DNA from: a virus
Lineage: Duplodnaviria; Caudoviricetes
Strand: one strand, 5' to 3'
DNA length: 64,000 nucleotides
IMG/VR virus record: IMGVR_UViG_3300014168_000003
Span: 10,232 to 74,231 of that record
This document shows, piece by piece, positions 1 to 64,000 of this stretch. A model generated the notes under the pieces. That model made no database searches and had not been told where the DNA came from. It saw nothing but the letters and a program-made list of their open reading frames with translations. The first letter of the stretch is position 1, and every line of letters starts with the position of its first letter. The translations under genes were made by a program, and so were the position numbers.

Positions 1-963
1 TCTTCGAATCAAGAGCCCCCATTTGACCGACCGTGCGGCACTCAGCACCCCAGAACCGATAGCAATGTGCTCCTGGAGCTTCTGGACCTGTCTGAGGCTT
101 TTGCCTAGGCGAAGGTAGCGGGAAACCAGTTCGGTTGAAGGTAGGACCACCTGGGAGGCTTGACGGAGGGTTTTGACGCGACTTGAAGTCTGCGTCTTGT
201 GAAGCAAGAGGGTGTGAACCCTGTGGGCCTTAGCCACCTTTTGAGTGGACGGAGGGGTGATACGGTTTATGCTCTCCAGGGTCACGACCCTGCTCCACTG
301 CACAATTCTTTGATTCAACAAGATCTGCACGGTCTGAGCCGTAGCAATTTTCTGTCGTGTGTCATCATGCTTGGGTTTAAGGGACTCGAATACCCCAAGC
401 ACTGAGCTAATCTCAGCTATTTTGGTATGACCGGCTTGGACTTCCAGGGCCAACATCTTAGCCTGGGAGTTAATTTCTGTATTGTTCAGATTGATGGCTT
501 TTTTGCCTTGGTTCAACTGCTCAGTGTTGCTGAACAACCCAAACACGGAGTTCAACTCACTGGGGGACAGGTTCATCATGAACTGACTGTCAAACTGCCC
601 TGCGAACGTAGGGTCCAGCTTGGCTGAACCGATTGTGATTTCGCCCAGCTTCAAGTCTTTGATTGGCTGGGGCACATCCCCATTCAGCTTGGCGAAGTCT
701 TCCCCATTGACCCTGTAAGTGGTGGTCTTCCCTCTGGTCAGAACAGCCGTGGAGCCATTCTCTACTTCGAGCTTAAGCTCCACGGCTCTCTGACCATGAC
801 GGATGAAGGCATCCTGCACCTGATTTCGTAGAATACCGCGCAAGGATCTGACAATCGCGGATTTTCCTCGATTTGAACTGCCAACGATGATAGTAAACCC
901 GTTGACAGTCAAATCGAAATGTTTCCAAGACTGAAAATCCTTACCTACGAGCCGAAATTTCAT
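1..963 (-). CDS. SbcC/Rad50 (gp46-like) ATPase, N-terminal part plus coiled coil; runs off the window start
   Basis: Manual translation from ATG at 963 gives MKFRLVGKDFQSWKHFDLTVNGFTIIVGSSNRGKSAIVRSL (Walker A GxxNxGKS). The frame stays open to base 1, so it is absent from the ORF track. The start overlaps the upstream stop (ATGA). Confidence 0.85.
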   Translation of the reverse strand, partial: MKFRLVGKDFQSWKHFDLTVNGFTIIVGSSNRGKSAIVRSLRGILRNQVQDAFIRHGQRAVELKLEVENGSTAVLTRGKTTTYRVNGEDFAKLNGDVPQPIKDLKLGEITIGSAKLDPTFAGQFDSQFMMNLSPSELNSVFGLFSNTEQLNQGKKAINLNNTEINSQAKMLALEVQAGHTKIAEISSVLGVFESLKPKHDDTRQKIATAQTVQILLNQRIVQWSRVVTLESINRITPPSTQKVAKAHRVHTLLLHKTQTSSRVKTLRQASQVVLPSTELVSRYLRLGKSLRQVQKLQEHIAIGSGVLSAARSVKWGLLIRR

Positions 964-1523
964 GATTCCTCTTCAGGGGGAGTCTTGCAAGAGCAGCCTT
1001 CCTTGTCACATTCTTTCGTGGTTTCAGAGGCCATGATGTGGGCGATCAAATATTTGACCGCACTCTCAGTCATTACTCCCTTGATCGAAAGACGGAGGAA
1101 GGCTCTGATGAGATGAAAATTACGAAGGATGCAGAGCACTGTGGTAGCCAGGAGTGAGGCTGAAATGCAGAGTAAGGCTCCATGTAGCAAGGGCCAGTTG
1201 ATGAAGAGAGAGGCATAGTAGAAAATGGTGAACCAGAATGCCTTGTTAGCCCATGGGAACGGCTCGGCTAGCGCATCTACGAACTTCTCCAGTGTGCCCA
1301 TCTTCCGAAGGGCCTGATCGACCCCTCCGGAGTGGGCCACGGTGTAGGTCAAGACGCCTAGGAATCCAGTCAGATAGCCAGCCAGGATGATCCCTCCGGC
1401 CCACATTCCGTATTGCAGAGTAGCAGGGCTGTAGGTGAGGTTCGAGGCCATGAAGATAGTGGAACCCAACAAGGCGAGGAACCAGAAGGTTTTGAGAATG
1501 AGGTTGTTAGAATCGATAATCAT
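960..1523 (-). CDS. Multi-pass membrane protein of unknown function
   Basis: 187 aa with several hydrophobic segments and a Cys-rich C-terminus (CDKEGCSC); ATGA-coupled to both neighbours. Confidence 0.65.
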   Translation of the reverse strand: MIIDSNNLILKTFWFLALLGSTIFMASNLTYSPATLQYGMWAGGIILAGYLTGFLGVLTYTVAHSGGVDQALRKMGTLEKFVDALAEPFPWANKAFWFTIFYYASLFINWPLLHGALLCISASLLATTVLCILRNFHLIRAFLRLSIKGVMTESAVKYLIAHIMASETTKECDKEGCSCKTPPEEES

Positions 1524-2764
1524 GATAGATCCTGGTCCTCATCATCGAACGCCACCTTAGCGGTAATCTTCTGGTAGAAGTCTTCATCCGAAGAGGCCAG
1601 ATCCTCAAGGGAAGGCTCGATTGCAAACCCGCTCTCGTCATTCTCAATGGCCGCTATGACCAGTTCTCGCAGCTTTCTCAGAACTTCAGGATTCTGCTCG
1701 ACTACCAGATCTCGAATCGCGGAATCCTTGGAGTCGTAGACCATGATGGGGTCAGATTCCAAGCCCACGATATACTTGCGGCCCACATAGGAAATGAGCT
1801 TGTAGTGGTGAGCCAGTTCTCGGATGCTGATATTGTCGTCCAACCCTAGGCCAGGACGTAGGTAGAGCACACCCGCCCTGTAACCACCCATCGTGACCTT
1901 GTTCTTAAGGACACGAACGTTGATGCGGGTTGCCACATAGTTGTTGCCTTTGTTCTCACCGGGTTCGATATCCCAATCGGATTCGCCCCCACCCGCACGT
2001 AGGGCCTTGGCCACATTCACTTCGATGGTCAGAGAGGGAATGAAACGCATGGCGAATCCCCCCGGCAGCACGTAGTTGAGGTTGGTGATGGTGCTGTACT
2101 TCGCGGCTGATTGGCCCTCACGAGACCCATCAATTCGAGCACGAATCTGGTTGACCATGATCAACACACAGTCATAGTGCTGAGCGTAGGGAAGGAGGAT
2201 ATCGAAGAACATGTTCATAGTCTTGGCATGAGCACCAACGGTGTTCTTGAAAGCCTTCCCGTTCATGATCTCCTTCTCATCCACCATGGATTTCATGCGA
2301 GGAACGGAGTCATAGATGAACACTTTCACTCCAGCCTTCATCAGTACGATGGACTTCTGGATCGCTGCCTCAACGGAGTTGTTCTTGAAGACGACCAAAG
2401 CATCCCGGTCAGTATTGACCCCGTTGGACTTGAAGTATTCAGGAGTGCTGGTTCCTTCGAAGTCGAAGATGGCCGCAGCCTTTCCAGTCAGTCGCTGATA
2501 GGACTTGACGATGTTGTAGCAGAGGGTGGACTTACCACCGTGTTCCTTGCCGTGGATCTGAATGACCCGACCCCCGCCAGGGATACCCTTCAGTTGGAGA
2601 ACATGATCCAGGATGACCGATCCCATTGGCACGAAGGTCTCCTGAACCTCCATTTTCTGAATCGTTGGATCTTCTCCGAAGCCATCTAGGGCTTCAAGGA
2701 ATGCTGCCTTGGAATCAGGGAGTTCTCCTGCTTCTTTGTTGTGTTTAATGCGCTTTACTGCCAT
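1520..2764 (-). CDS. recA: RecA/UvsX-family recombinase
   Basis: SVILDHVL..GIPGGGRVIQIHGKEHGGKST (Walker A), FIYDSVPRM (Walker B), VNQIRARI, PGGFAMRF, VRVLKNKV. Confidence 0.95.
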   Translation of the reverse strand: MAVKRIKHNKEAGELPDSKAAFLEALDGFGEDPTIQKMEVQETFVPMGSVILDHVLQLKGIPGGGRVIQIHGKEHGGKSTLCYNIVKSYQRLTGKAAAIFDFEGTSTPEYFKSNGVNTDRDALVVFKNNSVEAAIQKSIVLMKAGVKVFIYDSVPRMKSMVDEKEIMNGKAFKNTVGAHAKTMNMFFDILLPYAQHYDCVLIMVNQIRARIDGSREGQSAAKYSTITNLNYVLPGGFAMRFIPSLTIEVNVAKALRAGGGESDWDIEPGENKGNNYVATRINVRVLKNKVTMGGYRAGVLYLRPGLGLDDNISIRELAHHYKLISYVGRKYIVGLESDPIMVYDSKDSAIRDLVVEQNPEVLRKLRELVIAAIENDESGFAIEPSLEDLASSDEDFYQKITAKVAFDDEDQDLS

Positions 2765-2772
2765 GGCTCTCC

Positions 2773-3651
2773 TTAGATGGTTATGGTGATCTTTTGCAGC
2801 CGCTTTTTCGGAGGAACGGTTGCGTCTTTTAAGCTAATACTGTATTCAGTGGGGGTGTAGGTGTACCAATATGCAGGATTGTGGAGGATGCCCTTAGTCA
2901 CGGTATGGGCTCTCTTACCTTTGCCCTTCACTACTGGAGTATTGTGGAGGATGCCCTTAGTCACGGTATGGGCTCTCTTACCTTTGCCCTTCACTACTGG
3001 AGTATTATCGCAAAGGCTCAGCAACATTGGGGATTCACCAATGAGGGAGGGTTCTGAACTAAGCAGTTGAGTGACCATGCGGCCATACTCAGCAAAGAGG
3101 ATCGCATCGCAAGAATCGGAATCGATGCCTGGGTAAGTTTGAGGGTCTGCAAACTCCTGGCTTTTCCGGACGTTCTCCCATTTGTTGTCTCCAGTGGCGG
3201 TCAATCCCATGTTGGACCGCATTGTGGCAGCATTTACCTGAAGTACATGCACTTCACTAAACAATTTACCAGTCAGAGGAAGTAGATGAGCATGAATGAT
3301 TTTGGAGAGAATGTTAAGGTAATCATTCCTGGGGGTGGGGACTTCCATACAAATAATCAAGCCATTTGGTTCCCAGCTACCAGTTGCAACAGTGCTCTGC
3401 CAATGCTGCATCATCTCTCCAATCGTACTGGCTATCTGTTGAGATCTAAGCCATGTAGGAAGAGAGGTATCATCGGGTTTAAGGGAGCCAATGTTTAACC
3501 ATTGAAAGGATGTACCCACCACTTTGGCAAAGGCAAAACCGGTGCGACTAAGGGAGGGGTCAAGTCCAATTACCAGCCATTTTTTATTATTTGACTTAGG
3601 AGGAAATGTGATTTTTTCTGCAAAAGTCTTCTTCGGTTTACGTGGTGCCAC
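2773..3651 (-). CDS. RuvC-like Holliday junction resolvase
   Basis: VIGLDPSLSRTGFA, ICMEVP and DSDSCDAILFA match the RNase H-fold acidic motifs; adjacent to recA. Confidence 0.8.
   Translation of the reverse strand: MAPRKPKKTFAEKITFPPKSNNKKWLVIGLDPSLSRTGFAFAKVVGTSFQWLNIGSLKPDDTSLPTWLRSQQIASTIGEMMQHWQSTVATGSWEPNGLIICMEVPTPRNDYLNILSKIIHAHLLPLTGKLFSEVHVLQVNAATMRSNMGLTATGDNKWENVRKSQEFADPQTYPGIDSDSCDAILFAEYGRMVTQLLSSEPSLIGESPMLLSLCDNTPVVKGKGKRAHTVTKGILHNTPVVKGKGKRAHTVTKGILHNPAYWYTYTPTEYSISLKDATVPPKKRLQKITITI
2878..3006. repeat. Perfect 63-bp in-frame tandem duplication (two units)
   Basis: attgtggagg...ctactggagt starts at 2878 and again at 2941, encoding NTPVVKGKGKRAHTVTKGILH twice. Confidence 0.95.
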
Positions 3652-3660
3652 TACTTCTCC

Positions 3661-3691
3661 AAAATAAAACGGGGAGCCCCGAGGCTCCCCG
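3661..3691 (-). terminator. Intrinsic terminator downstream of the SSB gene
   Basis: Hairpin cggggagcc-ccga-ggctccccg (3670-3691) followed on the minus strand by TTTTATTTT. Confidence 0.85.
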
Positions 3692-3710
3692 AGTCAAGCT
3701 CTTGGGCTAA

Positions 3711-4511
3711 TTACAGATCGCCATTGTCCGAGGCGTCATCATCGTTGGCTCCGGAGATGCCGGAAAGCAGGGCCTTCCACTCGATGGCGTTGATCTTGCG
3801 ACCCAGCCTTGCGGTGAGCAGCTTGCCATCCAACAGGGGCTGTACGGCCTCTTCGATAGCCGCGACCATCTCTGGATCCTTGCGGTAACGGGGCGTACGG
3901 GAGGCACGGGTGAGGGTGTAGCCGATACCAGTGGTCTCGTTGTGGGTCATGATGATGTCGAAGTCATAGACGGTCTCCGGATTCCCGTTGGCAGCGTCTT
4001 CATCTTCCATCATACGGTTGATGGCCGTGTAGTTGGTGCGACTGAGGTTGACATGACCAATCTCCCAGTCAGTTTCCACGATCTTTCGACCGTCCTTGTC
4101 CAGACCATATTTGCCGGTCTTGGGGTCGCAATTGGTGTATTTGACCACCAGGGCGACGATGGCCAGATTGGCATTGCCAGCCAGACCGGAAGTGCAGCAG
4201 ATGCCCTCATTCTCCTCTGTGGAGAGGCAACGGAACGTGCCCTTCTTATCGATGTAGTGATTGAACGCCTTCTTCGGCTTGATGAAGGGGAGGATGGCGA
4301 AGCGAACGGCCTTGCCCTTCTCCGGCTTGACCCGTGGCATCGGATCCTTCTTCTTCATCAGTTCGGTATCACCCCAGTCGCAGTCGAGTTCTTCCTCGTT
4401 CTCTAGAGTTTTCTTCCCTGCTGCGGGGGCTCCTTTTTGACCCGCACCGGCCTTTGACCCGGCCTTAAGGTCTAGCTCTTCGTCTTCGTCAAACTTTGGC
4501 TTGTTCGCCAT
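3711..4511 (-). CDS. Single-stranded DNA-binding protein, gp32-like
   Basis: KAVRFAILP..HYIDKKGTFRCL..CC, YDFDIIMT..GIGY; acidic termini; sits in the recombination cluster. Confidence 0.65.
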   Translation of the reverse strand: MANKPKFDEDEELDLKAGSKAGAGQKGAPAAGKKTLENEEELDCDWGDTELMKKKDPMPRVKPEKGKAVRFAILPFIKPKKAFNHYIDKKGTFRCLSTEENEGICCTSGLAGNANLAIVALVVKYTNCDPKTGKYGLDKDGRKIVETDWEIGHVNLSRTNYTAINRMMEDEDAANGNPETVYDFDIIMTHNETTGIGYTLTRASRTPRYRKDPEMVAAIEEAVQPLLDGKLLTARLGRKINAIEWKALLSGISGANDDDASDNGDL

Positions 4512-4540
4512 ATGTGTGCTCCTTGCTCTTTAATTGATAC

Positions 4541-5953
4541 TCAGAATGAGTCGTCAAAAGTGATCTTTCTTCGATCTTTTTTGACCGGTTGAACTTCCGC
4601 TGGTACTGCTGGTTTCTCTGGTTCTGGCTCTGGATTTACGGCTGGGGGCTCCGGGGTAGAGGCAGGGACAGAGATACCATCTTCATCATCTTCATCGTCA
4701 TATTTTGGCTTACTCTTAGGTTTGGGCTGGATGGCTTTTTCACCTTTTTCTTTCACCAGGGTGGGGCCATCTTCTCCTTGCACTACTTTGACATCTCCGA
4801 CAAATGGATCGTGGATGATTTCAGCCGGTTGTCTATTCCTGGTTATCTCTACAGCATCCCCTTCGACTTCATCAAAATCGTGACGCTTTACTACCAATGG
4901 AGTCCAAGTTTCTGGATGAGCAGCTACATATTCCGCATCCTCATTCGAGTTCTCCCCATGGGTAACTCCAGTGTCAGGAAGCTGGGCGAGTAAGTCTTCC
5001 ATTGAAGTGAGCTTGGGAGAGACCAGCATCTGGAGAAGAGCTTTATCTTCAGCTTCTTGAACCGCATCCAACTGCTCTTCATGCCATTTTTCTGCTGCCT
5101 CTTTGAGTTCCCCACCCAATACAATACCCACTTCTGGCTCTTCTACGGTGCCCTGAACCATCTTCACAATTTTGTCACTAAGCGGGTGGCCAGCAAATTC
5201 GCGCCTTTCGACGTAATTTGGATCTCCCTCATCAGATGGAAGCCCACTTTCAGACTCTTCCTCATCATCATATTTAGGCTTCTGAGGCTCCTCTGTAAGG
5301 GAGCCATACCGCTGCTTCAACAGAGGATAGGGGTCTTCGTTCTCCATTAAGCCTTGGCTGGATGGCATCCGCAGGAGAGAGGCATTGGCCTGTTCGGTGC
5401 CCAGCTTATACTTCTCCATGGCCAATTTCTTCGCACTCTTCAGATGCTCAATCAGCATACTGATCGCATCCTCCATGCCTTCCAGGACTACCTCTTCACC
5501 AATCAAACGGGTGAACTCTGATTCAGCCAGGGCCTTGCAGACAGAAGCCGTGAACTTAAGATCATGGGCCTTGAGGATTTCAGTGATGGCAATCTGGTAC
5601 CATACGGTGAATGCCGCCTCCAGTCCATCTTTGTTGTGGATGGCCGCACGGACTTTTCCCAAAAAGAATAGGGCTCGACTGTGAATGGATTCGATCTTAT
5701 CAGTGACCAACTGTAGAGACTGAGTGAGTTGCACCAGATAAGACTGAGCCGTGCCGGGGGCTACAGAGGATAGGAGAGTGATTTGCTCGACCCCATCCGC
5801 TTCTTTCAACAACCTCAAGTAGTAGTCATCAAAGGAGTAAGCCTCCTCAGATGATTTGTAGGTGAAGGTCGAGCGGAGCTTTTCCACCTTCTCAAGCAGC
5901 CCTGTTCCCTCCAGGACCGTCTCAGCTTTCAGTTGATTCAATATCGGTAACAT
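4541..5953 (-). CDS. Hypothetical protein with helical N-half and acidic disordered C-half
   Basis: 470-aa ORF co-oriented and abutting neighbours; E/D/P-rich C-terminus. Confidence 0.7.
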   Translation of the reverse strand: MLPILNQLKAETVLEGTGLLEKVEKLRSTFTYKSSEEAYSFDDYYLRLLKEADGVEQITLLSSVAPGTAQSYLVQLTQSLQLVTDKIESIHSRALFFLGKVRAAIHNKDGLEAAFTVWYQIAITEILKAHDLKFTASVCKALAESEFTRLIGEEVVLEGMEDAISMLIEHLKSAKKLAMEKYKLGTEQANASLLRMPSSQGLMENEDPYPLLKQRYGSLTEEPQKPKYDDEEESESGLPSDEGDPNYVERREFAGHPLSDKIVKMVQGTVEEPEVGIVLGGELKEAAEKWHEEQLDAVQEAEDKALLQMLVSPKLTSMEDLLAQLPDTGVTHGENSNEDAEYVAAHPETWTPLVVKRHDFDEVEGDAVEITRNRQPAEIIHDPFVGDVKVVQGEDGPTLVKEKGEKAIQPKPKSKPKYDDEDDEDGISVPASTPEPPAVNPEPEPEKPAVPAEVQPVKKDRRKITFDDSF

Positions 5954-6263
5954 CTACTTCGCCTCTTTCAGTCAAAAATTGTTTCACTCGTTCGGTGCGT
6001 TTCCGGCCCATAGCAATCAGATCCTTGAACAATGGGGCCTTCACGACTCCTCCCACGTACCTGCTGCCCTGCACTGCTTCCCATGCCTCTAACTGAAGAT
6101 CCAGAACCCTTTTCAAGATCTCATCATAGTCATTGATGGGGATACCTTCCTGCCCTTCAGGGACTTCACCACGCAGCGAGACAAATCGTTCAGACCCTCG
6201 TCCATAGTCTACATCCCCGACTTTAAGACTAACCATCACTGCTGTTACGGTCATATTGGTCAA
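5922..6263 (-). CDS. Hypothetical protein
   Basis: 113 aa, overlapping both neighbours in operon fashion. Confidence 0.65.
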   Translation of the reverse strand: MTNMTVTAVMVSLKVGDVDYGRGSERFVSLRGEVPEGQEGIPINDYDEILKRVLDLQLEAWEAVQGSRYVGGVVKAPLFKDLIAMGRKRTERVKQFLTERGEVDVTDIESTES

Positions 6264-7029
6264 CGGTCTTCTCCATCTTGGCTATTCTGGTCTGAACCGG
6301 ATCATTTGCATCGGTCAGCATCTTTTGATTAATACCCGTTATCCCGATGCCCTGGTGAACGTCCATTTCAGTTGTTTTTTTCACTTTTGCTCCACTCTCT
6401 CCCTTTGATTCTTCCCTAGTTATATGAACAAACCGATCCAGTCCGAGGATGTCTTTAATGAAGTCTTTGAACGACAGAGGGATAGCTTTATCATCCTTCA
6501 TCTTGGCAAAGTTAGGATTGACTAGCCATGTCAGATTCTTCTTTCCCATCCGATCCCCGATCAGCATCCGAACATTATCATAGTGCTGGACGTAAGGGGG
6601 CCACATGGCGGCTCTGATAATGAGAAGCTGAGGGGCGGTCAGAAGAGCGAACTTCTCCGCATAAGGCATGTTGCCAAACCGGATATCGGTTACTTCCACC
6701 ATCGTGGTTTCTCTCCACGTAATGGGACGGCGACCCTTGCTGATTGCATCATAGAACTCATCTGTCAGGGCCTTTCTCAGATGAACTGAGAACGCCTCCA
6801 TACTCCCATCCAGAGAGTCCACCTCTATGAGTCCATTCCCTCTTCGTTTGAGCAAGAAGGGGGAGAGTTTTGAGGGCGAACTGATCTCAGGGAATGTAGT
6901 CAGAGAGCCTAGTTGAGTCGCCAACTGCCTCTTAAAAAAACAAGTGCAGAACTCCAACATTCCGTTAGCAAGTCTTATGTACCCGGAGCCGTTGCAGCGA
7001 GGGCATTCCGGAGTTTCATTTAGGTCCAC
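6229..7029 (-). CDS. DnaC/helicase-loader-like protein with N-terminal Zn finger and no recognisable Walker A
   Basis: CPRCNGSGY...CTC N-terminus typical of phage DnaC-like loaders; no GxxGxGK[TS]. Confidence 0.45.
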   Translation of the reverse strand: MDLNETPECPRCNGSGYIRLANGMLEFCTCFFKRQLATQLGSLTTFPEISSPSKLSPFLLKRRGNGLIEVDSLDGSMEAFSVHLRKALTDEFYDAISKGRRPITWRETTMVEVTDIRFGNMPYAEKFALLTAPQLLIIRAAMWPPYVQHYDNVRMLIGDRMGKKNLTWLVNPNFAKMKDDKAIPLSFKDFIKDILGLDRFVHITREESKGESGAKVKKTTEMDVHQGIGITGINQKMLTDANDPVQTRIAKMEKTVDQYDRNSSDG

Positions 7030-7032
7030 TTA

Positions 7033-8988
7033 TCACCATTTCTCAGAAAACTCGAACGATTTCTTCTTGTTCTTATTACTCTCTTTGGGCTCCTTCTCGA
7101 AGCTCATCACATAATCTTCCCCCTCCCCTATTGCTTCTGCGAGAATTTTACCCTTCAGATAGTCCCCCATCTTGGTAGTTTTGACATGGGCAGTCAAAAG
7201 TTCTCTGAACTCCTTATCGTCATTCAGTGTCTCCATGCCGCTAGATAGGTCTAGATCATTTCCGGTATCCAACAACCCCGCCGCATGGGACTCTCCGAGG
7301 ATGATGTCAAACACCCCCTTTTTGCCTCGCAGCGTATCGATCACATATTCATCAATCGTGCCCTTCGCACATATCACATGCAGGGTGCAGACTGAGTGGG
7401 GACTTGACATGCGGACCATCCGACCCACCAATTGGATCAATGCCCCCCAGCCCCATGGAGCATCCAAAAGAATCATGTGGGCTGATTGCTGAAGATTAGC
7501 TCCTTCCATAATGGCTGTGTTGATGAACAACAGGTTATGGTCAGGATCAGTCTGGAACAACCGTTTATTGGTATCCCGTTGTTTCTCATCTTCAGCCCCA
7601 GTGATACGGAGGAATTTTCGATCAGTGTAATGCCCCTCTTTGCAGAGGTGTTCAAATCGATCAATCCATTTCCTGGATTTAGTAAAGACCAGAACCTTCT
7701 CTCCTGCAAGTTCTCCGTCTAGAAGCTCAAGCAGGGCCTCTTCCTTGGGGCTGAGAGACCTAGTGAAGAAGGCTTTCTTATCCGTAGGGTCAATCAGGCA
7801 GGGGTGATTCGAGATCAACTGCATGACCGACAACATGGTCATCCGATTATCCGCATCTCGTTCCTTCTCTATGAGTTCCCCGGCTATCTTGTGGATAGAA
7901 GGCGGGAGCACCAGTTTCTTACTCCTGATGTCCTCCAGCATTTTAATCTGCTTAGCATCCAGATCAATCGGGTGGTAGAGGGTAGTGAGTTTTGGCAACG
8001 GCTCCTTTACCTGAGCACAGGAACGACCCAGATAGAAGGGACGCATCCCGATTTTGAACTCTTTAACGTTCCGATAGCCAACCAGCGAAGGCTTTTGTCT
8101 CCCGTTACCGATATAGGACATCTGATACTTACAGAACCGATCCCTGAACTTAGACATCCCTCCGAAGGGGCGGATTCCGATTGCGCTGGCAATACTATAG
8201 AACTCATCCAGACTATTCTGAATGACCGTAGCGGTCATGGCCCACACTCGCCCCACTCGGCTCTGCAACTCCAAAATCATCTTGCGAACCTGGGTGGTAG
8301 TGGATTTGAATTTCTGAGCCTCATCACAGATCAGGATCAGTTTCTCTCCGTAGGGCTCCACAATCTGGATCAGGTCTTTCACTTCCTGGCTCAGTTCTTC
8401 TCGTTGGCCCTTCTCAATGGGGTAGCCCTGCTCATCAAACTCACCTTCCAGTGATTTGGTTCTGCCGATGAGAGAGGAGTATTTGCATATCATCACATCG
8501 CACATGTCATTTTTGAGGAAGTCTTTAATCTGAGCAAGCCTAGCCTGCGATCCTTTTAATCCTTTATAAGAATCAGTAGCCACATGAGTCCGGAGTGTAG
8601 TGAACTCATCAAACCCCTCCGTCTTCCACTGATAGGTGGTTGATTTAGTGCCAAGGACCAGGATTTTACAACCGTGCTTCTCATGCAGGTACGCAGCCGC
8701 AGCAATGCTCTCTAGGGTCTTACCCAGCCCCGTTCCTTCCCCGTTGATAAATCGATGCATCTTGATCAGATGAGCCGTCATCTGGGTCTGAAAATTCTTG
8801 AGCTTTACAGGCTTATGCTGAGTCAGAGAGAACTCTCGAAAGCAAGATGGGACGGGCACTGGAATAGGCCCATCCTCTGGATCGTGCTTTCGGATTCGAT
8901 ACAGTAACTCCAGCATCTTCACTGGGATGCCTTCATTTTCCGTATACGGTGTAACCAGTGGGCACTGTTCGTCCACGCTTATCCTCAC
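7033..8988 (-). CDS. SNF2-family (SF2) helicase/ATPase
   Basis: GTGLGKTLESIAAA (I), ICDEAQKFK (II), MTATVIQN (III), EGANLQQS..LLDAPW..QLVGRMVR (V/VI). Confidence 0.92.
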   Translation of the reverse strand: MRISVDEQCPLVTPYTENEGIPVKMLELLYRIRKHDPEDGPIPVPVPSCFREFSLTQHKPVKLKNFQTQMTAHLIKMHRFINGEGTGLGKTLESIAAAAYLHEKHGCKILVLGTKSTTYQWKTEGFDEFTTLRTHVATDSYKGLKGSQARLAQIKDFLKNDMCDVMICKYSSLIGRTKSLEGEFDEQGYPIEKGQREELSQEVKDLIQIVEPYGEKLILICDEAQKFKSTTTQVRKMILELQSRVGRVWAMTATVIQNSLDEFYSIASAIGIRPFGGMSKFRDRFCKYQMSYIGNGRQKPSLVGYRNVKEFKIGMRPFYLGRSCAQVKEPLPKLTTLYHPIDLDAKQIKMLEDIRSKKLVLPPSIHKIAGELIEKERDADNRMTMLSVMQLISNHPCLIDPTDKKAFFTRSLSPKEEALLELLDGELAGEKVLVFTKSRKWIDRFEHLCKEGHYTDRKFLRITGAEDEKQRDTNKRLFQTDPDHNLLFINTAIMEGANLQQSAHMILLDAPWGWGALIQLVGRMVRMSSPHSVCTLHVICAKGTIDEYVIDTLRGKKGVFDIILGESHAAGLLDTGNDLDLSSGMETLNDDKEFRELLTAHVKTTKMGDYLKGKILAEAIGEGEDYVMSFEKEPKESNKNKKKSFEFSEKW

Positions 8989-8996
8989 CTTACGTA

Positions 8997-9176
8997 TTAC
9001 TCGTATTTCCAGGTTGGGGGCTCTTCCACCGCATCAGAAAGATGTAATTTGACACTTGATTCTGAGTGTCTGCCGATCCCGTGTCGATGCTTTTTGATTT
9101 CTTTATGATCCTTCTGGTCAATCGCCGTGTCCATCAGATCTTCAATATCTTCAACCTTCTTGGGCCTCTGCGTCAT
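8997..9176 (-). CDS. Small hypothetical protein (59 aa), below the ORF-track cutoff
   Basis: Manual translation MTQRPKKVEDIEDLMDTAIDQKDHKEIKKHRHGIGRHSESSVKLHLSDAVEEPPTWKYE*; fills the gap between genes. Confidence 0.55.
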   Translation of the reverse strand: MTQRPKKVEDIEDLMDTAIDQKDHKEIKKHRHGIGRHSESSVKLHLSDAVEEPPTWKYE

Positions 9177-9465
9177 CGTACGCTCCTTTAGCGAGTAGGT
9201 GATTAATCACAAACTGCGGTTTGGTCTGGTACCATCGTCCCTTGGTCTTCCATTCTACTATCATATTACTTGATAATTCGAATCTGCCAAAGGTAGGGTC
9301 ATCAACCATCAAGGCGTATTTCACAGCTTTATCAAATGAATAAATGGCCAGCCACACTTGGGGGAACAACCAGCCGTTGACGCGCAATTCCAACTGGTGG
9401 ATGCGGTAGTCAACGGGAAACATGTCAGTTCCCGGTATGACTGGGGTTGCGCTCCAATTCTGCAA
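9151..9465 (-). CDS. Hypothetical protein
   Basis: 104-aa co-oriented ORF. Confidence 0.55.
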   Translation of the reverse strand: MQNWSATPVIPGTDMFPVDYRIHQLELRVNGWLFPQVWLAIYSFDKAVKYALMVDDPTFGRFELSSNMIVEWKTKGRWYQTKPQFVINHLLAKGAYDDAEAQEG

Positions 9466-9667
9466 TACCCTTATCGGTTATAGCAAAAATACGCTCTCCG
9501 CTGTCATACGTGGCCGTGGGCCGGATGAACTTCCTCTGAGTCAGCCTATACATAAGCAGATCGTTATCATAGGGAAGCGCAGATTCATCAATCACCCCAC
9601 CCTGACGTAGGATGCGATCCAACACCTGACAAGACTGTTTCACGGTGTCCATTGTGTCCCCTTTCAA
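9425..9667 (-). CDS. Small winged-helix-like protein
   Basis: RLTQRKFI...RIFAITDKGIAEL resembles the wing and terminal helix of PadR/MarR-type wHTH. Confidence 0.45.
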   Translation of the reverse strand: MKGDTMDTVKQSCQVLDRILRQGGVIDESALPYDNDLLMYRLTQRKFIRPTATYDSGERIFAITDKGIAELERNPSHTGN

Positions 9668-9697
9668 GAGAAGCTCGTAGTGGTAAACTAGCTGGTT

Positions 9698-10483
9698 TCA
9701 GTCCTTCGAAACGATTTGCTTTTTACGACTTTTGCGCCTACTCCTCCACCATGTTGAATACGCCAACGCTGTGATGAGAGCAGCCACAACTCCTAATACT
9801 GCTCCCCAGCCAGGGCCGTTGGTGATAGTATGGTTCAGACTGAAGAAAAGAGAAGAGGGAAATTTTGAGACAACATCAAGATGAAGGGGCCGGGTTGAAA
9901 TATCTGTTCCAGCCGTATCATTCTCTGCAAAAATCTTGAGGGTGAAAAGAAGGTCTACTTTACCCTTACGGAGTGGGGTAACCTCATACCGCCAAGTGGC
10001 CGGATAGCCCTTGGGAGCCCTGTGCTGCCTTTCCTGCTGTCCTGGGGCGGGAGCGATGTCAAACTGCCCTGGAAGGGCTCCTTGAAGGGCTACGAGGTAA
10101 TATGCAGATACGGGAACAAGGGTGGCACCGATGCCAATTTCATTCGAATGAGAAGCGTCTGCCACCAGATCTGGTTCAGCGATAACTACTGTGATGATTC
10201 CGGTCTTCCCCACCGTCCAAACGGAAGTATCGGTCTCCACTTCTAAGGTGTCCATAGCCTCCTTCTCAGGGGGTTTAGGAGGTGGCTTAGGCGTGGCCGC
10301 TACCTTCAGATGTGACTGCTTGACTGCCTTTGCCACAGACTTCGAGATGGCCTGCTCCTCCACCTTAGTCTGGGCTGTCGTTTCGACCGGAGCAGGCAGA
10401 GCTACCCGCACAGGTGGAGGCATCTTCCCACAATTTATCATTAGTAACAATCCCATCATTAGGGTAAAACATATGGGTCGCAT
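9698..10483 (-). CDS. Predicted lipoprotein with C-terminal TM helix; u-spanin-like topology
   Basis: N-terminal hydrophobic signal ending LMINC, Pro-rich linker, beta-rich domain, C-terminal TM WGAVLGVVAALITALAY followed by RSRRKSRKK. Confidence 0.5.
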   Translation of the reverse strand: MRPICFTLMMGLLLMINCGKMPPPVRVALPAPVETTAQTKVEEQAISKSVAKAVKQSHLKVAATPKPPPKPPEKEAMDTLEVETDTSVWTVGKTGIITVVIAEPDLVADASHSNEIGIGATLVPVSAYYLVALQGALPGQFDIAPAPGQQERQHRAPKGYPATWRYEVTPLRKGKVDLLFTLKIFAENDTAGTDISTRPLHLDVVSKFPSSLFFSLNHTITNGPGWGAVLGVVAALITALAYSTWWRSRRKSRKKQIVSKD

Positions 10484-10492
10484 GGCTACCCC

Positions 10493-10514
10493 CTCTACAG
10501 GAGGAATAAAAAGT
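10493..10514 (-). promoter_or_regulatory. Putative late-class promoter ACTT-N12-GTAGAG
   Basis: The same bipartite motif recurs upstream of the portal, scaffold and other late genes. Confidence 0.5.
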
Positions 10515-10521
10515 CTGGGAA

Positions 10522-10551
10522 TAAAAAACCGGGGCTCATCAAAGCCCCGGT
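10522..10551 (-). terminator. Intrinsic terminator
   Basis: accggggct-catcaa-agccccggt followed on the minus strand by a T-run. Confidence 0.85.
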
Positions 10552-10585
10552 CTACTCATCAACTTGCTTTTCTCTTGGGATCCGG

Positions 10586-10792
10586 TTAGGACTGCTTGCG
10601 GACGTACTTGGATCCGCGCTTGCTGCCCTCCAGGGTGCAGAAGTTCTCGGCAATCAAGGACTTGAATCCCTTACGGACGAGATTGGCGTTGTCGAGTTCA
10701 GTGCTGAGGGCTCTGATCTGCTTGACAGTGAGCGTATCAGTCTTGGCGAACTCTCCTCTGATGACTGAGGTTACATCGGGTTTGGTGGTCAT
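10586..10792 (-). CDS. Small basic winged-helix DNA-binding protein
   Basis: 68 aa; TLTVKQIRAL..VRKGFKSLIAENF..GSKRGSKY; AGGAG RBS upstream. Confidence 0.55.
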   Translation of the reverse strand: MTTKPDVTSVIRGEFAKTDTLTVKQIRALSTELDNANLVRKGFKSLIAENFCTLEGSKRGSKYVRKQS

Positions 10793-10846
10793 ATGACTCT
10801 CCTTTGAGTTAACGGGGTGCGGAGGATTCCGCTGGTATGTTATGTA

Positions 10847-11092
10847 TTACTCGAAATGGTGGTGCTTTTGTTCGGAAAGTTTGTTCTCTTCCTTGCAATT
10901 TTCACAAATCAAAACTCCGTCCAGGGCATCCATCTGATCTACCATGGACAGTTCAGCCAAGTCGAAGGGAGCCCTGCACTGGAGGCAGCAAGGAATTGCC
11001 TTGGAGCCTGCCGGAGCCCTTTTCTCATATGTCGAGCGTGTCCCACCCTTCGGTTCTATACGGTCTAACTTACTAAGGCTCAAGACACCCAC
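10847..11092 (-). CDS. Zn-finger protein
   Basis: CLQC...LICENC. Confidence 0.55.
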   Translation of the reverse strand: MGVLSLSKLDRIEPKGGTRSTYEKRAPAGSKAIPCCLQCRAPFDLAELSMVDQMDALDGVLICENCKEENKLSEQKHHHFE

Positions 11093-11131
11093 CCAAACTC
11101 CTTCTACCTGCTCTACTAATACTGCGTTTTG

Positions 11132-11407
11132 TCATGACTGCTGCGAAAGACTTTGAAGGCCGACGAGAGATTTCGCCATTGAATCCTTGGCCAATTGTTT
11201 TAGGTCTTCCATGGACATTTCATGCCAATCGGCCTCAGCGGGATCCTTCACGAGGATGCTACCGATGGGGCCGAGTAGAGAATCAAGAGGGATAATTTGG
11301 AAAGCTGAATCTCGAAGTTCCACCCTTCCGCTGTAGTCGGTGCTGCCATGCACTGGCTTAAAAAAAGCCATGTACTCATGATCTCCGATTTTAGCAAGAA
11401 GGCACAC
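11132..11407 (-). CDS. Hypothetical protein
   Basis: 91-aa co-oriented ORF. Confidence 0.55.
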   Translation of the reverse strand: MCLLAKIGDHEYMAFFKPVHGSTDYSGRVELRDSAFQIIPLDSLLGPIGSILVKDPAEADWHEMSMEDLKQLAKDSMAKSLVGLQSLSQQS

Positions 11408-11418
11408 ATTGACCTCGA

Positions 11419-11925
11419 TTAGAGACTTAGACCGAGGATCTTTTCTGCCAGTGCGACCCAGTTAGTGGGCTGCTGGTCTACCCAGATACTCACTAACATG
11501 GAGAGAAGCGCATCCTTGAGATGGTCAGCCAGCACCCCAAAAAGCCCCCCAAAAGTAATGGACTGACCCACAATCTGAATAGCCACTGCCAGGACGATTT
11601 CATTGTCGATCTTACTTCCCAAGGTTCCGGCAGGATCATACTGTTTCAGAATGGCAGTCTTTGCCAACTCGCAAGCTGAGGCGACCAAGGCGATCAGGGT
11701 TTCCACATCGGCCATGGTGGTCCACAGAGCGGGGGGAACACAGCACTTCGGCCAATCGAGGGACTTGATGACAGCCAACTCTGCCTTTGCGGGAGAGAGA
11801 TTCAGATACTGCTGAACCGCTGCTTCGAACTGTGCCTTGTTGATCTGAATAGTGATGGCTGGGACGGAGGGAGCAGGTGCTCCGGTTGCTCCAGTGGCTC
11901 CGGTAGCGTTGATGGGTGATGCCAT
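11419..11925 (-). CDS. Hypothetical protein with hydrophobic C-half (holin-like position, unconfirmed)
   Basis: 168 aa, AGGAG RBS, hydrophobic helices in the C-terminal half, near the spanin-like genes. Confidence 0.55.
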   Translation of the reverse strand: MASPINATGATGATGAPAPSVPAITIQINKAQFEAAVQQYLNLSPAKAELAVIKSLDWPKCCVPPALWTTMADVETLIALVASACELAKTAILKQYDPAGTLGSKIDNEIVLAVAIQIVGQSITFGGLFGVLADHLKDALLSMLVSIWVDQQPTNWVALAEKILGLSL

Positions 11926-11998
11926 GTTGTATCTCCTATGATGTCAAAAAGGGGGAAGTTCCTCACCTATTCTAGGTACTGAATATTCAGTTTATTAA

Positions 11999-12055
11999 GG
12001 TCGAAATGGTAATTTTATGTTGTTGAGAAACCTGCATAAAATTACCATTTCGACC
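11999..12055. repeat. Perfect 21-bp inverted repeat with 15-nt spacer
   Basis: ggtcgaaatggtaattttatg (11999-12019) and cataaaattaccatttcgacc (12035-12055); intergenic. Confidence 0.9.
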
Positions 12056-12071
12056 CGTGGTTAAAAACGCA

Positions 12072-12953
12072 TTATTTTGCACCAAACCTATACGTATAAA
12101 GGACTGTCCACCCATTATTCACATAACCAGTGGCGATCCCAGATACTGGAGAGAACTGCTTTCCGATCAGACCACTCAGACGGGGTTTTCCAGTTTGCAT
12201 ATCATAACTGGATCCGATCATAAACGTATATTTTGGTGTTGGAGCAGTTCTGGCAATATCCGACTGACTAAAATAGGCATCCCCGTTGATTAAGGGGATT
12301 TGCTCAGTTCCAATCTTGACCGATCCGTTGTACACATCCCTAGATAGTGTAAGTGCTGCCCTTGCACCATCCCCACTGGTTCTCCACTCTCCATAACTTG
12401 CTGTAAATTTTTCGGTGTGGTTGTCCCACTGACTCTTAAGTCCGGAAGAGGCTGGATCATATGTGAGATTGAGAGCAGTCAGCGGGGGGGCCGACCCTCT
12501 ATCCTGGGTCAGAGTCGTGCTAAAGCCCCCAGTCGGAGTTTTCTGCACGGTAGTTTGACCCATAGCGGATAATTGCCCCTGGATTTGCCCAACCGCTGTG
12601 GCAAGATTTGTGAGAGTCCCATCCTGTTTAGCCACAGCCGCATTAAAGGCAGACCCCATCTGAGCCTTAACCTTATCTTCCAAATCTGACTGAGTAACCA
12701 CATGCCCTGCAAGCTGGTCCACCTTATCAGAAAGAGCCTGGAACTGAGCCATTTGAGTCTGAGCGATTGCTTGAGTCGGCATATTACGCTTTGTTACCCA
12801 CCACGTGATCCCAATAGCTAGAATTAGAATCAGAAAATGCCCACCACTGAAATTAATGGTAGGCATTTGAAATCTGGGAGGGTCCACAGGAAGCGGGGTA
12901 ATAGCTGGAGATGGGACCAGTGCTGGAGCTGAAGTGAATTGTGTGTCAGGCAT
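12072..12953 (-). CDS. Membrane-anchored coiled-coil protein with beta-rich C-terminus; spanin-like
   Basis: TM FLILILAIGITWW, then a Q/A-rich coiled coil, ending in amphipathic beta strands ...WTVLYTYRFGAK. Confidence 0.5.
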   Translation of the reverse strand: MPDTQFTSAPALVPSPAITPLPVDPPRFQMPTINFSGGHFLILILAIGITWWVTKRNMPTQAIAQTQMAQFQALSDKVDQLAGHVVTQSDLEDKVKAQMGSAFNAAVAKQDGTLTNLATAVGQIQGQLSAMGQTTVQKTPTGGFSTTLTQDRGSAPPLTALNLTYDPASSGLKSQWDNHTEKFTASYGEWRTSGDGARAALTLSRDVYNGSVKIGTEQIPLINGDAYFSQSDIARTAPTPKYTFMIGSSYDMQTGKPRLSGLIGKQFSPVSGIATGYVNNGWTVLYTYRFGAK

Positions 12954-13016
12954 ATAAATTTCCCTTTAAGCTGCATAAAAGAAAATCAGAACACACTCTT
13001 AGGAATTACCTTTGAA

Positions 13017-13805
13017 CTAAGAGGGTTTAGCGGGGTAGCCCTTCTTCTTATAGCCGAACACCCATCCCTCTGCTAAAAACCCAGGAATATCGATTTCCTG
13101 AACTCGTCTAGATTCGTGACTATTGTTCATCCACTTGCCCCTTGGAAGGGCGCGTAGCTTAGCTTTGGTCTCTTCAGAAGAATGTGTACCTTCGTGTAGC
13201 TCAGATAAATGCTGTCGTTGTTCTATCGAAAGGTGCCCACCTTTATTCCAGCCCACCTTCCCAGCATTTTTTCCTAAATTACTTAACCCTATTTTCTTTT
13301 TGGTTTCTTCAGAGGGGAGGTATCCCTCTCTAGTTTTAAGCATTCGCTGTCGTATGGTTGGATCATCTTGGTGCATTTTCTTCATTCGTTCTGATTGTCG
13401 TTGTCGCTGCTCAGGTGTTAGCTTCATGCCCAATGTAGTAGACGGAGTAGGTGAGATGTTATAACCGTTATCAATAACATCGTAAACCCCCATCCAGTAT
13501 TTCTCTCTAGCATTAAGAATTGAAGGAGTCTTTTCACAAACTTCCAAAATACCAAAGACCCAATCTTGAGGAGAATATTTATCCCAGGCAGCCTGTAATT
13601 TTTGATGCTTGTTTTTGTAAGCTCCTCGCATCAAACACTTCCAATGGTTGTACCATCGTCCATATATCCCTGTCTTTCCAGCAGCTTGTCCGACATAAGA
13701 TTTTCCAGATTTCTTATTATATATCCTATATACTCCAATAATTACTTCAGAAAACCCATTAGCTGAATGAAAGTAGTTTCTTTGTTCAATATTTCGGTAT
13801 GGCAT
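13017..13805 (-). mobile_element. Free-standing GIY-YIG homing endonuclease with NUMOD3 repeats
   Basis: GVYRIYNKKSGKSYVGQA..GRW..H, REKYWM..GYNI, SEETKKKIG and SEETKAKL repeats; AT-rich relative to flanks. Confidence 0.9.
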
Positions 13806-13865
13806 AACTATCTCCCTGTAGCATATCTATACAAGGAGGTAGTTAGTTGTGTTCTTTTCCAAACC

Positions 13866-14948
13866 TTATTTTCTAGAATTTAAAATCCTCACATAATTCA
13901 GGCAACCAGAAGCGGTCGCATCAAACGGAGTTGCAGAAAGTCTGGCCTCTGAAACTTTAAATCTCACATCAAGGTTTTCCATGAAAATTTTGTTGAAAAG
14001 TTTCATAAAATTAGGAGATTTAGTAGTGCCTCCGGCCAAAACAACCGGAATCATCCCAGGAATCTCTACCCTATTCTCATTGAAAGCAAAATATTTATTA
14101 GTTGCATTGACCAACTTAGTAATTAGGTCAGTATAGGCTACTGAGATAGCTTCAGCTTGCCGTTCAGTCTGAGTGTCATCAAACTCACCCTGAGCCGTTA
14201 CCACCCCTGTCATCAAATCAACACCCCGCTCCTTCAACAAGGTGATATGAGAGAGGGTGGAATCAGTTGCCTTTGCTGCCATATGGTCGATGTAGTCTCC
14301 GCCAAATGGAAGGGCAAAGGACTTAACTGGTATTGATTTAAAGGTAAGGGCTAAATTTGATGTGCCAGCCCCAAAACTAATGGCCAATCCAGTGAGGGGC
14401 ACTTCATCCTTGTTCTTTGGGGAAACAGTCTCATTGAAACATACAGAGACCGCCTCATTGACCGGACGGGCTGTATAACCCAGATCAGTGATGAGATTCT
14501 TGAAGAAACTAGTATGGAAGGCAAGAGAGGTATCCCCACTAGTCTTAGGGGCAACAGTGGACTCAAGGTCAAAGATAGGGCCGGGGACTGAGAAGGCCAC
14601 GAGTTCCCCCGGAACCTGGGGTTTGCCAAGGATCTGTTGAAGGATGAGTTGGAGAATCTCCTTACCATCCTCTTCTTTAGGACTGATAAAGCCCTTGCTG
14701 AGAGGGCGGCGTAGCTCCCCTCCGAGTACACCAATCAGGTTGATCGCATCATTGCCGACCACATAGACTTCTTCCGCACCCTCAATAAACTCCACTCCAG
14801 CGATTTCCAATGCAGGAGATTGGTCGAGAGGAAGAGCCAGGAAGCAATCTCTTACTGAGCTAATTTTGACTTTATTGTCGATGTCAGATTTGGCAGAGAC
14901 GATGTAGGCGGTACCAATATCTAATCCTATTCCGGTGGTGTTTGGCAT
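13866..14948 (-). CDS. Actin-fold ATPase (MreB/FtsA/ParM superfamily)
   Basis: Phosphate 1 IGLDIGTAY, connect VNEAVSV, phosphate 2 ISFGAGTSNL, FGGDYID, adenosine VVLAGGTT. Confidence 0.85.
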   Translation of the reverse strand: MPNTTGIGLDIGTAYIVSAKSDIDNKVKISSVRDCFLALPLDQSPALEIAGVEFIEGAEEVYVVGNDAINLIGVLGGELRRPLSKGFISPKEEDGKEILQLILQQILGKPQVPGELVAFSVPGPIFDLESTVAPKTSGDTSLAFHTSFFKNLITDLGYTARPVNEAVSVCFNETVSPKNKDEVPLTGLAISFGAGTSNLALTFKSIPVKSFALPFGGDYIDHMAAKATDSTLSHITLLKERGVDLMTGVVTAQGEFDDTQTERQAEAISVAYTDLITKLVNATNKYFAFNENRVEIPGMIPVVLAGGTTKSPNFMKLFNKIFMENLDVRFKVSEARLSATPFDATASGCLNYVRILNSRK

Positions 14949-16024
14949 TTTGACTCCTTGGTCAGTTTAATTTTTATTACTGTAGAATGTTGATTCGATT
15001 TATCCGAGGTTTCACTTTTCGGGGGTAGGATCGAATGTTCATCCAATTCCGCGATCATTTTTGGGGAGAAACGGTAAGAATCACCGTAATACTTAACCAC
15101 ATCCTTGTAGGTTTTGATCCGACTATCATCTTTGAACAGAGTCTCCATGATGGCCTGTTTAAGGATTGAATAGAAGATAAACGCACTCTTTGGTTTTTTG
15201 ATGTCGCTAGACTCAATGGCCGCTAATGTTTCTTTAATTATAACTTTTGGGTCTTTGATGCCACTGAATATCAACTTCTTTGTCATGGCAGTCACCGTCT
15301 TCTGCCGACCATACTTGACTTTTTTCTCATCCGGTTCGTCAGATGGGAGAGGTTCGGTAACCTCTACAACAAACTCCAGATCTTTGGCCAAAGTCATGAT
15401 GGCCTCATCACTGTACTCTTTCACATACTCATCCACCAGATCAGAATAATAGAACACCCTAGAGTGAGGAGGCACAAAACTCAAATCCTTAAGATTGTGT
15501 AGGGGGGTGTCGATGAACATTTGCCTTGTCTTGAGTTCGACTCTGACCAGGGCATAACCCCGATCTATACGAGACACATGTCCACAGAACCCTTTGTCCA
15601 AACCATCCAGAATACGAACAAAAGAGCCGACCTGAATAGATTCGGGGCTCTTCATGAACTTCTCTTCAGTCGTCTTGATCAGGTCTTGGACGTAATCGTC
15701 TTCCACCATCAGAGCCTTATCGATCCGCTGCTGCTCTCCCTCACAAAGGACTCCCACCACACCCGTGACTCCTTTGAATTTCTGCAATTCTTTCTTTCGA
15801 TCAGAGCGAAGGAACACATAGGAGGAGGTGGATAGGCTGAACAGATTAAGATCTCGGTCTTCAATCGGAACAAACACTTCACAAGATCCCCCATCCTTGA
15901 AGATGGTGGGCATGGTTTTACCAACACGACGAATCACATTCTCTACCGTTCGCTCCGACCTGACTTCAAGGATATACCACTTGAGTCCCTTGAGCTTTTT
16001 GATATCACCGTATTGAAGAATCAC
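14927..16024 (-). CDS. NusG-family transcription elongation/antitermination factor with long C-terminal extension
   Basis: NGN: KWYILEVRS..SSYVFLR..GVTGVVG; KOW: IQVGSFVRILDGLDKGFCGHV; about 180 extra C-terminal aa. Confidence 0.8.
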   Translation of the reverse strand: MILQYGDIKKLKGLKWYILEVRSERTVENVIRRVGKTMPTIFKDGGSCEVFVPIEDRDLNLFSLSTSSYVFLRSDRKKELQKFKGVTGVVGVLCEGEQQRIDKALMVEDDYVQDLIKTTEEKFMKSPESIQVGSFVRILDGLDKGFCGHVSRIDRGYALVRVELKTRQMFIDTPLHNLKDLSFVPPHSRVFYYSDLVDEYVKEYSDEAIMTLAKDLEFVVEVTEPLPSDEPDEKKVKYGRQKTVTAMTKKLIFSGIKDPKVIIKETLAAIESSDIKKPKSAFIFYSILKQAIMETLFKDDSRIKTYKDVVKYYGDSYRFSPKMIAELDEHSILPPKSETSDKSNQHSTVIKIKLTKESKCQTPPE

Positions 16025-17036
16025 CGATATTACTCGCTTCAGAAATAATTTTGTTCCAACTTTCCTCCGTGGCGATTGGAGCCCGTTGGACCTCCTTTTT
16101 TAGAGAAGGGGAGGAGATGAGGACTGGCAGTTCCACAGCTTTTCTTGAATCCGCCAATTCTTTTATGAGAATAAACAACGCTGATGGGGGAGGGGTGATA
16201 ACAGATTTCCATTTGATGAAAATGTCTCCCACCCTTATATAATTACTCAGTTTTTCGGCAATAACTCCAAGAGATTTTGTACTATCATAAAAAGCCATCG
16301 AATATACTTCAAATAAAGTATCGATAAGCTCTTCCATGGGATGCATATCTTTAATCGAGCCAGCCATTTTCATAATATCCGGATGATCGATGTTAGATAA
16401 CAGTTTGATGGCCTGTTCCTCAATATTTACTTGAAGTTTACGCACCGTCCCTACCGTTATGTCTCCCACTACCGAAGTGGCCTGAAGATCAAGAATAGCC
16501 CGTGAGGGAATGTCAGAACTTCTGGCAGCTATGAGATTAAGAGCCTCTAGTTCAAAGTTGAGGTGATGACTGGCGCAAATGGAGCCGAGCAGACCGACCA
16601 TATCTGTTCGACTTGGTTTCAGACAAGGGATTCGCAAAGCCCTGGCCCTGAGTCCCTTATGCACTTTGTTGTAGCTGACACAGAGGAAGATGGAAACTGT
16701 CTTAACGTCTGACCGATCCAGGTATGCACAAAGTTGATCCGCCTGTTCGGTGGATAGCCGCTCCGCATGATCCCAGATCAGGCAAGTGTATTCATCCAAA
16801 TCCTCTTGTTGCAATATTTGTGAGAAAAACTCAGGCTGGACGACTTTGGGTTTGACATCAGGGAACAAATCATGGAAAAACAGTTTAGCCATGGTGTTCT
16901 TCCCTACCCCATTCAGGCCATCGAACACATAGCAAGAGGGAGCACGATCCCGGTTCTCCAGGATCGCTCTCAGCAACTCCAGTGATCTAGTGTTGCCCAC
17001 AATTTGATTCAGCGATACTGGTGCCCAGAAATTCAA
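16005..17036 (-). CDS. Clamp-loader AAA+ subunit, DnaX/HolB-like
   Basis: WAPVSLNQIVGN, YVFDGLNGVGKNT, LIWDHAERLS, LRARAL, A..S..IPSRAILDL. Confidence 0.8.
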   Translation of the reverse strand: MNFWAPVSLNQIVGNTRSLELLRAILENRDRAPSCYVFDGLNGVGKNTMAKLFFHDLFPDVKPKVVQPEFFSQILQQEDLDEYTCLIWDHAERLSTEQADQLCAYLDRSDVKTVSIFLCVSYNKVHKGLRARALRIPCLKPSRTDMVGLLGSICASHHLNFELEALNLIAARSSDIPSRAILDLQATSVVGDITVGTVRKLQVNIEEQAIKLLSNIDHPDIMKMAGSIKDMHPMEELIDTLFEVYSMAFYDSTKSLGVIAEKLSNYIRVGDIFIKWKSVITPPPSALFILIKELADSRKAVELPVLISSPSLKKEVQRAPIATEESWNKIISEASNIGDSSIR

Positions 17037-17061
17037 CAGTGCTCCCTCTTCCTACTATCTA

Positions 17062-18369
17062 TTACCTGGATTCTTTGATGTCCTTGAGCACGGAGTAGTA
17101 GGTGAACACCGATTCCTTCATCGAATCATAGCTCATCTTCCAATACTCTGCAATCGTCGGAGCACTACCGGTAGCCTTGATATGGGTCTTGATCATTCGC
17201 CTGTAGTTGTCGATGTTCAGACCACAGACCCGCAGCCCCGGAAGATCCTTGTGGAACAGCACAGGGGATGCCTGAATGCTGAACAACTTCTCCAGGAATT
17301 TCCTGGATTCTCCGTTCTTGGCAATGCGGTCAGTGTAGTGGCAGAACGTAAGATCCGCGACCGCGACCCGAGCCGACTCATGGGAATTGAGAAGCTCCGT
17401 CACTTCGTAAGTGCTCCTCGCTGCCGTGGGAGACACGAAGCGGGGGTCCAGGAAGAGGGCCAGGGGTGCGGACATGCCGACATGAAATCCCTGGATCTCG
17501 CTGAACGCACAGTACGCCTTCAGGATCTTCTCCATAACCGCATTGGAGTCTGGTTCCACTCCATCGGCTCCGTGGAGCTTGAACTCTTCCAGACGCCGCA
17601 CCACATCATCCTTGATCACCGAAGTGCTGTACAGTGTCTCCAGAGCCCCGGAAACGTCATCTGCGTTGATGTCCCCGACCAGATCATCAGGAGTCGTGAA
17701 GATCAATCCCATTTCATCCAGAAGGGTCATGATGGGCTCAAGGATCGCCTTCGCACCGCTGCTGATCCAGATGTAACCCATGTTGAAGTCAATGACCACC
17801 TGATGGTGCTTGCGGACGAAGGTGTTGATATCTTCCACCTGTTCGGTGATTTGCTTCTTGATGTCCGCAGACTGGAACTTGAAGGGGGCTCCGTAGTTGT
17901 AGGCCAGATGCTCCTTCTTGCTGTTCACATCCATTGCGTCGATGTATTCGAACATCATTACCCACATGCCGTACACACCAGGGGAGAACTGCCACTGGTC
18001 CAAACTCGGCTCCCAGAAGGGCTCCAGGGGGACATGAATCTTCCCTGAGATAAGCTCATCATCCATCATCTCCCATTCACGGAGATTGGTCTGGTTGTTG
18101 ATGAAACACTCCAGGTCTTCCGATTTGAAGTCCTTTGCCGTCTTGTCCACGTAGAACTCGATCTCTTCCAGATCACCCATGCGGGGTTGCTGGAAGGGAG
18201 CGAGACCGATAGTAGAAGACTTCTCGTGGATCGCCTCGCTAATGGCCACAAGGGGAATGTAGCGAGACCCAGCGGCTTCGAACGCTGTCTTGAAGGCTTC
18301 CAATGGGGCCACACCCCCATCACCCTGCACTAGTTTCAGCAGGGTCCATGTTCCTTTACCAAACATCAT
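17062..18369 (-). CDS. RdgC-like recombination-associated protein
   Basis: HQVVIDFNMGYIWISSGAKAILEPIMTLL resembles the RdgC core; GC3-rich codons. Confidence 0.4.
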   Translation of the reverse strand: MMFGKGTWTLLKLVQGDGGVAPLEAFKTAFEAAGSRYIPLVAISEAIHEKSSTIGLAPFQQPRMGDLEEIEFYVDKTAKDFKSEDLECFINNQTNLREWEMMDDELISGKIHVPLEPFWEPSLDQWQFSPGVYGMWVMMFEYIDAMDVNSKKEHLAYNYGAPFKFQSADIKKQITEQVEDINTFVRKHHQVVIDFNMGYIWISSGAKAILEPIMTLLDEMGLIFTTPDDLVGDINADDVSGALETLYSTSVIKDDVVRRLEEFKLHGADGVEPDSNAVMEKILKAYCAFSEIQGFHVGMSAPLALFLDPRFVSPTAARSTYEVTELLNSHESARVAVADLTFCHYTDRIAKNGESRKFLEKLFSIQASPVLFHKDLPGLRVCGLNIDNYRRMIKTHIKATGSAPTIAEYWKMSYDSMKESVFTYYSVLKDIKESR

Positions 18370-18375
18370 TGTGGT

Positions 18376-18528
18376 TTACCCCTTCATCTTAAGGATGATG
18401 TGGGCTCCGATGCAGAGGATCACACCCGCGATAAGACCGTGGATGAGTCCGAAATTGAGGAGCCAGGAACCAAGAGTGACGACCGCCACTCCGCCGACTG
18501 AGTAGAAAAACTTTGCTACGTTGTTCAT
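18376..18528 (-). CDS. Small two-TM membrane protein (50 aa), below the ORF-track cutoff
   Basis: Manual translation MNNVAKFFYSVGGVAVVTLGSWLLNFGLIHGLIAGVILCIGAHIILKMKG*; AAGGAGG RBS. Confidence 0.65.
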   Translation of the reverse strand: MNNVAKFFYSVGGVAVVTLGSWLLNFGLIHGLIAGVILCIGAHIILKMKG

Positions 18529-18890
18529 TGTGCCTCCTTGGGCAGTGAATCAGGCTTGCTAGTATTGATACTGTCTTGCATCAATTTCGCAAGCCTGGAT
18601 TTTTCATTTTCAAGAACTGCTTTGACTTCTTCAGATAGGGGCCAAGTGGTGATGATCTGGTCCACCGCAGCCACGAAATCTGCATAGGAGCAGCCGGTAT
18701 TGAGCCAGCCCCCTCCATCTTGAAGGGAGTAGTCAATAAACGGAGTGACGGTTCCATCCTCCAAAGTGAGATCGTAAATCCAATAACGCTCACATTCCCC
18801 GGAGATAAAAACATCCATCATCTCTGCCGTGTCACGATGCTTGAAGACCTTATATAAGGCTCCTCTGAGTAGGGGGATAGAGTCAATCAT
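18525..18890 (-). CDS. Hypothetical protein
   Basis: 121 aa, overlaps both neighbours. Confidence 0.6.
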   Translation of the reverse strand: MIDSIPLLRGALYKVFKHRDTAEMMDVFISGECERYWIYDLTLEDGTVTPFIDYSLQDGGGWLNTGCSYADFVAAVDQIITTWPLSEEVKAVLENEKSRLAKLMQDSINTSKPDSLPKEAQ

Positions 18891-19611
18891 CGTGTTCCCC
18901 TTCTATGGTCTTTAATACTCGACGGAGAGCCAGTTTTGTACCAACTGTCTTCAGCGCACCAGATGGGTCATCACCGGGGCAGTCACCGATAGCCTCTACC
19001 GGTATGTCCAGGATTTTACTCAGAATGATCTTAGATTTTTCACCCGCTTCATCATGATCGAACAATAGGTAAAGATGTCGCACTCCAAGGATCTTAAGGT
19101 AAGCCACATGTTTCTCTCCAATAGATTTGGTAAGGGAAGACATGATGGGGAGGTTAGGGGCCATGATTTTTGCAGCTACCAAATCAAACGGCCCCTCAGC
19201 CAGTGTGACCGACTTCAATCGTAGGATCTTCTCCAGGGTCTGGTCAGTATTCCCGATCCAGGTAGGGCCTAGGAAGACCTTTTGGCTCACTCCCAGCGTG
19301 TGATATTTACCGGGGCCAAACAGGTCATGGAGGAGGGGCTTTGTCTGGGCACTGGTGGTGTGTCCTGCCGCATCCACCTTGGGGAACACGAACATAGGGC
19401 CAGGGATCATTTTCTTGGGGACATAATAAGCCCCAAGTTCTTGCAAAACTGGAATGACCTCAGACTCCTTGATTTTCCAGCCTCGAAGTGCGATCATCTT
19501 TTCAGCCGTGACTTGCCACATGTCTCGACCTATCTTCTCGTACAGCTTCTCAGTTCTGGACCTCAATTCGTTAAGGTCATTCCACCATGCATCTTGTAAA
19601 TATAAACTCAT
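18883..19611 (-). CDS. DNA primase catalytic TOPRIM domain lacking a zinc-binding domain
   Basis: VTLAEGPFDLVA, LYLLFDHDEAG (DxD), GDDP; no CHC2 motif. Confidence 0.8.
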   Translation of the reverse strand: MSLYLQDAWWNDLNELRSRTEKLYEKIGRDMWQVTAEKMIALRGWKIKESEVIPVLQELGAYYVPKKMIPGPMFVFPKVDAAGHTTSAQTKPLLHDLFGPGKYHTLGVSQKVFLGPTWIGNTDQTLEKILRLKSVTLAEGPFDLVAAKIMAPNLPIMSSLTKSIGEKHVAYLKILGVRHLYLLFDHDEAGEKSKIILSKILDIPVEAIGDCPGDDPSGALKTVGTKLALRRVLKTIEGEHDD

Positions 19612-19614
19612 AGG

Positions 19615-19794
19615 CTACTCGCTGATTCCCGCACACTCCATACAGACACATGGGCCGTCCCCTAGCGGAGACATGCAGTACAACTCGTAGTCTACACGCT
19701 TCCCGCATTCCATGCAAGTATGTTCGTCAACAAATCGAGCCATGAGTCGATCTATTCGGGCCTCCGATAGTTCAATAGGGTCAGGAACGTGCAT
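19615..19794 (-). CDS. Small Zn-finger protein (59 aa), below the ORF-track cutoff
   Basis: Manual translation MHVPDPIELSEARIDRLMARFVDEHTCMECGKRVDYELYCMSPLGDGPCVCMECAGISE*. Confidence 0.6.
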   Translation of the reverse strand: MHVPDPIELSEARIDRLMARFVDEHTCMECGKRVDYELYCMSPLGDGPCVCMECAGISE

Positions 19795-20782
19795 TGGGCC
19801 TCACCATGGAATTTCGATCAGCCCAGGCCCAGAAAGCGGCATCACCTTGAGTGCGAAGCTGCCAGTCATCCAGCCACTCTGCATCGGGTTTGTCCCGAAG
19901 AATGGAGGTTTCAAACAATTCGTCACCCGTGCAGATGAGACGGTCGATGATGTCACCCACCTCACGGTTTGTCAGTTTGCCATTCCGAATGTCCAGAAGC
20001 AATGGGGCTTCAGGTCGAGGGTAAGTGAGGTTGCCAGTGGTGAGGATTTCATTCATCTCACTGGTAATACGGACACTGTGATACATGGCCTTCAGGTCAA
20101 TGCCCTTATCCTCTTTGGCTTGCTGGGAACGACCACCATAGCGACTGCGAAGGTCCATCAGGGGTGTTACCCACAGCTTAAGTGGGGTGGTCTCACCAAA
20201 GCTCTTACCACAGATTTCGATGTGCCGAACGTCCATGTTGACCGTATGCTCAACCCACAGTCTAGCCCCCTCAGCATCCTTATAATGCTCCATGAGCCCA
20301 CAGAAAGCCGATTCATGAAGACGGCCATTGGGAGTAACCTCCTTCTCATCCAAGAACATTTTGATGTCCTCAATGAAATGATCCAGAGTCCGGAGCCGCT
20401 CACCCTTCAGGCTGTATTTCTGAGCCTGGGAACGAGCGTAGCCGACAAAAGGTCGGAGATTCTTGCTCACCAATCGAGCCTTGTTCTCCACCAGTTCATC
20501 CCATGCATCAGAAGTGCTGACCACCAATTCCTTCGGCGTGAACAACATGCTATAAGCCAGGGTCTGACCCTGTTTGAGCATACGGCAGAAATTGGAGATG
20601 TGATGAGCCTCAAACTCGACTTTATGGCTCCCAGCCCCTTCCACCGTGTTCTCCGCATCAGTCTTGTTGAAAACCAATTCTTCCATGTCACAGACGAACA
20701 CGGCTTTCAGGTCCGTGTCAGAAGTGGGGAGAGCGGTACCAAACAGTTTGGAACCATATATCGTTTTGACCAGAAGTTTCAT
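19781..20782 (-). CDS. RlaP/Nuc-transf-like nucleotidyltransferase (Pol beta superfamily)
   Basis: MKLLVKTIYGSKLFGTALPTSDTDLKAVF (GS..DxD), GYARSQAQKY, DLKAMYHSVRI, LLLDIRNGK. Start placed at ATG 20782; the track uses 20812. Confidence 0.85.
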   Translation of the reverse strand: MKLLVKTIYGSKLFGTALPTSDTDLKAVFVCDMEELVFNKTDAENTVEGAGSHKVEFEAHHISNFCRMLKQGQTLAYSMLFTPKELVVSTSDAWDELVENKARLVSKNLRPFVGYARSQAQKYSLKGERLRTLDHFIEDIKMFLDEKEVTPNGRLHESAFCGLMEHYKDAEGARLWVEHTVNMDVRHIEICGKSFGETTPLKLWVTPLMDLRSRYGGRSQQAKEDKGIDLKAMYHSVRITSEMNEILTTGNLTYPRPEAPLLLDIRNGKLTNREVGDIIDRLICTGDELFETSILRDKPDAEWLDDWQLRTQGDAAFWAWADRNSMVRPNARS

Positions 20783-20833
20783 ATCAGATCCAATGCAGGA
20801 AAAAGTGAGCAATCAGAAGAACGGTCACTACAG

Positions 20834-20866
20834 CTATTATACCCACAACATCGACAATTCGTATAG
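20834..20866 (-). promoter_or_regulatory. Putative sigma70-like early promoter TATA(C/G)G-N14-TGGGTATAATAG
   Basis: The 12-mer TGGGTATAATAG and an identically spaced upstream TATA also occur at 35683-35715. Confidence 0.55.
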
Positions 20867-20884
20867 GCTCATTCGCTGGTTTGT

Positions 20885-21301
20885 TCATTTTTTTTCCAAC
20901 GTATCCTGAGTCTGTCGCTGCTCCATCCCGATCAACCCTTCCTTGGTTCGCTCATACTCAGCAGGGTCATCAAATTGACTCAAAACCCACAAAAGTGTAG
21001 CGATATCCCGATAATCACGAAGCATCCGCTGTGTGTTACAGATATCCTCCCTGAACGCTACGGCCAATTCCTCTTTTGTGAGTTCAGGCTCGAAACACAT
21101 AGGGTTCAAGCAGACTTCAGGGTCTCTGGAGCCACAACCTTCGCAGAACCACTCTTTCTTCACATCATCCCATACTTTATGAGCGCAGTTAGAGCCCTTG
21201 GGCTTGAGTCTGGCCTTAACGTATCGTTTACGATGTCGCTGAAGGAGTTCTTTTAGCCTTGCCAGAATCTCCAGATCGGACTTTACTTTGATTTGAGCCA
21301 T
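20885..21301 (-). CDS. Hypothetical Cys-containing (Zn-binding) protein
   Basis: CAH...CEGC..C motif, 138 aa. Confidence 0.6.
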   Translation of the reverse strand: MAQIKVKSDLEILARLKELLQRHRKRYVKARLKPKGSNCAHKVWDDVKKEWFCEGCGSRDPEVCLNPMCFEPELTKEELAVAFREDICNTQRMLRDYRDIATLLWVLSQFDDPAEYERTKEGLIGMEQRQTQDTLEKK

Positions 21302-21914
21302 TTGCCCTCAATTCATCTAGTTCATCAGAGGTAAGCTCCCGCAGGAGCGGCCCCGTCTCTACACTCAATACTCGGTCTGCCGCACAAGCCAGCAGAGGCT
21401 GCTGAGTAATTGACAAAATAGTGTAATCGTGGTCATCACAGAGGGATTTGAGCATCTCCGAGACCTTGGGAAGCCGGTCAGCCGACACATTGTTGAACGC
21501 CTCATCCAAAATAATCAGTTTATTCAGTTTGAACCTCTGGATCATGATGACTCTCAGCAGGAAGGAGATAACATTGACAACCCCTCCACCCATGGTGTCG
21601 ATTGGGGGACCGATCACATCACCTTCTTGGACCATAAGGCGGTATGAATCGCCCCTGGCCCCTTCCTTGCGCTCAATCACAAGTTGAAGATCCTGATCAA
21701 AAACCAGCTTCAGTCCATCGGAAACGATGGATTCCACCTTGCCAATACCGTTCGCACTGATGACCTGAATGGCCTTATCGATGACACCCAGAGCCTTCGT
21801 ATTCATGATCTTCTGAGCTTCCAGATCATCAATCTTGACTTGATTTCGTTGGAGAATGGTCTGTTCGGTGAGCAGGCCGGAGCGCACAGATTCGAATTGA
21901 GAGTTGAAGTCCAT
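21228..21914 (-). CDS. SbcC/Rad50 C-terminal ABC half as a stand-alone gene
   Basis: Short coiled coil, signature TMGGGVVNVISFLLR, Walker B LIILDEAFNNV, H-loop-like SITQQ; no Walker A. Confidence 0.85.
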   Translation of the reverse strand: MDFNSQFESVRSGLLTEQTILQRNQVKIDDLEAQKIMNTKALGVIDKAIQVISANGIGKVESIVSDGLKLVFDQDLQLVIERKEGARGDSYRLMVQEGDVIGPPIDTMGGGVVNVISFLLRVIMIQRFKLNKLIILDEAFNNVSADRLPKVSEMLKSLCDDHDYTILSITQQPLLACAADRVLSVETGPLLRELTSDELDELRANGSNQSKVRSGDSGKAKRTPSATS

Positions 21915-21962
21915 CTAACATAATACTCCAAGGACCACGTGATGCGGCCTTGGAGTCAAGAA

Positions 21963-23477
21963 TTAGGTGACGGCAATGGAGGTGTACCAGTACCAAGTAC
22001 TCTGAACCCAGGCAACGGTCTGCCATGTATTGTTCATTGTGAGGATCATAGTGTCCCCTGCGGTGAGCGGGACGACTATCTGACCCATCGCCACCGTTGC
22101 CCAAGGAGCGTTACCAGAGCTATTGAGCACCATCTGATTCCAATATGGATTGTTTAGAATATAGGAAATCGGGAGCCCATCGCTACCGTTTGCATTACTT
22201 AACCAAATGGTGATGGTCCCACCAACGCCAGTTCTTTCATTATAAATGGAGCCAATATAACCGCAATGACCCCCACCGGGTGCAGAGTTGTCATAGCCCT
22301 GAGCCCACAGCCAGCCTCCGATTATAGCTAAACAGTTTTGAGAGGCGTAAAACTGAACCGTATTCCCTGAGTTGTAAGAGGCAACCAGTTTAGTGGAGGA
22401 GCCAGCAATGGAGGCTCCCGCAGGGTTCACTCCAGCCGTAACCATTCCATTTGTTACTACGAAATAACCAGAGTAAGCATCAACTCCAGCCACACCTTGA
22501 ACACCTTGTGGACCTTGGCTACCCTGTGGACCCTGAATGCCCTGGATACCCTGAATGCCCTGGATACCTTGAGGTCCGGTCGGACCCACGATTCCAGTCA
22601 GGCCAGTATTGCCATTAATACCAGTCAGACCAGTCGCACCTGTCATTCCAGCCGCTCCGGTCGGCCCCGTAGACCCAGTGTAGCCGGTGTACCCGCTCTG
22701 TCCTGTGAGACCTGTCAATCCAGTCGCACCGGTCAAACCGGTCTTTCCAGTCTGCCCCTGAGCCCCAGTTGGTCCGGTCGAACCGGTCGCTCCCATCACG
22801 CTCGAACCAACGAAGAACTTATTCTGAGCCTTGTCATAAACGAGATCATAGCAGCCACCAGCTACCATGTCATTGGGATGAGGAGTGGAACCATCTGAAC
22901 GAACAATAGAAATCGCCCCAATCCCAGTCCCCACATTCAACGTGCAGGCACCCGTAATGGTGTTCTTCACCACAACACTGAAACTCATACCGTCATAGAG
23001 CTTGGTAACGATAGGCTTGGTGGTGATGACTAAGGCATTAAGTAGCCCCGTATCCTGGACATGCCGCAAGGCTCCAGAAACCAGCCCACCCCAAGAAGCC
23101 CAGTTAGTGCCGTCCGGACCACTCACATTAGGATCTACGGCTGTCCCATCTTCGATGCAAGCAAACTCATAACCCAGATCGTTAGTTTTCAGCACCGCAC
23201 CAATCGGATAACCAATCGTGTCAGCAAAGTTGGAGTCGTACCACCAGTAGCCACCACAGTTGGTCCAGACCTGAGATGCAGTTATGAAATTGAAAATCCC
23301 ATTGAAATCCTGCCCAGTGGGTGGTTGGCCACCAAAAGCAATAGGCTGCATGGTGATCTGGGGGAATCCATCATGCGTCGAAGCAGCCGGAGAATTGGAT
23401 GCGTATGAGATGGCATTCTTCAATCCTGCATAGGCGAATGGATTAGTTTGGATTGCGGGTTTACTAACTGCGGACAT
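21963..23477 (-). CDS. Tail fibre protein with collagen-like repeats
   Basis: N-terminal [35 protein letters not shown] fibre-attachment region, then more than 30 Gly-X-Y triplets, then a beta-rich tip. Confidence 0.85.
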
Positions 23478-24120
23478 TTACAACTCCCTGAGAGAACGTT
23501 CCCTGACCGAAGGGCTGGAATCCTGATCCTGCAAAACCAAAAGTTGTTAGGGGGTCAACCTCAAGTGAAGGTGGGGCCTGGAATGAGTAGTAAGCCCCAT
23601 TTAAAACCAAACCATCAGAAATCCTGGTAGCCGTAACATCAAACGAAAGTCGGGCTCCATTTGTGAACCAGCTAGTATAATTATTTGAAAGATAAAATGT
23701 CCCGGTAGATGGGTCGAACCATGTCCACTCATAATTGGTAATTTGAGTTGGGGCTGTAGTTGGGGCGGGGATATTCAAAATCGTGTCGTCAGAGGTATTC
23801 GGAGGAAAGTTCAAGATCACGCTCAACATCGTCAACGTAGCGGTCCACGTATAAGAAGTGGGGTCTGAGCCATCTACCATCGTAACCGGCTGGGTTAGGA
23901 TTCCCGAGGTGCCGGGGACGGTTTTGAAGAATTTCGGTAAGTAAGTGAAGAGAAGCGGCGGGGCTCCGAAGGTTACCACGTTTGAGTTAGGGCTTGTTCC
24001 GTCACTATTGGTGGAATTGACATAAAATTTATAGGTCATAGTGGGGTCTAACCCGGTCAGTGTGGTTGTCGTTATGGCTCCACTACCGATTGTTTGCAGA
24101 AGATTAAAGGGCGCGGACAT
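23464..24120 (-). CDS. Virion/baseplate protein beginning with the C-terminal half of an FN3 domain
   Basis: [33 protein letters not shown]; C-terminal [16 protein letters not shown]; own AGGAG RBS. Confidence 0.65.
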
Positions 24121-24128
24121 CTTTACTC

Positions 24129-27100
24129 CTAGCTCGTTGCATCAGAAAGTGGAGCTACTGAAACCCCAGGTGTGGCACTACCAAATACCTGATAGGTCTC
24201 AACCAAATCTGGCCTGACCTGAGTCCACGTAAGGGTCACAGAGGTGTCAGTATTTTGAGTGAGAGTGAGAATGGGGGCCTGGAGGACTCCGGTGTAATTA
24301 GACTCAAAATTACTCAGGAACTCACCCGTTACTACGTTTTGATTAATGCGGCTAGTGCGATCCCATACGTTTACAATAGACCTAAGACTAAGATCGAACA
24401 CCGTTTCAAAATATTCCAGTGCAGATGTTTGAGTCTTGGGTGCGAGGCTACCCACCAAGACCGTTCCCTGCCGGAGGTTCTCAACCTGCTGGAATCTAAT
24501 GAATACGATGTAATCCCCACCATACAGATTGAAGCTGGAAGTAGACAGGAGCAGCACATCTCCGAGGACTAGACCTTCTTCGGCTACCTGAATGAAGAAG
24601 GCCCCGGCTGAGGTGGCAAAGGCAAAAACTCTAGAGCCATTGAAGGAAGGGGTGGCTGAAAACCACATTACCTCTGTGCTAGTCGAGAAATATGAGCTAA
24701 GGTCAATGGAGTCCTGATAATAATCAGAAATATTGTAGAGCCCCAGATCAGTGTAGCGAAGAAGTTGATGGTCATCTGTCAGGACCATCAGATCATCATC
24801 CTCTAAGAGGACTGCATCAACGATCTTTCCACGGTCGTTTCCTAGGAGGAACACTTTTCTATAGTAGATGTCTCCAGAACCCTCTTCCCCTATGACTGCA
24901 ATCGAATACTCTCCGATGTAAGTCTGCCGTCTGGCCCCAGTGGAGGAATTACGAGAAACCTTCATCTGAACGAAGTCTGATGTGACGAGCCCCACTTCAA
25001 TCGACCCCCAAACTGACTGATCAGTCGGGTTATTACGAGTGAGAATTGAAGACAGAGCCGGGGTGGAGTAGACTGCTCTACTTATGAAATTCTGATCCAA
25101 AGTAGCGGTGTTAATGGCCGAAACAGCCACCGCTACGGTTGAAACCACTGGAGTGTTGATACCGTCTGATACGGTAACCTGGAAGACTACCGTGCTGCCC
25201 AGGACATAAGTCCCACTCAACAATATCCAAAGATAGGAGAGGTTGGTATTGATCAGAATGGGGACCGAAGTTCCGGAAATCTGAGCCCATGAGTAGGTAA
25301 GAGGGTAGCAATTTCCGGTAGTAATGCTTTCCGTTGCGATTGTTCCAACTGTTCCGGAAAGAGAATAGGTGGACCCAGCTTCGTTTAGCACTCCTGAGAG
25401 AAGCCCTGTAATAGTCAGACCAGACAGAGCGTTAGGAGAACCTCCAGAGCCCTGTAACACTTGCCCTATTGCAATTGCTCCCTGAGATGGGACAGTTTGA
25501 AGAGTCATCACATTGGTAGCAAAGCTGGCTGTAGCCCCATAAGAGCCTACGATGGTTGGAACCAACGCAACTGTGCTATTTCGAGGAAGTGGGATATCCC
25601 ACTGATTCGTCATGGAATTGTAAGTAAAGAGCGAGGGGTTCCAAGTGACAACCGGTGGGGCTGTGGCCGCAACTGTGAGAGTCGCTGTAGCGGTTACGGG
25701 AGAGTGCAATGGGGTGAGGCCATCCTGTGCCAGATCCACCACGGAAACTGTAACGTTTACGGTAAACGCAGCAGGGCCTATCTGGTTAGGAATGACAACG
25801 TTAAGGAGGGCAGGATTTCCTGCAACTGGAATGAGTTGGACCAGTCCCGTCACATCATCACTACTCCAGGTGAAGCGCATTGGGTCATAATCTGGATCAA
25901 AAGTTCCAGTCGCATCCAAAATAGTCGTAGCCCCTCTTTTGACTGTCTCAATCGGAGGAGTGATAATCGTATGGTTACCCGCATCGATAACCAAATTCAC
26001 CACAGGGGGGGAATTGTAGAACGAAACAAACAGGGGGATGTAAGAAGGTGGAAGAGTTGGGGTGGCTGGTGTCTGTTCTCCAATCACAGCCCAAGCGGAG
26101 GTCGTATCCACTACACTCTTAGTCCCTCTCAGCCACGTTAGGAGAAGCTGGTCGTAGTGCCCTGGCTGAAACGTATATTTCAACGTTGTGGGGTCTAACA
26201 GATTTGAAACTAGCAACCCACCCGCACCAGAATTGACATTACCCCATAGATAATTCAGGTGGATGTTATCTCCTGAATCATAGACGAGTGTAGGCTCCAT
26301 GTAGGTTTTAGTGGTTGACCCCGTATAAGTAATAAAATGCCAGATCCCATAGGCCCTGGTTCCAACCAGTAGGGTTGAAGAAAGCTGGTTTCCGGTCTGT
26401 GTGTAGTACAGATGGGACATAACCCGATCATAAGTTGGGTCGGTCAGCGGGAGAACTGTGAGTTTTGTGTCGATGAAGTTACTAGCGTAGAAATACACAA
26501 CTGTTTCGGCAGACCAAACCCCACTGTGAAATGTCCGCACTCTAATCTGTTGAAGAGCGGAGCCGAACGTCACCACTTTGAGATGAGCCGTGTAGTAGGC
26601 TTCAACGGTGGTGCCATCAGTCGTAAGAGAGACAGCCCCGTAGGTTTCTCCGGTTCTGATCGTCTCTACGGCCCAATCTCCTGCCGCTTTATCAGCAGTA
26701 AAGGAGGAGCTAGAAGTGTTGGCTTTGATGCAGACGTAACCTACTCCACCATAGGATGCCCGGTTTCCAACCACATACATGGTGGAAGCAGCCCAGGCTG
26801 GAGCAAGTAGGGGGGTAACACTGCTAACCGTGTTATTTGAGGCCAACACAATCCCCACTAATGTATAATCATTTGTAAGAGTGGGATTGGTGGGGTTGGT
26901 GACGGCTGTGACGATGACACTTGTCCCATCAGATTGTGAAACAATATCGTATCCGGAATGGATACGATTACCAGTGATTACGGTTGAGGGAGCAGAGAGT
27001 GTGTCCGTGGATCCTGGGGTGAGAGTGAACGCCACCAAGTCAGTTAGGGTGCTATTTGTAGCGTTGGTGACGGCCCCAATGATGTGAACCAAAGTCCCAT

Positions 27101-27326
27101 CATAGCTGATAGCAGGATCGAACGCAATATCCCCTGCGGTAGGGAATGTATAGGTTACGGTTGCGGTAAAAGTGTTGCCATAATCCGTTGATTTGAATAT
27201 CTGGAACGTTCCATTAGATAGACTATTGGAAACAACGTAGAAAGTGCCTGGAGATGTCTCCAGAAATTCCCCGTTACCGGTGAGGACTTCAGAGGTCCAT
27301 GACTGGGTTCCAAGTAATGTAATCAT
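24129..27326 (-). CDS. Large virion structural/adhesin protein (beta-propeller-like, CBM-like and Ig/PKD-like segments)
   Basis: 1065 aa T/S/V-rich; WAASTMYVVGNRASYGGVGYVC (CBM5/12-like), LDATGTFDPDYDPMRFTWS (PKD-like); ends in the N-half of an FN3 domain. Confidence 0.7.
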   Translation of the reverse strand: MITLLGTQSWTSEVLTGNGEFLETSPGTFYVVSNSLSNGTFQIFKSTDYGNTFTATVTYTFPTAGDIAFDPAISYDGTLVHIIGAVTNATNSTLTDLVAFTLTPGSTDTLSAPSTVITGNRIHSGYDIVSQSDGTSVIVTAVTNPTNPTLTNDYTLVGIVLASNNTVSSVTPLLAPAWAASTMYVVGNRASYGGVGYVCIKANTSSSSFTADKAAGDWAVETIRTGETYGAVSLTTDGTTVEAYYTAHLKVVTFGSALQQIRVRTFHSGVWSAETVVYFYASNFIDTKLTVLPLTDPTYDRVMSHLYYTQTGNQLSSTLLVGTRAYGIWHFITYTGSTTKTYMEPTLVYDSGDNIHLNYLWGNVNSGAGGLLVSNLLDPTTLKYTFQPGHYDQLLLTWLRGTKSVVDTTSAWAVIGEQTPATPTLPPSYIPLFVSFYNSPPVVNLVIDAGNHTIITPPIETVKRGATTILDATGTFDPDYDPMRFTWSSDDVTGLVQLIPVAGNPALLNVVIPNQIGPAAFTVNVTVSVVDLAQDGLTPLHSPVTATATLTVAATAPPVVTWNPSLFTYNSMTNQWDIPLPRNSTVALVPTIVGSYGATASFATNVMTLQTVPSQGAIAIGQVLQGSGGSPNALSGLTITGLLSGVLNEAGSTYSLSGTVGTIATESITTGNCYPLTYSWAQISGTSVPILINTNLSYLWILLSGTYVLGSTVVFQVTVSDGINTPVVSTVAVAVSAINTATLDQNFISRAVYSTPALSSILTRNNPTDQSVWGSIEVGLVTSDFVQMKVSRNSSTGARRQTYIGEYSIAVIGEEGSGDIYYRKVFLLGNDRGKIVDAVLLEDDDLMVLTDDHQLLRYTDLGLYNISDYYQDSIDLSSYFSTSTEVMWFSATPSFNGSRVFAFATSAGAFFIQVAEEGLVLGDVLLLSTSSFNLYGGDYIVFIRFQQVENLRQGTVLVGSLAPKTQTSALEYFETVFDLSLRSIVNVWDRTSRINQNVVTGEFLSNFESNYTGVLQAPILTLTQNTDTSVTLTWTQVRPDLVETYQVFGSATPGVSVAPLSDATS

Positions 27327-29641
27327 TAGATGCCCTCGCCAGAACCTTCGATCTCAGACTCATCGATATCCTTTTCCTTCAAACCAAGCGCACGTTTGAA
27401 TTTATCTGCAATGTCAGTCGTAGTAAATGATTCAGAGCCAGCAACATTACTGTAGAGGTTCTCCAAGAAGGCGTTGAACTTGGAGTCATTGACGGTGAAA
27501 AGATCAGCTTCCAAGTTCTTGCGGCAGACTTCTGGGTCCACATCAAGGAGTTCAAGCAGAACACTAACCGGAACAGAGCCTTTCTGATAGAGATCAAACA
27601 ACATCTGATAGGTTTCCCCAGCATTGCGGAGAGCCATGCGACCAAACTTTACTTCTGGGTAGAGCCAGCGAGGTCGGCCATAGCGGTCGATTTCATAGAA
27701 GCCCTTTTTCATAGCGATGGGTTTAAAGATCAACTCCTGGACGATATACGCTACGACCGCACGGAATTGGAGATAAGTGGTACTGAGGATATCCAATTGG
27801 GTGCGGGTGTTGCTGTACAGCCCCTCACCATTGAGAATGTCGGGGCTGAAACCCAAACCAATCGCAAGGTCGTTGCCAGTATGATTCCACTCACCATCCA
27901 AGGTGAGGAGCCGACCTTCAGAACCAATCTCGTTCCATGTGCATTCATAATTCACAACTACGGTGTAGTCGGGATCCGCTTTGGCTTCATCAATATGGCC
28001 TCTAAGAGCCATCAACTCACCATTCGCCACACCCGGTGCGACCACCAAAGTCTTGGGCGTCATATTACGGGAAGCAATGGTTGTCTGAACCTGACGGAGC
28101 TTTTCACGATAGATGATGCTTCTCATGCAACGCTGAAGAATACTGCGTCCATGATCCTCGAACGGGGCCTTCTTACGTGCAAAATGAATCGCATAAGAGC
28201 CCTTAAATGGGTTATCATTCAGAGGGATAACTCCGTCCGCTGAAAGGCTATCTCTAACCTCATCAGGGGTGTCGGGATTGTCAATATAGGACGCTTTTGC
28301 ATCTTCTGGGGGCTTGTAGAAGATTGTAGGTTCCGATCCAAATGTCGAAGACTTTTTGATTTCCACATTTTCGGGAGGAAGAAGCTGGATACGGTCGAAT
28401 CCCATGTAATTTTTATTACACAGATGAGAAAAAAGTTCGAAATCGTTCTTGCGAATCTCATGAAGATCTTCCAATTCTTCCAGGAGATCTTTCTTTCTTC
28501 TCAAGAGCTTGATTACTTCTTCCATCCTGCGGGTCTCTAGATCCTTGGGAGGAACAGGCTGCTCCATGCCGGTGCCGGTATCATCCAAGCCCATATCCAT
28601 GCCGCCACCAAAGCCGCCTCCGCCACCTCCCCCACCACTGGAAGGCATGATTCCTCCGCCTCCACCAGCCGTGTCATCTTCGAAGCCCATATCCGTGTCG
28701 CCCCCACCCGCTTCATCACCTGGAGCCGGTAGATCAGTTCCACCGATGGGAGCATCAGTTGATTCCCCGATAGCTGCCCCACCACCATCGTCTGCTGCGG
28801 GGGGTGCGGCTTGCTTGGCTTCTGCGGTCTTCTCCAAGGTTTTCAGATCACTCATGATCTGGGTGAGAGCCGCTACCTTCTTACGAATAGCCTTATCCGT
28901 TTCGGCCAGAGGGTCGAATCCTAACTGGGCTGCCAACTTAGCCGAAGAGTGCTTGGTAGTCATGCTGACTGCCTCAGAGCCCCAAGAGGTGTTATCAGTC
29001 TCGAAATAAGAACGAGACTGTCCCTGTTCGGCCATCTTCTGATCATCTTGCTCATCCATGGCCTGAACATACTCTTCAGCCGCTTCAGATGGTTTGATGT
29101 CCGGATCGTCTTCTACAAACAGGAAGGCTTCACCAATGTTCCAATACTCACGACTGGCGTGAAGAAGGGTCTCAAACAACCTTGAGTTGGTTACCAAACC
29201 CTGATAGAAGTCATAGATATAATCGCCAAAAGCCTCAGATGAGCACTTTGGGCGATCAAGATTGATCTTATTCATAGGAATTTCAGTATGCAGATCAATA
29301 CCCCGTCCGACGATTGGGTCACGATCATATGCTAGACGGTAGAATCGGAGTTCCTGGGCTCTAGATTGCGGAAGCTCAAGTGCGTCAACAGGGAACTCAT
29401 AGCTGTAGTACCCAATGTTTTCAGAGTCCGAAATGTTGGCGGGGCCATTCTCTCCGGCCCACAAATCTGCACTCTTCCGCATCTTGTTAGCCATCCGAAC
29501 CTTAGCATCAGCGGATGAGGCGTTCCTAATGGGGTCCACAACCGTGCCATTGGTATCGAAACTAGAGTATTTCCCTACGGAGAACTGCGGGATATCCCTA
29601 CTTGCTACTTTGATTCTCGTCTGCTTACGTCTTCCTGCCAT
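27326..29641 (-). CDS. Portal protein with a Gly/Asp-rich low-complexity insertion
   Basis: FYRLAYDRDPIVGRGIDLHTEIPM, YWNIGEAFLF, RKKAPFEDHGRSILQRC, DLAIGLGFSPDIL, size and context. Confidence 0.7.
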   Translation of the reverse strand: MAGRRKQTRIKVASRDIPQFSVGKYSSFDTNGTVVDPIRNASSADAKVRMANKMRKSADLWAGENGPANISDSENIGYYSYEFPVDALELPQSRAQELRFYRLAYDRDPIVGRGIDLHTEIPMNKINLDRPKCSSEAFGDYIYDFYQGLVTNSRLFETLLHASREYWNIGEAFLFVEDDPDIKPSEAAEEYVQAMDEQDDQKMAEQGQSRSYFETDNTSWGSEAVSMTTKHSSAKLAAQLGFDPLAETDKAIRKKVAALTQIMSDLKTLEKTAEAKQAAPPAADDGGGAAIGESTDAPIGGTDLPAPGDEAGGGDTDMGFEDDTAGGGGGIMPSSGGGGGGGGFGGGMDMGLDDTGTGMEQPVPPKDLETRRMEEVIKLLRRKKDLLEELEDLHEIRKNDFELFSHLCNKNYMGFDRIQLLPPENVEIKKSSTFGSEPTIFYKPPEDAKASYIDNPDTPDEVRDSLSADGVIPLNDNPFKGSYAIHFARKKAPFEDHGRSILQRCMRSIIYREKLRQVQTTIASRNMTPKTLVVAPGVANGELMALRGHIDEAKADPDYTVVVNYECTWNEIGSEGRLLTLDGEWNHTGNDLAIGLGFSPDILNGEGLYSNTRTQLDILSTTYLQFRAVVAYIVQELIFKPIAMKKGFYEIDRYGRPRWLYPEVKFGRMALRNAGETYQMLFDLYQKGSVPVSVLLELLDVDPEVCRKNLEADLFTVNDSKFNAFLENLYSNVAGSESFTTTDIADKFKRALGLKEKDIDESEIEGSGEGI

Positions 29642-29655
29642 ATACCACCAAACTC

Positions 29656-29676
29656 CCTACGAAAGGGAGGAAAAGT
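29656..29676 (-). promoter_or_regulatory. Putative late-class promoter ACTT-N12-GTAGG upstream of portal
   Basis: Recurrent bipartite motif. Confidence 0.5.
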
Positions 29677-29685
29677 CCATTTTTA

Positions 29686-30153
29686 TCAGTTGCCCTTGGA
29701 CTCTTCTGTGGATTCAGGCAATTCTGGCGACTCTACGGGGGCCGGTAATGCATCGGGGAATGAGGCTGCGGTAGCTTCTGGAAGCTGAGGCTTAAGTTCT
29801 GCCACCTTCTTCTCTTTAGGTTGAGGGGCATTCTTCAGTCTGATAAATGTCTTATCTAATTTGTCAAATTCATTCACATACTTCTCAAATTCGCTGTCAG
29901 CGATGGTGATACATTCCTGGATATTTGACAGAATCATTTTGACCTGAACCAGATGTTCCAGCTTCTCACCCTCTACCTTCGCATACTTTCCCTTATCATC
30001 CAACTCCTTGAAAGACTCCAAGACGGTCACGCCAGATCCAAGGCACCCTTGCATCATGTCAATTAACCGCCTCATATGAGCCATTCGAAGCGTAGCATTT
30101 TCAATATCTCGCCCTAAATTGAGATATTTTGGATTTTTAGAGGTCACGAACAT
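29686..30153 (-). CDS. Hypothetical helical protein
   Basis: 155-aa co-oriented ORF. Confidence 0.6.
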   Translation of the reverse strand: MFVTSKNPKYLNLGRDIENATLRMAHMRRLIDMMQGCLGSGVTVLESFKELDDKGKYAKVEGEKLEHLVQVKMILSNIQECITIADSEFEKYVNEFDKLDKTFIRLKNAPQPKEKKVAELKPQLPEATAASFPDALPAPVESPELPESTEESKGN

Positions 30154-33100
30154 AACAGGTATTCCTTTGGAATCTCATCAGTAATAGTGTTGGGTATCTT
30201 GTAATATCGGCCATCAAATTCATAAATGAACTCAATCTCCTTCTTACCCAGTCCTGCTCCGATCAGAGTCTTGAATACCTTTTGTTCATCCAGGTCCATA
30301 TTCCGAATTACTGGGATTTTAGGAGTCGTGTCCACGACTGGCACCACTTCCTTACGGGCTGGCTCTTGAAAGAATACTTCTTCTTCAGCTTCTCCGGATG
30401 CTGCTTCCTCTACGGTATTCTGAACCACTTCAGGGGGCTGCTCAGTAGAGACAGCTTCCTGTACCTCTGGTTCCACTACCGGTTCGGATTCAGACAGAGC
30501 TTCCGGCTCCAACGTAACCTCTGTAGCGATGGGGATATCCTCTGGGGGGACCGAATCTAAGTAGCCGGAGAGGTTACCCACCAGCGGTTCCTCAGTGATC
30601 TTCAAGCCATTCTCCTCTGCGTATTCCAGCAATGTCAACGTATCACTTTCATCTTCGTCAATCTTCCAAAATTCATGAAGTTGAAGCATTATAATCAGGT
30701 AGTGACGAACCGTTTCAGGGTCATCATTAAACTCAGCCAAGTAGCCGTGAACTCTAGGGTGAAGCTGTTGTAGCCACTTGGTTACTCGCTCCCGGTCGCC
30801 CTTCATCCATGTGTCAACAATCCGGTCAACCACATCTTCAGCAAAATCAGGGGGGATGTAAGTCTCCATTCCAGAAATTGCTGTCCATCCAGCCGCCTTA
30901 TGTCCATCGTCTCCAGTGAGATGCTGGTTCACATCCCAGGTCTGTCCATATTCACAATCCGTTTCGATGGGAACCGGCCACCCTTTAGACTCATGGAGCT
31001 TACGGAGCTTCATCAATCGGTTAACTCTGGGCAGCACATAGGGGACGAACTCGTTTTTCACAGAGAAGTCGATTTCGTCATGCACGGTAAGATGAAGACG
31101 AAATACTTTTTCCAGACCAGGGTTGGCCAGAGCCCAAATTCTGATTTTGTTCAAAGCGGAGCGCATCAAGTCACCAGCAGTCCCCTGAAGAGGGATGTTG
31201 ATGGCGACTCGCTCTGCTTTACCTAGGAAGCGATTGAACTCTTGAACGTTTCGGACCCCAGATTTAGGATTAGCCCAGATCGCTTCCGCAGTTCTTTTGA
31301 CTGCCAGCGCATCCTCTTTAAGCTCCAGGCGAGTAAGCTCTACCTCACGCTTACACAGTTTCTTCCACTCCCAGAAGTTATCCTTTTCCCACTGCTCTGG
31401 TTTGTGGATACGGAACCCCTTCATAGCTGATTCAAAATTGACGATTCGGCCTGTTGGGGTGCGGCAAATCAACTTCGCTCTAGCCACATCACGCTTATTC
31501 TGGCACCATGCGGCGAATGTGGGCACTGAATCCCAATACTTTTGAACCAATTCTTCGGCTTCTTCAAAGCTGATATTGAACCCTGCTTTGTTCATGTTTT
31601 CCTTGATCGTATAGGCGGTTCCACCATACAACAGGGCGAAATTGATGATCTTGGCCAGAGCACGAAGCTCCTTCTTTCTAGCCTTGGGGGTGTTCGGATT
31701 AGAAAACTCAGGGAAGAGGGCTGTTGCGGTGAGGGAGTGGAAATCTCCCGTTCCTTCCATGAACTCCTTAATGAATAGCGGCTCCTTTGAAATGTTTGCC
31801 GCCACTCTCATTTCGATGTTACTGTAGTCGGAACTGAACATTGTCCAGCCAGGGTCTGCAACGATCAGACCTCTGAAATTAATGATTTCATTGGCATCGA
31901 TTCGTTCAGGTTTTTGAGCCCGTAGACAGGACTTGCAAGACGGAACCATGCAGTAGCGTCTGCCAAAATAAGTAGCAGTATGGTTATTCGGGTCGATGTT
32001 AGGGGCGGTCTTCCCATCCTTGATGCACGAGGGTTCAAGCATGGAATTGTCAGGGTATTCAGTAAAGACAGATAACGCAGCCATTTCCTCCGGAAGCGTA
32101 TCCAAGAGCCACCCCTTAACCCACCAGTTTCCACCTACCTTCTTGATGGCCTGGGGATTAAGCTGACAGCCTCCATCTTTTTCGAACTCACCACCCGCAG
32201 CCGCGAGACGACCTCCAGCTACTACGTTCTGCTTGAGGTAGAACCGGATTGTGTGATCAATCGGGTCGTAACGCATACTGGCTGGATGCAAAGCCGCATA
32301 CTCACGGAAGTCCATCAGTTTGATCAGGAACTCATCCGTTGGGTACCGCTTGTGAAGCTCCTTCAGCACTCCGATAGCCGTAGAGGGGTCATTAGTTTTT
32401 TCCGACCGTTCAATTACCTCCATGCCTCTATCTTCAAAGAGAATCTTGGTGATTTGAGGTGTAGAGCCAGGATTGAAATTTTCGATGCCTGAAATCTGGC
32501 CCAACTCTTCAGTGAGTTGCTTAACCCGACTAGCATGGAAATCAATGGTGTTTTGCAGACGGTCTCCGTCCACACGAGGACGTTGACGCTCAATCCAGGT
32601 GATCGTGTCCACTAATAGATGGTCTAACCGATGGACCCCCAACATCTGGGAGAAATCTCGCTCCTGATGGGATAGTCTCCATAGCAGCCAAGTCGTGATC
32701 GCGTCAGATGCGGCATACCAGAGAGCCATTTCAGTTGGAACCCAGGTGAATGGGCAATAGACCATGCGCTGAGTGTATTTCTCCAGTTCCACATTCCAGA
32801 CCTTAGCCTTCACCTTGACCAAATCTTCCAATTCAATCTGTTCGAATCCCAGCTTCACCTTGGACAGGTTCTTCAAGCCCTCTTGAAGGCTTCCAGCCCC
32901 CTTGTCATCGACCTTGGCCTTGGGGTCATCCAGGTAGGTCAGGGTCTGAACATCTTCAAAGAAAGGGTAGTCCCTAAAGGTCAGGCCAAGGCTAAGCCGC
33001 AATACCTCACGGTCGAACTTGGCGTTGAAGAACACCAAATGGCACTGATCAAATAGCCTCTGAAGGATCGGGGCCAGTTCGGTAGCGGGGATGTTCCGGC

Positions 33101-33536
33101 CATTCTCGTGCCCGACTGGAATGTAGAGCCCCTCCAGGCCGTCTGCTGACAGACAGACACCAGCCAGTTTGGTCCGCATCTTCCCATCAACTACACGAAT
33201 ATCCAGACCATCCGTCTCAGTGTCCACCGCAATGACGGGACCGGTGTGGGTGGCCCATGAGTGGGTCTGGGAGCGTCCAGGATCGCTCATGACCATATCA
33301 ACCCAGCGTTGAAGCTCTTCAGCCGTGTCGATCAGCCTGAACGACTTGGTGGCCATCCATGGCTTCTTCAGATTTTCGATATCGATAAGAGCCAACCGCT
33401 CCATGAATATTTCACGGAGGGTCTTGATAACTTTGGGAGCCTTGGGCTTTTTCTCAGCCTTTTCTTTCTTTTTACGAGGCTTCTTCCCTGTTATTACAGG
33501 ATCTTGTTCATTTATTGCTTCTTCCAGTTCCTTCAT
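30144..33536 (-). CDS. polA: Family A DNA polymerase with 3'-5' exonuclease
   Basis: Exo: AVDTETDG, FNAKFD, YAASDA. Pol A: SSDYSNIEMRVAA; B: RALAKIINFALLYG; C: TVHDEIDF. Start probably ATG 33536 (track 33614). Confidence 0.95.
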   Translation of the reverse strand: MKELEEAINEQDPVITGKKPRKKKEKAEKKPKAPKVIKTLREIFMERLALIDIENLKKPWMATKSFRLIDTAEELQRWVDMVMSDPGRSQTHSWATHTGPVIAVDTETDGLDIRVVDGKMRTKLAGVCLSADGLEGLYIPVGHENGRNIPATELAPILQRLFDQCHLVFFNAKFDREVLRLSLGLTFRDYPFFEDVQTLTYLDDPKAKVDDKGAGSLQEGLKNLSKVKLGFEQIELEDLVKVKAKVWNVELEKYTQRMVYCPFTWVPTEMALWYAASDAITTWLLWRLSHQERDFSQMLGVHRLDHLLVDTITWIERQRPRVDGDRLQNTIDFHASRVKQLTEELGQISGIENFNPGSTPQITKILFEDRGMEVIERSEKTNDPSTAIGVLKELHKRYPTDEFLIKLMDFREYAALHPASMRYDPIDHTIRFYLKQNVVAGGRLAAAGGEFEKDGGCQLNPQAIKKVGGNWWVKGWLLDTLPEEMAALSVFTEYPDNSMLEPSCIKDGKTAPNIDPNNHTATYFGRRYCMVPSCKSCLRAQKPERIDANEIINFRGLIVADPGWTMFSSDYSNIEMRVAANISKEPLFIKEFMEGTGDFHSLTATALFPEFSNPNTPKARKKELRALAKIINFALLYGGTAYTIKENMNKAGFNISFEEAEELVQKYWDSVPTFAAWCQNKRDVARAKLICRTPTGRIVNFESAMKGFRIHKPEQWEKDNFWEWKKLCKREVELTRLELKEDALAVKRTAEAIWANPKSGVRNVQEFNRFLGKAERVAINIPLQGTAGDLMRSALNKIRIWALANPGLEKVFRLHLTVHDEIDFSVKNEFVPYVLPRVNRLMKLRKLHESKGWPVPIETDCEYGQTWDVNQHLTGDDGHKAAGWTAISGMETYIPPDFAEDVVDRIVDTWMKGDRERVTKWLQQLHPRVHGYLAEFNDDPETVRHYLIIMLQLHEFWKIDEDESDTLTLLEYAEENGLKITEEPLVGNLSGYLDSVPPEDIPIATEVTLEPEALSESEPVVEPEVQEAVSTEQPPEVVQNTVEEAASGEAEEEVFFQEPARKEVVPVVDTTPKIPVIRNMDLDEQKVFKTLIGAGLGKKEIEFIYEFDGRYYKIPNTITDEIPKEYLLCS

Positions 33537-34143
33537 TCGAGACTCGTCCTGATAACCTAATACTCTCAAGCCGCTTTCGTCCAAGAACCCGTGCCAAAAA
33601 TAGAGGGTCATCAAGATGCAGAGCTAAGAAGTATTTCTTTATCAGATACTTAGCATCCTCCACCGTTTCAATCAAGGTAGGGGCTACGGTGAGAAACACG
33701 GGGGCCAGATCTTTCACTGTGAATGGGTCTGACTCCTCTTCGTCCTCCTCCTCTTCTTCATCCGGCTCAATAGGTTGTCCTGCAATCGGAGGGAGCTTGA
33801 AGTGCTTCTCCAGCCATTGCAAGGCGGCTACCTTATTGATGCCAAAGTATTTAGCGATAAAATTCACATTATCGTAGAATTGATCCTTGGGGGTGCCGGG
33901 ACAACCGAAGCAAGAGGCTGAATTGGACTCATCATAGAAGGTGAAGCTGGGGGTAGAGTCTGAACCATGGAAGGGGCAATTGATCTTGTTCCCTGACATA
34001 TGCCATAGGTGAGCCCTGCTCAGAATCTCTTCTGCCAGATCCTTGAACACGATCTCATTGCGAACTCGCTCCCAGCGTTCCGGAGCAATTTCTTGGTCCA
34101 GACCTGGGAGCTTGTCTCCAAATTCAAAATCTTCTTCACTCAT
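33508..34143 (-). CDS. Stand-alone CHC2 zinc-finger (primase zinc-binding domain) protein
   Basis: KINCPFHGSDSTPSFTFY..ASCFGC..DNVNFIAKYFGINKVAALQWL. Start placed at ATG 34143 because the longer track ORF overlaps the tRNA-like element. Confidence 0.8.
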   Translation of the reverse strand: MSEEDFEFGDKLPGLDQEIAPERWERVRNEIVFKDLAEEILSRAHLWHMSGNKINCPFHGSDSTPSFTFYDESNSASCFGCPGTPKDQFYDNVNFIAKYFGINKVAALQWLEKHFKLPPIAGQPIEPDEEEEEDEEESDPFTVKDLAPVFLTVAPTLIETVEDAKYLIKKYFLALHLDDPLFLARVLGRKRLESIRLSGRVSNEGTGRSNK

Positions 34144-34172
34144 TCTTAGCCTTTGGTACAATATTACTCTGT

Positions 34173-34284
34173 AGGTGCGAAAGGATTCGAACCTTTCCGC
34201 AAGCAGGGGATTTAGCCCCACCTACTACCCGTGAGATAACTCGCCGCTAAGCATGGGAGCCGTGATCCCAAGTCATCCACACCT
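34173..34284 (-). ncRNA. tRNA-like RNA (112 nt) with expanded, non-canonical anticodon arm
   Basis: Acceptor AGGTGTG/CGCACCT, T-arm AAAGG-TTCGAAT-CCTTT, D-like arm TGA-CTTGGGA-TCA, long variable-type hairpin; no encoded CCA. Confidence 0.55.
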
Positions 34285-34289
34285 TTACT

Positions 34290-34445
34290 TCAATCCATAT
34301 GTACCCGTTCAGACTCTTCGACATCCTCACAATCTTTCCAACCATCTCGCCAATCACGAGATTTAGTGGGATCGTATGGAGCCCTCTCCACTCGCGCATT
34401 CCAGCCCTCATCATAATAACCATTGGGTTTAGTAGCCACCTTCAT
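34290..34445 (-). CDS. Small Rmf/CrpP-like protein
   Basis: YYDEGWNARVERAPYDPTKSRDWRDGW follows the G..A....PY......W..GW pattern; AAGGAG RBS favours the GTG start at 34439. Confidence 0.45.
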   Translation of the reverse strand: MKVATKPNGYYDEGWNARVERAPYDPTKSRDWRDGWKDCEDVEESERVHMD

Positions 34446-34467
34446 CTCCTTAAAATGTACAATTGTT

Positions 34468-34803
34468 TCAGTTAGGAAGCACTTCCCGTCCACATTCGAC
34501 AGGAGCACAATTAATGAACCGCACCGGCAGATCACAGGTCTCAGGATAGCGGCCCTCGAACCAGCGGATGATGCTGGGAAGATCCGTCCGATCTACCCAC
34601 CTGTCATAGTAGATCCAGAAGGCGAGGTGGGGGATGCCATGAGGGCGAACCCAGAAACCTGCGGCTCCATAGCTCCGCACTTGCATGTGTGGGGGGTACA
34701 CCTTCTTCTGCCGATGGGCCTTGGTATGGTTCTGCTCAGGGGGATCCACCCGTTTCTCATCGGCAGCTTTGGGGATTCCCATGATCTTGTCAGCCTTGCT
34801 CAT
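34468..34803 (-). CDS. Hypothetical protein
   Basis: 111 aa with GGAGGAG RBS. Confidence 0.6.
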   Translation of the reverse strand: MSKADKIMGIPKAADEKRVDPPEQNHTKAHRQKKVYPPHMQVRSYGAAGFWVRPHGIPHLAFWIYYDRWVDRTDLPSIIRWFEGRYPETCDLPVRFINCAPVECGREVLPN

Positions 34804-34845
34804 TTAAACTCCTCCGGATTTGAAGTGGTGCTGGTATTGACGTTG

Positions 34846-35658
34846 TTAGTCTCCTGCTTGGAACGACTTGGAGAGCCGGATCAGCTTCTTCCGGTCACGA
34901 AGGTAGCGATTCTGGTCATAGCCCAGAACCTCCAGGATCTCATCCACCTTGTCCTTGTTCATGATCGCATGAACCAGAGGGAGGAGATTCGGATCCTTTC
35001 GCTCCACGAAATCTCTGAACTGCTGGACGAACACATCATCCGCAGTAAGGGGGCGGTTTTCGGCCACCTGATCCCGGTAGAGACTGGAGCGGTCCATCAG
35101 CAGGTATTCACGGCTGATCGGCCCGTTGGATTCATCCATGCCCTGAATAGGGGTGGGGGAGTCCAGGCTAAACAAGGAGTGGCTGGTCGCATCCTTGCCA
35201 TACTTGGATCGAAGGCTCAGGTACTTGTGGCAGAGGCACGTATTGACGAAGTTGAAGAACCGACGAGCCGAAGCCCCATATTGAGCCCATGGGTTGAAGG
35301 CGTGGATCACATCGGTGAACCCCAGCTTGTGCAGGGTTCCTCCGATCTCACGATCCTCCTCACCCTCACCACCTTTGATGGTGCGACCGTGGTGAAGCTG
35401 GTACAAGTGCGTCAACAGCGTCTGGGTCCAGTCCTCCACATCTGGGTGGCTGCTGCACTTGCGGAGCTTCTTCGACACCCAGTTCCGAACGTACACGGGG
35501 TAACGTTCGAAGAACTCGATGAAGTTTGCCGGAACGACGAACCCATCCTGGCCGATGAAGTGGGTTCCGTCTCCAGTGAACGGCTCCCCCTCGTACCCAG
35601 GCATGGCATCAGAGCCGTGTCCTAGCATTTTTGAAGAGAAAACAAAAGAGTCTGTCAA
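34846..35658 (-). CDS. Sigma-70 (ECF-like) RNA polymerase sigma factor
   Basis: Region 2-like DVEDWTQTLLTHL and FFNFVNTCLCHKYLSLRSK, SLD, region 4-like DEILEVLGYDQNRYLRDRKKL. Confidence 0.6.
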   Translation of the reverse strand: MTDSFVFSSKMLGHGSDAMPGYEGEPFTGDGTHFIGQDGFVVPANFIEFFERYPVYVRNWVSKKLRKCSSHPDVEDWTQTLLTHLYQLHHGRTIKGGEGEEDREIGGTLHKLGFTDVIHAFNPWAQYGASARRFFNFVNTCLCHKYLSLRSKYGKDATSHSLFSLDSPTPIQGMDESNGPISREYLLMDRSSLYRDQVAENRPLTADDVFVQQFRDFVERKDPNLLPLVHAIMNKDKVDEILEVLGYDQNRYLRDRKKLIRLSKSFQAGD

Positions 35659-35682
35659 GAAAACCTCCTGTGGTCCTGCAAC

Positions 35683-35715
35683 CTATTATACCCATCCTCC
35701 GGCGAAAACCTATAC
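35683..35715 (-). promoter_or_regulatory. Putative sigma70-like early promoter upstream of the sigma-like gene
   Basis: TGGGTATAATAG plus upstream TATAGG, with the same spacing as at 20834-20866. Confidence 0.55.
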
Positions 35716-35727
35716 GGAAATTTTTGC

Positions 35728-36414
35728 CTAGTGAGAATGTTCTGACGAACGATCACTACTACGCCTGAACTTCTGTTCATCCAGGAGCATGTGCTCATCC
35801 AGTATGCGTTGGATTTCCTTGTTCTGCAACAAAATTTGTTGGTTCTGCTGCAACAATTGGTCATTTATCGCTTTCTGGTCGGTGACAATCGTCTTGCTGA
35901 CGGAGGACATAATCCACGCAGAGATAAGGGTCACTATGACTGATACTCCAATCATCTGGATTGCGGTCATCCACCTTCCAAGTTTTTTTATTTTATCAGA
36001 CTCTTCGGCCAGGGTCTGGGGGTCGATCCCATGGGACTTGAGCGTCTCGTTGGTCGCCCTTTGCACCCGAAGCCAATCATTATCTATCTTGGCCAGATGG
36101 TTGGTGAACACATCTGCCGCAGCTTTAATCTCAGCCAGACGATCCTGGACAGCTTTGCTGTTGGTTTCAAGATAGAGATTGATATCCTCAAGACCTTCGC
36201 TCACTTCTTCTGAATCAGCTTTCTTGCCTAGCGTCTCCTGCACCTGACCGATGAGTTGGTGAAGTTTGAACACAGCGGAGCCGATCTGACGCTCTGTGTC
36301 GTAGATTTCTTGAAGATCATCCTTTATAGTGGTCTTACTCGGCAGATACCGAGGGCCAGATTTCTTCCCGTTCTCACTGGAAGTTTCCTCATCGTCAAAC
36401 AGTTCTTCGCTCAT
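35728..36414 (-). CDS. Coiled-coil protein with one TM helix
   Basis: TM AIQMIGVSVIVTLISAWIM flanked by heptad repeats. Confidence 0.65.
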   Translation of the reverse strand: MSEELFDDEETSSENGKKSGPRYLPSKTTIKDDLQEIYDTERQIGSAVFKLHQLIGQVQETLGKKADSEEVSEGLEDINLYLETNSKAVQDRLAEIKAAADVFTNHLAKIDNDWLRVQRATNETLKSHGIDPQTLAEESDKIKKLGRWMTAIQMIGVSVIVTLISAWIMSSVSKTIVTDQKAINDQLLQQNQQILLQNKEIQRILDEHMLLDEQKFRRSSDRSSEHSH

Positions 36415-36608
36415 CCTAATTTCTCTCTCACTCTCAATAAGGCTTCACGCACTTTTAATACAGAAGTCTGCAAATCATTTAAAGAGTTCAAGATTCGGTC
36501 TTGAACCATTACCAGGGAGCCTGTATCTTCTTCTATCTGACCAATTCGCTTAGTCAGATGCTCGATATCCTGTTGGATTTTGCATAGCAGTTCATCAGAG
36601 TCTGACAC
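36411..36608 (-). CDS. Small coiled-coil protein
   Basis: 65 aa, ATGA overlap with the next gene, late-class motif upstream at 36619-36640. Confidence 0.6.
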   Translation of the reverse strand: MSDSDELLCKIQQDIEHLTKRIGQIEEDTGSLVMVQDRILNSLNDLQTSVLKVREALLRVREKLG

Positions 36609-36648
36609 ACGCTTTCCTCTCTATCATAGCAGGGGAAAGTTTTGATTT

Positions 36649-38502
36649 CTAATGCCTTCTCCATGGGTTTTGAACTGCACCATAAGGATTTAATTGATGC
36701 TGAAGCTGCCGCTCGTAGGATCTGAGATGAGCGAGAGAGCCATTCATATCCCATCCGCCTCTAATAGTGCCTGGAATCATATTCTGCGGAACACCTTGCA
36801 TGATATCCCACATAACTCGTTTCCCGTCTCCTATGGCCCATAGCTGAGCCTTATAGGCAGCAAGAGCTACCGCATCCGCCATATCATCATGAGCATCCTT
36901 CTCAGTCGGAGCCTTAACAATAACCTGATATTTATTGATAAAAGATGCCTCTAAGAGCTTCATTTCCAATACAAATGCAGTTACGTTAGGGAATTTTACC
37001 TGACGATTTTCCATGAGGGTTTTAAGTGTGAGGTACATCTGCGAGTTCACACCAGAAGTCAAGTGGAGCAGTTCGATACCGGTGACATGATTTGCGTTCA
37101 GCAACTGAACCAGGAGGGAGCCTCCATACTGGTCTGTCACACCCTGGAAGCATGGAAGCATTGCATGGGCATCCTTTAGCCAATCCAGCACATCGTCCAG
37201 CGGAAGCTCAACAACGTCTTTATACTTGCCTAGCCCCACCATTAGCCTATCAATATAGTCGTATACGAGCCATGCTTTATTTTGACCGCCTTCCCAGTGG
37301 CAAACCGCAAGGGCTGTAGCATCGTGCTTCATGCCCAGATCAAGACCCCAGAAGTAGTTGTGCCCTATCATGGAGGAGGTTAGGGTAGTCATATTGCCAC
37401 GATCCTGATCAACACATTCATCAATCGTCAAGCCCTTGACGTAAGTTTCAGAAGCGTCAAGAAACTCCCCACCATATTCAGCCTTGAACTTCTCAGGGTT
37501 GTCCTTGTATTCCTTTTTGAGGAACGGAGTATCAGAACGGGGGTTCATCTCTGCGGTAGAACACTGGAAGGCTAGGACTGGACTGGAGGGGCCTTCCAGC
37601 AAGGCATCTCTGAACAAGGTGTAATACTTACCAATCTTATTCACTGGGGAAGTTATGATGAAAATCATACTTTCCCTCAGACCGTCACGGGTTCCCCCGC
37701 CCTTAAACTGCATCGTTGCAGGGGCGGCGGCGGAGTACATCTCATCGGAAGTGGAACCAATCTGCTGCCGATAGTGGGCGAACTCATCCAATGCTAAGAA
37801 ATAGCTGCTAGGCCCACGCACAGCATTTGTGGTGCAGGGATAGGCAGCAGCCTTGATGGAGGGAGTGAGTTCCCGTTTGCCACGGTCAGACTCGGAGATG
37901 AAGGTCATCTCCTCACCGGTCATGGATTTAATATAAGGAGCAAAGAAGGGGGCTCGGTTGATGTCCTCTTTAAGCTGATCGTACAAACGGCTGGATCCCT
38001 TAGAGTCCTGGGCCATCATGGTCAGATCAATAGGGGAACCGGGAACCAGACCGTAGTATTCCTGGGGGTCTCGATGACTCAGGAGAAGATAGAGCTTATA
38101 GGCGGCGACTGCGGCGACCACAACGCTCTTACCACCACGACGACCAACAATCATGTCAATTTCATTGTATCCGAGTGGATTTGCATCCTCCCAGGTGGGA
38201 ATGTTGATTCGACCCTTTTCGAATACATAACGGATATATTCACGTTCTGTAAAGGTGAAGAGTAACTTTTCGCAGAATTGGTCGTAAACGGGAACTTCCC
38301 GCTCATCCCAATCCATCGGAATGCCAAAGATTAACTTGATCAGAACACGCTGAACTGGATATAAGGTTATATTCAATCCACTTGGTGATTCAATGAACTC
38401 CAGGGCATTGAGCAGGGTTGTACTGTCTGTGATATGGGTGTCAACCAACCCACCCAACACAGACTCTCTTGATTTTTGGCTGAATCTCTGTCTACTACTC
38501 AC
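36649..38502 (-). CDS. terL: Terminase large subunit
   Basis: MIVGRRGGKS (Walker A), LALDEFAH (Walker B), IITSP (motif III), FKAEYGGEF, GLDLGMKHDATAL, HDDMADA. Confidence 0.92.
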   Translation of the reverse strand: MSSRQRFSQKSRESVLGGLVDTHITDSTTLLNALEFIESPSGLNITLYPVQRVLIKLIFGIPMDWDEREVPVYDQFCEKLLFTFTEREYIRYVFEKGRINIPTWEDANPLGYNEIDMIVGRRGGKSVVVAAVAAYKLYLLLSHRDPQEYYGLVPGSPIDLTMMAQDSKGSSRLYDQLKEDINRAPFFAPYIKSMTGEEMTFISESDRGKRELTPSIKAAAYPCTTNAVRGPSSYFLALDEFAHYRQQIGSTSDEMYSAAAPATMQFKGGGTRDGLRESMIFIITSPVNKIGKYYTLFRDALLEGPSSPVLAFQCSTAEMNPRSDTPFLKKEYKDNPEKFKAEYGGEFLDASETYVKGLTIDECVDQDRGNMTTLTSSMIGHNYFWGLDLGMKHDATALAVCHWEGGQNKAWLVYDYIDRLMVGLGKYKDVVELPLDDVLDWLKDAHAMLPCFQGVTDQYGGSLLVQLLNANHVTGIELLHLTSGVNSQMYLTLKTLMENRQVKFPNVTAFVLEMKLLEASFINKYQVIVKAPTEKDAHDDMADAVALAAYKAQLWAIGDGKRVMWDIMQGVPQNMIPGTIRGGWDMNGSLAHLRSYERQLQHQLNPYGAVQNPWRRH

Positions 38503-38525
38503 ATTACCTTACTTTCTCAGTCAGC

Positions 38526-39800
38526 TTAGAACTCGAAGTTCTCCGCTTCCTTGACAAAGTAAGCCTCCAACGAAGGGGGTAGCTCTTTATAACCATTAGA
38601 GGCCAGGGCTTCGATATACATAATCATAGCCTGCTCCCCGAACTGGTCCCAAACAGCAGAGAAATCCTTTGCACCGAACTTGTTATTCTTGGCCACGCAA
38701 CGGTTGATGATACCAGCCGTCACACCCCTGCCACGATAGCTGGAGTTGGAGTTTAGATCTTTCACTAGTCCCTCAGCGGGGCAAGAAGCGATAACCTTGT
38801 CCAGGGAAGCAGTGTCGGTCTCGTTCAACTGATCAGGAGGAATCAGGCCAGCCAGATAGGGATCAACAGCCGTGGCAGCACGAAGGATGCCTAGAGCTTC
38901 CTGGGGGAGACTAGAAACGGAGCTTGCGTTGAACTCAACTCCTACCTGTTTGGCTGTGGCTTCCAGAGATGGGAAGGTTCCACCACCGGACCCACCGGAC
39001 CCACCGGTCTGCCAGATCACATCATCGGCGGGGTTGTAGACATCAGCCTTGGAACCGTCCGTGGCGATAGCGTAACGACTGATTCCATCACGAACTAGGA
39101 AGTAGAAATCCCCTTCGTTCATATAAGGACGAGTCTTCCATGCTTCACCACTGTAATCGCGGCCCACACACCAACTCACACCCCACCAGCCATTCATTCC
39201 CAGCCAGCTTCCAGCTTCCTTGCCCTTCGGATCACCCTGCTCAATCTTGTAGCACTTCCAGGGTCCGTCCTGAGCAATTACCTTACTACCTTCGGCTACG
39301 GCTTGCCGTGGGTTACCGGGCTGTCCACCTTTGGCAGATTCGGCTTCTTCTGGAAGGTTATCGATGGTGAACTTGGCCTTAACTTTCTGGCCCTTCTCTG
39401 TGGCAGCCGCTTCCTGCATGTCTGACAGGGTGGCGTAAGATTCAACGTTGGTTGCCTCTCCGGTCAAAGTCTGATCCTTGACGGCCTGCTCGAAATTGGC
39501 CAGCGTAGAACTGACACGAGGCTTGTCCTCAAAGTCAATCTGACCCTCTGGGGTCATCTTCAAGACGAACCCTGGAGGGGTGATACCCCAAAGCTGCTTG
39601 GCCAGATACTTCAAATAAACCTTCTGACGGTTTGGTGGGAGACCTGGAGGTAGGGTGGAATCCAAGGCTGCGAGGACTGCTCCAATCTGAGCTTCATCCT
39701 TGGGGAAGGTTGGCTTAGCTTTGTACATTTGTACGATAGTGGCCTTGGTGGACCCAGAGACATCAGCCAGGAAAAGTCTTGCAGTGAGTGAGAGTTTCAT
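38526..39800 (-). CDS. Hypothetical large-phage protein with a G..WC motif domain
   Basis: 424 aa; GVSWCVGRDY..YMNEGDFYFL; late-class motif upstream at 39808-39828. Confidence 0.65.
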   Translation of the reverse strand: MKLSLTARLFLADVSGSTKATIVQMYKAKPTFPKDEAQIGAVLAALDSTLPPGLPPNRQKVYLKYLAKQLWGITPPGFVLKMTPEGQIDFEDKPRVSSTLANFEQAVKDQTLTGEATNVESYATLSDMQEAAATEKGQKVKAKFTIDNLPEEAESAKGGQPGNPRQAVAEGSKVIAQDGPWKCYKIEQGDPKGKEAGSWLGMNGWWGVSWCVGRDYSGEAWKTRPYMNEGDFYFLVRDGISRYAIATDGSKADVYNPADDVIWQTGGSGGSGGGTFPSLEATAKQVGVEFNASSVSSLPQEALGILRAATAVDPYLAGLIPPDQLNETDTASLDKVIASCPAEGLVKDLNSNSSYRGRGVTAGIINRCVAKNNKFGAKDFSAVWDQFGEQAMIMYIEALASNGYKELPPSLEAYFVKEAENFEF

Positions 39801-39812
39801 GTAGTACCTCTA

Positions 39813-40295
39813 TTAAATGTGAGAAAGTTCGGGTTCGTCGCCACTGATAGACTCTTCCCATTGATCAACTGCATCCTCTTCCAGAGGAAAGAACTGGCCG
39901 GTGACGGAACCGTCCTCAGATTCGTGAATGATAGCACCGTGGTTGCGCTTCAACATCTCGGAATCGGCCCCACTGGAGACACCAGACCCTTCTGGACTGC
40001 CCTCAGAGAGCATACCCAAGTAGAGGCCCCACCAACCATTACCATGGTTAGGGTCGCCAGATTCGAGGTCTGGTTTCAAACCATACAAGTACTCGGTAGC
40101 GGGGGTATCGAAGCTCCTGGGGGCTGCGGCAGCCCTCTTTGCCCCTGTTTTACGCCCCAGGTGAAGAGCGTTGATCACATTCTTGAGGAGTTCGATGGCC
40201 TTGGACTGTGCTTCAGGTTTCTGATCCCGAAGTTCCAAAACCTCACTCATCAGATTTTTCAACTGAGCGATAACAATATTCGTATCAGACATCAA
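39813..40295 (-). CDS. Hypothetical protein
   Basis: 160 aa; helical N-part, then KRAAAA, then GWWGLY..GAIIHESEDGSV module. Confidence 0.65.
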   Translation of the reverse strand: MMSDTNIVIAQLKNLMSEVLELRDQKPEAQSKAIELLKNVINALHLGRKTGAKRAAAAPRSFDTPATEYLYGLKPDLESGDPNHGNGWWGLYLGMLSEGSPEGSGVSSGADSEMLKRNHGAIIHESEDGSVTGQFFPLEEDAVDQWEESISGDEPELSHI

Positions 40296-43037
40296 TTACT
40301 CCTTGGTTCCCGTAATATACTTATACGTGATATCCAGCGTTTCCAGATCAACCTTTTCGATTCTCACAAAGATTTCGTAGAGGAAGCGACCGTCCGGACC
40401 ATCATGCCATACTCCACCCTGAGCCCATGCGTTGTTGATTGCTTCGGTAAGCTCCCCGCTGTTAATTGAGGAAAGCAGGGATTTGAACTGAGCCACATAC
40501 GGACTCATTCCTCCACTAGTGAGCAGGGGATTCATGGGGCAAATAGTGGATTCGTTTGCCAAATTGATCACTGAGTAAGAAGGACTGTTGGTGAAAAGAG
40601 GGCGATCCGTTACCACAAAAGCTGCCAACAAGGAAGAAGCAATCTCCCCAGCTAGTTTACGGAGAAATTCTGCTATAATGGTTGCCTTGGCGGGGGCAGC
40701 CGCAGTCTTGTTTTCCAGAGATGACTTCATAGTCAACAGGGCTGGCTCAATGTCAGTGTGGATTCGATAGAATTGATCTGAGAAGAAGGGTCCACGAATC
40801 GAACGCTCATTGGGTTTAAGCGGAACAGAGGAATTGTCCTGCTCGGTCTGGAGCAATCCAGGTTCCCCTAGAGAGTGCTTCATACCATTGTCACTGTAGT
40901 CTTTATCTGTCACCTGGGACTCGCCACCCGGCTCATTCTGTAGCTCCAGGGAGAGGGGAGGGGGAGTAGAGTTGCGCTCTGGGTAACCGATAGGATAATC
41001 AGAGGTATCCTTTAAAATTTCAGGATAGAACTGCTCCAAGGCTTCACCAGGGTGCATATAAGTCAGGGCCAGCTTGTGTGCGGATGCAGTTTTCACATCA
41101 CCGGCTGTTTTTTGACTGAAATCAGTCCCACAGTTTCGGCAACGGAAGTGCTCACGCCCACCAAGATTCCCCATCGAAACTCCGGGGCCAGCACAATTGG
41201 GGCAGAACACGCCATCCCCTTGATTATCTTCCTGCTCAGTGCGGGTCATGACTTTGAAGCTATCCTTACCATAAGGCTGAAGGAGTCCCTGCTGCGTCAG
41301 GAAAGAAAACACAGCCTTGACATTGTTGGTCATGTGAGACAGAAGACTCATAAGATTCTGCTTAGAGAGATACTCCCCCTCATGCTGCTCCACTAGCCGA
41401 TTAGCAGCAGAGCTAACAGCCTGATCGGCTGCCTTCTTATTTGCTGCAATATCCTCTGCGTGATCAGTTTCTTTGGTGGGCTCATCTTTTGAGGCAAAGT
41501 CAGATTTGAAGGTTTCTCGCATCTGCGTATAACCATTCAAAACTTCACCACTTGCTACTTTCTCTAAAAAAGTGGCCATCCTGGCTGAGCCGAAGTGTAC
41601 TGGCTCTTCTTCAGTCGGTTGGGAACCTGGATCCTGGAAATCCTCCTGGGCTCGGGTTCCGGTATTTGGAGAGGTGGGGATCCTTACCGAACCGGCATCC
41701 CCAGTGGCGGTTCGATCAGTAAAATTTTCCTTGTTTCCCGTTCCGGCTGAGGAGCACTCACCCTGGCACCCTGGACTTCCACAAACGGGGCAATACCCCT
41801 CGTATGGGCCTACTTCTCCTTCGGCGGCAGCTTTGCTACCAGCGGTCTTTTTTTTTAATTGTATGGTCAGTTCGTCAAAAACACTCGACTCTTCGGGAGT
41901 AATTTTGTCGGCCAAAATCAATGGAAGAGCGGAGGCATTAAGACGAATCCACTTGGACTCTTTGGGGAGAATATGACCACTTCCAGGCTGCGGGGTAGGT
42001 GCGGGAATCTGACCCCCGGAAAGCTCCAATTCCCCATCATCACTGACGTACATGTCACATTCACCAAATGAATGAGCCAACTTGTCAAGAGATTGCTGAG
42101 TCTCTGGAGAGAGTGCATCCTCATCCCAGAATCCAGTGCCATGGCCATTACGATTCAACCAAAATAGGTGCCCCGCTTGCTCTGAACTCAAGGCATCCAA
42201 TTCAGGACCGGCCATCTCCATGAAAGCTGTGCAATCTTCTTCGGCCTTTCTAAGAGCTTCAGTAGAGAAATCCTCAATAGAGAATTTTCCGTCTCTGTCT
42301 AGTGGTTCCCCTGTCTCATCTGATCCGGTCCAAATTGCAGCTTCCAGATAGGCCGTAGTAAACTCATCCGGACTCATCTTCATGATGGCTGCAATCTTTG
42401 CCATCTTGTCCAATTTTGGATAAACGTTCTCCTTAGACTGAAACTCATAAGCGGGGCCAAGATGATCATGAGTGATGTTCACCGCATCCAGCTTAATTGC
42501 ATCCTCAGCCAACGTATCAAACAATGCAGAGAGGCTGGGGTTGTAGTAGGCGGAGAACACCAAATGACGTACCAGGAGGGTCAGTTTCGGAATTTCCTTG
42601 GTGAAGCGGAAGGCGTGGAGATCGCGGACATTCCCCCAGGCTGGCTGGAAAATGACAATGCAGCCCAGTTTTCCCTCTGAATCCTTGAACACTTTATCCT
42701 TGTATTCACTGACCTCTTTTGGGGTCAGATTATCGAACTCACTAGTGCTGAGCCGGTGCATTTCCAGATAAGAGGCATCTTCTCCATCAAAGAGACGAAT
42801 CACCGCTCCCTTGAGTAGGGGGTCAGGAATCTTGTCCATTTCATCCATGACAGAAGCGGGAATGACCATCAGTTTGCCAACGTAAAGATCCTGTCGGAGC
42901 CCACGACGACTAACATCCAGGGACTGGATTTCACGAGAGGAGATAGCCTTCTTCTCGGCATCAATGAGACAAGCAACGACACCCTGAAGGATGCCCTCCA
43001 AGCCCAACGTTGTGAATGATTTTTCTACTCGTGCCAT
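40296..43037 (-). CDS. Large modular K-x-A-rich protein, putative internal head polyprotein
   Basis: 913 aa; modules (AGHLFWLNRNGHGTGFWD domain, two Zn ribbons) separated by KIAA, KTAG, KVAS, KKAA, KTAS, KTAA. Confidence 0.7.
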   Translation of the reverse strand: MARVEKSFTTLGLEGILQGVVACLIDAEKKAISSREIQSLDVSRRGLRQDLYVGKLMVIPASVMDEMDKIPDPLLKGAVIRLFDGEDASYLEMHRLSTSEFDNLTPKEVSEYKDKVFKDSEGKLGCIVIFQPAWGNVRDLHAFRFTKEIPKLTLLVRHLVFSAYYNPSLSALFDTLAEDAIKLDAVNITHDHLGPAYEFQSKENVYPKLDKMAKIAAIMKMSPDEFTTAYLEAAIWTGSDETGEPLDRDGKFSIEDFSTEALRKAEEDCTAFMEMAGPELDALSSEQAGHLFWLNRNGHGTGFWDEDALSPETQQSLDKLAHSFGECDMYVSDDGELELSGGQIPAPTPQPGSGHILPKESKWIRLNASALPLILADKITPEESSVFDELTIQLKKKTAGSKAAAEGEVGPYEGYCPVCGSPGCQGECSSAGTGNKENFTDRTATGDAGSVRIPTSPNTGTRAQEDFQDPGSQPTEEEPVHFGSARMATFLEKVASGEVLNGYTQMRETFKSDFASKDEPTKETDHAEDIAANKKAADQAVSSAANRLVEQHEGEYLSKQNLMSLLSHMTNNVKAVFSFLTQQGLLQPYGKDSFKVMTRTEQEDNQGDGVFCPNCAGPGVSMGNLGGREHFRCRNCGTDFSQKTAGDVKTASAHKLALTYMHPGEALEQFYPEILKDTSDYPIGYPERNSTPPPLSLELQNEPGGESQVTDKDYSDNGMKHSLGEPGLLQTEQDNSSVPLKPNERSIRGPFFSDQFYRIHTDIEPALLTMKSSLENKTAAAPAKATIIAEFLRKLAGEIASSLLAAFVVTDRPLFTNSPSYSVINLANESTICPMNPLLTSGGMSPYVAQFKSLLSSINSGELTEAINNAWAQGGVWHDGPDGRFLYEIFVRIEKVDLETLDITYKYITGTKE

Positions 43038-43039
43038 TA

Positions 43040-43537
43040 TTACCTCTGAAGAAAACTGGAATCGATTTTTTCGGTTTGTTTGCGAAGCTCTGGCTCCATC
43101 TGAGTTACCGTGTCTCGGAAATTACGGAGTAGAGTGTTAGTTTGGTCCTCGCTGAATCCGGAATCTTTGGCTGACTTTCTAACCGCACCGGCAAGCTCTT
43201 GGAAAACAAACTGGAATTTAGGGCCATCAAAGTTCAAGAAATCCTTCTTGGAAAGAAGTTCAGACTCACTGAGAGTCTTGGATAGATCCCTGAGCGATCT
43301 GATTTGCTCTGTGTAGAGCTTTTGCTTGTACATGTTGGCCTGGGAGAGCATACTCATCTCTCCCGTAACCACAGCGATCTCACCAGCAATCAGTCGATTA
43401 ATCTCAGATACGGGCTGATTAGGGTCATTGATTTTACCCAGAATCTCCACCATACGCTTAGACAGTTCCCCCTCAGAGGGCTTTCCAGCCGCCTCTGTGC
43501 TCTGAACCGTGAAAGTGATTAATCCGTCTTTTTCCAT
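43040..43537 (-). CDS. Hypothetical all-helical protein
   Basis: 165 aa, tightly coupled to neighbours. Confidence 0.65.
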   Translation of the reverse strand: MEKDGLITFTVQSTEAAGKPSEGELSKRMVEILGKINDPNQPVSEINRLIAGEIAVVTGEMSMLSQANMYKQKLYTEQIRSLRDLSKTLSESELLSKKDFLNFDGPKFQFVFQELAGAVRKSAKDSGFSEDQTNTLLRNFRDTVTQMEPELRKQTEKIDSSFLQR

Positions 43538-44860
43538 TTAGTCCTCGATGTTGATTTCTGACGAACGAGTCAATTCCACATCAGTATCGGCCTGCTCTGG
43601 CACTTCTTTATACTCGATGGGGCTGTCCTCTCCAGTATCAAGGAGATCAAATTCAAATAGGACTTCACGCCCGTCTTTCACACCCTCATGAGCAATATGC
43701 TTCGAGGATACACGATCCATTCCAGGGAACGTCAGAAGAGTTCCACCGGTCAGACCACAATGCATTCCATTTCGATAGGTGCAAGAAGCACATTTACCTT
43801 CACCTACAATAGCATTGCCAGTTGCCAGCTTGTTCTTCAATAAGGAGCAGTCGATTGCAGCCAGCACAACCTTCGCACCACTCTTCTTAAGACCAATAAT
43901 GTAGCGTTTGATCGCGGCCATCGCAGAAGTCTTACCATATTGAGCCGCAGCGGTCTTATATACATCCTTAAGGGGGATACCTGAACTGACCATAGTGCCG
44001 ATCTCTTCAACACTGGCCTCCTTGTGGACCATGGATTGCTTGTCACCAGCGGTTCGGACCACATACTTTTCAGTATTGCGGCTGTAAGGAAGGGCCTGAG
44101 CTTCTTTCTCTCCACCTTCATGCATCTTGACCAATGTGGCCTTCAGAGTTCCAGCGATTTTAATGTCCTTGGCTTTTAGATTCGCTTTGACCACCGTCTC
44201 AAGCTCCTTGGCTGAAGCAACGATGGGGCGACTGTAGAGGGTGCAATTACCGCAGTTGTTATACTTGCATCCAGGGCAGGCGGCGATTTTCTTGACTGAC
44301 ATGGCGTTCAGGTGGCCATTCTTTTGAATCTCCTTGGCAGAAGCCACACAGGAGTTCATATAGAAATTAGGCTCCAAATAGGCTAACCCAGCCTGCCCAG
44401 CCTGATCCTTAAGGAACTCGGTTGTAGTCTTCTTGTCATAGACCTTTAGAGCGGATTCAGCCATCTTTTCCATCATACCTGCAACACGACTAGGTTTATG
44501 CCCCAGGCTTAGGAGGTAATTGACTCGATTCTTGATTTCCGCATCTGTGATCACATCAAGTTCATTATGCTGTTCTACGGCTCCAAGGGCCTTGAACGCA
44601 TCAGCCAGAGCAGAGTCACCCGTGGTCGCATCTTTGATTGGTTTGGTCTCACGACCTCCAGCGGCGGTTCGGCCAGCCGGAACAACGGTGTGCTCAGATC
44701 TTCCCCCAATTTGATCAAGGAAGGCGTTGTCCACCTGGGACGAGGCGTCAGTGAACTGCTCATCCATCTTCTGGGGCTTTTTCAAGCCAATGTTCCCGTA
44801 GTCGGGCTCTACGTCCTGAAGGAAGGAATCGATAAGAGAAAATTGCTTGTTGTCGTCCAT
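43538..44860 (-). CDS. Putative virion protein with two Cys-rich repeats
   Basis: CPGCKYNNCGNCTLYSRPIV and CASCTYRNGMHCGLTGGTLL; many K/R-x-A motifs. Confidence 0.7.
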   Translation of the reverse strand: MDDNKQFSLIDSFLQDVEPDYGNIGLKKPQKMDEQFTDASSQVDNAFLDQIGGRSEHTVVPAGRTAAGGRETKPIKDATTGDSALADAFKALGAVEQHNELDVITDAEIKNRVNYLLSLGHKPSRVAGMMEKMAESALKVYDKKTTTEFLKDQAGQAGLAYLEPNFYMNSCVASAKEIQKNGHLNAMSVKKIAACPGCKYNNCGNCTLYSRPIVASAKELETVVKANLKAKDIKIAGTLKATLVKMHEGGEKEAQALPYSRNTEKYVVRTAGDKQSMVHKEASVEEIGTMVSSGIPLKDVYKTAAAQYGKTSAMAAIKRYIIGLKKSGAKVVLAAIDCSLLKNKLATGNAIVGEGKCASCTYRNGMHCGLTGGTLLTFPGMDRVSSKHIAHEGVKDGREVLFEFDLLDTGEDSPIEYKEVPEQADTDVELTRSSEINIED

Positions 44861-44874
44861 TAGGGTTTACCTTT

Positions 44875-45189
44875 TTAGAAATCGAGTTGGGCCAGGATAT
44901 CTTTCAAATATCCATTGGGATCTTCAGGGTCGGCTGCGGAAAGTTTTTCGTTGAAGTCCACTTCTATTGAAGACACACGTTTCACTTTATCCCCGTCCAC
45001 TTTCCATAAATCCTTGCTGCTTGGGCATTCGAAAAAGTTTCCAGCGACTCTGATGAGTCCCATCGACGCAGCCTTCTTCAACCCTTTGTCTGACGCTTGT
45101 TTCGAAGACGCCAGCTTCTGGGTCTTGCCAGATAGGTAGTAAACTTGCTGGTTAATATCGGCTTGCATGGGTGTGCGACTCCATTTCAT
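44875..45189 (-). CDS. Small K-x-A-rich protein
   Basis: KLASSKQASDKGLKKAASMG, SKDLWKVDG. Confidence 0.65.
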   Translation of the reverse strand: MKWSRTPMQADINQQVYYLSGKTQKLASSKQASDKGLKKAASMGLIRVAGNFFECPSSKDLWKVDGDKVKRVSSIEVDFNEKLSAADPEDPNGYLKDILAQLDF

Positions 45190-45222
45190 TAATGGGTCAG
45201 ATAGTCTTTTTTAGCGATGGTC

Positions 45223-45972
45223 TTAATTGTTCGCACGGGACAGAAGGAAATGGTCAAACTCTGGGGCCGCTACGTTAATTTCAAATTTCCCCAACATGTC
45301 TGGATCTCGACGGTAAATGGGGCATATCTTGGCACGTTCTCGTTGGCTCAGTCCTCTCCCCTGTGCGGAGGCTTTATCTATCAGTCCAAACACATAGGCT
45401 CCTAGAGCCAGCGTAGGGGAATCCTTGGTGGCTAGAAGCGTCTTAGAAAGGGTAGAGAGGGCTCTCCTCACATCAGGACGTTTTACCCCAAACGCCAATG
45501 CTACGGTCTTGAAGGAGCGGGTCTTGGCATAGAGATCGATCATGTCAGAGTAGGGGATGGGAACGGCTCGTTCCTCTGGGTAGAAGTTAACCATATCAAT
45601 GGTCTCTAGTGTTCTATCTATTTTCTCTTTGGAGGGGATGCCCATAAGGATATAGGTGCCGAGTCGTTTCATGGCTAATCTGAGTTTAAAACTGCAAATA
45701 GTTTGTGTGGAACCATGAAGTCTGGCTATTGACCATTGGGTTTTACTGAGCAGGTAATAGGATAGGAGCAATTCTTGGTCCTCAAAACTCAAGAACTTCA
45801 AATATTCCATAAATTTGCCAAAATTGTCTTGGATATAAGATATGGTGCTTTGAGATACCATATCTGCCTGAGTTTCCAACGATAGAGTATGGTCTCCTTG
45901 GTAATCGTCTGGATCTAGCAACATAGCTCTTGATGCTACAATTGACTCGAAGTACGGGCTGTTCTCGGCCAA
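45223..45972 (-). CDS. Sigma region 4-like double-HTH regulator
   Basis: LSFEDQELLLSYYLLSKTQWSIARLHGSTQTICSFKLRLAMKRL and a second HTH SFKTVALAFGVKRPDVRRAL. Confidence 0.6.
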   Translation of the reverse strand: MAENSPYFESIVASRAMLLDPDDYQGDHTLSLETQADMVSQSTISYIQDNFGKFMEYLKFLSFEDQELLLSYYLLSKTQWSIARLHGSTQTICSFKLRLAMKRLGTYILMGIPSKEKIDRTLETIDMVNFYPEERAVPIPYSDMIDLYAKTRSFKTVALAFGVKRPDVRRALSTLSKTLLATKDSPTLALGAYVFGLIDKASAQGRGLSQRERAKICPIYRRDPDMLGKFEINVAAPEFDHFLLSRANN

Positions 45973-46019
45973 ATCAAGCTCCTTAAGATGTGATTCTTCT
46001 GTATATTACTGTATAAACT

Positions 46020-46057
46020 AAACTGCGTGAGGGTAATTTTTACCTATCACGCAGTTT
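46020..46057 (-). terminator. Hairpin downstream of the 46077-46559 gene, probable terminator
   Basis: aaactgcgtga...tcacgcagttt 11-bp stem with inner ggtaa/ttacc; followed on the minus strand by TAGTTT. Confidence 0.55.
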
Positions 46058-46076
46058 AACTTGATTTTGTGATGCA

Positions 46077-46559
46077 TTACATCATGCATTTTTCTTCGGC
46101 TGGTGCAACTGGGGGCTCACCAAGATGCTCTTCAGCGATCTCAACCTCATCTACTGGACCCTCAACTGGTTCCTCAGAAGTCTCACCGAGAGAGAAGCCG
46201 AGGTTACTGGAAAGATTCTCAATTGCGAGAGCTACTTCATCAACGGCATTATAAATCTCATTGAGAGCTTCTTCTACTTTTTCAGGAGCTTCCTCAGCCA
46301 GTTTCTTCAACATAGTGGCGAACTTCTTACGGGCTGCTACCTTCTCACGAATAGAGGCTTCTTTTGGGGTTGGGGTTAGATCGAGATTTTCGATCAGTGC
46401 TTCCGAAGCCTCTGCCATACTGGAAAATGCTTCTGATAATTCACAAAGAGCATCCGACAGAGCGGCAGGATCTTCATTGGCAATTTGCTTGAATCGGGCA
46501 AATTTTACAGGCTGTTCAGCGGCAACAACCGGGGTTTCTAGTTCTCTTTTCTCACGCAT
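46077..46559 (-). CDS. Acidic helical K-x-A-rich protein
   Basis: 160 aa, GGAGG RBS, two helical repeats after KQIA and KKLA. Confidence 0.7.
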   Translation of the reverse strand: MREKRELETPVVAAEQPVKFARFKQIANEDPAALSDALCELSEAFSSMAEASEALIENLDLTPTPKEASIREKVAARKKFATMLKKLAEEAPEKVEEALNEIYNAVDEVALAIENLSSNLGFSLGETSEEPVEGPVDEVEIAEEHLGEPPVAPAEEKCMM

Positions 46560-46577
46560 GAGGGTTCCTCCAAAGGA

Positions 46578-47483
46578 TTAGGGATTTGATGGGGCAAGTT
46601 CTGGTTCTGGTTCGACCGCAGGCTGTTCGGATTCATGCCTTTCATTTTCAATCTTGGTGCGAATGCGCTTAGCGAGACTGAAACCTTTTCCTTCCGGGGA
46701 ACTAGAAAATTGACGTAGGTAGCGGGGCAGTTCATGGTAAAGAAGCTGGCTGGCTCTCGCACGACTAACCCCAGAACGAGCGGCGAACTCATCCAGCATT
46801 TCTCCTTGACCACCATCAAAGATGATAATCAAGTCAAAAAACTGAGTGATCTGCTTAGCTGTGGCGGGACGGAGCTTTCGTGTACACCATTCGTCGAAAG
46901 CATGACGAAGTTTACGCATTTCAACATTCTGCACAAGCTCTTCCTCTTCCTTATCGACCACCCCATGCTGAATTTTATTGAGAATACTCGGAGTATTAGG
47001 ATCCTCCGTAGTCAGGCCCATGGCGGTCTCCTGCTCAGGATACATCTTCCGGAGATACTTGATTGCATCCCCCATCATGAAAATAAAGCAGGTTTTCAGA
47101 TAAGAGGAAACCTGCTCTTCGAGAGGACGTTGCTGAATTTTCTCAGAAAGTCGGGCCGGGTCAAATTTATTCAACACATCCGACTTTTCTTCAAACAGGT
47201 GGTGGACTAGGACTTCGTGGATTGCCTCATCACGCATTTCTTCGTTATTGGGGGCAACTTTGGTCCGGTACACTCTATTGAGCCATTTGGCCCAATCCAT
47301 TTTAGGATCGATAGGGAGATTATGAGCCTTTAGGGCCTCATGAACATAGATGTTGAAATCCTCGTTGAAACTCATAATTCTCACCAGACTTGAAAACACA
47401 GAACGGGAAAGGGCGGATGATTTTATCCGTCCTTGTTCTTGTGTTCTCAAACCTGAGAGAACTAGGCCAGCCGAGAGCTTCAT
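46578..47483 (-). CDS. Sigma-70-like factor
   Basis: RDEAIHEVLVHHL..LNKFDPA..VSSYLKTCF (region 2-like) and EFAARSGVSRARASQLL (region 4.2 HTH). Confidence 0.6.
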   Translation of the reverse strand: MKLSAGLVLSGLRTQEQGRIKSSALSRSVFSSLVRIMSFNEDFNIYVHEALKAHNLPIDPKMDWAKWLNRVYRTKVAPNNEEMRDEAIHEVLVHHLFEEKSDVLNKFDPARLSEKIQQRPLEEQVSSYLKTCFIFMMGDAIKYLRKMYPEQETAMGLTTEDPNTPSILNKIQHGVVDKEEEELVQNVEMRKLRHAFDEWCTRKLRPATAKQITQFFDLIIIFDGGQGEMLDEFAARSGVSRARASQLLYHELPRYLRQFSSSPEGKGFSLAKRIRTKIENERHESEQPAVEPEPELAPSNP

Positions 47484-47495
47484 TATTTATCTCGA

Positions 47496-47699
47496 TTAGT
47501 CGAGAATCATGTCATTTGGTTCCCACGCATCGCTCTTGTCGTCACTCAAGACGGATTCGAGGGTGGACACATATTCCTTGTGATCGTCAAAGCACTGGAG
47601 CTTTTCTCCAGCAGCGACCTTAGAACCTGTCTTGGTGAGTTCTTCAGCGAAGAGGTTGTTCATCGCCTCAGCGTCAGCGGCAGCAATTTTTGTAGTCAT
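47496..47699 (-). CDS. Small acidic K-x-A protein
   Basis: 67 aa, AGGAG RBS, KIAA and KVAA. Confidence 0.6.
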   Translation of the reverse strand: MTTKIAAADAEAMNNLFAEELTKTGSKVAAGEKLQCFDDHKEYVSTLESVLSDDKSDAWEPNDMILD

Positions 47700-47764
47700 A
47701 GGGGCTCCTAGTAAAAGTCTACATCCTAAGAATTAGGAAGTCCATTTGTGATGAAGACTTGTCC

Positions 47765-48745
47765 TTACCGGGCTGTCAGGTAGGAGCGAATAGATGCCTT
47801 GCGAACCCAGAAGATGCCTGAAATCTGACCCGTATCGACCTTCTCTTTTTTAAATCCAAAGGATTTTGCCAGATTATCGTAATACATCTTGATTTTCTGC
47901 GGATCTACAGAGGGGTCTCTTGTAGCAATGCTATCAGAGCTATTGATGGCCACATATTTGATTCCATGGGATCGGGCAATCTCCAGAATCGTAGCCAGTG
48001 CATACTCACTCCAGTCTTCGAATAACTGGACCAGCTTGCCTTTGATCTCTTCCAGACTCTCAACCGTATACCCCATCATCTGGAATTGACCCTTTGCCCC
48101 ATTAAAACGCTGCCTCGCATCAGGAATTGCGTCAATTTGAGTTCTGACTCCCTCGTTCTGAGCGTTGTACCATGATTGGTAATTAGGGTGTTTGAGGAAT
48201 GCCTGGGCCTGCGATACCCCATTCACTAAATCAGATTGAATCTCATCGACAAACAGGTAGTCCTCATCCACAAAATCAACTCGAAGCCAGCCCACCGTAT
48301 CTCGCTTAGCTGGGTGTCCGGAGGGGCCGCTGGCCTGACCTACCATGTCGATAAACTGACCCAGCGGGGAGTCCTCTTCCAAGATTTTGTTTGCATCGGC
48401 TCCTCTATTCAACTGCATGACCAATTGCTCTACATCTCGATAAGAGTGCTCGGGGCTATGATACTTGTCGTAAGTGATATTATAGTTGCCACGGCTCTGC
48501 TGCTTGTCAATCCAACTCTTCAGATCAGACTGCTGAACAGTGGGTTTATTATGACGAATTTCAGTGAATAATTGAGGGTACTGCTTTACGGCCTGCTGAA
48601 ATTTTTGCTGGAACTCTCTCCAACTCAGAGCTTGAATGTTCTCATCCACCATAGCCTGATAGGTGCGGCGAACCGCATCAAACTCTTTGGACATCGGCTG
48701 CTTGGGTAGGTTGGTAGTATCTGGAAGAGCGGCATTTTTCATCAA
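47765..48745 (-). CDS. Protein with a 'large polyvalent protein'-type LFVDEIQSD domain
   Basis: H...TVGWLRVD..LFVDEIQSD..W.EYAL..ILEIARSHGIKYVAI..YYDNL. Confidence 0.55.
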   Translation of the reverse strand: MMKNAALPDTTNLPKQPMSKEFDAVRRTYQAMVDENIQALSWREFQQKFQQAVKQYPQLFTEIRHNKPTVQQSDLKSWIDKQQSRGNYNITYDKYHSPEHSYRDVEQLVMQLNRGADANKILEEDSPLGQFIDMVGQASGPSGHPAKRDTVGWLRVDFVDEDYLFVDEIQSDLVNGVSQAQAFLKHPNYQSWYNAQNEGVRTQIDAIPDARQRFNGAKGQFQMMGYTVESLEEIKGKLVQLFEDWSEYALATILEIARSHGIKYVAINSSDSIATRDPSVDPQKIKMYYDNLAKSFGFKKEKVDTGQISGIFWVRKASIRSYLTAR

Positions 48746-49659
48746 ATAACTCCCTTACGTGTTCGAACCTTTTGACCGGGTTGGAGTCCCATATCCAGGC
48801 CACTCCGTTCAGGCTTTTTGGGCCTTGCTGGCTTACTTGGGTTTTCCTTCATGTCTTCCACAGACTCAGCCTGTTCGATGGGCTTCATGACAAGATCCAT
48901 CAAGCGATCTTGTTCTTTTTGAAGAAGATCTTGTCTACGCTGAACTTCCTGTGGGCTCGGACCTTGCATTTGAGTGAGAGCCTTCTGCGGAGGAGTTGGC
49001 TTCGGAACCTGCGGAGCTTTAGTGGGTCGCGGGGCCACTGGCTTGCCCTTTTCATGGGGCAGAGCTTGCTGCAATTTCTCATCAGCCTCTTGGTCCAAAC
49101 GTTCCTGCTCTTCACGAGACTTATTCTCTTGAACCAACAAGTCTCTGGAGATGTTTTTGATAACCTTGCTGATGGAGGGAATGATTCGATCCGCAACAAC
49201 TTTCACATGCTTGCAGATCAGATATCCATTTCGTAGATCTAGCCGTTCCTGGGGGGCCTGTAAGAGGGGCCTTGGCTGCCCTTCTAAGCCGTCCTTCTCA
49301 TGAAGGTGCCACTGAGCCCCCCAATACAAAAAGGCGGGGCATGTGCAGGAGCAGCGAACCTGGAGGTCATTCAGGGTGGTGTCTTTGGTTACCTGAGAGA
49401 TATCAAACTTGACCCTAACTTCATGGCCAGCCGGATCTGAATCCTCTTTCTGACATTTCACCCTATATTGCATGGAAAGCTCTTTAGGGAGGGAGCGGAT
49501 CAATGTGGGTACACAACCCTTAACATACTTCAAGCTGAACTGATTCGTCAGGGTTGTAAGCTCCCTGATATTCAAAGCAATTTTATAACGAGATACAGCC
49601 AGATAGGAGAGTGGGATACTCACCCACACTTCATCTGGCTGCTTGGGATTATCGGACAT
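48742..49659 (-). CDS. SWIM-type zinc-finger protein
   Basis: VRCSCTCPAFLYWG...ICKHV (CxCxnCxH); Pro/Gln-rich tail. Confidence 0.7.
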   Translation of the reverse strand: MSDNPKQPDEVWVSIPLSYLAVSRYKIALNIRELTTLTNQFSLKYVKGCVPTLIRSLPKELSMQYRVKCQKEDSDPAGHEVRVKFDISQVTKDTTLNDLQVRCSCTCPAFLYWGAQWHLHEKDGLEGQPRPLLQAPQERLDLRNGYLICKHVKVVADRIIPSISKVIKNISRDLLVQENKSREEQERLDQEADEKLQQALPHEKGKPVAPRPTKAPQVPKPTPPQKALTQMQGPSPQEVQRRQDLLQKEQDRLMDLVMKPIEQAESVEDMKENPSKPARPKKPERSGLDMGLQPGQKVRTRKGVI

Positions 49660-49688
49660 TGGTCGCTCTCATAAGAGAGGGCAATAGT

Positions 49689-50147
49689 CTAAGACTTTTT
49701 CGCTTTGCGTGGTTTAGGGATGTCAGCGGTTTCCACTACCCGATCTTCAGGGGTAATGCCAGGGACCAGAGGAAGCATAGAGTCAGGAATCCCCTTCACT
49801 TCTGTGATATCCACAATTTTGATGTCCCCTTCGAGAGTCTGGGTGGCTGTTACGGTTACCGACTTATCTTCACCGAAACCTAAATCCATCCCTACAATGT
49901 AAGAGGACACTGGGGGAACCGGAAGATTAGGAAGAGAGTTGATTTCAGTCGGCTTTTTCACCCAACCAAGTCTCAAGAACTCTTGAAGACCGCTTCGAGA
50001 GAACTGAACCGTCCCCATCAAAACTGAGTTCCGATAAATGGTCAACGCAAAGGTTAGGTCGTTATACATTAAAATATCCCCCGGCTTGGTGTAAAGCCTC
50101 TGATCAGGGAATTTCAACTCACGATCTGACTGATACTGATGCAGCAT
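49689..50147 (-). CDS. Hypothetical protein
   Basis: 152-aa co-oriented ORF. Confidence 0.6.
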   Translation of the reverse strand: MLHQYQSDRELKFPDQRLYTKPGDILMYNDLTFALTIYRNSVLMGTVQFSRSGLQEFLRLGWVKKPTEINSLPNLPVPPVSSYIVGMDLGFGEDKSVTVTATQTLEGDIKIVDITEVKGIPDSMLPLVPGITPEDRVVETADIPKPRKAKKS

Positions 50148-50148
50148 T

Positions 50149-50835
50149 TTAACCCTTTGCCGATCCTGCTGGGGTGCGGGGGCGATTCACCCTCTTAACT
50201 CTGGAGAGAACGGCATCAACTGCTTCAGCTTCAGAAAGCTGACCATGACCCTGCGTAGGATCCTCACCCAGAGCAGACTCAAGGATGGGGGATGTCCGCT
50301 CCGGAGCCGCTGGGGCCACAACCTTTCCGATAGGCTTGGGAAGGGGCTTGGGGGCTGGCTTGGGAGTAGGGGCCGGAACTACTGGTCTTGCTGGAGGTGG
50401 GACGGGACGAGGGGCCTGGGGGGTCGGAACGGGCTTGGCGGTAGGGGTATTGGAACGATTTGCAGGACGCAAGGCCGCAGCCTTGGAGATAGCCTTATTG
50501 GCAGTTGCCTGATTGATGGCAGCCTGAGCCTGAGCAATCTGGGCCTGAGCCGCAGCAATGATCTCATAGGGGTCCGTGGAGGTCTCCTGCTCTTCACCTT
50601 CCTCACCCTCAACACCGATCTCTTCAAGCCATCCGTGACCAAGCATGGTCTCAATGCCCTGATCGGTCAGGGTAAGTTCACGCTCCTTATACCCATCCGA
50701 AAACTGATAGGTGGTGTGAGCGATCTGAGTGATCGTATCCCCTGGTAGAGCCGTAAAGCCATTGGGAGTCTTCCCATCTGGTCCCTTCTGAGGAAAGTTT
50801 ACGTCTCGGGTGAATTTATAGCATTTTTGAGTCAT
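50149..50835 (-). CDS. Hypothetical protein with Pro/Ala-rich linker
   Basis: 228 aa, GGAG RBS; the N-terminal domain resembles the N-terminus of the adjacent 49689-50147 gene (YxFxRxxxFP...xPGD). Confidence 0.65.
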   Translation of the reverse strand: MTQKCYKFTRDVNFPQKGPDGKTPNGFTALPGDTITQIAHTTYQFSDGYKERELTLTDQGIETMLGHGWLEEIGVEGEEGEEQETSTDPYEIIAAAQAQIAQAQAAINQATANKAISKAAALRPANRSNTPTAKPVPTPQAPRPVPPPARPVVPAPTPKPAPKPLPKPIGKVVAPAAPERTSPILESALGEDPTQGHGQLSEAEAVDAVLSRVKRVNRPRTPAGSAKG

Positions 50836-50905
50836 GCGTTCTCCATAGATGAGATCCTTCTATAAGATAGAGGGGGATATTAAGTTAATACTCGATTTGA
50901 GAAAA

Positions 50906-50933
50906 AGAAAGCCCCAATTTCTTGGGGCTTTCT
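50906..50933 (-). terminator. Intrinsic terminator after the major capsid gene (potentially bidirectional)
   Basis: agaaagccccaa-tttc-ttggggctttct with T-runs on both strands. Confidence 0.85.
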
Positions 50934-50958
50934 CATTTTTACCAGACTTATCTGGATT

Positions 50959-51897
50959 TTAGGAGCGGGTGATCACGATACGTTCAAGTCCTGATGGGTT
51001 GAAGATCAGGAATCCGAGGATCTCGAACACGCTGAATCCGATCTGACGAAGGTCAGGGCGGTCAGCACTTAGAACGGTCAGGGGGACACGCTCAGGGATG
51101 ACACCAAGGAACTCGGCATCAGCCATGACCCAGACATCACCGTAATTGACTTTTCTGGACTGCAAGATCGTTGCGCCCCAGAGATAGCCCATAATACCGG
51201 TTTTCAGCAAGTGACGCTGAGTCTCACGGTCGATGTTGTCATCAGTCCACTTCAGGATGTCCACATAATCACGAGGATTCATGAAGATGTAGGCGACTGA
51301 AAGGTCGTGACGCTGCACCATACCGAAGGCATCTGCGAAGGGATCAACGGCGAGGCCGTAAGGTCCGGAAGCTGAAGAAACGGTATAGGCAAGGCTCTTG
51401 TTGTAGACGTAATCAGTGTATCCGGTCGAAGAAGTAGCGGTGGTGGCTGCTGCGTCAATGGCGAGGAACATATTGAAAACGTGGTTGTCTTCGGCGGCTC
51501 CGACTTCGGCCTTCGCCAGATTGAGTGCGCGAGAAACGATGTCGAATCTGCGCTCTTTAATCTGGGTGATTGGAATCATGGGGTTAGACACGATTTCAAA
51601 CGTGGGGACCGTGACACGGATAGGATTGGCAACGTTAACAACGTCTCCACCCTGTTCACCGACCACGAACGCCTGCACGAAGCTGCGTCCGGTTTCGTCA
51701 AATTCCTTGTCGTAAATCGGGAGGGCTCCATCGGGAAGTGTTTCTACCATCAATGCTTTACGGGCGATTGACATGTAGTCACGGCGACGACGAAGAGAGG
51801 GGCCTAGAGCGGCGGCTAGCTTCTGGCGACCGGCTGCGGTCTTCAGAATCTGACCAAGCTGGGCGGTCTGTGCTTGGGTGCGGGATAGAATAGTCAT
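50959..51897 (-). CDS. Major capsid protein (HK97 fold)
   Basis: GRQKLAAALGPSLRRRRDY..LPDGALPIYDKE, IKERRFDIV, MNPRDYVDI, GIMGYLWGATILQS; strong RBS, GC3-rich codons, downstream of protease and scaffold. Confidence 0.85.
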   Translation of the reverse strand: MTILSRTQAQTAQLGQILKTAAGRQKLAAALGPSLRRRRDYMSIARKALMVETLPDGALPIYDKEFDETGRSFVQAFVVGEQGGDVVNVANPIRVTVPTFEIVSNPMIPITQIKERRFDIVSRALNLAKAEVGAAEDNHVFNMFLAIDAAATTATSSTGYTDYVYNKSLAYTVSSASGPYGLAVDPFADAFGMVQRHDLSVAYIFMNPRDYVDILKWTDDNIDRETQRHLLKTGIMGYLWGATILQSRKVNYGDVWVMADAEFLGVIPERVPLTVLSADRPDLRQIGFSVFEILGFLIFNPSGLERIVITRS

Positions 51898-51912
51898 TGT
51901 ATTTGTCTCCCT

Positions 51913-52720
51913 TTACAAGAACGAAGCAACGCCAAGCCAGGGCTCGGTGGCAGAGATTGGGTGGGTGCAGATACCCACGACGATGGATCCGGCAGTGTTT
52001 GCGGAACCAGGGGTTGCCGTAAACATTCCAGGACCAACCGAACCACCAACGTTAGCAGTGTAGAGACGCTGACCGTTGAGGGGGGTGCTGCCTGTCACCT
52101 GAGAGGCGGGAACCTTGAACTTGGGGAATGCGCGGACCACAGGGGTCTTGCCAGAACCCGAAGGGGTAATGGAAGACGAGAACTGGCCAGCACCCAAGAG
52201 CAAGAAGCCGTAGGGGACTTCTGGAGCGGCTCCGGTGAGGGAGGTTGCGCCGTCCAGAGGGTGAACGATGAGATTGAGAACGCCAGGGGTAGTGGCCCCA
52301 TTGTAAAGAATGCTAACGATGGCTCCAGAATTATAGCCAGCAGCAGTCAATGCAGCATTATCAGTCCCAGGATCACCTGTGAGAGTCAGATTGGGGACGC
52401 AAGTTCCGTCATTCTGACCGTAATATTCGCATTTGTTTCACTTGTGGTTTTCAGACCCACTAGGAAATTTTTCTCTACCACTTCAGTTTTCACTGCCACT
52501 ACCATTAGTGTTTGTGGTCTGGACTATGCCTTCATCTTGTTGAAATTTCTTCAAGTTAGATGGGTTATTATAGTCTCTACACGTTCAAATCTCAGCACCG
52601 TATGATTTGCTTCGCTCGGCGTTGGCATCAGGGTTACCTGGAAGCGTTCACCGAATTTAAACCTTACGAACGTAATGTTTCCACTGCGCCGACCCGATAT
52701 ATATTAAGTTCGAGATACAT
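51913..52720 (-). CDS. Putative capsid decoration protein, spliced: join(52713..52720, 51913..52429), 174 aa
   Basis: AGGAG RBS plus ATGTATCT (exon 1) joins in frame to CGAATATTACGGTCAG... (exon 2), giving MYLEYYGQNDGTCVPNLTLTGDPG...; 8+517=525 nt; directly upstream of the MCP. Confidence 0.8.
52430..52712 (-). ncRNA. Group I self-splicing intron, 283 nt, no internal ORF
   Basis: P AAATTCGGTGAA (52647-52658), Q AACGCCGAGCGAAGC (52609-52623), R GTGTAGAGACTATA (52569-52582), S AAGGCATAGTCC (52521-52532); P4-P8 pairings; U.G at the 5' splice site; terminal G. Confidence 0.92.
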
Positions 52721-52879
52721 TCTCTACTCTCCTATATATGATTTTTCGCTTCTCCATGGATCAGCCGAGGTGGCGAGATCGCTACAAGATGGAGTCGCTT
52801 GTGCATATGAGGAAGGGATATTAGCAAAACAAAGTTACTTATATAACGTGGTTTTCCAGTATTAGATATAGAGGTTAGA

Positions 52880-53542
52880 ATGACAAGACCACTAGGTATT
52901 TACCCATTTCCATATGACACCAGGGCAGGGGTGTACCAAATTGAAAATAAACTGAGTGGAGTCGTATATATTGGCTCTGCCATTAATTTCTATCGAAGAT
53001 GGAGGAGACATCACAATGAACTCACTAGGGGAGTTCACAGCAATCAGCATCTCCAGAGAGCTTGGGATAAGTATGGGCCTGACTCGTTTATCTGGACTGT
53101 GTTGGAAGAAACCAACTGCACCCGTGAAACACTGCTAAGCCGTGAACAGTACTGGATGGATAGAATAAAAAAAGAGGGGGTATTACTTTACAATACCTGC
53201 GTCACTGCTGGTTCCCATCTAGGTGTAAAACGTTCTGAAAAAACCAGGAAATTAATGTCTGAAATTGCTAAAAAACGAGGAGATAATGGTATTAGACGAG
53301 ATGAAGAATGGTGCAGGCAAGTGTCAGAAGCAAATAAGAATAATGTAGAAACTAGATGTGATGCGAAGTTTAGAGAGAAGATGTCAAAACTAAAGATTGG
53401 AAATATGTATTGTAAAGGAAAAAAATGGATCAATAAAAATGGGTGCAGCAAAAGAGTGTCTTTAGAGGAGCTGCCTCTATTCTTGGAGCAGGGTTGGAAG
53501 AAGGGGAGAGCCACTATAGTAATTCTGCCACCTGAGAAGTAA
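52880..53542 (+). mobile_element. Free-standing GIY-YIG homing endonuclease (NUMOD3), the only well-supported plus-strand gene
   Basis: AGVYQIENKLSGVVYIGSAINFYRRWRRH, SNQHLQRAWDKYG, REQYWMD..YN, RSEKTRKLMSE; AT-rich; GAGG RBS and CAGTATTA motif upstream. Confidence 0.9.
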
Positions 53543-53993
53543 AAGTTACCAGAGGGAATTCTCTAATTACCTGTAATTTGGTATCACCCTGATAAAAAAA
53601 GGAGTCGTATCTACTGGAAAAAGAATCCATATCATCAAGATTGAGCCCGGTTACTTCTACCCACTTACATTCTTCTGGATGTTCCACATCATCCATGAGA
53701 ACTTTGTACTTCATATTCATATAACTAGCAGTAGGATTAGAATAATCAGGATTAGATTTTTTGATCTTAAATTGCTCGTAAATCCACATCCAATTTCGAA
53801 CATATTGAGCCGTATAGACTTTATTCTGAAAATCAGGGTAATAGGGGTCTGTAAAATAATAAAATTTAGCACTGGAAGCTCGTTGTTTGAGCGATTCCCA
53901 AATTTTAAGAGTCATCATTCTTTTATCCTTGAGAATACGAATAAGATTCCAGGTTGGGTCTTCATTAGTCCACATAAGAAATCGGCCCCTCAT
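53514..53993 (-). CDS. Hypothetical AT-rich protein; true start probably downstream of 53993
   Basis: Convergent with and overlapping the GIY-YIG 3' end. The track start lies inside a hairpin; ATG 53918 has an AAGGA RBS. Confidence 0.55.
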   Translation of the reverse strand: MRGRFLMWTNEDPTWNLIRILKDKRMMTLKIWESLKQRASSAKFYYFTDPYYPDFQNKVYTAQYVRNWMWIYEQFKIKKSNPDYSNPTASYMNMKYKVLMDDVEHPEECKWVEVTGLNLDDMDSFSSRYDSFFYQGDTKLQVIREFPLVTFTSQVAELL

Positions 53994-54006
53994 GTAAGGG
54001 GCCGAT
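53981..54006 (-). terminator. Probable terminator after the scaffold gene
   Basis: atcggcccct-catgta-aggggccgat followed on the minus strand by TTCTTAT. Confidence 0.7.
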
Positions 54007-54082
54007 ATTCAGAGAGCTATTTGCTTACTGTTTATTTCAATCCACTCATAAGGAAATTCCGTATGAGACTACCACCTTCATT

Positions 54083-55345
54083 TTAGATGTCATCCGTGAA
54101 GACAAGGTTAGCAAGCATTGCCTGCTCTTTGCTCATATCCGTGGCGGTCTTGACATTGCCGAGACTGCGGATTGAAGCGGCCTTAGCGGCTGGCTTGGCA
54201 GGGGCCTTGGAGGCGACTGACTTCTTTGGGGGTTCGAGCTTTGGCTCACCCTCACGCTTGGCACCCGGATCATACTTGTCAACGCCTAGGGTCTTCAGAA
54301 CCTCATAGAGGATCACATCTTCATGATCTTCCTCAGCGTCTGGCACTCCACCTTCATTCAGAAGATCATCAGCCATATCGCCACGCTCGACAATCGGATC
54401 ATCCACACCCTGGACCTTTGCAGCTACCTTCTGATCGGCAAGCAGCACATCGAGGGAAGAGATGTCATAGCGAGAGGCATGATGGAAGAAATCTTCAGGG
54501 GATGCGGTTGCTCCACCCTCTTCAAGCTCATTGGGCTCGGATCCGAAGAATCCTGCGCCACCATCAGCTTCAACGGGAAGACCATCCTCACCAAACTCCT
54601 CACCCTCACCCTCATTTGCCAACGCATCGGTCTTGTCGCCCATGTCGTCTTCGTTGAAGATCTTGGTGAAATCGAGTTCCTCTTCGCCTTCAATTGCTTC
54701 CTCAAGGGAAGTAACATCGGCTTCAAGATTGTCAATCTTTTCCTGGAGTTCCTGCTTCTTTTCGTCAGGAATTGGCTCACCAGCGGGGGCTCCACCTTCA
54801 GGAGGCATCGTCTCATCCATCGGAGGAGTAGTTTCGTCAACTGGAGGAACCGTCTCATCAACTGGAGGAACATCACCTTCTGGGGGAACATCACCCATTG
54901 GGGGCATTTCGTCCTTGGGGGCCTCATCCTTTGGAGCCTCATCTTTCTTGGGCTCTTCAGTCTCATCAGCCTTCTTGTTCAAGTCGGCAGTCTTGGGCTC
55001 ACCCTTCAATTCCTTCTCGACTTCACCCTTCATCTTCTTGAGGAAGGACTCATCTTCGAGGAACTCATTGAGTTCAACTTTGTGTACCTGCTCGAACTTC
55101 TCGGCAATCTTGGTATAATGAGCATTGATGGCCGTCTGACGCAGCATTGCAGTCAGTGCCTTGGTGCTATTCGCCAAGAGCGAGGAAGCGAGTTTGTACT
55201 GGATTTCGTTCGGAGCGGTCGGAAGCAACGACTTGGCAAGCGTCCATGCAGAGGCTACGCGAATCTTAGCTTCCTTATGGGTAGACTGCTTTGTTTCTCG
55301 GATGCTAGCGAGGCGTTCTTTCAGGGACTTACGATCTTCGGCCAT
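54083..55345 (-). CDS. Capsid scaffolding protein
   Basis: Highly acidic, E/D/P-rich with coiled coils, between protease and capsid genes; late-class motif at 55379-55401. Confidence 0.7.
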   Translation of the reverse strand: MAEDRKSLKERLASIRETKQSTHKEAKIRVASAWTLAKSLLPTAPNEIQYKLASSLLANSTKALTAMLRQTAINAHYTKIAEKFEQVHKVELNEFLEDESFLKKMKGEVEKELKGEPKTADLNKKADETEEPKKDEAPKDEAPKDEMPPMGDVPPEGDVPPVDETVPPVDETTPPMDETMPPEGGAPAGEPIPDEKKQELQEKIDNLEADVTSLEEAIEGEEELDFTKIFNEDDMGDKTDALANEGEGEEFGEDGLPVEADGGAGFFGSEPNELEEGGATASPEDFFHHASRYDISSLDVLLADQKVAAKVQGVDDPIVERGDMADDLLNEGGVPDAEEDHEDVILYEVLKTLGVDKYDPGAKREGEPKLEPPKKSVASKAPAKPAAKAASIRSLGNVKTATDMSKEQAMLANLVFTDDI

Positions 55346-55430
55346 GGTTCTGACTCCTTTTTGGTGGTGAAATAGGCTCTCTATTCCTTGATTCAGAAAG
55401 TTTGTAAACTCTCTAGTTTTAGTAAACGTA

Positions 55431-56312
55431 CTACAGCTTCAACCTACCCAATTCGGCATAGACCGCATCGGGTTTAGGTAGAATGAGTTGGGATGCGGCT
55501 TTACTCGCATACCCAGCGTCTTTTGTATAGGCTGTTTTCGGGCCTTCCCACTCAGTGGAAATGATAGTCCGAAGAGAGGCACCGGGGAAAGCTGGGATTG
55601 CAACCCATGATGCTTCGATAAACTTGACTCCACCATTAGGAAGAGATCTGTGTCCGCAAAGCTCAGCTACACGACGAGGAATACCGTCTTCGTCAGGGAG
55701 GAAAGAGCCCTTGTTATATTGAAGATGGGAACAGTAATTACCATTGTCAGTAACCCGCTGTCCACAGTAAGAGCAGATGACCAAATCAGTCACACAGCCC
55801 ATAGAAAGGTACTTAACCTTCTCACTTCTAATCTTGCTAACAAGATCTTCGTGAGCCAGATCAGTGGCGACGAGAAGATCCACGAAATAGACCCAAACTT
55901 CCCCACTAATCCTGATTTTTCTCAACACAGCATCAAGGATGTGGCCTTTTGCCGCTTTGGAGTTCTGATAATGCTCAAGGAAATTGAACGCACCAACAAA
56001 ACTACGATAACTGAGCTTCAAAACCTCATTTTCCCAGCCATCGTCATTGTTATTGACCAGATAGGAGCACTCTGGAACAATCAGCCAATCTGAAGGCTCT
56101 TTTTCACACATCACGGAGGCCATAATGGTCACGTGAGAGAGCAAATACTTAGAGGTATTGCCAGCAATTTTGGAGAACGAGGCGTTCTTGTGGCCAAACT
56201 TCGCCCCGTGGAGACTATCCCACTGTTGGAGGCTGATTATGGGGTCTGAGATGATGCCAGTGGCTTGCTTTTTCAACATCTTACACCAACATGAACTCGA
56301 AGCAAACTCCAT
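55431..56312 (-). CDS. Prohead (capsid maturation) protease with Zn-finger insert
   Basis: NNNDDGW, FLEHYQ..KGHILDA, YLSMGC..CSYCG..CSH, FIEASWVAIPAFPGA; assemblin/HK97-type H and S motifs. Confidence 0.8.
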   Translation of the reverse strand: MEFASSSCWCKMLKKQATGIISDPIISLQQWDSLHGAKFGHKNASFSKIAGNTSKYLLSHVTIMASVMCEKEPSDWLIVPECSYLVNNNDDGWENEVLKLSYRSFVGAFNFLEHYQNSKAAKGHILDAVLRKIRISGEVWVYFVDLLVATDLAHEDLVSKIRSEKVKYLSMGCVTDLVICSYCGQRVTDNGNYCSHLQYNKGSFLPDEDGIPRRVAELCGHRSLPNGGVKFIEASWVAIPAFPGASLRTIISTEWEGPKTAYTKDAGYASKAASQLILPKPDAVYAELGRLKL

Positions 56313-56946
56313 CGAAGCCAGCGTTGAGCACTACATGTGCATATTTAGCACGTACATTCAAAGTTGCGGAAAGTTCCCGCTCCATCCGGATCATAGTTGT
56401 AGGCCCGAACTCCGCCTGAGCAACTTTTCCGCGAGGGATATTGACCATCAAAATGTCATTATTGGTCTTCACGTTTTCAGCCGACACATACTGCTTGAAG
56501 TAGCGGTTGGCAGCCACTCTATTCGCAATTTTCTTATTGCGATCCGATTCAAAATCATAGGAGTGATTCTTGGCTGTCAGACTACTGTGGTGATGGATCC
56601 AATCCTCACCCTGCTCATCTCCAAGCTCTTCTTTTGTCGTTTCTGACATGATTTTCTTGTCTTTCTGAGGGTAATGGCGTTCGTGTCCGTCCACCATATC
56701 TGTTTGGAGCATCCTGGCATTAGGATCAGATGCTTCCTTCGGATCACCCTTGACGGGGACTTCATCAAAACGGGAGTCAGCGTACGGATTCTCATGCTTA
56801 GTCTGGTAGTCTCGGTCATAGGTGGTACCCACACCGGGTCTAGCCATTTCAGTCAACAGCGCATCTACAGCCTCTTTCCGAACGAGCAAAGAAGCACCCG
56901 CCTCTTTATTGGCTGAGGGCGAGTGCTTCTTGAGTAATTCGTTCAT
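56281..56946 (-). CDS. Hypothetical head-region protein
   Basis: 221 aa, coupled to the tube and protease genes; KEAG and KIAN..RVAA motifs. Confidence 0.65.
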   Translation of the reverse strand: MNELLKKHSPSANKEAGASLLVRKEAVDALLTEMARPGVGTTYDRDYQTKHENPYADSRFDEVPVKGDPKEASDPNARMLQTDMVDGHERHYPQKDKKIMSETTKEELGDEQGEDWIHHHSSLTAKNHSYDFESDRNKKIANRVAANRYFKQYVSAENVKTNNDILMVNIPRGKVAQAEFGPTTMIRMERELSATLNVRAKYAHVVLNAGFDGVCFEFMLV

Positions 56947-57632
56947 TAGGAAGTGGCACCAGAGAAGAGGAGTGAAGCACCCGTAACGTCTGAAGGAGCC
57001 AGACCGGAGTCGATGAAATCTCCGTAGACGGATCCGTTGACATCAAACACATCGGTGACGATAATGGTTGCGTCTTCGGTAACGGCTGCCTGCTCGATCT
57101 GGAAGTTGCTGGTGTAGGACTCCATCCAGCAGCCCTCGTAGATCGTGACAACTGCGTAGAGGCCAGGGTTGCCAGTGTTGTTGAGTCCACCCTCTGCGGC
57201 CACATCAGCCAAATCGGCCTGACCGACATTCTGAGCCATGGAGGCGAGTTCTGAGAAAGCGATCTCGGTCTTGATATCAAACGGCCATTTGTGATGCTTG
57301 AGACTACGAACCAAGCCACTCACGCCTGCCTTGTATCCCAGCATCTGCATGATGTTGGCAAGGTAGAGTGCGGTGCGGTTGATCGTCAGCGTCATCGGCT
57401 GGGTGATACCGGGCACAAGCTCGGCAACGATGTCCCCATAACCCAGACCACGAATGGCTTCTACATTCTTTGATTCTGAGATATTGAAGCTGGAGGTGAC
57501 ACCCATCTTCACAAACTTCCCGACTCCTACCGCATGGGTAAAAATCTTGAAGCGGCTGGAGATAACGGTCTTAGTCTGGGCCGTTGTCCCCTGTCTGTAA
57601 AGATAGCTATCAGTGAAAGGTGAATTGGCCAT
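56946..57632 (-). CDS. Tail tube protein
   Basis: SSFNISESKNVEAIRGLG..ELVPG..TLTINRTALY, YEGCWMESY..VTEDATI; near the sheath gene. Confidence 0.8.
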   Translation of the reverse strand: MANSPFTDSYLYRQGTTAQTKTVISSRFKIFTHAVGVGKFVKMGVTSSFNISESKNVEAIRGLGYGDIVAELVPGITQPMTLTINRTALYLANIMQMLGYKAGVSGLVRSLKHHKWPFDIKTEIAFSELASMAQNVGQADLADVAAEGGLNNTGNPGLYAVVTIYEGCWMESYTSNFQIEQAAVTEDATIIVTDVFDVNGSVYGDFIDSGLAPSDVTGASLLFSGATS

Positions 57633-57707
57633 GTTTAGATCCCCCTATTGGAACGCAAGTTAAGCATTGAACCCTCAGAGTAGGATTCAGTAGATACAAA
57701 ATTCATT

Positions 57708-60164
57708 TTACTCTCCCGCCGCAGCGAGATTAAGTCCATTAAACTTGGACTTAGAGCCATACTGCTTGATTGGAGACGGGCTGACTGGTCCGTTCTGAGG
57801 CAGCTTGGGTGCGGCTGGGGTGGTGTTCTGAGGGGCTCCTGGGGTCTGTGTGGAGGGCTTATTGGCACAGTTGGGGCAGAGCACACCATTCGTGTCCTTA
57901 CCATTCTGCATCACCGTGGCCCCACAAACCGGACAAGCTGCTGTCTTAGAAGCAGACCCGTGTTTGCTGCGTTCCATACCTGAGAAAGACTCCTCAGCTA
58001 GTTCCTTAGTCTTATGACGACTCAGGATATTACCCGTGCCCTTCTGAAGGATACACCAGGGGGCTTCGTTACCCTCTGAGTCCTTGCCAGGGCGATTCAC
58101 GATATACTGATTGGCTTCTTTCTCGATGGTGCCCTCATGGTCAGAGCAACAATCACGCTCATCTGAGGAAGTCTTTGATTCTTCCTTTTTTTCATTCTTG
58201 CACTTCTCACAGATAACGGAGCCCTCAGCCTTCCCGTAGGGAGAGTGCATGACCATTTCGCCACACTTTTCACAGGGAGTCCCACCATCAGCCATAAGGA
58301 AGGATTTCTTACCATTCAGATCTTTCTTGTCCTGAATGGCTGACTCAGCAGTCTCCAGAACCTGAAGCTGCTTGCTCAGAATCTTTTCCACATCTTCCAG
58401 CTTGGTCTTCAAGCCAACAAAGACTTCTCCAACATTTTTAATCAGAGAAGAATCATTGGCTTCCTGGACGATCTTCTTAAATTCGAAGAATTTGTCAGCG
58501 ATATCCTCTTTGAGAGTCTGGGTAAATTTCAGAGCTTTTCGGGTTTCTGCACTGGTGACATCAGGAAACTCTACGGCTGTTTTGGCTGCCGCACTCTTCA
58601 GACCGCCCGTTTTCGGAGCCTCCGGAAGGAGGGCCTCATCTTCTTCATCTGCTGCGGTATTGAGTCCATCAGCTTCGGGGAGTTCACCTTCACCCATTTC
58701 CATGGATTCTGGGGCTTCCTCTTCTGGAGGGGCGACATTAAGAGAACCAACTCCAACAGAGCTACCCCCGCCTTCAAGTCCTTCATCAACGTTCTTGCTA
58801 TAGAACTCACCTTCGACCAGCTTGTCCTCAACCTTTTTAATGGCTGCAACGAGTTCGTCATTGAGACTTAGAAGGGCGCGATCAATTTCTTTCGGCCAAG
58901 TAGCAGGATTGACTGGATCACCGAGGTTGGTCCATTCGGTCTTGCAGGCTTCAAGTAGGGAGACAACGACCGTATCAACGGAAGTCTCTTCTTCGGATTC
59001 TGGCTCTTCTGAAGAACCTCCGGCTGCTGCCTTTTTGGTGGCCTCAGTGGGGTTCAGGATGGATGCATATTTATTGGTGGGGGCGGTGGACTGAGCGTCG
59101 AACACATCGCCCTGTGCGGAGATTACAGCCACTGCTTCAGAAGCATTCAGAATGAACGAGGGCATACCTCTCTGGAAAGTGCCAGTAGCGAGACGGTGGC
59201 CGACCCATGAACCTGAAGCCTCAACAATCATATCAACTTCTTCAGCGGTCTTAGGGGTGAATACTTCCAAATCAGAGCCGCACTTACGCTTCATCTGATC
59301 CTGTTCCTCAGTAGTGAGTTCCTTCACTTCATGTCGCATCTCACGAGTATTGTCAACTGCGAAAGTGGAGGGGGCTGGATCAGTTTTTGCCTCAGTAGGC
59401 TTCTTGGTATCAAAAGTCCCAGCAGCTTTGTGCTGAAGCTCACGAGTGTTGTCAACCGACCATGCGGAAGGGGCTGGGTCAGCTTCAGTCTTCTCATCCA
59501 ATTTCACGCGACGATGGGTACCTGGAAGCTCTGGATTAGCAGCCTTGGGAGTATTATCGGCAGATGGCTTGACTGGCTTTTCAGCAGGAATGGGGCGTTT
59601 TGGATCAACAAATCCTTCAGGCTGTTCACCTGGGGTTTCTGTTTTCTTGGGGGCATCAATTTCCACGGAGGACTCCTCAGCTTTCTTTTTAGATGCAGTT
59701 GTCCGCTTGCCTTGGACAATGGTTTCGAGTTCTCCAACCAGAGCAGAGGAGTTTCCATCCTGAACAAACTGATTGACGGGATTCTGAAGAGCGGCAGGAC
59801 CGACCTTACGAGCAATCGGAAGAGCTTGAACTTTCTGGTTCAAATCTGGGTCATTCCTATGTTGGGTCAGATACTGCACGGTCTGTTTGATCAGATCACC
59901 AATCCAATCGGCGTTTTTGTTTGTTCCACAATCAGGGCAACCGGGTTTCCCACAGGTGCAGCCAGAGGCTTTCTTGTCTTTGTCACAGCCGGGGCAACCC
60001 TTAGTGCCACATGGACAGGCAGCACTTCCACCCTTTGAAACGGCAACGGCTTTGTTACCCGGAACATCAAGCTCTTCCAGGGTCTCATCCTTGGGCCAAT
60101 CCTTTTTATCGGTCTGCTCAAGGGCCATTTTGTTTAATCGGTTGTTAAGTCTGTTAGAACGCAT
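57708..60164 (-). CDS. Large acidic modular K-x-A-rich protein, putative internal head polyprotein
   Basis: 818 aa; several CxxC clusters, duplicated DPAPS..VDNTRE motif, WCILQKGTGNILSRHKT module, at least 10 K-x-A sites. Confidence 0.7.
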   Translation of the reverse strand: MRSNRLNNRLNKMALEQTDKKDWPKDETLEELDVPGNKAVAVSKGGSAACPCGTKGCPGCDKDKKASGCTCGKPGCPDCGTNKNADWIGDLIKQTVQYLTQHRNDPDLNQKVQALPIARKVGPAALQNPVNQFVQDGNSSALVGELETIVQGKRTTASKKKAEESSVEIDAPKKTETPGEQPEGFVDPKRPIPAEKPVKPSADNTPKAANPELPGTHRRVKLDEKTEADPAPSAWSVDNTRELQHKAAGTFDTKKPTEAKTDPAPSTFAVDNTREMRHEVKELTTEEQDQMKRKCGSDLEVFTPKTAEEVDMIVEASGSWVGHRLATGTFQRGMPSFILNASEAVAVISAQGDVFDAQSTAPTNKYASILNPTEATKKAAAGGSSEEPESEEETSVDTVVVSLLEACKTEWTNLGDPVNPATWPKEIDRALLSLNDELVAAIKKVEDKLVEGEFYSKNVDEGLEGGGSSVGVGSLNVAPPEEEAPESMEMGEGELPEADGLNTAADEEDEALLPEAPKTGGLKSAAAKTAVEFPDVTSAETRKALKFTQTLKEDIADKFFEFKKIVQEANDSSLIKNVGEVFVGLKTKLEDVEKILSKQLQVLETAESAIQDKKDLNGKKSFLMADGGTPCEKCGEMVMHSPYGKAEGSVICEKCKNEKKEESKTSSDERDCCSDHEGTIEKEANQYIVNRPGKDSEGNEAPWCILQKGTGNILSRHKTKELAEESFSGMERSKHGSASKTAACPVCGATVMQNGKDTNGVLCPNCANKPSTQTPGAPQNTTPAAPKLPQNGPVSPSPIKQYGSKSKFNGLNLAAAGE

Positions 60165-60175
60165 GTTTTTACCTC

Positions 60176-60928
60176 TTACACTGTGGAATCAGGAAGCGCA
60201 ACAAGTTGCGGAGGTTCATTTCCTCGCAAGGCTGTCATCACTAAAGAAATACGCGAGTCCATCTGTTCACACCAAGCAGCCGCAGCATCAACTGGATCAG
60301 AGACGATAGACTGAGTGGGTAGGAGACCTGGAGATCCTAGTGGAAGCTGGGTCATGAAACTCACGGGGGTTTGAGCCATTTGAGTGGTCACACCTCTAAA
60401 CACTTCCGCTGACCCCATTTGGAAAGTAAGGGCTTCTCGACCCCACTGGGTTCCTCCAAGGGTACCGTTGCCATCCATAGACATATTTGAAGAAGTGTTT
60501 ATGAAGGCAATTTGATTTCCAGCTTCACCATTAGTTACAGCAGTAATAGTGATGACTGATCCACTAATGGAAGCGGTGACAGCAGTCAATGAGGCAGCAG
60601 TGATAGCGGTGATAATGTTCGTTGCACTAGTTGGAGCATCTGTACCTAAAAGAACTTGCCCTGTAGTGGGAGTGCCAGAGGCAATCCAAGTAAACAGTTG
60701 AGTGCTAATGGCAAAAGTTTCACCTGGATTTGGAATCCCAGTAAGGGTAAGAGTTCCGATGGCCGGAAGAGCAAGACTAGTGAATAACCCTCCTAGATTC
60801 ACCAAAGGATCACCATACGCTGCAATTCTTTGCTTGTCAGTCGTATCCGTAGAGTCACCGACAAACGATGCCTGTAACGTCACTGTGACAGTGCCATTCA
60901 GATGCTGAACTACAGGATGAATCTTCAC
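60176..60928 (-). CDS. Virion structural protein with a sheath-like beta insertion domain
   Basis: 250 aa T/S/G-rich; GTLTLTGIPNPGETFAI..ASISGSVITITAVTNGEAGNQI. Confidence 0.6.
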   Translation of the reverse strand: MKIHPVVQHLNGTVTVTLQASFVGDSTDTTDKQRIAAYGDPLVNLGGLFTSLALPAIGTLTLTGIPNPGETFAISTQLFTWIASGTPTTGQVLLGTDAPTSATNIITAITAASLTAVTASISGSVITITAVTNGEAGNQIAFINTSSNMSMDGNGTLGGTQWGREALTFQMGSAEVFRGVTTQMAQTPVSFMTQLPLGSPGLLPTQSIVSDPVDAAAAWCEQMDSRISLVMTALRGNEPPQLVALPDSTV

Positions 60929-60947
60929 TCAAATCTCCAGAAGGATA

Positions 60948-60971
60948 GATGGGGGACCGAAGTCCCCCATC
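60948..60971 (-). terminator. Stable C(UUCG)G hairpin after the sheath gene (terminator or RNA-stability element)
   Basis: GATGGGGGAC-TTCG-GTCCCCCATC; weak U-tract (TATCCTTCT). Confidence 0.65.
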
Positions 60972-60977
60972 CAGGGT

Positions 60978-63900
60978 TTATAGCTGAGTCGTAACCGTCA
61001 AGGTGACAGAGATCCAGAGCAGGCTGAAGATTGGTTTAACAGTGAAGCTAACATTCAGAGTGGTTGGATCAGAGGGGTCCACTGCGACTACGATGGTGCT
61101 GTAGCCTTCGATAACCTGCTCAGCCACCAGAGAGACTAGAGTGGAGCTAACCACTGAAGTGACAGTATTGATGGTGCTGTTGATGAGCTTACGACCAATG
61201 AACTGGTTCAGGCTTGAGCGCATCGTCTGGCGAACGTAATCGATCACCAAGCGAGAGGTTGGTTCACGCTTCAAGGGGCTGGAGTTGTCGGTGGTAACCC
61301 AGTGGCGGATGATCAGAGCACCTGGGTTCTCCACTAGGCAAGTCAGGCCGCTTGCAGCCATATTGTCCATGGTGGGGTCGTCGTAGCGGGTGATGAGACC
61401 CTGGAATCCGACGATTCCCTGGCGAGTCAGGGTGGTGGCCACATCGATTGCCGGGGAGACCATCATGCCAGCCATTGCAGCGGCGATCAGGGATCCATCG
61501 ACCGTGTAGTTGGTGGCCAGACCGGTGGTGGGGTTGACAAGCTGGAGAATTGCTCCGATGGAAGCGATTCCGATCATGCGCTCACTCTTGAGGCTAGTAG
61601 CTAAGCTGATCATGGACGAAGGAGTGTCGCTGAAGCCGTAGCCGTAGACGCTCATTGCTTCTCCACTGTTGCGTGGGGAGGCTTGAGTCAAGAGGAAGCG
61701 GCTCAGGTACTGGATAACCGTTGGGCTGGTAGTCAGAACCTGGATCATGCCTGCCTTCTGCTCGTTTCCAGGAACTGGAGCGGCCAGAGTGCTGATGGCG
61801 TTGATGTAGGTCTGATCGGCGGCGGTATTCAGGCCAGCCTGTTTGGGAACCTGGAGGCAGGCGAAGATGTTTCCACCATTCTGAGCGAACAAGCTAACTG
61901 CCATGGAGAGGCGGTTATCGGGGGTAGGCTGACCATACTGAGCGTAAGCGTTCCCAACGTTGTCAAAGATCTTCAGAGCAAAGTCTGAAGCCTTCTTTTC
62001 GGTCGTGTAGGAGATGTAGTAGTAATCTCCGACAGAGGGCTCATTTCCAGAGGCGTTGAAGGTAGTCACAACAGCCGTGTTTCCTGCGTTCATTCCGTAG
62101 GTGGAGATGACTTCAAGATTCAAACCGTAAACGTTCACGGTTGGAATAACGCTAGTGACGCGAGGAGTTTCCTTGCTGGTGGTGAAGGTGAGGGTGTCAC
62201 CGGGCTCGAAGTGGTAACGGGGGCTCGGGAGGGACTGGAAGCCATAGAGCGGATCAGCCAGAACATCATCTGGGTTGAGAATGGTGAACTGAATGCCCGT
62301 ATCGGGGTCCAGGAAGGTCTGATTCAGCCAGCCGGTAGCTCCGACCGCATTGGAACCCACATTGGAACTCAGGGGGGTTGTAGCCCCACCAGTGATGCCA
62401 AATCCATCCGTGCTGGCCTGGAGGGAGGTGCGGTTAGAGGTCACGCAGTAGTGAAGAGAGCGAGGAGTAGAAACGGTTGCCGCACCATTGGCGAAGAACT
62501 CTGCCGTTCCAGCCGCAGCCGAATTGGTGAGATTGGGGGTTCCGACCGTCTCAGCGAGGATAATTCCAGTCGTTGGAGTGGAAGTCGGGTAGGTGGTGAA
62601 CAGGTTGAGGACATCCTGAAGGGTGCGAGTGGTCGTATCCAGCTTTTCCGTATAGACGGTCACTGCATTACTGGTTACCGCGATAGCGGCGGAATCTGCC
62701 TTGGCCGTGGCTCCGACGAACTGGATGGAGGCCACAGCGTTGGGGCCGGTGCCGATGTTGGTGGCAACAAATTTCAATCCAACGTTCACGGTGGAGACCA
62801 AGCTGGCCTGAACACCAGGGGTGATGACGAAAGGAGCATCCCCTTCCTGGAAGGTCACAGTGATGGTTTCATCTGGGCTCTTTCCTCCCACGCCATTCAG
62901 ATCAGAGAACTTATTGGGCCATACGACCCCACCATACTCTGTGAAGGCGGCTTCTGTGACTGAAGAGGCTCCGGAGGCGACGACTGGGAGAACATTCCCC
63001 TTTTCATCAGCGATGGAGTAAGTGCCCTGGCCGGTAATTCCGGGGTTGACCACGGTCAGAGTGAAGGTGTGGTCATTCAGAATGTTGCGGTAGTAAGTTG
63101 CGTAGACGTTCTGTCCGATTGGAGGGGGATTGTAGAGCACAACCGTGGAGGTGGCTCCAACTACCTGAGTGACCGTTACCTCACCCGCCAGAAGGGCTTC
63201 CTCTGGGTTGGTTCCGACATACACATGAACCAGGGCGGGGTTGTTGGTAACAACGCTCAGGCCGGATCCGTCAGTTGGGACATCCGGAAGGGTGAAGGTG
63301 TAGTTCTTGCCAGTGACGGCTCCCTGGACAGGGCGGAGGAACATGATCTCATCAACCAACGTGTCGGTGATGACCGAAGCGTTGAATGGGGTGTAGCCAG
63401 AGGTGGAAGTGCCTGCCATGACTGAAGCAGAGCCGCCCCACTGGATACGGGCATCAGCGTTAGGAGGAGTCTGAAGAACGTAGTCCACGCCATTGACAAA
63501 ATCGTTGCGGCTTGGGCCGTAACCCACTGCATCAATGCTTACCACGTTAGTGGCAGGAATCATGTCGTAGGTATCCTGATACTTGTTGGTGTAGTAAGAG
63601 ACAGTGAAAGTCTGACCAGCCAGAACTGGGGAGGCCATGACGAAGGTGCCGGTCTGGCCATTCAGAGAGGTGATGGTGGCAGGCTGGCCGTTGACCAGAG
63701 CCTTCATGTTGAGGGGGTTGGTGGTGACGACTCCACCGTTGGTCCCATCGACCACAGGGACGAAGGAAGTGGTGAAGACGGTATTGGAGTTGGGGCCTGC
63801 TCCGTTCACGAATGGAGCGGAGGTGACTGCACCCGTCACAGTCTTGGCAGCGACGAGGCTAGAAAGGGGGGCCTGGAGGACGAGGTTACCGGCCAGGGTG

Positions 63901-64000
63901 GGGATTCCCACGGTGAGGAGGCTGGCCAAATCGCCGTAAGTGCGGACCACATAAGCAGTCACAGTGGCGGAGGCGTCCACTTCAACAGTGAAGGTTGCAG
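60978..64000 (-). CDS. Tail sheath protein, 5'-truncated by the window end
   Basis: C-terminal sheath domain GLTCLVE..IRHWVTT..IDYVRQTMR..FIGRK..DPSDPTTLNVSFTVKPIF; frame open to 64000. Confidence 0.9.
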   Translation of the reverse strand, partial: ATFTVEVDASATVTAYVVRTYGDLASLLTVGIPTLAGNLVLQAPLSSLVAAKTVTGAVTSAPFVNGAGPNSNTVFTTSFVPVVDGTNGGVVTTNPLNMKALVNGQPATITSLNGQTGTFVMASPVLAGQTFTVSYYTNKYQDTYDMIPATNVVSIDAVGYGPSRNDFVNGVDYVLQTPPNADARIQWGGSASVMAGTSTSGYTPFNASVITDTLVDEIMFLRPVQGAVTGKNYTFTLPDVPTDGSGLSVVTNNPALVHVYVGTNPEEALLAGEVTVTQVVGATSTVVLYNPPPIGQNVYATYYRNILNDHTFTLTVVNPGITGQGTYSIADEKGNVLPVVASGASSVTEAAFTEYGGVVWPNKFSDLNGVGGKSPDETITVTFQEGDAPFVITPGVQASLVSTVNVGLKFVATNIGTGPNAVASIQFVGATAKADSAAIAVTSNAVTVYTEKLDTTTRTLQDVLNLFTTYPTSTPTTGIILAETVGTPNLTNSAAAGTAEFFANGAATVSTPRSLHYCVTSNRTSLQASTDGFGITGGATTPLSSNVGSNAVGATGWLNQTFLDPDTGIQFTILNPDDVLADPLYGFQSLPSPRYHFEPGDTLTFTTSKETPRVTSVIPTVNVYGLNLEVISTYGMNAGNTAVVTTFNASGNEPSVGDYYYISYTTEKKASDFALKIFDNVGNAYAQYGQPTPDNRLSMAVSLFAQNGGNIFACLQVPKQAGLNTAADQTYINAISTLAAPVPGNEQKAGMIQVLTTSPTVIQYLSRFLLTQASPRNSGEAMSVYGYGFSDTPSSMISLATSLKSERMIGIASIGAILQLVNPTTGLATNYTVDGSLIAAAMAGMMVSPAIDVATTLTRQGIVGFQGLITRYDDPTMDNMAASGLTCLVENPGALIIRHWVTTDNSSPLKREPTSRLVIDYVRQTMRSSLNQFIGRKLINSTINTVTSVVSSTLVSLVAEQVIEGYSTIVVAVDPSDPTTLNVSFTVKPIFSLLWISVTLTVTTQL

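Follow-up and report, generated by a model that had tools for sequence, protein, structure and literature searches.

Collaborative homing between an intron and a free-standing endonuclease is an established pathway (PMC3984707, PMC2790892, PMC6083498). In cyanophage S-PM2, it involves the psbA intron and the adjacent free-standing endonuclease F-CphI (Zeng, Bonocora and Shub 2009, reviewed in PMC3984707; PMC6083498), while in T4 the mobE product promotes homing in trans of the nrdB intron, whose own I-TevIII is defunct (PMC2790892). Group I introns are also known from virion genes, namely those encoding the mycobacteriophage LittleE capsid, the BAKA tail and the Tuc2009 capsid, and their splicing was demonstrated by RT-PCR and N-terminal protein sequencing (PMC3706429). 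Introns in head genes are therefore already precedented by LittleE and Tuc2009.

The locus described here adds one more example to both kinds, the group I introns and, probably, the collaborative-homing pairs. It lies in a window of 64,000 nt (the whole stretch of DNA that was analysed), which is part of a 74-kb viral record estimated by CheckV to be 24% complete; relatives of the locus sit on contigs of up to several hundred kb. As with S-PM2 psbA and F-CphI, related phages differ in the presence of the intron and the endonuclease. The enzyme, however, is of the GIY-YIG type where F-CphI is Endo VII-like, its gene lies divergently upstream, the host is a head gene, the intron begins 14 nt from the start of that gene, and a cut at the insertion site is predicted here. 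The T4 mobE/nrdB system presents the same combination of a free-standing endonuclease, a neighbouring intron and a co-conversion tract covering both, but mobE belongs to the HNH enzymes, and a decayed endonuclease ORF persists in the T4 intron; the 277-nt intron of the window is too short for one. Like LittleE, BAKA and Tuc2009, the locus has its intron in a late structural gene that is strongly expressed. The LittleE intron, in contrast, measures 819 bp, contains an HNH gene and lies far from the start codon, and for none of these three introns is there a report of a decoration gene as host or of a first exon of 14 nt. What is unusual here is that the first exon has 14 nt, that the host is a decoration gene and that the natural series of intermediates is exceptionally complete.

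Searches of phage and plasmid collections returned no close relative of the locus beyond 60 nt of P7-P9 in the dnaB intron of the Kolpuevirus 'frurule' (OQ198718.1, 75.4-77.7 kb), which is 84% identical and is the sole DNA match in the phage collection. The layout of J6/7-P7-P8-P9 is the same, and the GIY endonuclease of this phage is 43% identical to that of the window in the catalytic domain. In this crAss-like phage, however, it is the intron that contains the endonuclease gene, and a replication gene (dnaB helicase) serves as host. The OQ198718.1 record annotates two helicase CDSs and no intron.

Layout of the locus and architecture of the intron

The gene order is protease (55431..56312), an acidic 420-aa protein, a 159-aa ORF, the decoration gene and the capsid gene (Table 1). 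The initial annotation had placed a group I intron near the start of a head gene directly upstream of the major capsid gene, behind an AGGAG ribosome-binding site and an ATG at 52720. The AGGAG is found at 52733..52729, and the phrog_2522 match of the downstream gene, which begins 15 nt after the decoration gene, bears out the position of the intron-bearing gene. The two genes share a transcript, as RNA-library contigs span both. Window-type contigs of this origin stop at about 50932-50972, near a palindromic hairpin behind the capsid gene; genome L005 has an equivalent hairpin behind the stop codon of its major capsid gene, and the end of contig L178 lies on the far side of that hairpin, 92 nt after the stop. 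The hairpin of the window is thus the probable terminator of the decoration-capsid mRNA. On the other side, the endonuclease gene is divergent from the intron-bearing gene, its start lying 160 nt from the ATG at 52720.

Table 1. Positions of the features of the locus in the window, with exon, intron and helix limits as redrawn in this study.
Feature	Position	Strand	Remarks
Diverged tract, ~1.8 kb	52250..54000 (approximate)		endonuclease gene, leader, exon 1, intron and start of exon 2
Free-standing GIY-YIG homing endonuclease gene	52880..53542	+	220 aa; Pfam PF01541, E 2e-11; phrog_314, E 1.3e-25
Shine-Dalgarno AGGAG	52729..52733	-	8 nt 5' of the ATG; sequence reading
Exon 1	52707..52720	-	ATG + 11 nt = 14 nt; last base is the splice-site U 52707
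ORF-less group I intron	52430..52706	-	277 nt; ends in G 52430; bounds by comparison of copies
P1	52690..52712	-	exon nt 9-14 + intron nt 1 (52712..52706) with guide GGGUCG (52695..52690)
P2 hairpin, GAAA tetraloop	52671..52688	-	compensatory changes in 6 of 7 pairs
TAA in frame with exon 1	52664..52666	-	directly 5' of P3; sequence reading
Catalytic core P3-P8	52522..52663	-	covariation in every helix
P3	52663..52660 with 52566..52563	-	core helix
P4	52654..52649 with 52621..52616	-	core helix
P5	52645..52625	-	core helix
P6	52609..52586	-	core helix
P7	52575..52570 with 52527..52522	-	core helix, pseudoknot
P8	52562..52533	-	core helix
P9 domain	52444..52518	-	P9 52518..52477, two internal hairpins (one GAAA-capped); P9.2 52460..52444
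Exon 2, capsid decoration/cement protein gene	51913..52429	-	spliced CDS of 531 nt, 176 aa
Major capsid protein gene	50959..51897	-	phrog_2522 major head protein, E 2.8e-42
12-bp palindromic hairpin after capsid gene	50906..50933		probable terminator of the two-gene mRNA

The product of exon 2 has 196 homologues and no match among Pfam or PHROG families. An AlphaFold model based on 14 homologues (mean pLDDT 72) gave weak matches in Foldseek (best E 0.02), almost all of them to capsid accessory proteins. In VIA-align, the 19 best PDB entries were all phage capsid decoration, cement or head-fibre-base proteins, at Z values of 6.0-8.7, where a Z of around 8 is within reach of unrelated folds. The structural matches include proteins of XM1, BB1, Pam3, FCWL1, HFTV1, phiCD508, phi29 (gp8.5), T1 and TW1. 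The gene furthermore sits between the scaffold/protease genes and the capsid gene with which it is co-transcribed. The combination of fold matches and position beside the major head gene moderately supports the label of decoration or cement protein, which had been given in the initial annotation.

The covariance-model search that had been put forward as a check on the intron gave a divided answer. A full-length match to the Rfam group I intron model, RF00028, was obtained (52722..52499, model positions 1-253; E 3e-6 in an 801-nt search and 6.5e-8 in the whole 74-kb record), but its 32.1 bits fall under the Rfam gathering score of 50, which is an annotation threshold and not a structural criterion. 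A default Rfam scan of the whole window at gathering scores is consequently empty, and the match shows with E-value thresholds alone.

Comparison of natural variants provides the second line of evidence. For this purpose, 170 loci encoding homologues of the downstream protein were retrieved, and inserts at the same site were found in L015, L005, L108 and L016 (96, 68, 68 and 56% identical to that of the window, respectively); the L016 intron scores 37.5 bits against RF00028. The five copies were aligned on 14 helices and 70 pairs from P1 to P9.2, with P7 treated as a pseudoknot. In this alignment 95% of the cells are paired, and 26 of the 70 pairs display compensatory changes, compared with 9.4 ± 2.2 in shuffled controls (none of 500 reached 26) and 2-4 in slid controls. 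The P4, P5, P6, P7 and P8 helices and the CAGU-GAAA-ACUG hairpin of the initial annotation are all present, with compensatory changes in the four diverged relatives. In the P9 domain, such changes occur in helices 12-14, the P9 helix itself being invariant. All five copies end in G, and the 3' end at G 52430 stands as it had been drawn. The RF00028 match and the covariation together support the placing of a group I intron close to the beginning of the head gene; intron and junction as redrawn in Table 1 are almost certainly correct.

A model of the P4-P8 core built from these copies scores 174 bits on the window and 133-170 bits on its four source relatives, which it matches by construction. 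It detected no second copy in the window and none of the inserts that relatives carry at sites B and C; an RF00028 search of those inserts likewise detected none. The minimum free energy of the element alone is not better than that of shuffled sequences (z -0.58), a measure that is uninformative for a pseudoknotted ribozyme. A pairing of the ribosome-binding site with UUUCCUA in the 3' region of the intron was considered and dropped, since it is not conserved in L005 or L108.

Compact IC3-type introns of bacterial tRNA genes, such as those of Azoarcus and Anabaena, are small, possess no P7.1/P7.2 between P3' and P8, and have GAAA tetraloops capping P2 and a P9 hairpin. The intron of the window resembles them in its small size, in the lack of P7.1/P7.2 and in its GAAA-capped P2 and P9 hairpins, a likeness that may serve as a lead to its class. 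The Azoarcus and Anabaena introns lie in tRNA anticodon loops, whereas that of the window lies in an mRNA.

The intron and the neighbouring endonuclease

The clearest view of how the intron may have arrived comes from L172, a 16-kb contig that carries neither the intron nor the endonuclease gene. Over more than 4 kb on each side, L172 and the window are 100% identical, and between these flanks lies the diverged tract of Table 1. Identity is 96% at 54098..53949 and falls to 64-71% from 53948 to 53577; it is 77% in the leader and exon 1 (52822..52707), 92.7% over 150 nt at the start of exon 2 (52428..52279) and 98% over the 150 nt that follow. Compared with the intron-bearing exons, the target region of L172 differs by synonymous changes only. 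This is the pattern of a mobile cassette, one that would have been copied from a diverged donor together with its flanks.

The association extends beyond this pair of genomes. Of 11 lineages with an intron, 9 have a divergent GIY-YIG gene upstream, against 7 of the 44 without one (Fisher p 7e-5, a rough figure since the lineages are related). These counts were made by HMM; a tblastn search with the endonuclease of the window missed the diverged genes of L037 and L135. We propose that, during co-infection, the endonuclease would cut genomes devoid of both elements near the conserved 5' end of the decoration gene. Repair would then copy the endonuclease gene and the intron, and the intron would shield its carrier by splitting the target, as in collaborative or trans homing. 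This course of events, including the predicted cleavage site near the 5' end of the gene, appears rather likely from the comparison of genomes. To our knowledge, descriptions of collaborative or trans homing are so far limited to a few cases.

A different account would have the intron and the endonuclease as independent passengers, the GIY-YIG gene homing alone to an intergenic site (intron-less homing), the intron spreading by reverse splicing or plain recombination, and their adjacency being coincidental. Indeed, seven lineages possess the endonuclease only, and in a single intron lineage, L140, no GIY-YIG gene was recognisable. The introns of the window and L015 are 96% identical and their endonucleases only 68%, from which it follows that intron and endonuclease have not always shared their history. 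Furthermore, one intron family is found at two sites, after nt 18 and after nt 8, which suggests RNA-guided relocation. Against this, introns of two unrelated-looking families and several diverged endonucleases are repeatedly found together, every time in the divergent arrangement, and in the window both elements fall inside one diverged tract. We therefore regard independent spread as unlikely. A group I intron that has no ORF, resides in a capsid decoration gene and was mobilised with a free-standing endonuclease is, in our view, probably the best explanation of the locus.

A broader reading, which we put forward tentatively and with slightly less than even confidence, is that the first 18 nt of the decoration gene are a natural hot spot on which free-standing GIY-YIG endonucleases and two families of ORF-less group I introns have converged repeatedly. 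Insertion points after nt 8, 14 and 18 are all occupied by introns. All stages of the process might then be present in a single population of wetland phages, namely genomes with neither element, with the endonuclease only, and with endonuclease and intron. The intron may in that case be mainly an immunity element against the neighbouring endonuclease, one whose splicing would have to precede translation because its splice site lies inside the footprint of ribosome initiation. The natural near-isogenic series, with flanks that are 100% identical and with or without the cassette, would allow a direct test of how mobile introns originate as well as a test of the protection that the intron may give against the neighbouring endonuclease.

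Splicing and translation of the precursor

In the proposed splicing mechanism, P1 would arise when the last six bases of exon 1 and the first base of the intron pair with the guide GGGUCG, a U.G falling at the splice site. The P3-P8 core would fold and guanosine would attack after U 52707, following which the released exon 1 would join exon 2 behind the terminal G 52430, yielding a protein that begins MYLELEYYGQNDG. On unspliced RNA, translation would stop after 18 codons; the 18-residue peptide ending at the TAA (52666..52664) had been read correctly in the initial annotation.

Evidence of splicing was sought among assembled contigs, and is provided by the sister intron, the L005-type copy at the same site (281 nt, 68% identical to that of the window). 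All 24 joined contigs of the sister type are under 2 kb, and the long contigs of the L005-type phage (up to 140 kb) all keep the intron. Eight of the sister-type contigs were retrieved; their 5' ends lie 40-88 nt before the ATG, and their 3' ends coincide with the end of the capsid gene or fall a little behind it, close to the terminator hairpin. In one of them, the 5' end carries a remnant of an Illumina adapter. Four contigs (L178-L181) are 100% identical to L005 on both sides and lack exactly the 281-nt intron, the join being at ...GAACU/UGAG.... The short sister-type contigs are read as spliced two-gene mRNAs, with the type of sample judged from their shape.

For the intron of the window itself, we examined contigs of four metatranscriptome studies at the locus. 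The first, X1 (1771 nt), is identical to the window and runs from 52736 through the intron and both splice sites to the end of the capsid gene. X2 (two differences) crosses the 5' splice site and the intron and reaches 52428 at the 3' splice site, while X3 (no differences) crosses the 5' splice site and stops at 52514 inside the intron. Since these contigs, from three RNA libraries, run through the intron, either unspliced RNA or carried-over phage DNA must be present. No spliced contig with the leader haplotype of the window was found among the RNA-library contigs. The spliced junction that had been named as a check in the initial annotation is thus found for the sister intron, at nt 14, whereas the copy of the window is represented by unspliced contigs. 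Its splicing may be expected from its intact covarying structure and from the behaviour of the sister intron, and in vivo splicing of the intron is, on the whole, very probable.

A fourth contig, X4, skips 52752..52429 and was considered as spliced RNA, but it was rejected as a natural intron-less allele. Its 48 unaligned letters consist of 33 nt of an L172-type leader and 15 nt of the coding start of that allele, with a fitting pattern of mismatches. Contig depth (no cover of the intron in X4, and less over the intron than over exon 2 in X2) was left unused, as it is unrankable.

With a first exon of 14 nt, the initiating ribosome can reach the 5' splice site. The distance from that site to the start codon and the ribosome-binding site is at most 15-25 nt, and the 5' strand of P1 (52712..52706) corresponds to nt 9-15 of the coding sequence, within the cover of an initiating ribosome. 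Initiation and P1 formation should therefore exclude each other, and, judging from known ribosome footprints, an initiating ribosome and P1 are probably mutually exclusive on the precursor. The locus is hence a handy system for the study of competition between splicing and translation in a highly expressed late gene.

It had been proposed that translation of the decoration protein, possibly together with that of the capsid protein, is gated by splicing as a late-gene checkpoint; in this reading, the intron would be retained for that function. The predicted competition at the start codon would suit such a role, as would the unspliced contigs in RNA libraries. The checkpoint nevertheless appears improbable, and the remaining data lend it no support. 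The genome of L172, elsewhere identical, has no intron and encodes the same protein, which indicates that the intron is dispensable and behaves as a mobile element; most lineages are intron-less. The early in-frame stop is not conserved, as the L005-type copy reads on for 55 codons, and the capsid gene has a ribosome-binding site region of its own 15 nt after the decoration stop. Finally, presence/absence polymorphism and a conversion tract, taken together, are what marks a selfish element.

The 5' splice site and the N-terminus of the decoration protein

The 5' boundary is where the locus departs from the initial annotation. There, the splice site had been set after nt 8 (AUGUAUCU), with a P1 in which CU/CGA pairs with UCGGG, an intron of 283 nt, an expected junction of ...AUGUAUCU/CGAAUAUUAC... 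and a product of 174 aa beginning MYLEYYGQNDG. Our data place the site 6 nt further on, after nt 14 (U 52707), which gives an intron of 277 nt and the junction ...GAACU/exon 2. The spliced frame reads ...CTC GAA CT/C GAA TAT TAC..., and the product is a protein of 176 aa whose sequence starts MYLELEYYGQNDG (M-Y-L-E-L-E-Y-Y).

The N-termini of homologues are the first argument. In ~120 intron-less homologues, the start codon lies 6 (in most) or 5 codons before YYGQND and never 4, so that homologues of the form M-x-L-E-Y-x-G-Q-N-D, which a site after nt 8 had led one to expect, are not among them. Intron-less alleles agree with this. A homologue that is uninterrupted on L172-L176 (P0132) is identical, letter for letter, to the predicted spliced product, and these contigs include ENA scaffolds labelled METAG, which means that the intron-less allele exists as DNA. 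In L001-L004, contigs of either DNA or RNA origin, the same first 14 nt run straight into exon 2, and the disputed 6 nt are therefore exon. These contigs have the right junction but belong to another haplotype, with a leader 88.5% and an exon 2 93.8% identical to those of the window. The same joined sequence occurs in a more distant lineage on a 4.7-kb contig (L114/L171), and L001-L004 may accordingly be either spliced RNA or an intron-less allele. The spliced contigs of the sister intron, likewise, use the nt-14 site.

The P1 of the initial annotation can be drawn in the window because the exon holds an internal repeat (CUCGAA CU), and both registers, nt 8 and nt 14, keep the reading frame. 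The nt-8 helix holds in four of the five variants, and in the distant relative L140 a different intron does sit after nt 8. In L108, however, the guide (CCAGG) breaks two of the five proposed pairs and keeps the U.G of the nt-14 register. Together with the homologues and joined contigs above, this leaves a splice site after nt 8 very improbable, and both P1 and P10 had been drawn in the wrong register. The redrawn P1 has a bulge at A 52709 and, formed by U 52707 and G 52694, a U.G that is invariant in the five variants; the neighbouring U.G becomes U-A in L108. Nt 7 to 14 of exon 1 are invariant in all five intron-bearing lineages. The exact register of P1, including the bulged A, is inferred, covariation leaving the register unfixed, and across the five copies covariation established no pairing for P10.

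That the gene is not spliced at all, and starts at the TTG at 52350 (145 aa) behind 370 nt of structured leader or decayed intron remnant, is hardly credible: gene callers do give a 144/145-aa form on many contigs and the haplotype of the window was seen unspliced, but the 26 codons from 52428 to 52351 are in frame and conserved (Y7, Y8, G9, N11, D12, G13, T14, P17, T22-P25 and D28 are invariant in 14 diverse homologues), compensatory change keeps every ribozyme helix, and RNA-shaped contigs without the sister intron exist.

As had been remarked in the initial annotation, lists of open reading frames miss the N-terminus, since the frame 52428..51913 opens without a start codon and that TTG is the first start it offers. 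The consequence reaches well beyond the window. On every intron-bearing contig, of up to 313 kb, gene callers shorten a widespread head protein to 144-145 aa, and these truncated calls lose its most conserved motif, YYGQNDG, where the correct product has 176 aa.

Further inserts in the decoration gene

Inserts of 213-258 nt are present in three more distant homologues of the decoration gene (L037, L135 and L140), where they occupy two further positions within its first 18 nt. These inserts are mutually homologous (column identity of 72%), are preceded by U, have G as their last base, and have J6/7-P7 and P7' motifs in common with the intron of the window. Compensatory changes, as judged by eye, occur in P3, P7, P8 and P9. 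Joining of the exons in silico produces an unbroken alignment with intron-less homologues. The inserts were matched neither by the Rfam group I intron model RF00028 nor by our own covariance model of the P4-P8 core. They probably represent a second group I family, occupying two sites.

Coordinates of the inserts, open reading frames and other elements discussed in the text
Feature	Positions	Strand	Context
Insert	L037:2303-2515		after nt 18 of decoration gene
Insert	L135:2268-2506		after nt 18 of decoration gene
Insert	L140:2245-2502		after nt 8 of decoration gene (site C)
322-aa divergent ORF	L140:1159-2127	minus	site-C intron locus, in place of a GIY-YIG gene
Divergent GIY-YIG gene	L018:1715-2341		upstream of decoration gene, intron-less lineage
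416-aa ORF	L005:4589-5839		directly past capsid gene; faint NUMOD3 match
159-aa ORF	window, 53514-53993	minus	convergent with endonuclease gene
Perfect 12-bp palindromic hairpin	window, 50906-50933		past capsid gene
dnaB helicase region, Kolpuevirus OQ198718.1	L185:334-2627 (record positions 75415-77708)		crAss-like phage

Endonuclease genes and their surroundings

In seven intron-less lineages (L018, L047, L068, L076, L088, L132 and L161), a GIY-YIG gene in divergent orientation lies upstream of the decoration gene; from this 'endonuclease only' state, as proposed, the combination of intron and endonuclease would have arisen. The divergent ORF of L140 belongs to no clear family, with only a weak zinc-finger match, and may encode a nuclease of another kind. 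The 416-aa ORF is an extra feature of L005-type genomes (which carry a sister intron at the window's site), is without counterpart in the window, and may be a further homing endonuclease gene inserted into the head module.

In the window, the 3' end of the endonuclease gene (52880-53542, plus strand) shares 29 nt with the 159-aa ORF. The cassette-free genome L172 has a homologue of this ORF that comprises 149 aa, and identity between the two is only 64-71% in the 3' half; the cassette thus rewrote the end of its neighbouring gene.

Contig ends and a probable two-gene mRNA

One end of the RNA-library contigs lies near the hairpin past the capsid gene, while the other ends cluster at about 52783-52801, 63-81 nt upstream of the decoration-gene ATG; together, these ends suggest that the two genes share one mRNA, about 1.6 kb long after splicing. 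No sigma-70-like promoter was found at this cluster. The public Logan contig L179 opens (L179:1-23) with residual Illumina adapter sequence joined to the leader, a small assembly artefact that marks a fragment end.

Introns and public annotation

The public gene calls of intron-bearing relatives (P0002-P0008, P0122 and P0129-P0133) all measure 144-145 aa and start at the TTG; the intron is the cause of this truncation, which is a systematic error of annotation. In Kolpuevirus OQ198718.1, the annotation divides the dnaB helicase into two separate CDSs and places a 'GIY endonuclease' between them. The stretch past this endonuclease gene matches the window's intron in its P7-P8-P9 layout, and the element appears to be a group I intron missed in the annotation.

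Follow-up and report, generated by a model that had tools for sequence, protein, structure and literature searches.

A small head gene of an uncultured jumbo (giant) phage is split by a group I intron without an open reading frame, and a free-standing homing endonuclease gene of the GIY-YIG type starts next to it on the other strand. The two lie in one AT-rich insert that behaves as an exchangeable module among related phages. It is somewhat more probable than a coin toss (roughly 55%) that this cassette spreads by collaborative (trans) homing, in which splicing, cutting near the 5’ end of the head gene and co-conversion would act together.

The DNA analysed, here called the window, is a stretch of 64,000 nucleotides from a genome fragment of this phage. 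Its head module is syntenic with that of Tunturiibacter phage Tunturi_5, and its MCP gene shares 67.7% DNA identity with the major head protein gene of that phage. The scaffold-like gene has the protease gene on one side and the small head gene on the other. The insert, of some 1.65 kb, lies between the scaffold-like and small head genes, and consists of, in order, a terminator, an orphan gene, the nuclease gene, a 159-nt spacer, a 14-nt exon 1 and a 277-nt intron (Table 1).

The original prediction had this insert separate a scaffold gene from a decoration gene and the MCP gene. The separation stands, with the small head gene in the place of the decoration gene, but the name ‘decoration’ is unproven: the product has no Pfam or PHROG match, and its AlphaFold model, from an 18-sequence alignment, is too poor to use (pLDDT 53).

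Table 1 Features of the insert and its flanks, in window coordinates.
Feature	Coordinates	Strand	Basis or remark
Major head protein (MCP) gene	50959..51897	minus	phrog_2522, E 2.8e-42
Small head gene, exon 2, including stop codon	51913..52429	minus	homologue of Tunturi_5 gp333
Predicted ORF-less group I intron, 277 nt, omega-G at 52430	52430..52706	minus	tRNA-type (IC3-like) core
Small head gene, exon 1, 14 nt, ATGTATCTCGAACT, final base U	52707..52720	minus	RBS AGGAG ahead
Spacer between divergent starts, 159 nt	52721..52879	.	head-gene upstream element and nuclease signals
Free-standing GIY-YIG homing endonuclease gene, 220 aa, I-TevI-like	52880..53542	plus	PF01541
Orphan gene, 153 aa from conserved Met at 53975	53514..53975	minus	conserved ORF
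Intrinsic-terminator-like hairpin, 11-bp stem, 7 GC pairs, T-rich tail	53981..54006	minus	3’ of scaffold-like gene
Scaffold-like acidic gene, left border of insert	54083..55345	minus	syntenic with Tunturi_5 gp332

The intron in the small head gene

From stop to stop, the small head gene is a long frame (51913..52437, minus) without a start codon, opening with NKCEYYGQND. Exon 2 aligns with about 100 relatives, from YYGQND through the C-terminus. The start is found further upstream, as an ATG at 52720 (minus) with its RBS, and opens a short exon 1 that is homologous to the first 14 nt of the gene in intron-less relatives (L012, L013 and L027). The intron interrupts codon 5, after the 14th base.

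Joining exon 1 (52720..52707) to exon 2 (from 52429) in silico gives MYLELEYYGQND, which is also the N-terminus of the intron-less L012 and L027. The predicted exon junction has CTCGAACT on one side and CGAATATT on the other. In the intron-less L012 and L013, MYLELEYYGQNDG is read straight through, and there are empty sites that match the exon junction exactly, as a comparison of L060 with the spliced L040 indicates. The intron had been predicted to lack an ORF, and its 277 nt indeed hold none of any nuclease-compatible length. On this sequence evidence the predicted intron is confirmed as real.

A 5’ splice site after nucleotide 8, which is implied by the Rfam P1 (CUCGA/UCGGG), was rejected. 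It would give MYLEYYGQ, which is two residues shorter than the MYLELEYYGQ of the nearest intron-less relatives, L012 and L027. In addition, P1 would then keep only two exon base pairs, and the homology of nucleotides 9-14 to the intron-less alleles would be ignored.

Rfam detects the intron only under favourable settings. Family RF00028 matches at 52722..52499 (minus) with 32.1 bits (E 1.3e-6) if 341 nt are searched alone, which misses the gathering threshold of 50 bits. At that threshold Rfam reports nothing in the whole window, nor in 17 related loci, and at E<=1 on 2.4 kb the intron is lost by the filters.

The proposed fold covers P2-P9 with a P3/P7 pseudoknot, and has 61 pairs with 98.4% of cells paired. 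It contains 11 compensatory pairs, where shuffles give 3.6 +/- 1.5 and slid controls 0-2, counted over three distinct sequences from which the structure was itself derived and of which two are 73% identical. Pairs changed on both sides occur in P2, P4, P6, P7, P8, P9 and P9a. The P1 pairs A12-U29, C13-G28 and U14.G27 are kept in all three intron variants, the last of these being the pairing of the final U of the 5’ exon with a G of the IGS. At the other end the intron closes with its omega-G. P10 covaries, as read from the alignment, with CGA:UCG in the window but UGA:UUG in L004. A long-range helix CAGACC/GGUCUG was considered as P9 and rejected because it is absent from L010 and L004.

It is very improbable that there is no intron here at all. 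The head gene would then start at TTG 52350, or be a pseudogene, and 52430-52720 would be non-functional spacer. ORF callers do choose this TTG, and the silence of Rfam at its gathering threshold would fit. However, the TTG has no RBS, and a start there would remove the invariant N-terminus YYGQND..LTGDPG. The frame is also open for 29 codons upstream of the TTG, without a start codon. The compensatory pairs and the exact restoration of the N-terminus of intron-less relatives argue against this explanation as well.

Outside the small head gene, the nearest relative of the intron sits in a tRNA(UAA)-like anticodon loop on a viral contig (L094). This tRNA-borne copy shares its IGS, and the end ..ACU of its 5’ exon, with the family found in the window, here called family 1.

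The nuclease, the orphan gene and the exchange of the insert

The nuclease scores 44.5 bits against Pfam GIY-YIG (PF01541), with a cut-off of 22.6. It matches phrog_314 and phrog_7168 (homing endonuclease), and the catalytic domain of I-TevI (1LN0/1MK0) at E 9e-17. Equivalents of the catalytic Arg and Glu, R27 and E75, are both kept (1LN0 is R27A and 1MK0 is E75A). The gene is intact and, with a dN/dS of 0.08 versus L010, under purifying selection. While the GIY-YIG domain had been called correctly, the NUMOD3 domain that was claimed along with it is not significant in the window nuclease (E 1.5, 9.3 bits versus a cut-off of 20.4). In the positional homologues L032, L061 and L082 NUMOD3 is significant, and L091 is a borderline case that scores right at the cut-off of 20.4 bits.

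The gene was also said to start divergently, about 160 nt away, with its own RBS and a SAGTAWTA motif. This agrees with what is found: the two ATGs have 159 nt between them, and both signals lie in this spacer, the motif (CAGTATTA) at 52857-52864 (+), 16 nt ahead of the nuclease ATG. SAGTAWTA has 20 matches in the window versus 3.9 expected, a number reached by 0 of 100 shuffles. The spacer is homologous to the upstream region of intron-less relatives, and also contains the upstream element native to the head gene, GATCTCGCC..GCTGATCC, which is conserved in the window, L004, L012, L025 and L027.

The remaining parts, a convergent AT-rich orphan ORF and a terminator, were likewise as predicted. 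The orphan ORF has a GC content of 35%, versus 52-57% in the flanks, and overlaps the nuclease gene by 29 nt. An ATG further upstream, at 53993 (ORF 53514..53993), sits in the loop of the terminator. The orphan gene is conserved in the L004- and L010-type cassettes, with 65-71% amino acid identity and a dN/dS of 0.18, and is under purifying selection. It is absent from all loci outside the clade of the window. Its product has no relative in Pfam, PHROG or the Atlas, and the Atlas model is poor. L004, L012 and L027 have an equivalent, but different, hairpin.

Compared to L004-type loci, the block 54100..52430, which runs from the terminator through the orphan gene, nuclease gene and spacer to the intron, shares only 21-75% identity and its dS is saturated, against 92-100% identity and a dS of 0.2-0.28 in the flanks. 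The identity to L004 steps from 0.74 to 0.96 exactly at 52429, which is the 3’ splice site. Intron and nuclease have the same topology, with the window closest to L010, ((WIN,L010),L004), and this conflicts with the ((WIN,L004),L010) of the flanks. In population data the insert thus behaves as a single exchangeable module, and the topologies support a history of intron and nuclease that is distinct from that of the flanking head genes.

The comparison with L010 is of another kind. Here only spacer and intron are near-identical (91-98%), and the nuclease ORF is saturated at synonymous sites, so the intron can also move, or persist, apart from the nuclease ORF. A search for a co-conversion gradient in windowed dS found no reduction in the nuclease N-terminus or in exon 2. 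The exchange between window and L010 did not carry the nuclease, and this counts against collaborative homing.

It also fits a different account, to which we give a real but clearly minority chance. Intron and nuclease could be two independent selfish elements at one hotspot. The nuclease would then home, in the ordinary intron-less manner, into the intergenic region of the scaffold and head genes, with its target outside the intron site, and the intron would provide no immunity. It would have come separately, for example by IGS-guided reverse splicing, and be at most a passive passenger of co-conversion. The swap with L004-type loci does not sit well with this, as it takes in both elements and stops exactly at the 3’ splice site. 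On the other hand, trans homing of the I-TevIII intron by mobE of T4 is reported in PMC2790892, and offers a precedent.

Distribution among related loci and the proposed mechanism

Intron and nuclease were scored in 34 non-redundant loci. Both are present in 7, the nuclease alone in 10, and neither in 17; not one of the 7 assessable interrupted loci has an intron without a nuclease. All 7 have a divergent nuclease gene upstream, of the GIY-YIG or HNH type, and they represent 5 independent lineages and two intron families. Fisher’s test gives p = 0.004 if done naively, and 0.015 with only the 5 independent lineages. A sign test with phylogenetically independent pairs from the MCP tree has too little power, with 3-5 pairs and a median p of 0.5. 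The statistics of co-occurrence are weak.

The check on relatives that had been suggested cuts both ways. Every assessable intron comes with a nuclease, but at least 10 lineages, L056 and L089 among them (nuclease 66% identical to that of the intron-bearing L040), have a nuclease and no intron. This means that the nuclease does not need the intron. By the same token the intron is not required for immunity, and the target may be elsewhere, in the intergenic region or at the 3’ end of the scaffold gene.

On the MCP tree the state of the nuclease changes at least 11 times, and that of the intron at least 5 times. The presence of the nuclease can differ between phages with identical MCPs, as in L089 (present) versus L049 (empty), with the same pattern in L040 versus L062. 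All that L025 retains of a window-type nuclease is an N-terminal remnant of 24 codons. The surplus of nuclease-only loci and the higher number of nuclease changes are both in favour of two independent elements at one hotspot; the lack of any intron without a nuclease is not.

A second, unrelated-looking intron family is found in the small head gene at nucleotides 8, 18 and 19, beside GIY-YIG or HNH nucleases. Rfam has no match for it even in a local search (L040), and its assignment to group I comes from RNAalifold covariation and manual pairing of P7, P9 and IGS. In every family-2 copy the IGS is matched to its own 5’ exon. A metagenome scan yielded three more copies (L117, L123 and L129), which were left out of the nuclease scoring as their contigs end 48-80 nt upstream of exon 1. 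All introns at this locus are compact, at 213-281 nt.

Site-matched IGS at several positions are what independent reverse splicing predicts, and the tRNA-borne relative of family 1, with its shared IGS and exon end, adds to this. The insertions do cluster, however: they fall within 11 nt of the gene’s most conserved coding stretch, beside the nuclease, which would not be expected of random reverse splicing.

A further possibility is nuclease turnover, where the intron lost an endonuclease gene of its own and the free-standing nuclease arrived later, unrelated to it. Such a scenario has been proposed in PMC10448857, and the remnant in L025 documents nuclease decay at this locus. Against this, none of about 10 intron variants, from both families and including the tRNA-borne relative, holds an ORF or the remnant of one. 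This explanation is improbable.

The preferred reading remains collaborative homing, for which the arrangement is the expected one: an ORF-less intron, and a free-standing nuclease gene outside of it, 159 nt from exon 1. The intron would self-splice from the late transcript, guided by the IGS 5’-UCGGGU-3’, divided between UCG and GGU, which would pair with the exon end ..ACU in P1 and with CGA.. in P10. Since splicing would restore MYLELEYYGQND, the head gene would stay functional. In a mixed infection, the nuclease would cut cassette-free relatives near the 5’ end of the head gene. Repair off the donor would then copy the nuclease gene, and the intron, which is only some 160 nt away, would be co-converted with it. 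The original prediction is partly supported: the shared history of intron and nuclease, and the presence of a nuclease in 7/7 interrupted alleles, speak for a joint spread of the two, and the many nuclease-only lineages speak against it.

Whether the nuclease recognises a stretch across the intron insertion point, with the intron thereby conferring immunity on the donor, is a separate matter, and the odds on this are somewhat below even. Over its first 36 nt, the gene is not consistently more divergent in nuclease-only genomes. Among nuclease-only, empty and intron-bearing alleles, one clade has ratios of 0.84-1.01 for the divergence of this stretch relative to the rest of the gene, and the other has 1.06-1.14.

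A broader picture is more speculative, and as a whole rather unlikely. The first 20 nt of the head gene may be an arena of repeated insertion by ORF-less group I introns, at nucleotides 8, 14, 18 and 19, from two families and at least 5 independent times. One family would be tRNA-derived, and the guides would be adapted to their sites. The introns would be kept as immunity patches that split the recognition sequence of the adjacent GIY-YIG or HNH nucleases.

Significance and comparison with known systems

Collaborative homing is a rarely documented route for the spread of selfish DNA, and one of two proposed routes to mobile introns that carry an endonuclease. The present locus would be an additional case, located in a jumbo phage structural gene. 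Public metagenomes hold an unusually rich graded series of it: empty, nuclease-only, nuclease plus intron, and decayed remnant, with three nuclease lineages and two intron families at the nuclease-plus-intron sites. This makes it testable whether introns protect the nuclease target, and how intron and nuclease pairs form. There is also a lesson for annotation, as ORF callers wrongly start the split gene at an internal TTG, and the default settings of Rfam miss both intron families.

Among known introns, that of the window may resemble the Azoarcus and cyanobacterial IC3 introns. The L094 tRNA intron shares core blocks and IGS with it, at 87-97% over three core segments. The tRNA-Leu(UAA)-type introns sit in an anticodon loop, unlike the present, putatively IC3-like one in a protein-coding gene.

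Collaborative homing as such goes back to 2009 (Zeng, Bonocora and Shub 2009; Bonocora and Shub 2009, in the summary given by PMC3984707), and the window locus would be a further natural example. As in the F-CphI system, intron and nuclease would be inherited as a block. F-CphI however uses an Endo VII motif (PMC6083498), where the window nuclease is an I-TevI-like GIY-YIG enzyme. The host gene here is a small gene from the head module of a jumbo phage, with the intron 14 nt into the coding sequence. The window cassette also adds an orphan gene, its cleavage at the insertion site is a prediction, and there are several independent pairings of intron and nuclease at the locus.

In Vibrio phage ICP1, an intron in the large terminase gene adjoins a T5orf172 endonuclease gene, and nucleases are found at the boundaries of genetic exchange (PMC10448857). 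In both cases an intron splits a morphogenesis gene, with a free-standing nuclease gene beside its short N-terminal exon, and recombination breakpoints coincide with the nuclease locus. The nuclease family, the gene and the phage group are different, and in the window the step in identity is exactly at the 3’ splice site.

For T4, trans homing of the I-TevIII intron driven by mobE, and intron-less homing of the seg type, are reported (PMC2790892, PMC2988022). Going by these accounts, T4 too has free-standing GIY-YIG or HNH genes between conserved genes, polymorphic among close relatives, with neighbouring DNA that can be mobilised by co-conversion. The T4 intron, as described there, keeps a defunct endonuclease ORF, whereas the introns at the window locus are ORF-less.

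The split head gene and its intron

The window covers 64 kb of an IMG/VR viral contig of 74 kb, whose completeness is estimated at about 24%. Its head module is on the minus strand and is syntenic with that of Tunturi_5, a 309-kb Tunturiibacter phage. The order is ejection protein, virion protein, protease, a scaffold-like gene, a small gene of ~170 aa (gp333) and the major head protein (MCP). The gap from the scaffold-like gene to the small gene is ~270 nt in Tunturi_5, whereas in the window it is ~1.65 kb of AT-rich DNA, at 35-42% GC versus 52-57% in the flanks. GenBank annotates gp333 (L001:6940-7437), the homologue of the interrupted gene, as a 'tail fiber protein'. Its place between the scaffold-like gene and the MCP points to a head protein rather than a tail fiber. 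In this analysis the product could be matched to no family or fold, and 'decoration', the role named in the original prediction, is a candidate label.

The exon 2 frame is open from 52437 down to 51913 and reads NKCEYYGQNDGT.., with no ATG, GTG or TTG ahead of a TTG at 52350. Starting there would delete the invariant N-terminus YYGQND..LTGDPGTD, and this start is very unlikely. An AGGAG ribosome binding site precedes an ATG at 52720, from which unspliced reading stops after 18 codons. The relatives L012/L013 (61% protein identity) have an unbroken gene starting MYLELEYYGQNDG, and their DNA homology to the window picks up again at 52428. When exon 1, which ends in U, is joined to exon 2, the 277 nt taken out end in G, and the predicted spliced product is exactly MYLELEYYGQND. 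The same junction logic fits a 73%-identical intron variant found in seven other contigs (L004-type) and a 96%-identical one (L010-type). An in-frame alternative 5' splice site after nt 8 was rejected because its product is two residues short of the protein of the nearest intron-less relatives, L012 and L027.

With 341 nt searched alone, 52722..52499 scores 32.1 bits (E 1.3e-6) against the Rfam group I model. This is under the 50-bit gathering score, and in larger searches the match is filtered out. P1-P9 were assigned by hand, including the P3/P7 pseudoknot. Over the three variants, here called family 1, 98.4% of cells are paired and both partners have changed in 11 pairs, compared with 3.6 +/- 1.5 in shuffles and 0-2 in slid controls. 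The guide 5'-UCG·GGU-3' is complementary to the last bases of exon 1 (ACU) and to the first bases of exon 2 (CGA). In the alignment, the L004 guide (UUG·GGU) and exon 2 (UGA) covary relative to the window. The ORF-less intron of the original prediction is borne out by the restored product and the covarying fold.

The divergent nuclease and its surroundings

The predicted divergent GIY-YIG gene is there too. It matches the I-TevI catalytic domain (E 9e-17), with equivalents of Arg27 and Glu75 present, and its ATG is 159 nt from that of exon 1, on the opposite strand. NUMOD3, also claimed for this protein, is not significant. Intron and nuclease are both real, intact and adjacent.

As had been noticed, a SAGTAWTA motif of its own precedes the nuclease gene, 16 nt upstream of the ATG. 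There are 20 sites in the window, 50886-50893 (-) among them, against 3.9 expected (five-fold), a number reached by 0 of 100 shuffles. Most of them precede genes and lie on the minus strand, which is the coding one, so the motif is likely a phage promoter element.

The convergent AT-rich orphan gene and the terminator were found as described. The orphan gene is kept in two sister cassette types (dN/dS 0.18), outside of which no relatives are detectable. The spacer holds an element, GTGATCT[CT]G..(N)..GCTGATCC, ~50-60 nt upstream of the small head gene ATG. Its GATCT..GCTGATCC form recurs in L004, L012, L025 and L027, in interrupted and uninterrupted alleles, and also upstream of alleles with neither intron nor nuclease; the nuclease gene is therefore placed outside the intron. 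Its role could be that of a late promoter or of a regulatory site.

Another free-standing gene of the GIY-YIG type (262 aa) shares 41% identity with the cassette nuclease in the catalytic domain and has a borderline NUMOD3 (E 0.0012).

Features in the window and in related loci
Feature	Coordinates	Strand	Remarks
Exon 1	52720..52707	-	
Exon 2	52429..51913	-	
Spacer element	52745-52790	-	
Motif CAGTATTA	52857-52864	+	SAGTAWTA copy
GIY-YIG nuclease ORF	52880-53542	+	Pfam 44.5 bits; PHROG homing endonuclease
Orphan gene	53975..53514	-	convergent; 29-nt overlap with nuclease 3' end
Hairpin terminator	54006..53981	-	strong; after scaffold-like gene
Second GIY-YIG gene	13017-13805	-	
Actin/ParM-like ATPase gene	13866-14948		flanks second GIY-YIG gene
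Structural-looking gene	12072-12953		flanks second GIY-YIG gene
Family-2 introns after nt 18	L033 (3788-4000), L040 (3762-4000), L123		
Family-2 introns after nt 8	L046/L048 (L048:3733-3990)		
Family-2 introns after nt 19	L076/L078 (L076:1716-1944), L117		

Intron families

Beyond the window's clade, the interrupted loci have a different intron of 213-258 nt, family 2, with no Rfam match even at E<=1. It shows clear P3-P8 covariation with 11 compensatory pairs, and one P7 pair changes from A-U to G-C. In the four types checked by hand (L033, L040, L048, L076) the guide is complementary to its own 5' exon. The neighbours are SegE-like GIY-YIG genes (L033, L040) or HNH genes of phrog_655 (L048, L076). 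L129 has another family-2 intron in the small head gene.

A search with the intron core pattern found one extra contig, L094 (IMGVR_UViG_3300038673_000510). At L094:4755-5306, a ~380-nt group I intron (Rfam 34 bits), a close relative of family 1, splits the anticodon loop of a tRNA(UAA)-like gene whose variable arm is short. An intact tRNA-Leu(UAA) directly follows (5223-5306); ARAGORN makes no call for the split gene. The GGGUC guide is as in family 1, and the 5' exon ends in ACU. Judged by these matches, family 1 is of the tRNA type and appears to have entered a protein-coding gene, plausibly through reverse splicing at an ..ACU site.

Joint spread or a shared hotspot

In the proposed collaborative homing, the free-standing nuclease would cut cassette-free relatives close to the head gene start, and repair would then copy the nuclease gene plus the nearby ORF-less intron. 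The intron would leave the head gene functional, may split the nuclease target and might make its carrier immune. The rival explanation is that intron and nuclease are independent elements at a common hotspot, with passive co-conversion at most.

Searching with a profile built on the small head protein gave 80 IMG/VR and 30 metagenome loci; at most of them the gene is uninterrupted and starts M-[SA]-L-K-L-x-YYGQND. State was scored at 34 non-redundant loci with enough upstream sequence; three more, with unidentified ORFs, were left outside. An interrupted gene with a divergent upstream endonuclease occurs at 7/34, an intron without endonuclease at 0/34, an endonuclease only (GIY-YIG, an Endo VII-like, a weak HNH) at 10/34 and neither at 17/34. 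Among the last, L025 has a 24-codon remnant of a window-type nuclease. This remnant (L025:3700-3790) is the GIY-YIG N-terminus (MARPLGEFPFEFDSRAGIY..), in the orientation of the head gene and opposite to intact copies. The MCP tree requires at least 5 changes of intron state and at least 11 of nuclease state. A naive Fisher test of co-occurrence gives p = 0.004 (7 loci) or p = 0.015 (5 lineages); a phylogenetically independent sign test has too few pairs to reach significance.

Compared with L004-type loci, the scaffold gene, exon 2 and MCP are 92-100% identical (dS 0.2-0.28), while scaffold stop through last intron base is only 21-75% identical, with dS saturated in orphan gene and nuclease. 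At precisely the 3' splice site, identity rises from 0.74 to 0.96. Since identity is low across the insert and high in the flanks, with this step, a single block made up of terminator, orphan gene, nuclease, spacer, exon 1 and intron has been exchanged against the background of the head genes. A further mosaic boundary lies downstream of the MCP stop (50300-50950), where identity to L004-type falls to 30-40% and a proline-rich gene (50149-50835) is replaced.

Against L010-type loci the pattern is reversed: flanks are 70-85% identical (dS ~0.8), and spacer plus intron 91-98%. Synonymous sites of the nuclease are saturated over its full length, and exon 2 has no local dS drop. This points to exchange, or unusually strong constraint, confined to the non-coding spacer and intron. 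Nuclease and intron topologies group the window with L010, the flanks with L004.

Independent elements are kept alive as a rival by the L010 exchange, which involved the intron (and spacer) and not the nuclease, and by the many nuclease-only alleles, some with nucleases 66% identical to that of intron-bearing L040. As an indirect look at target change, the first 36 nt of the head gene were compared with the rest of it: nuclease-only genomes show no consistent excess of divergence there, and the ratios over nuclease-only, empty and intron-bearing alleles are 0.84-1.01 for one clade and 1.06-1.14 for the second. The 7/7 interrupted loci with a nuclease and the L004-type block speak for intron and nuclease spreading together, the 10 nuclease-only loci and the L010 case against it. 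On these comparisons, collaborative homing is partly supported. It is an already known kind of system; what this locus adds is a natural series of unusual richness within a single 20-nt site.
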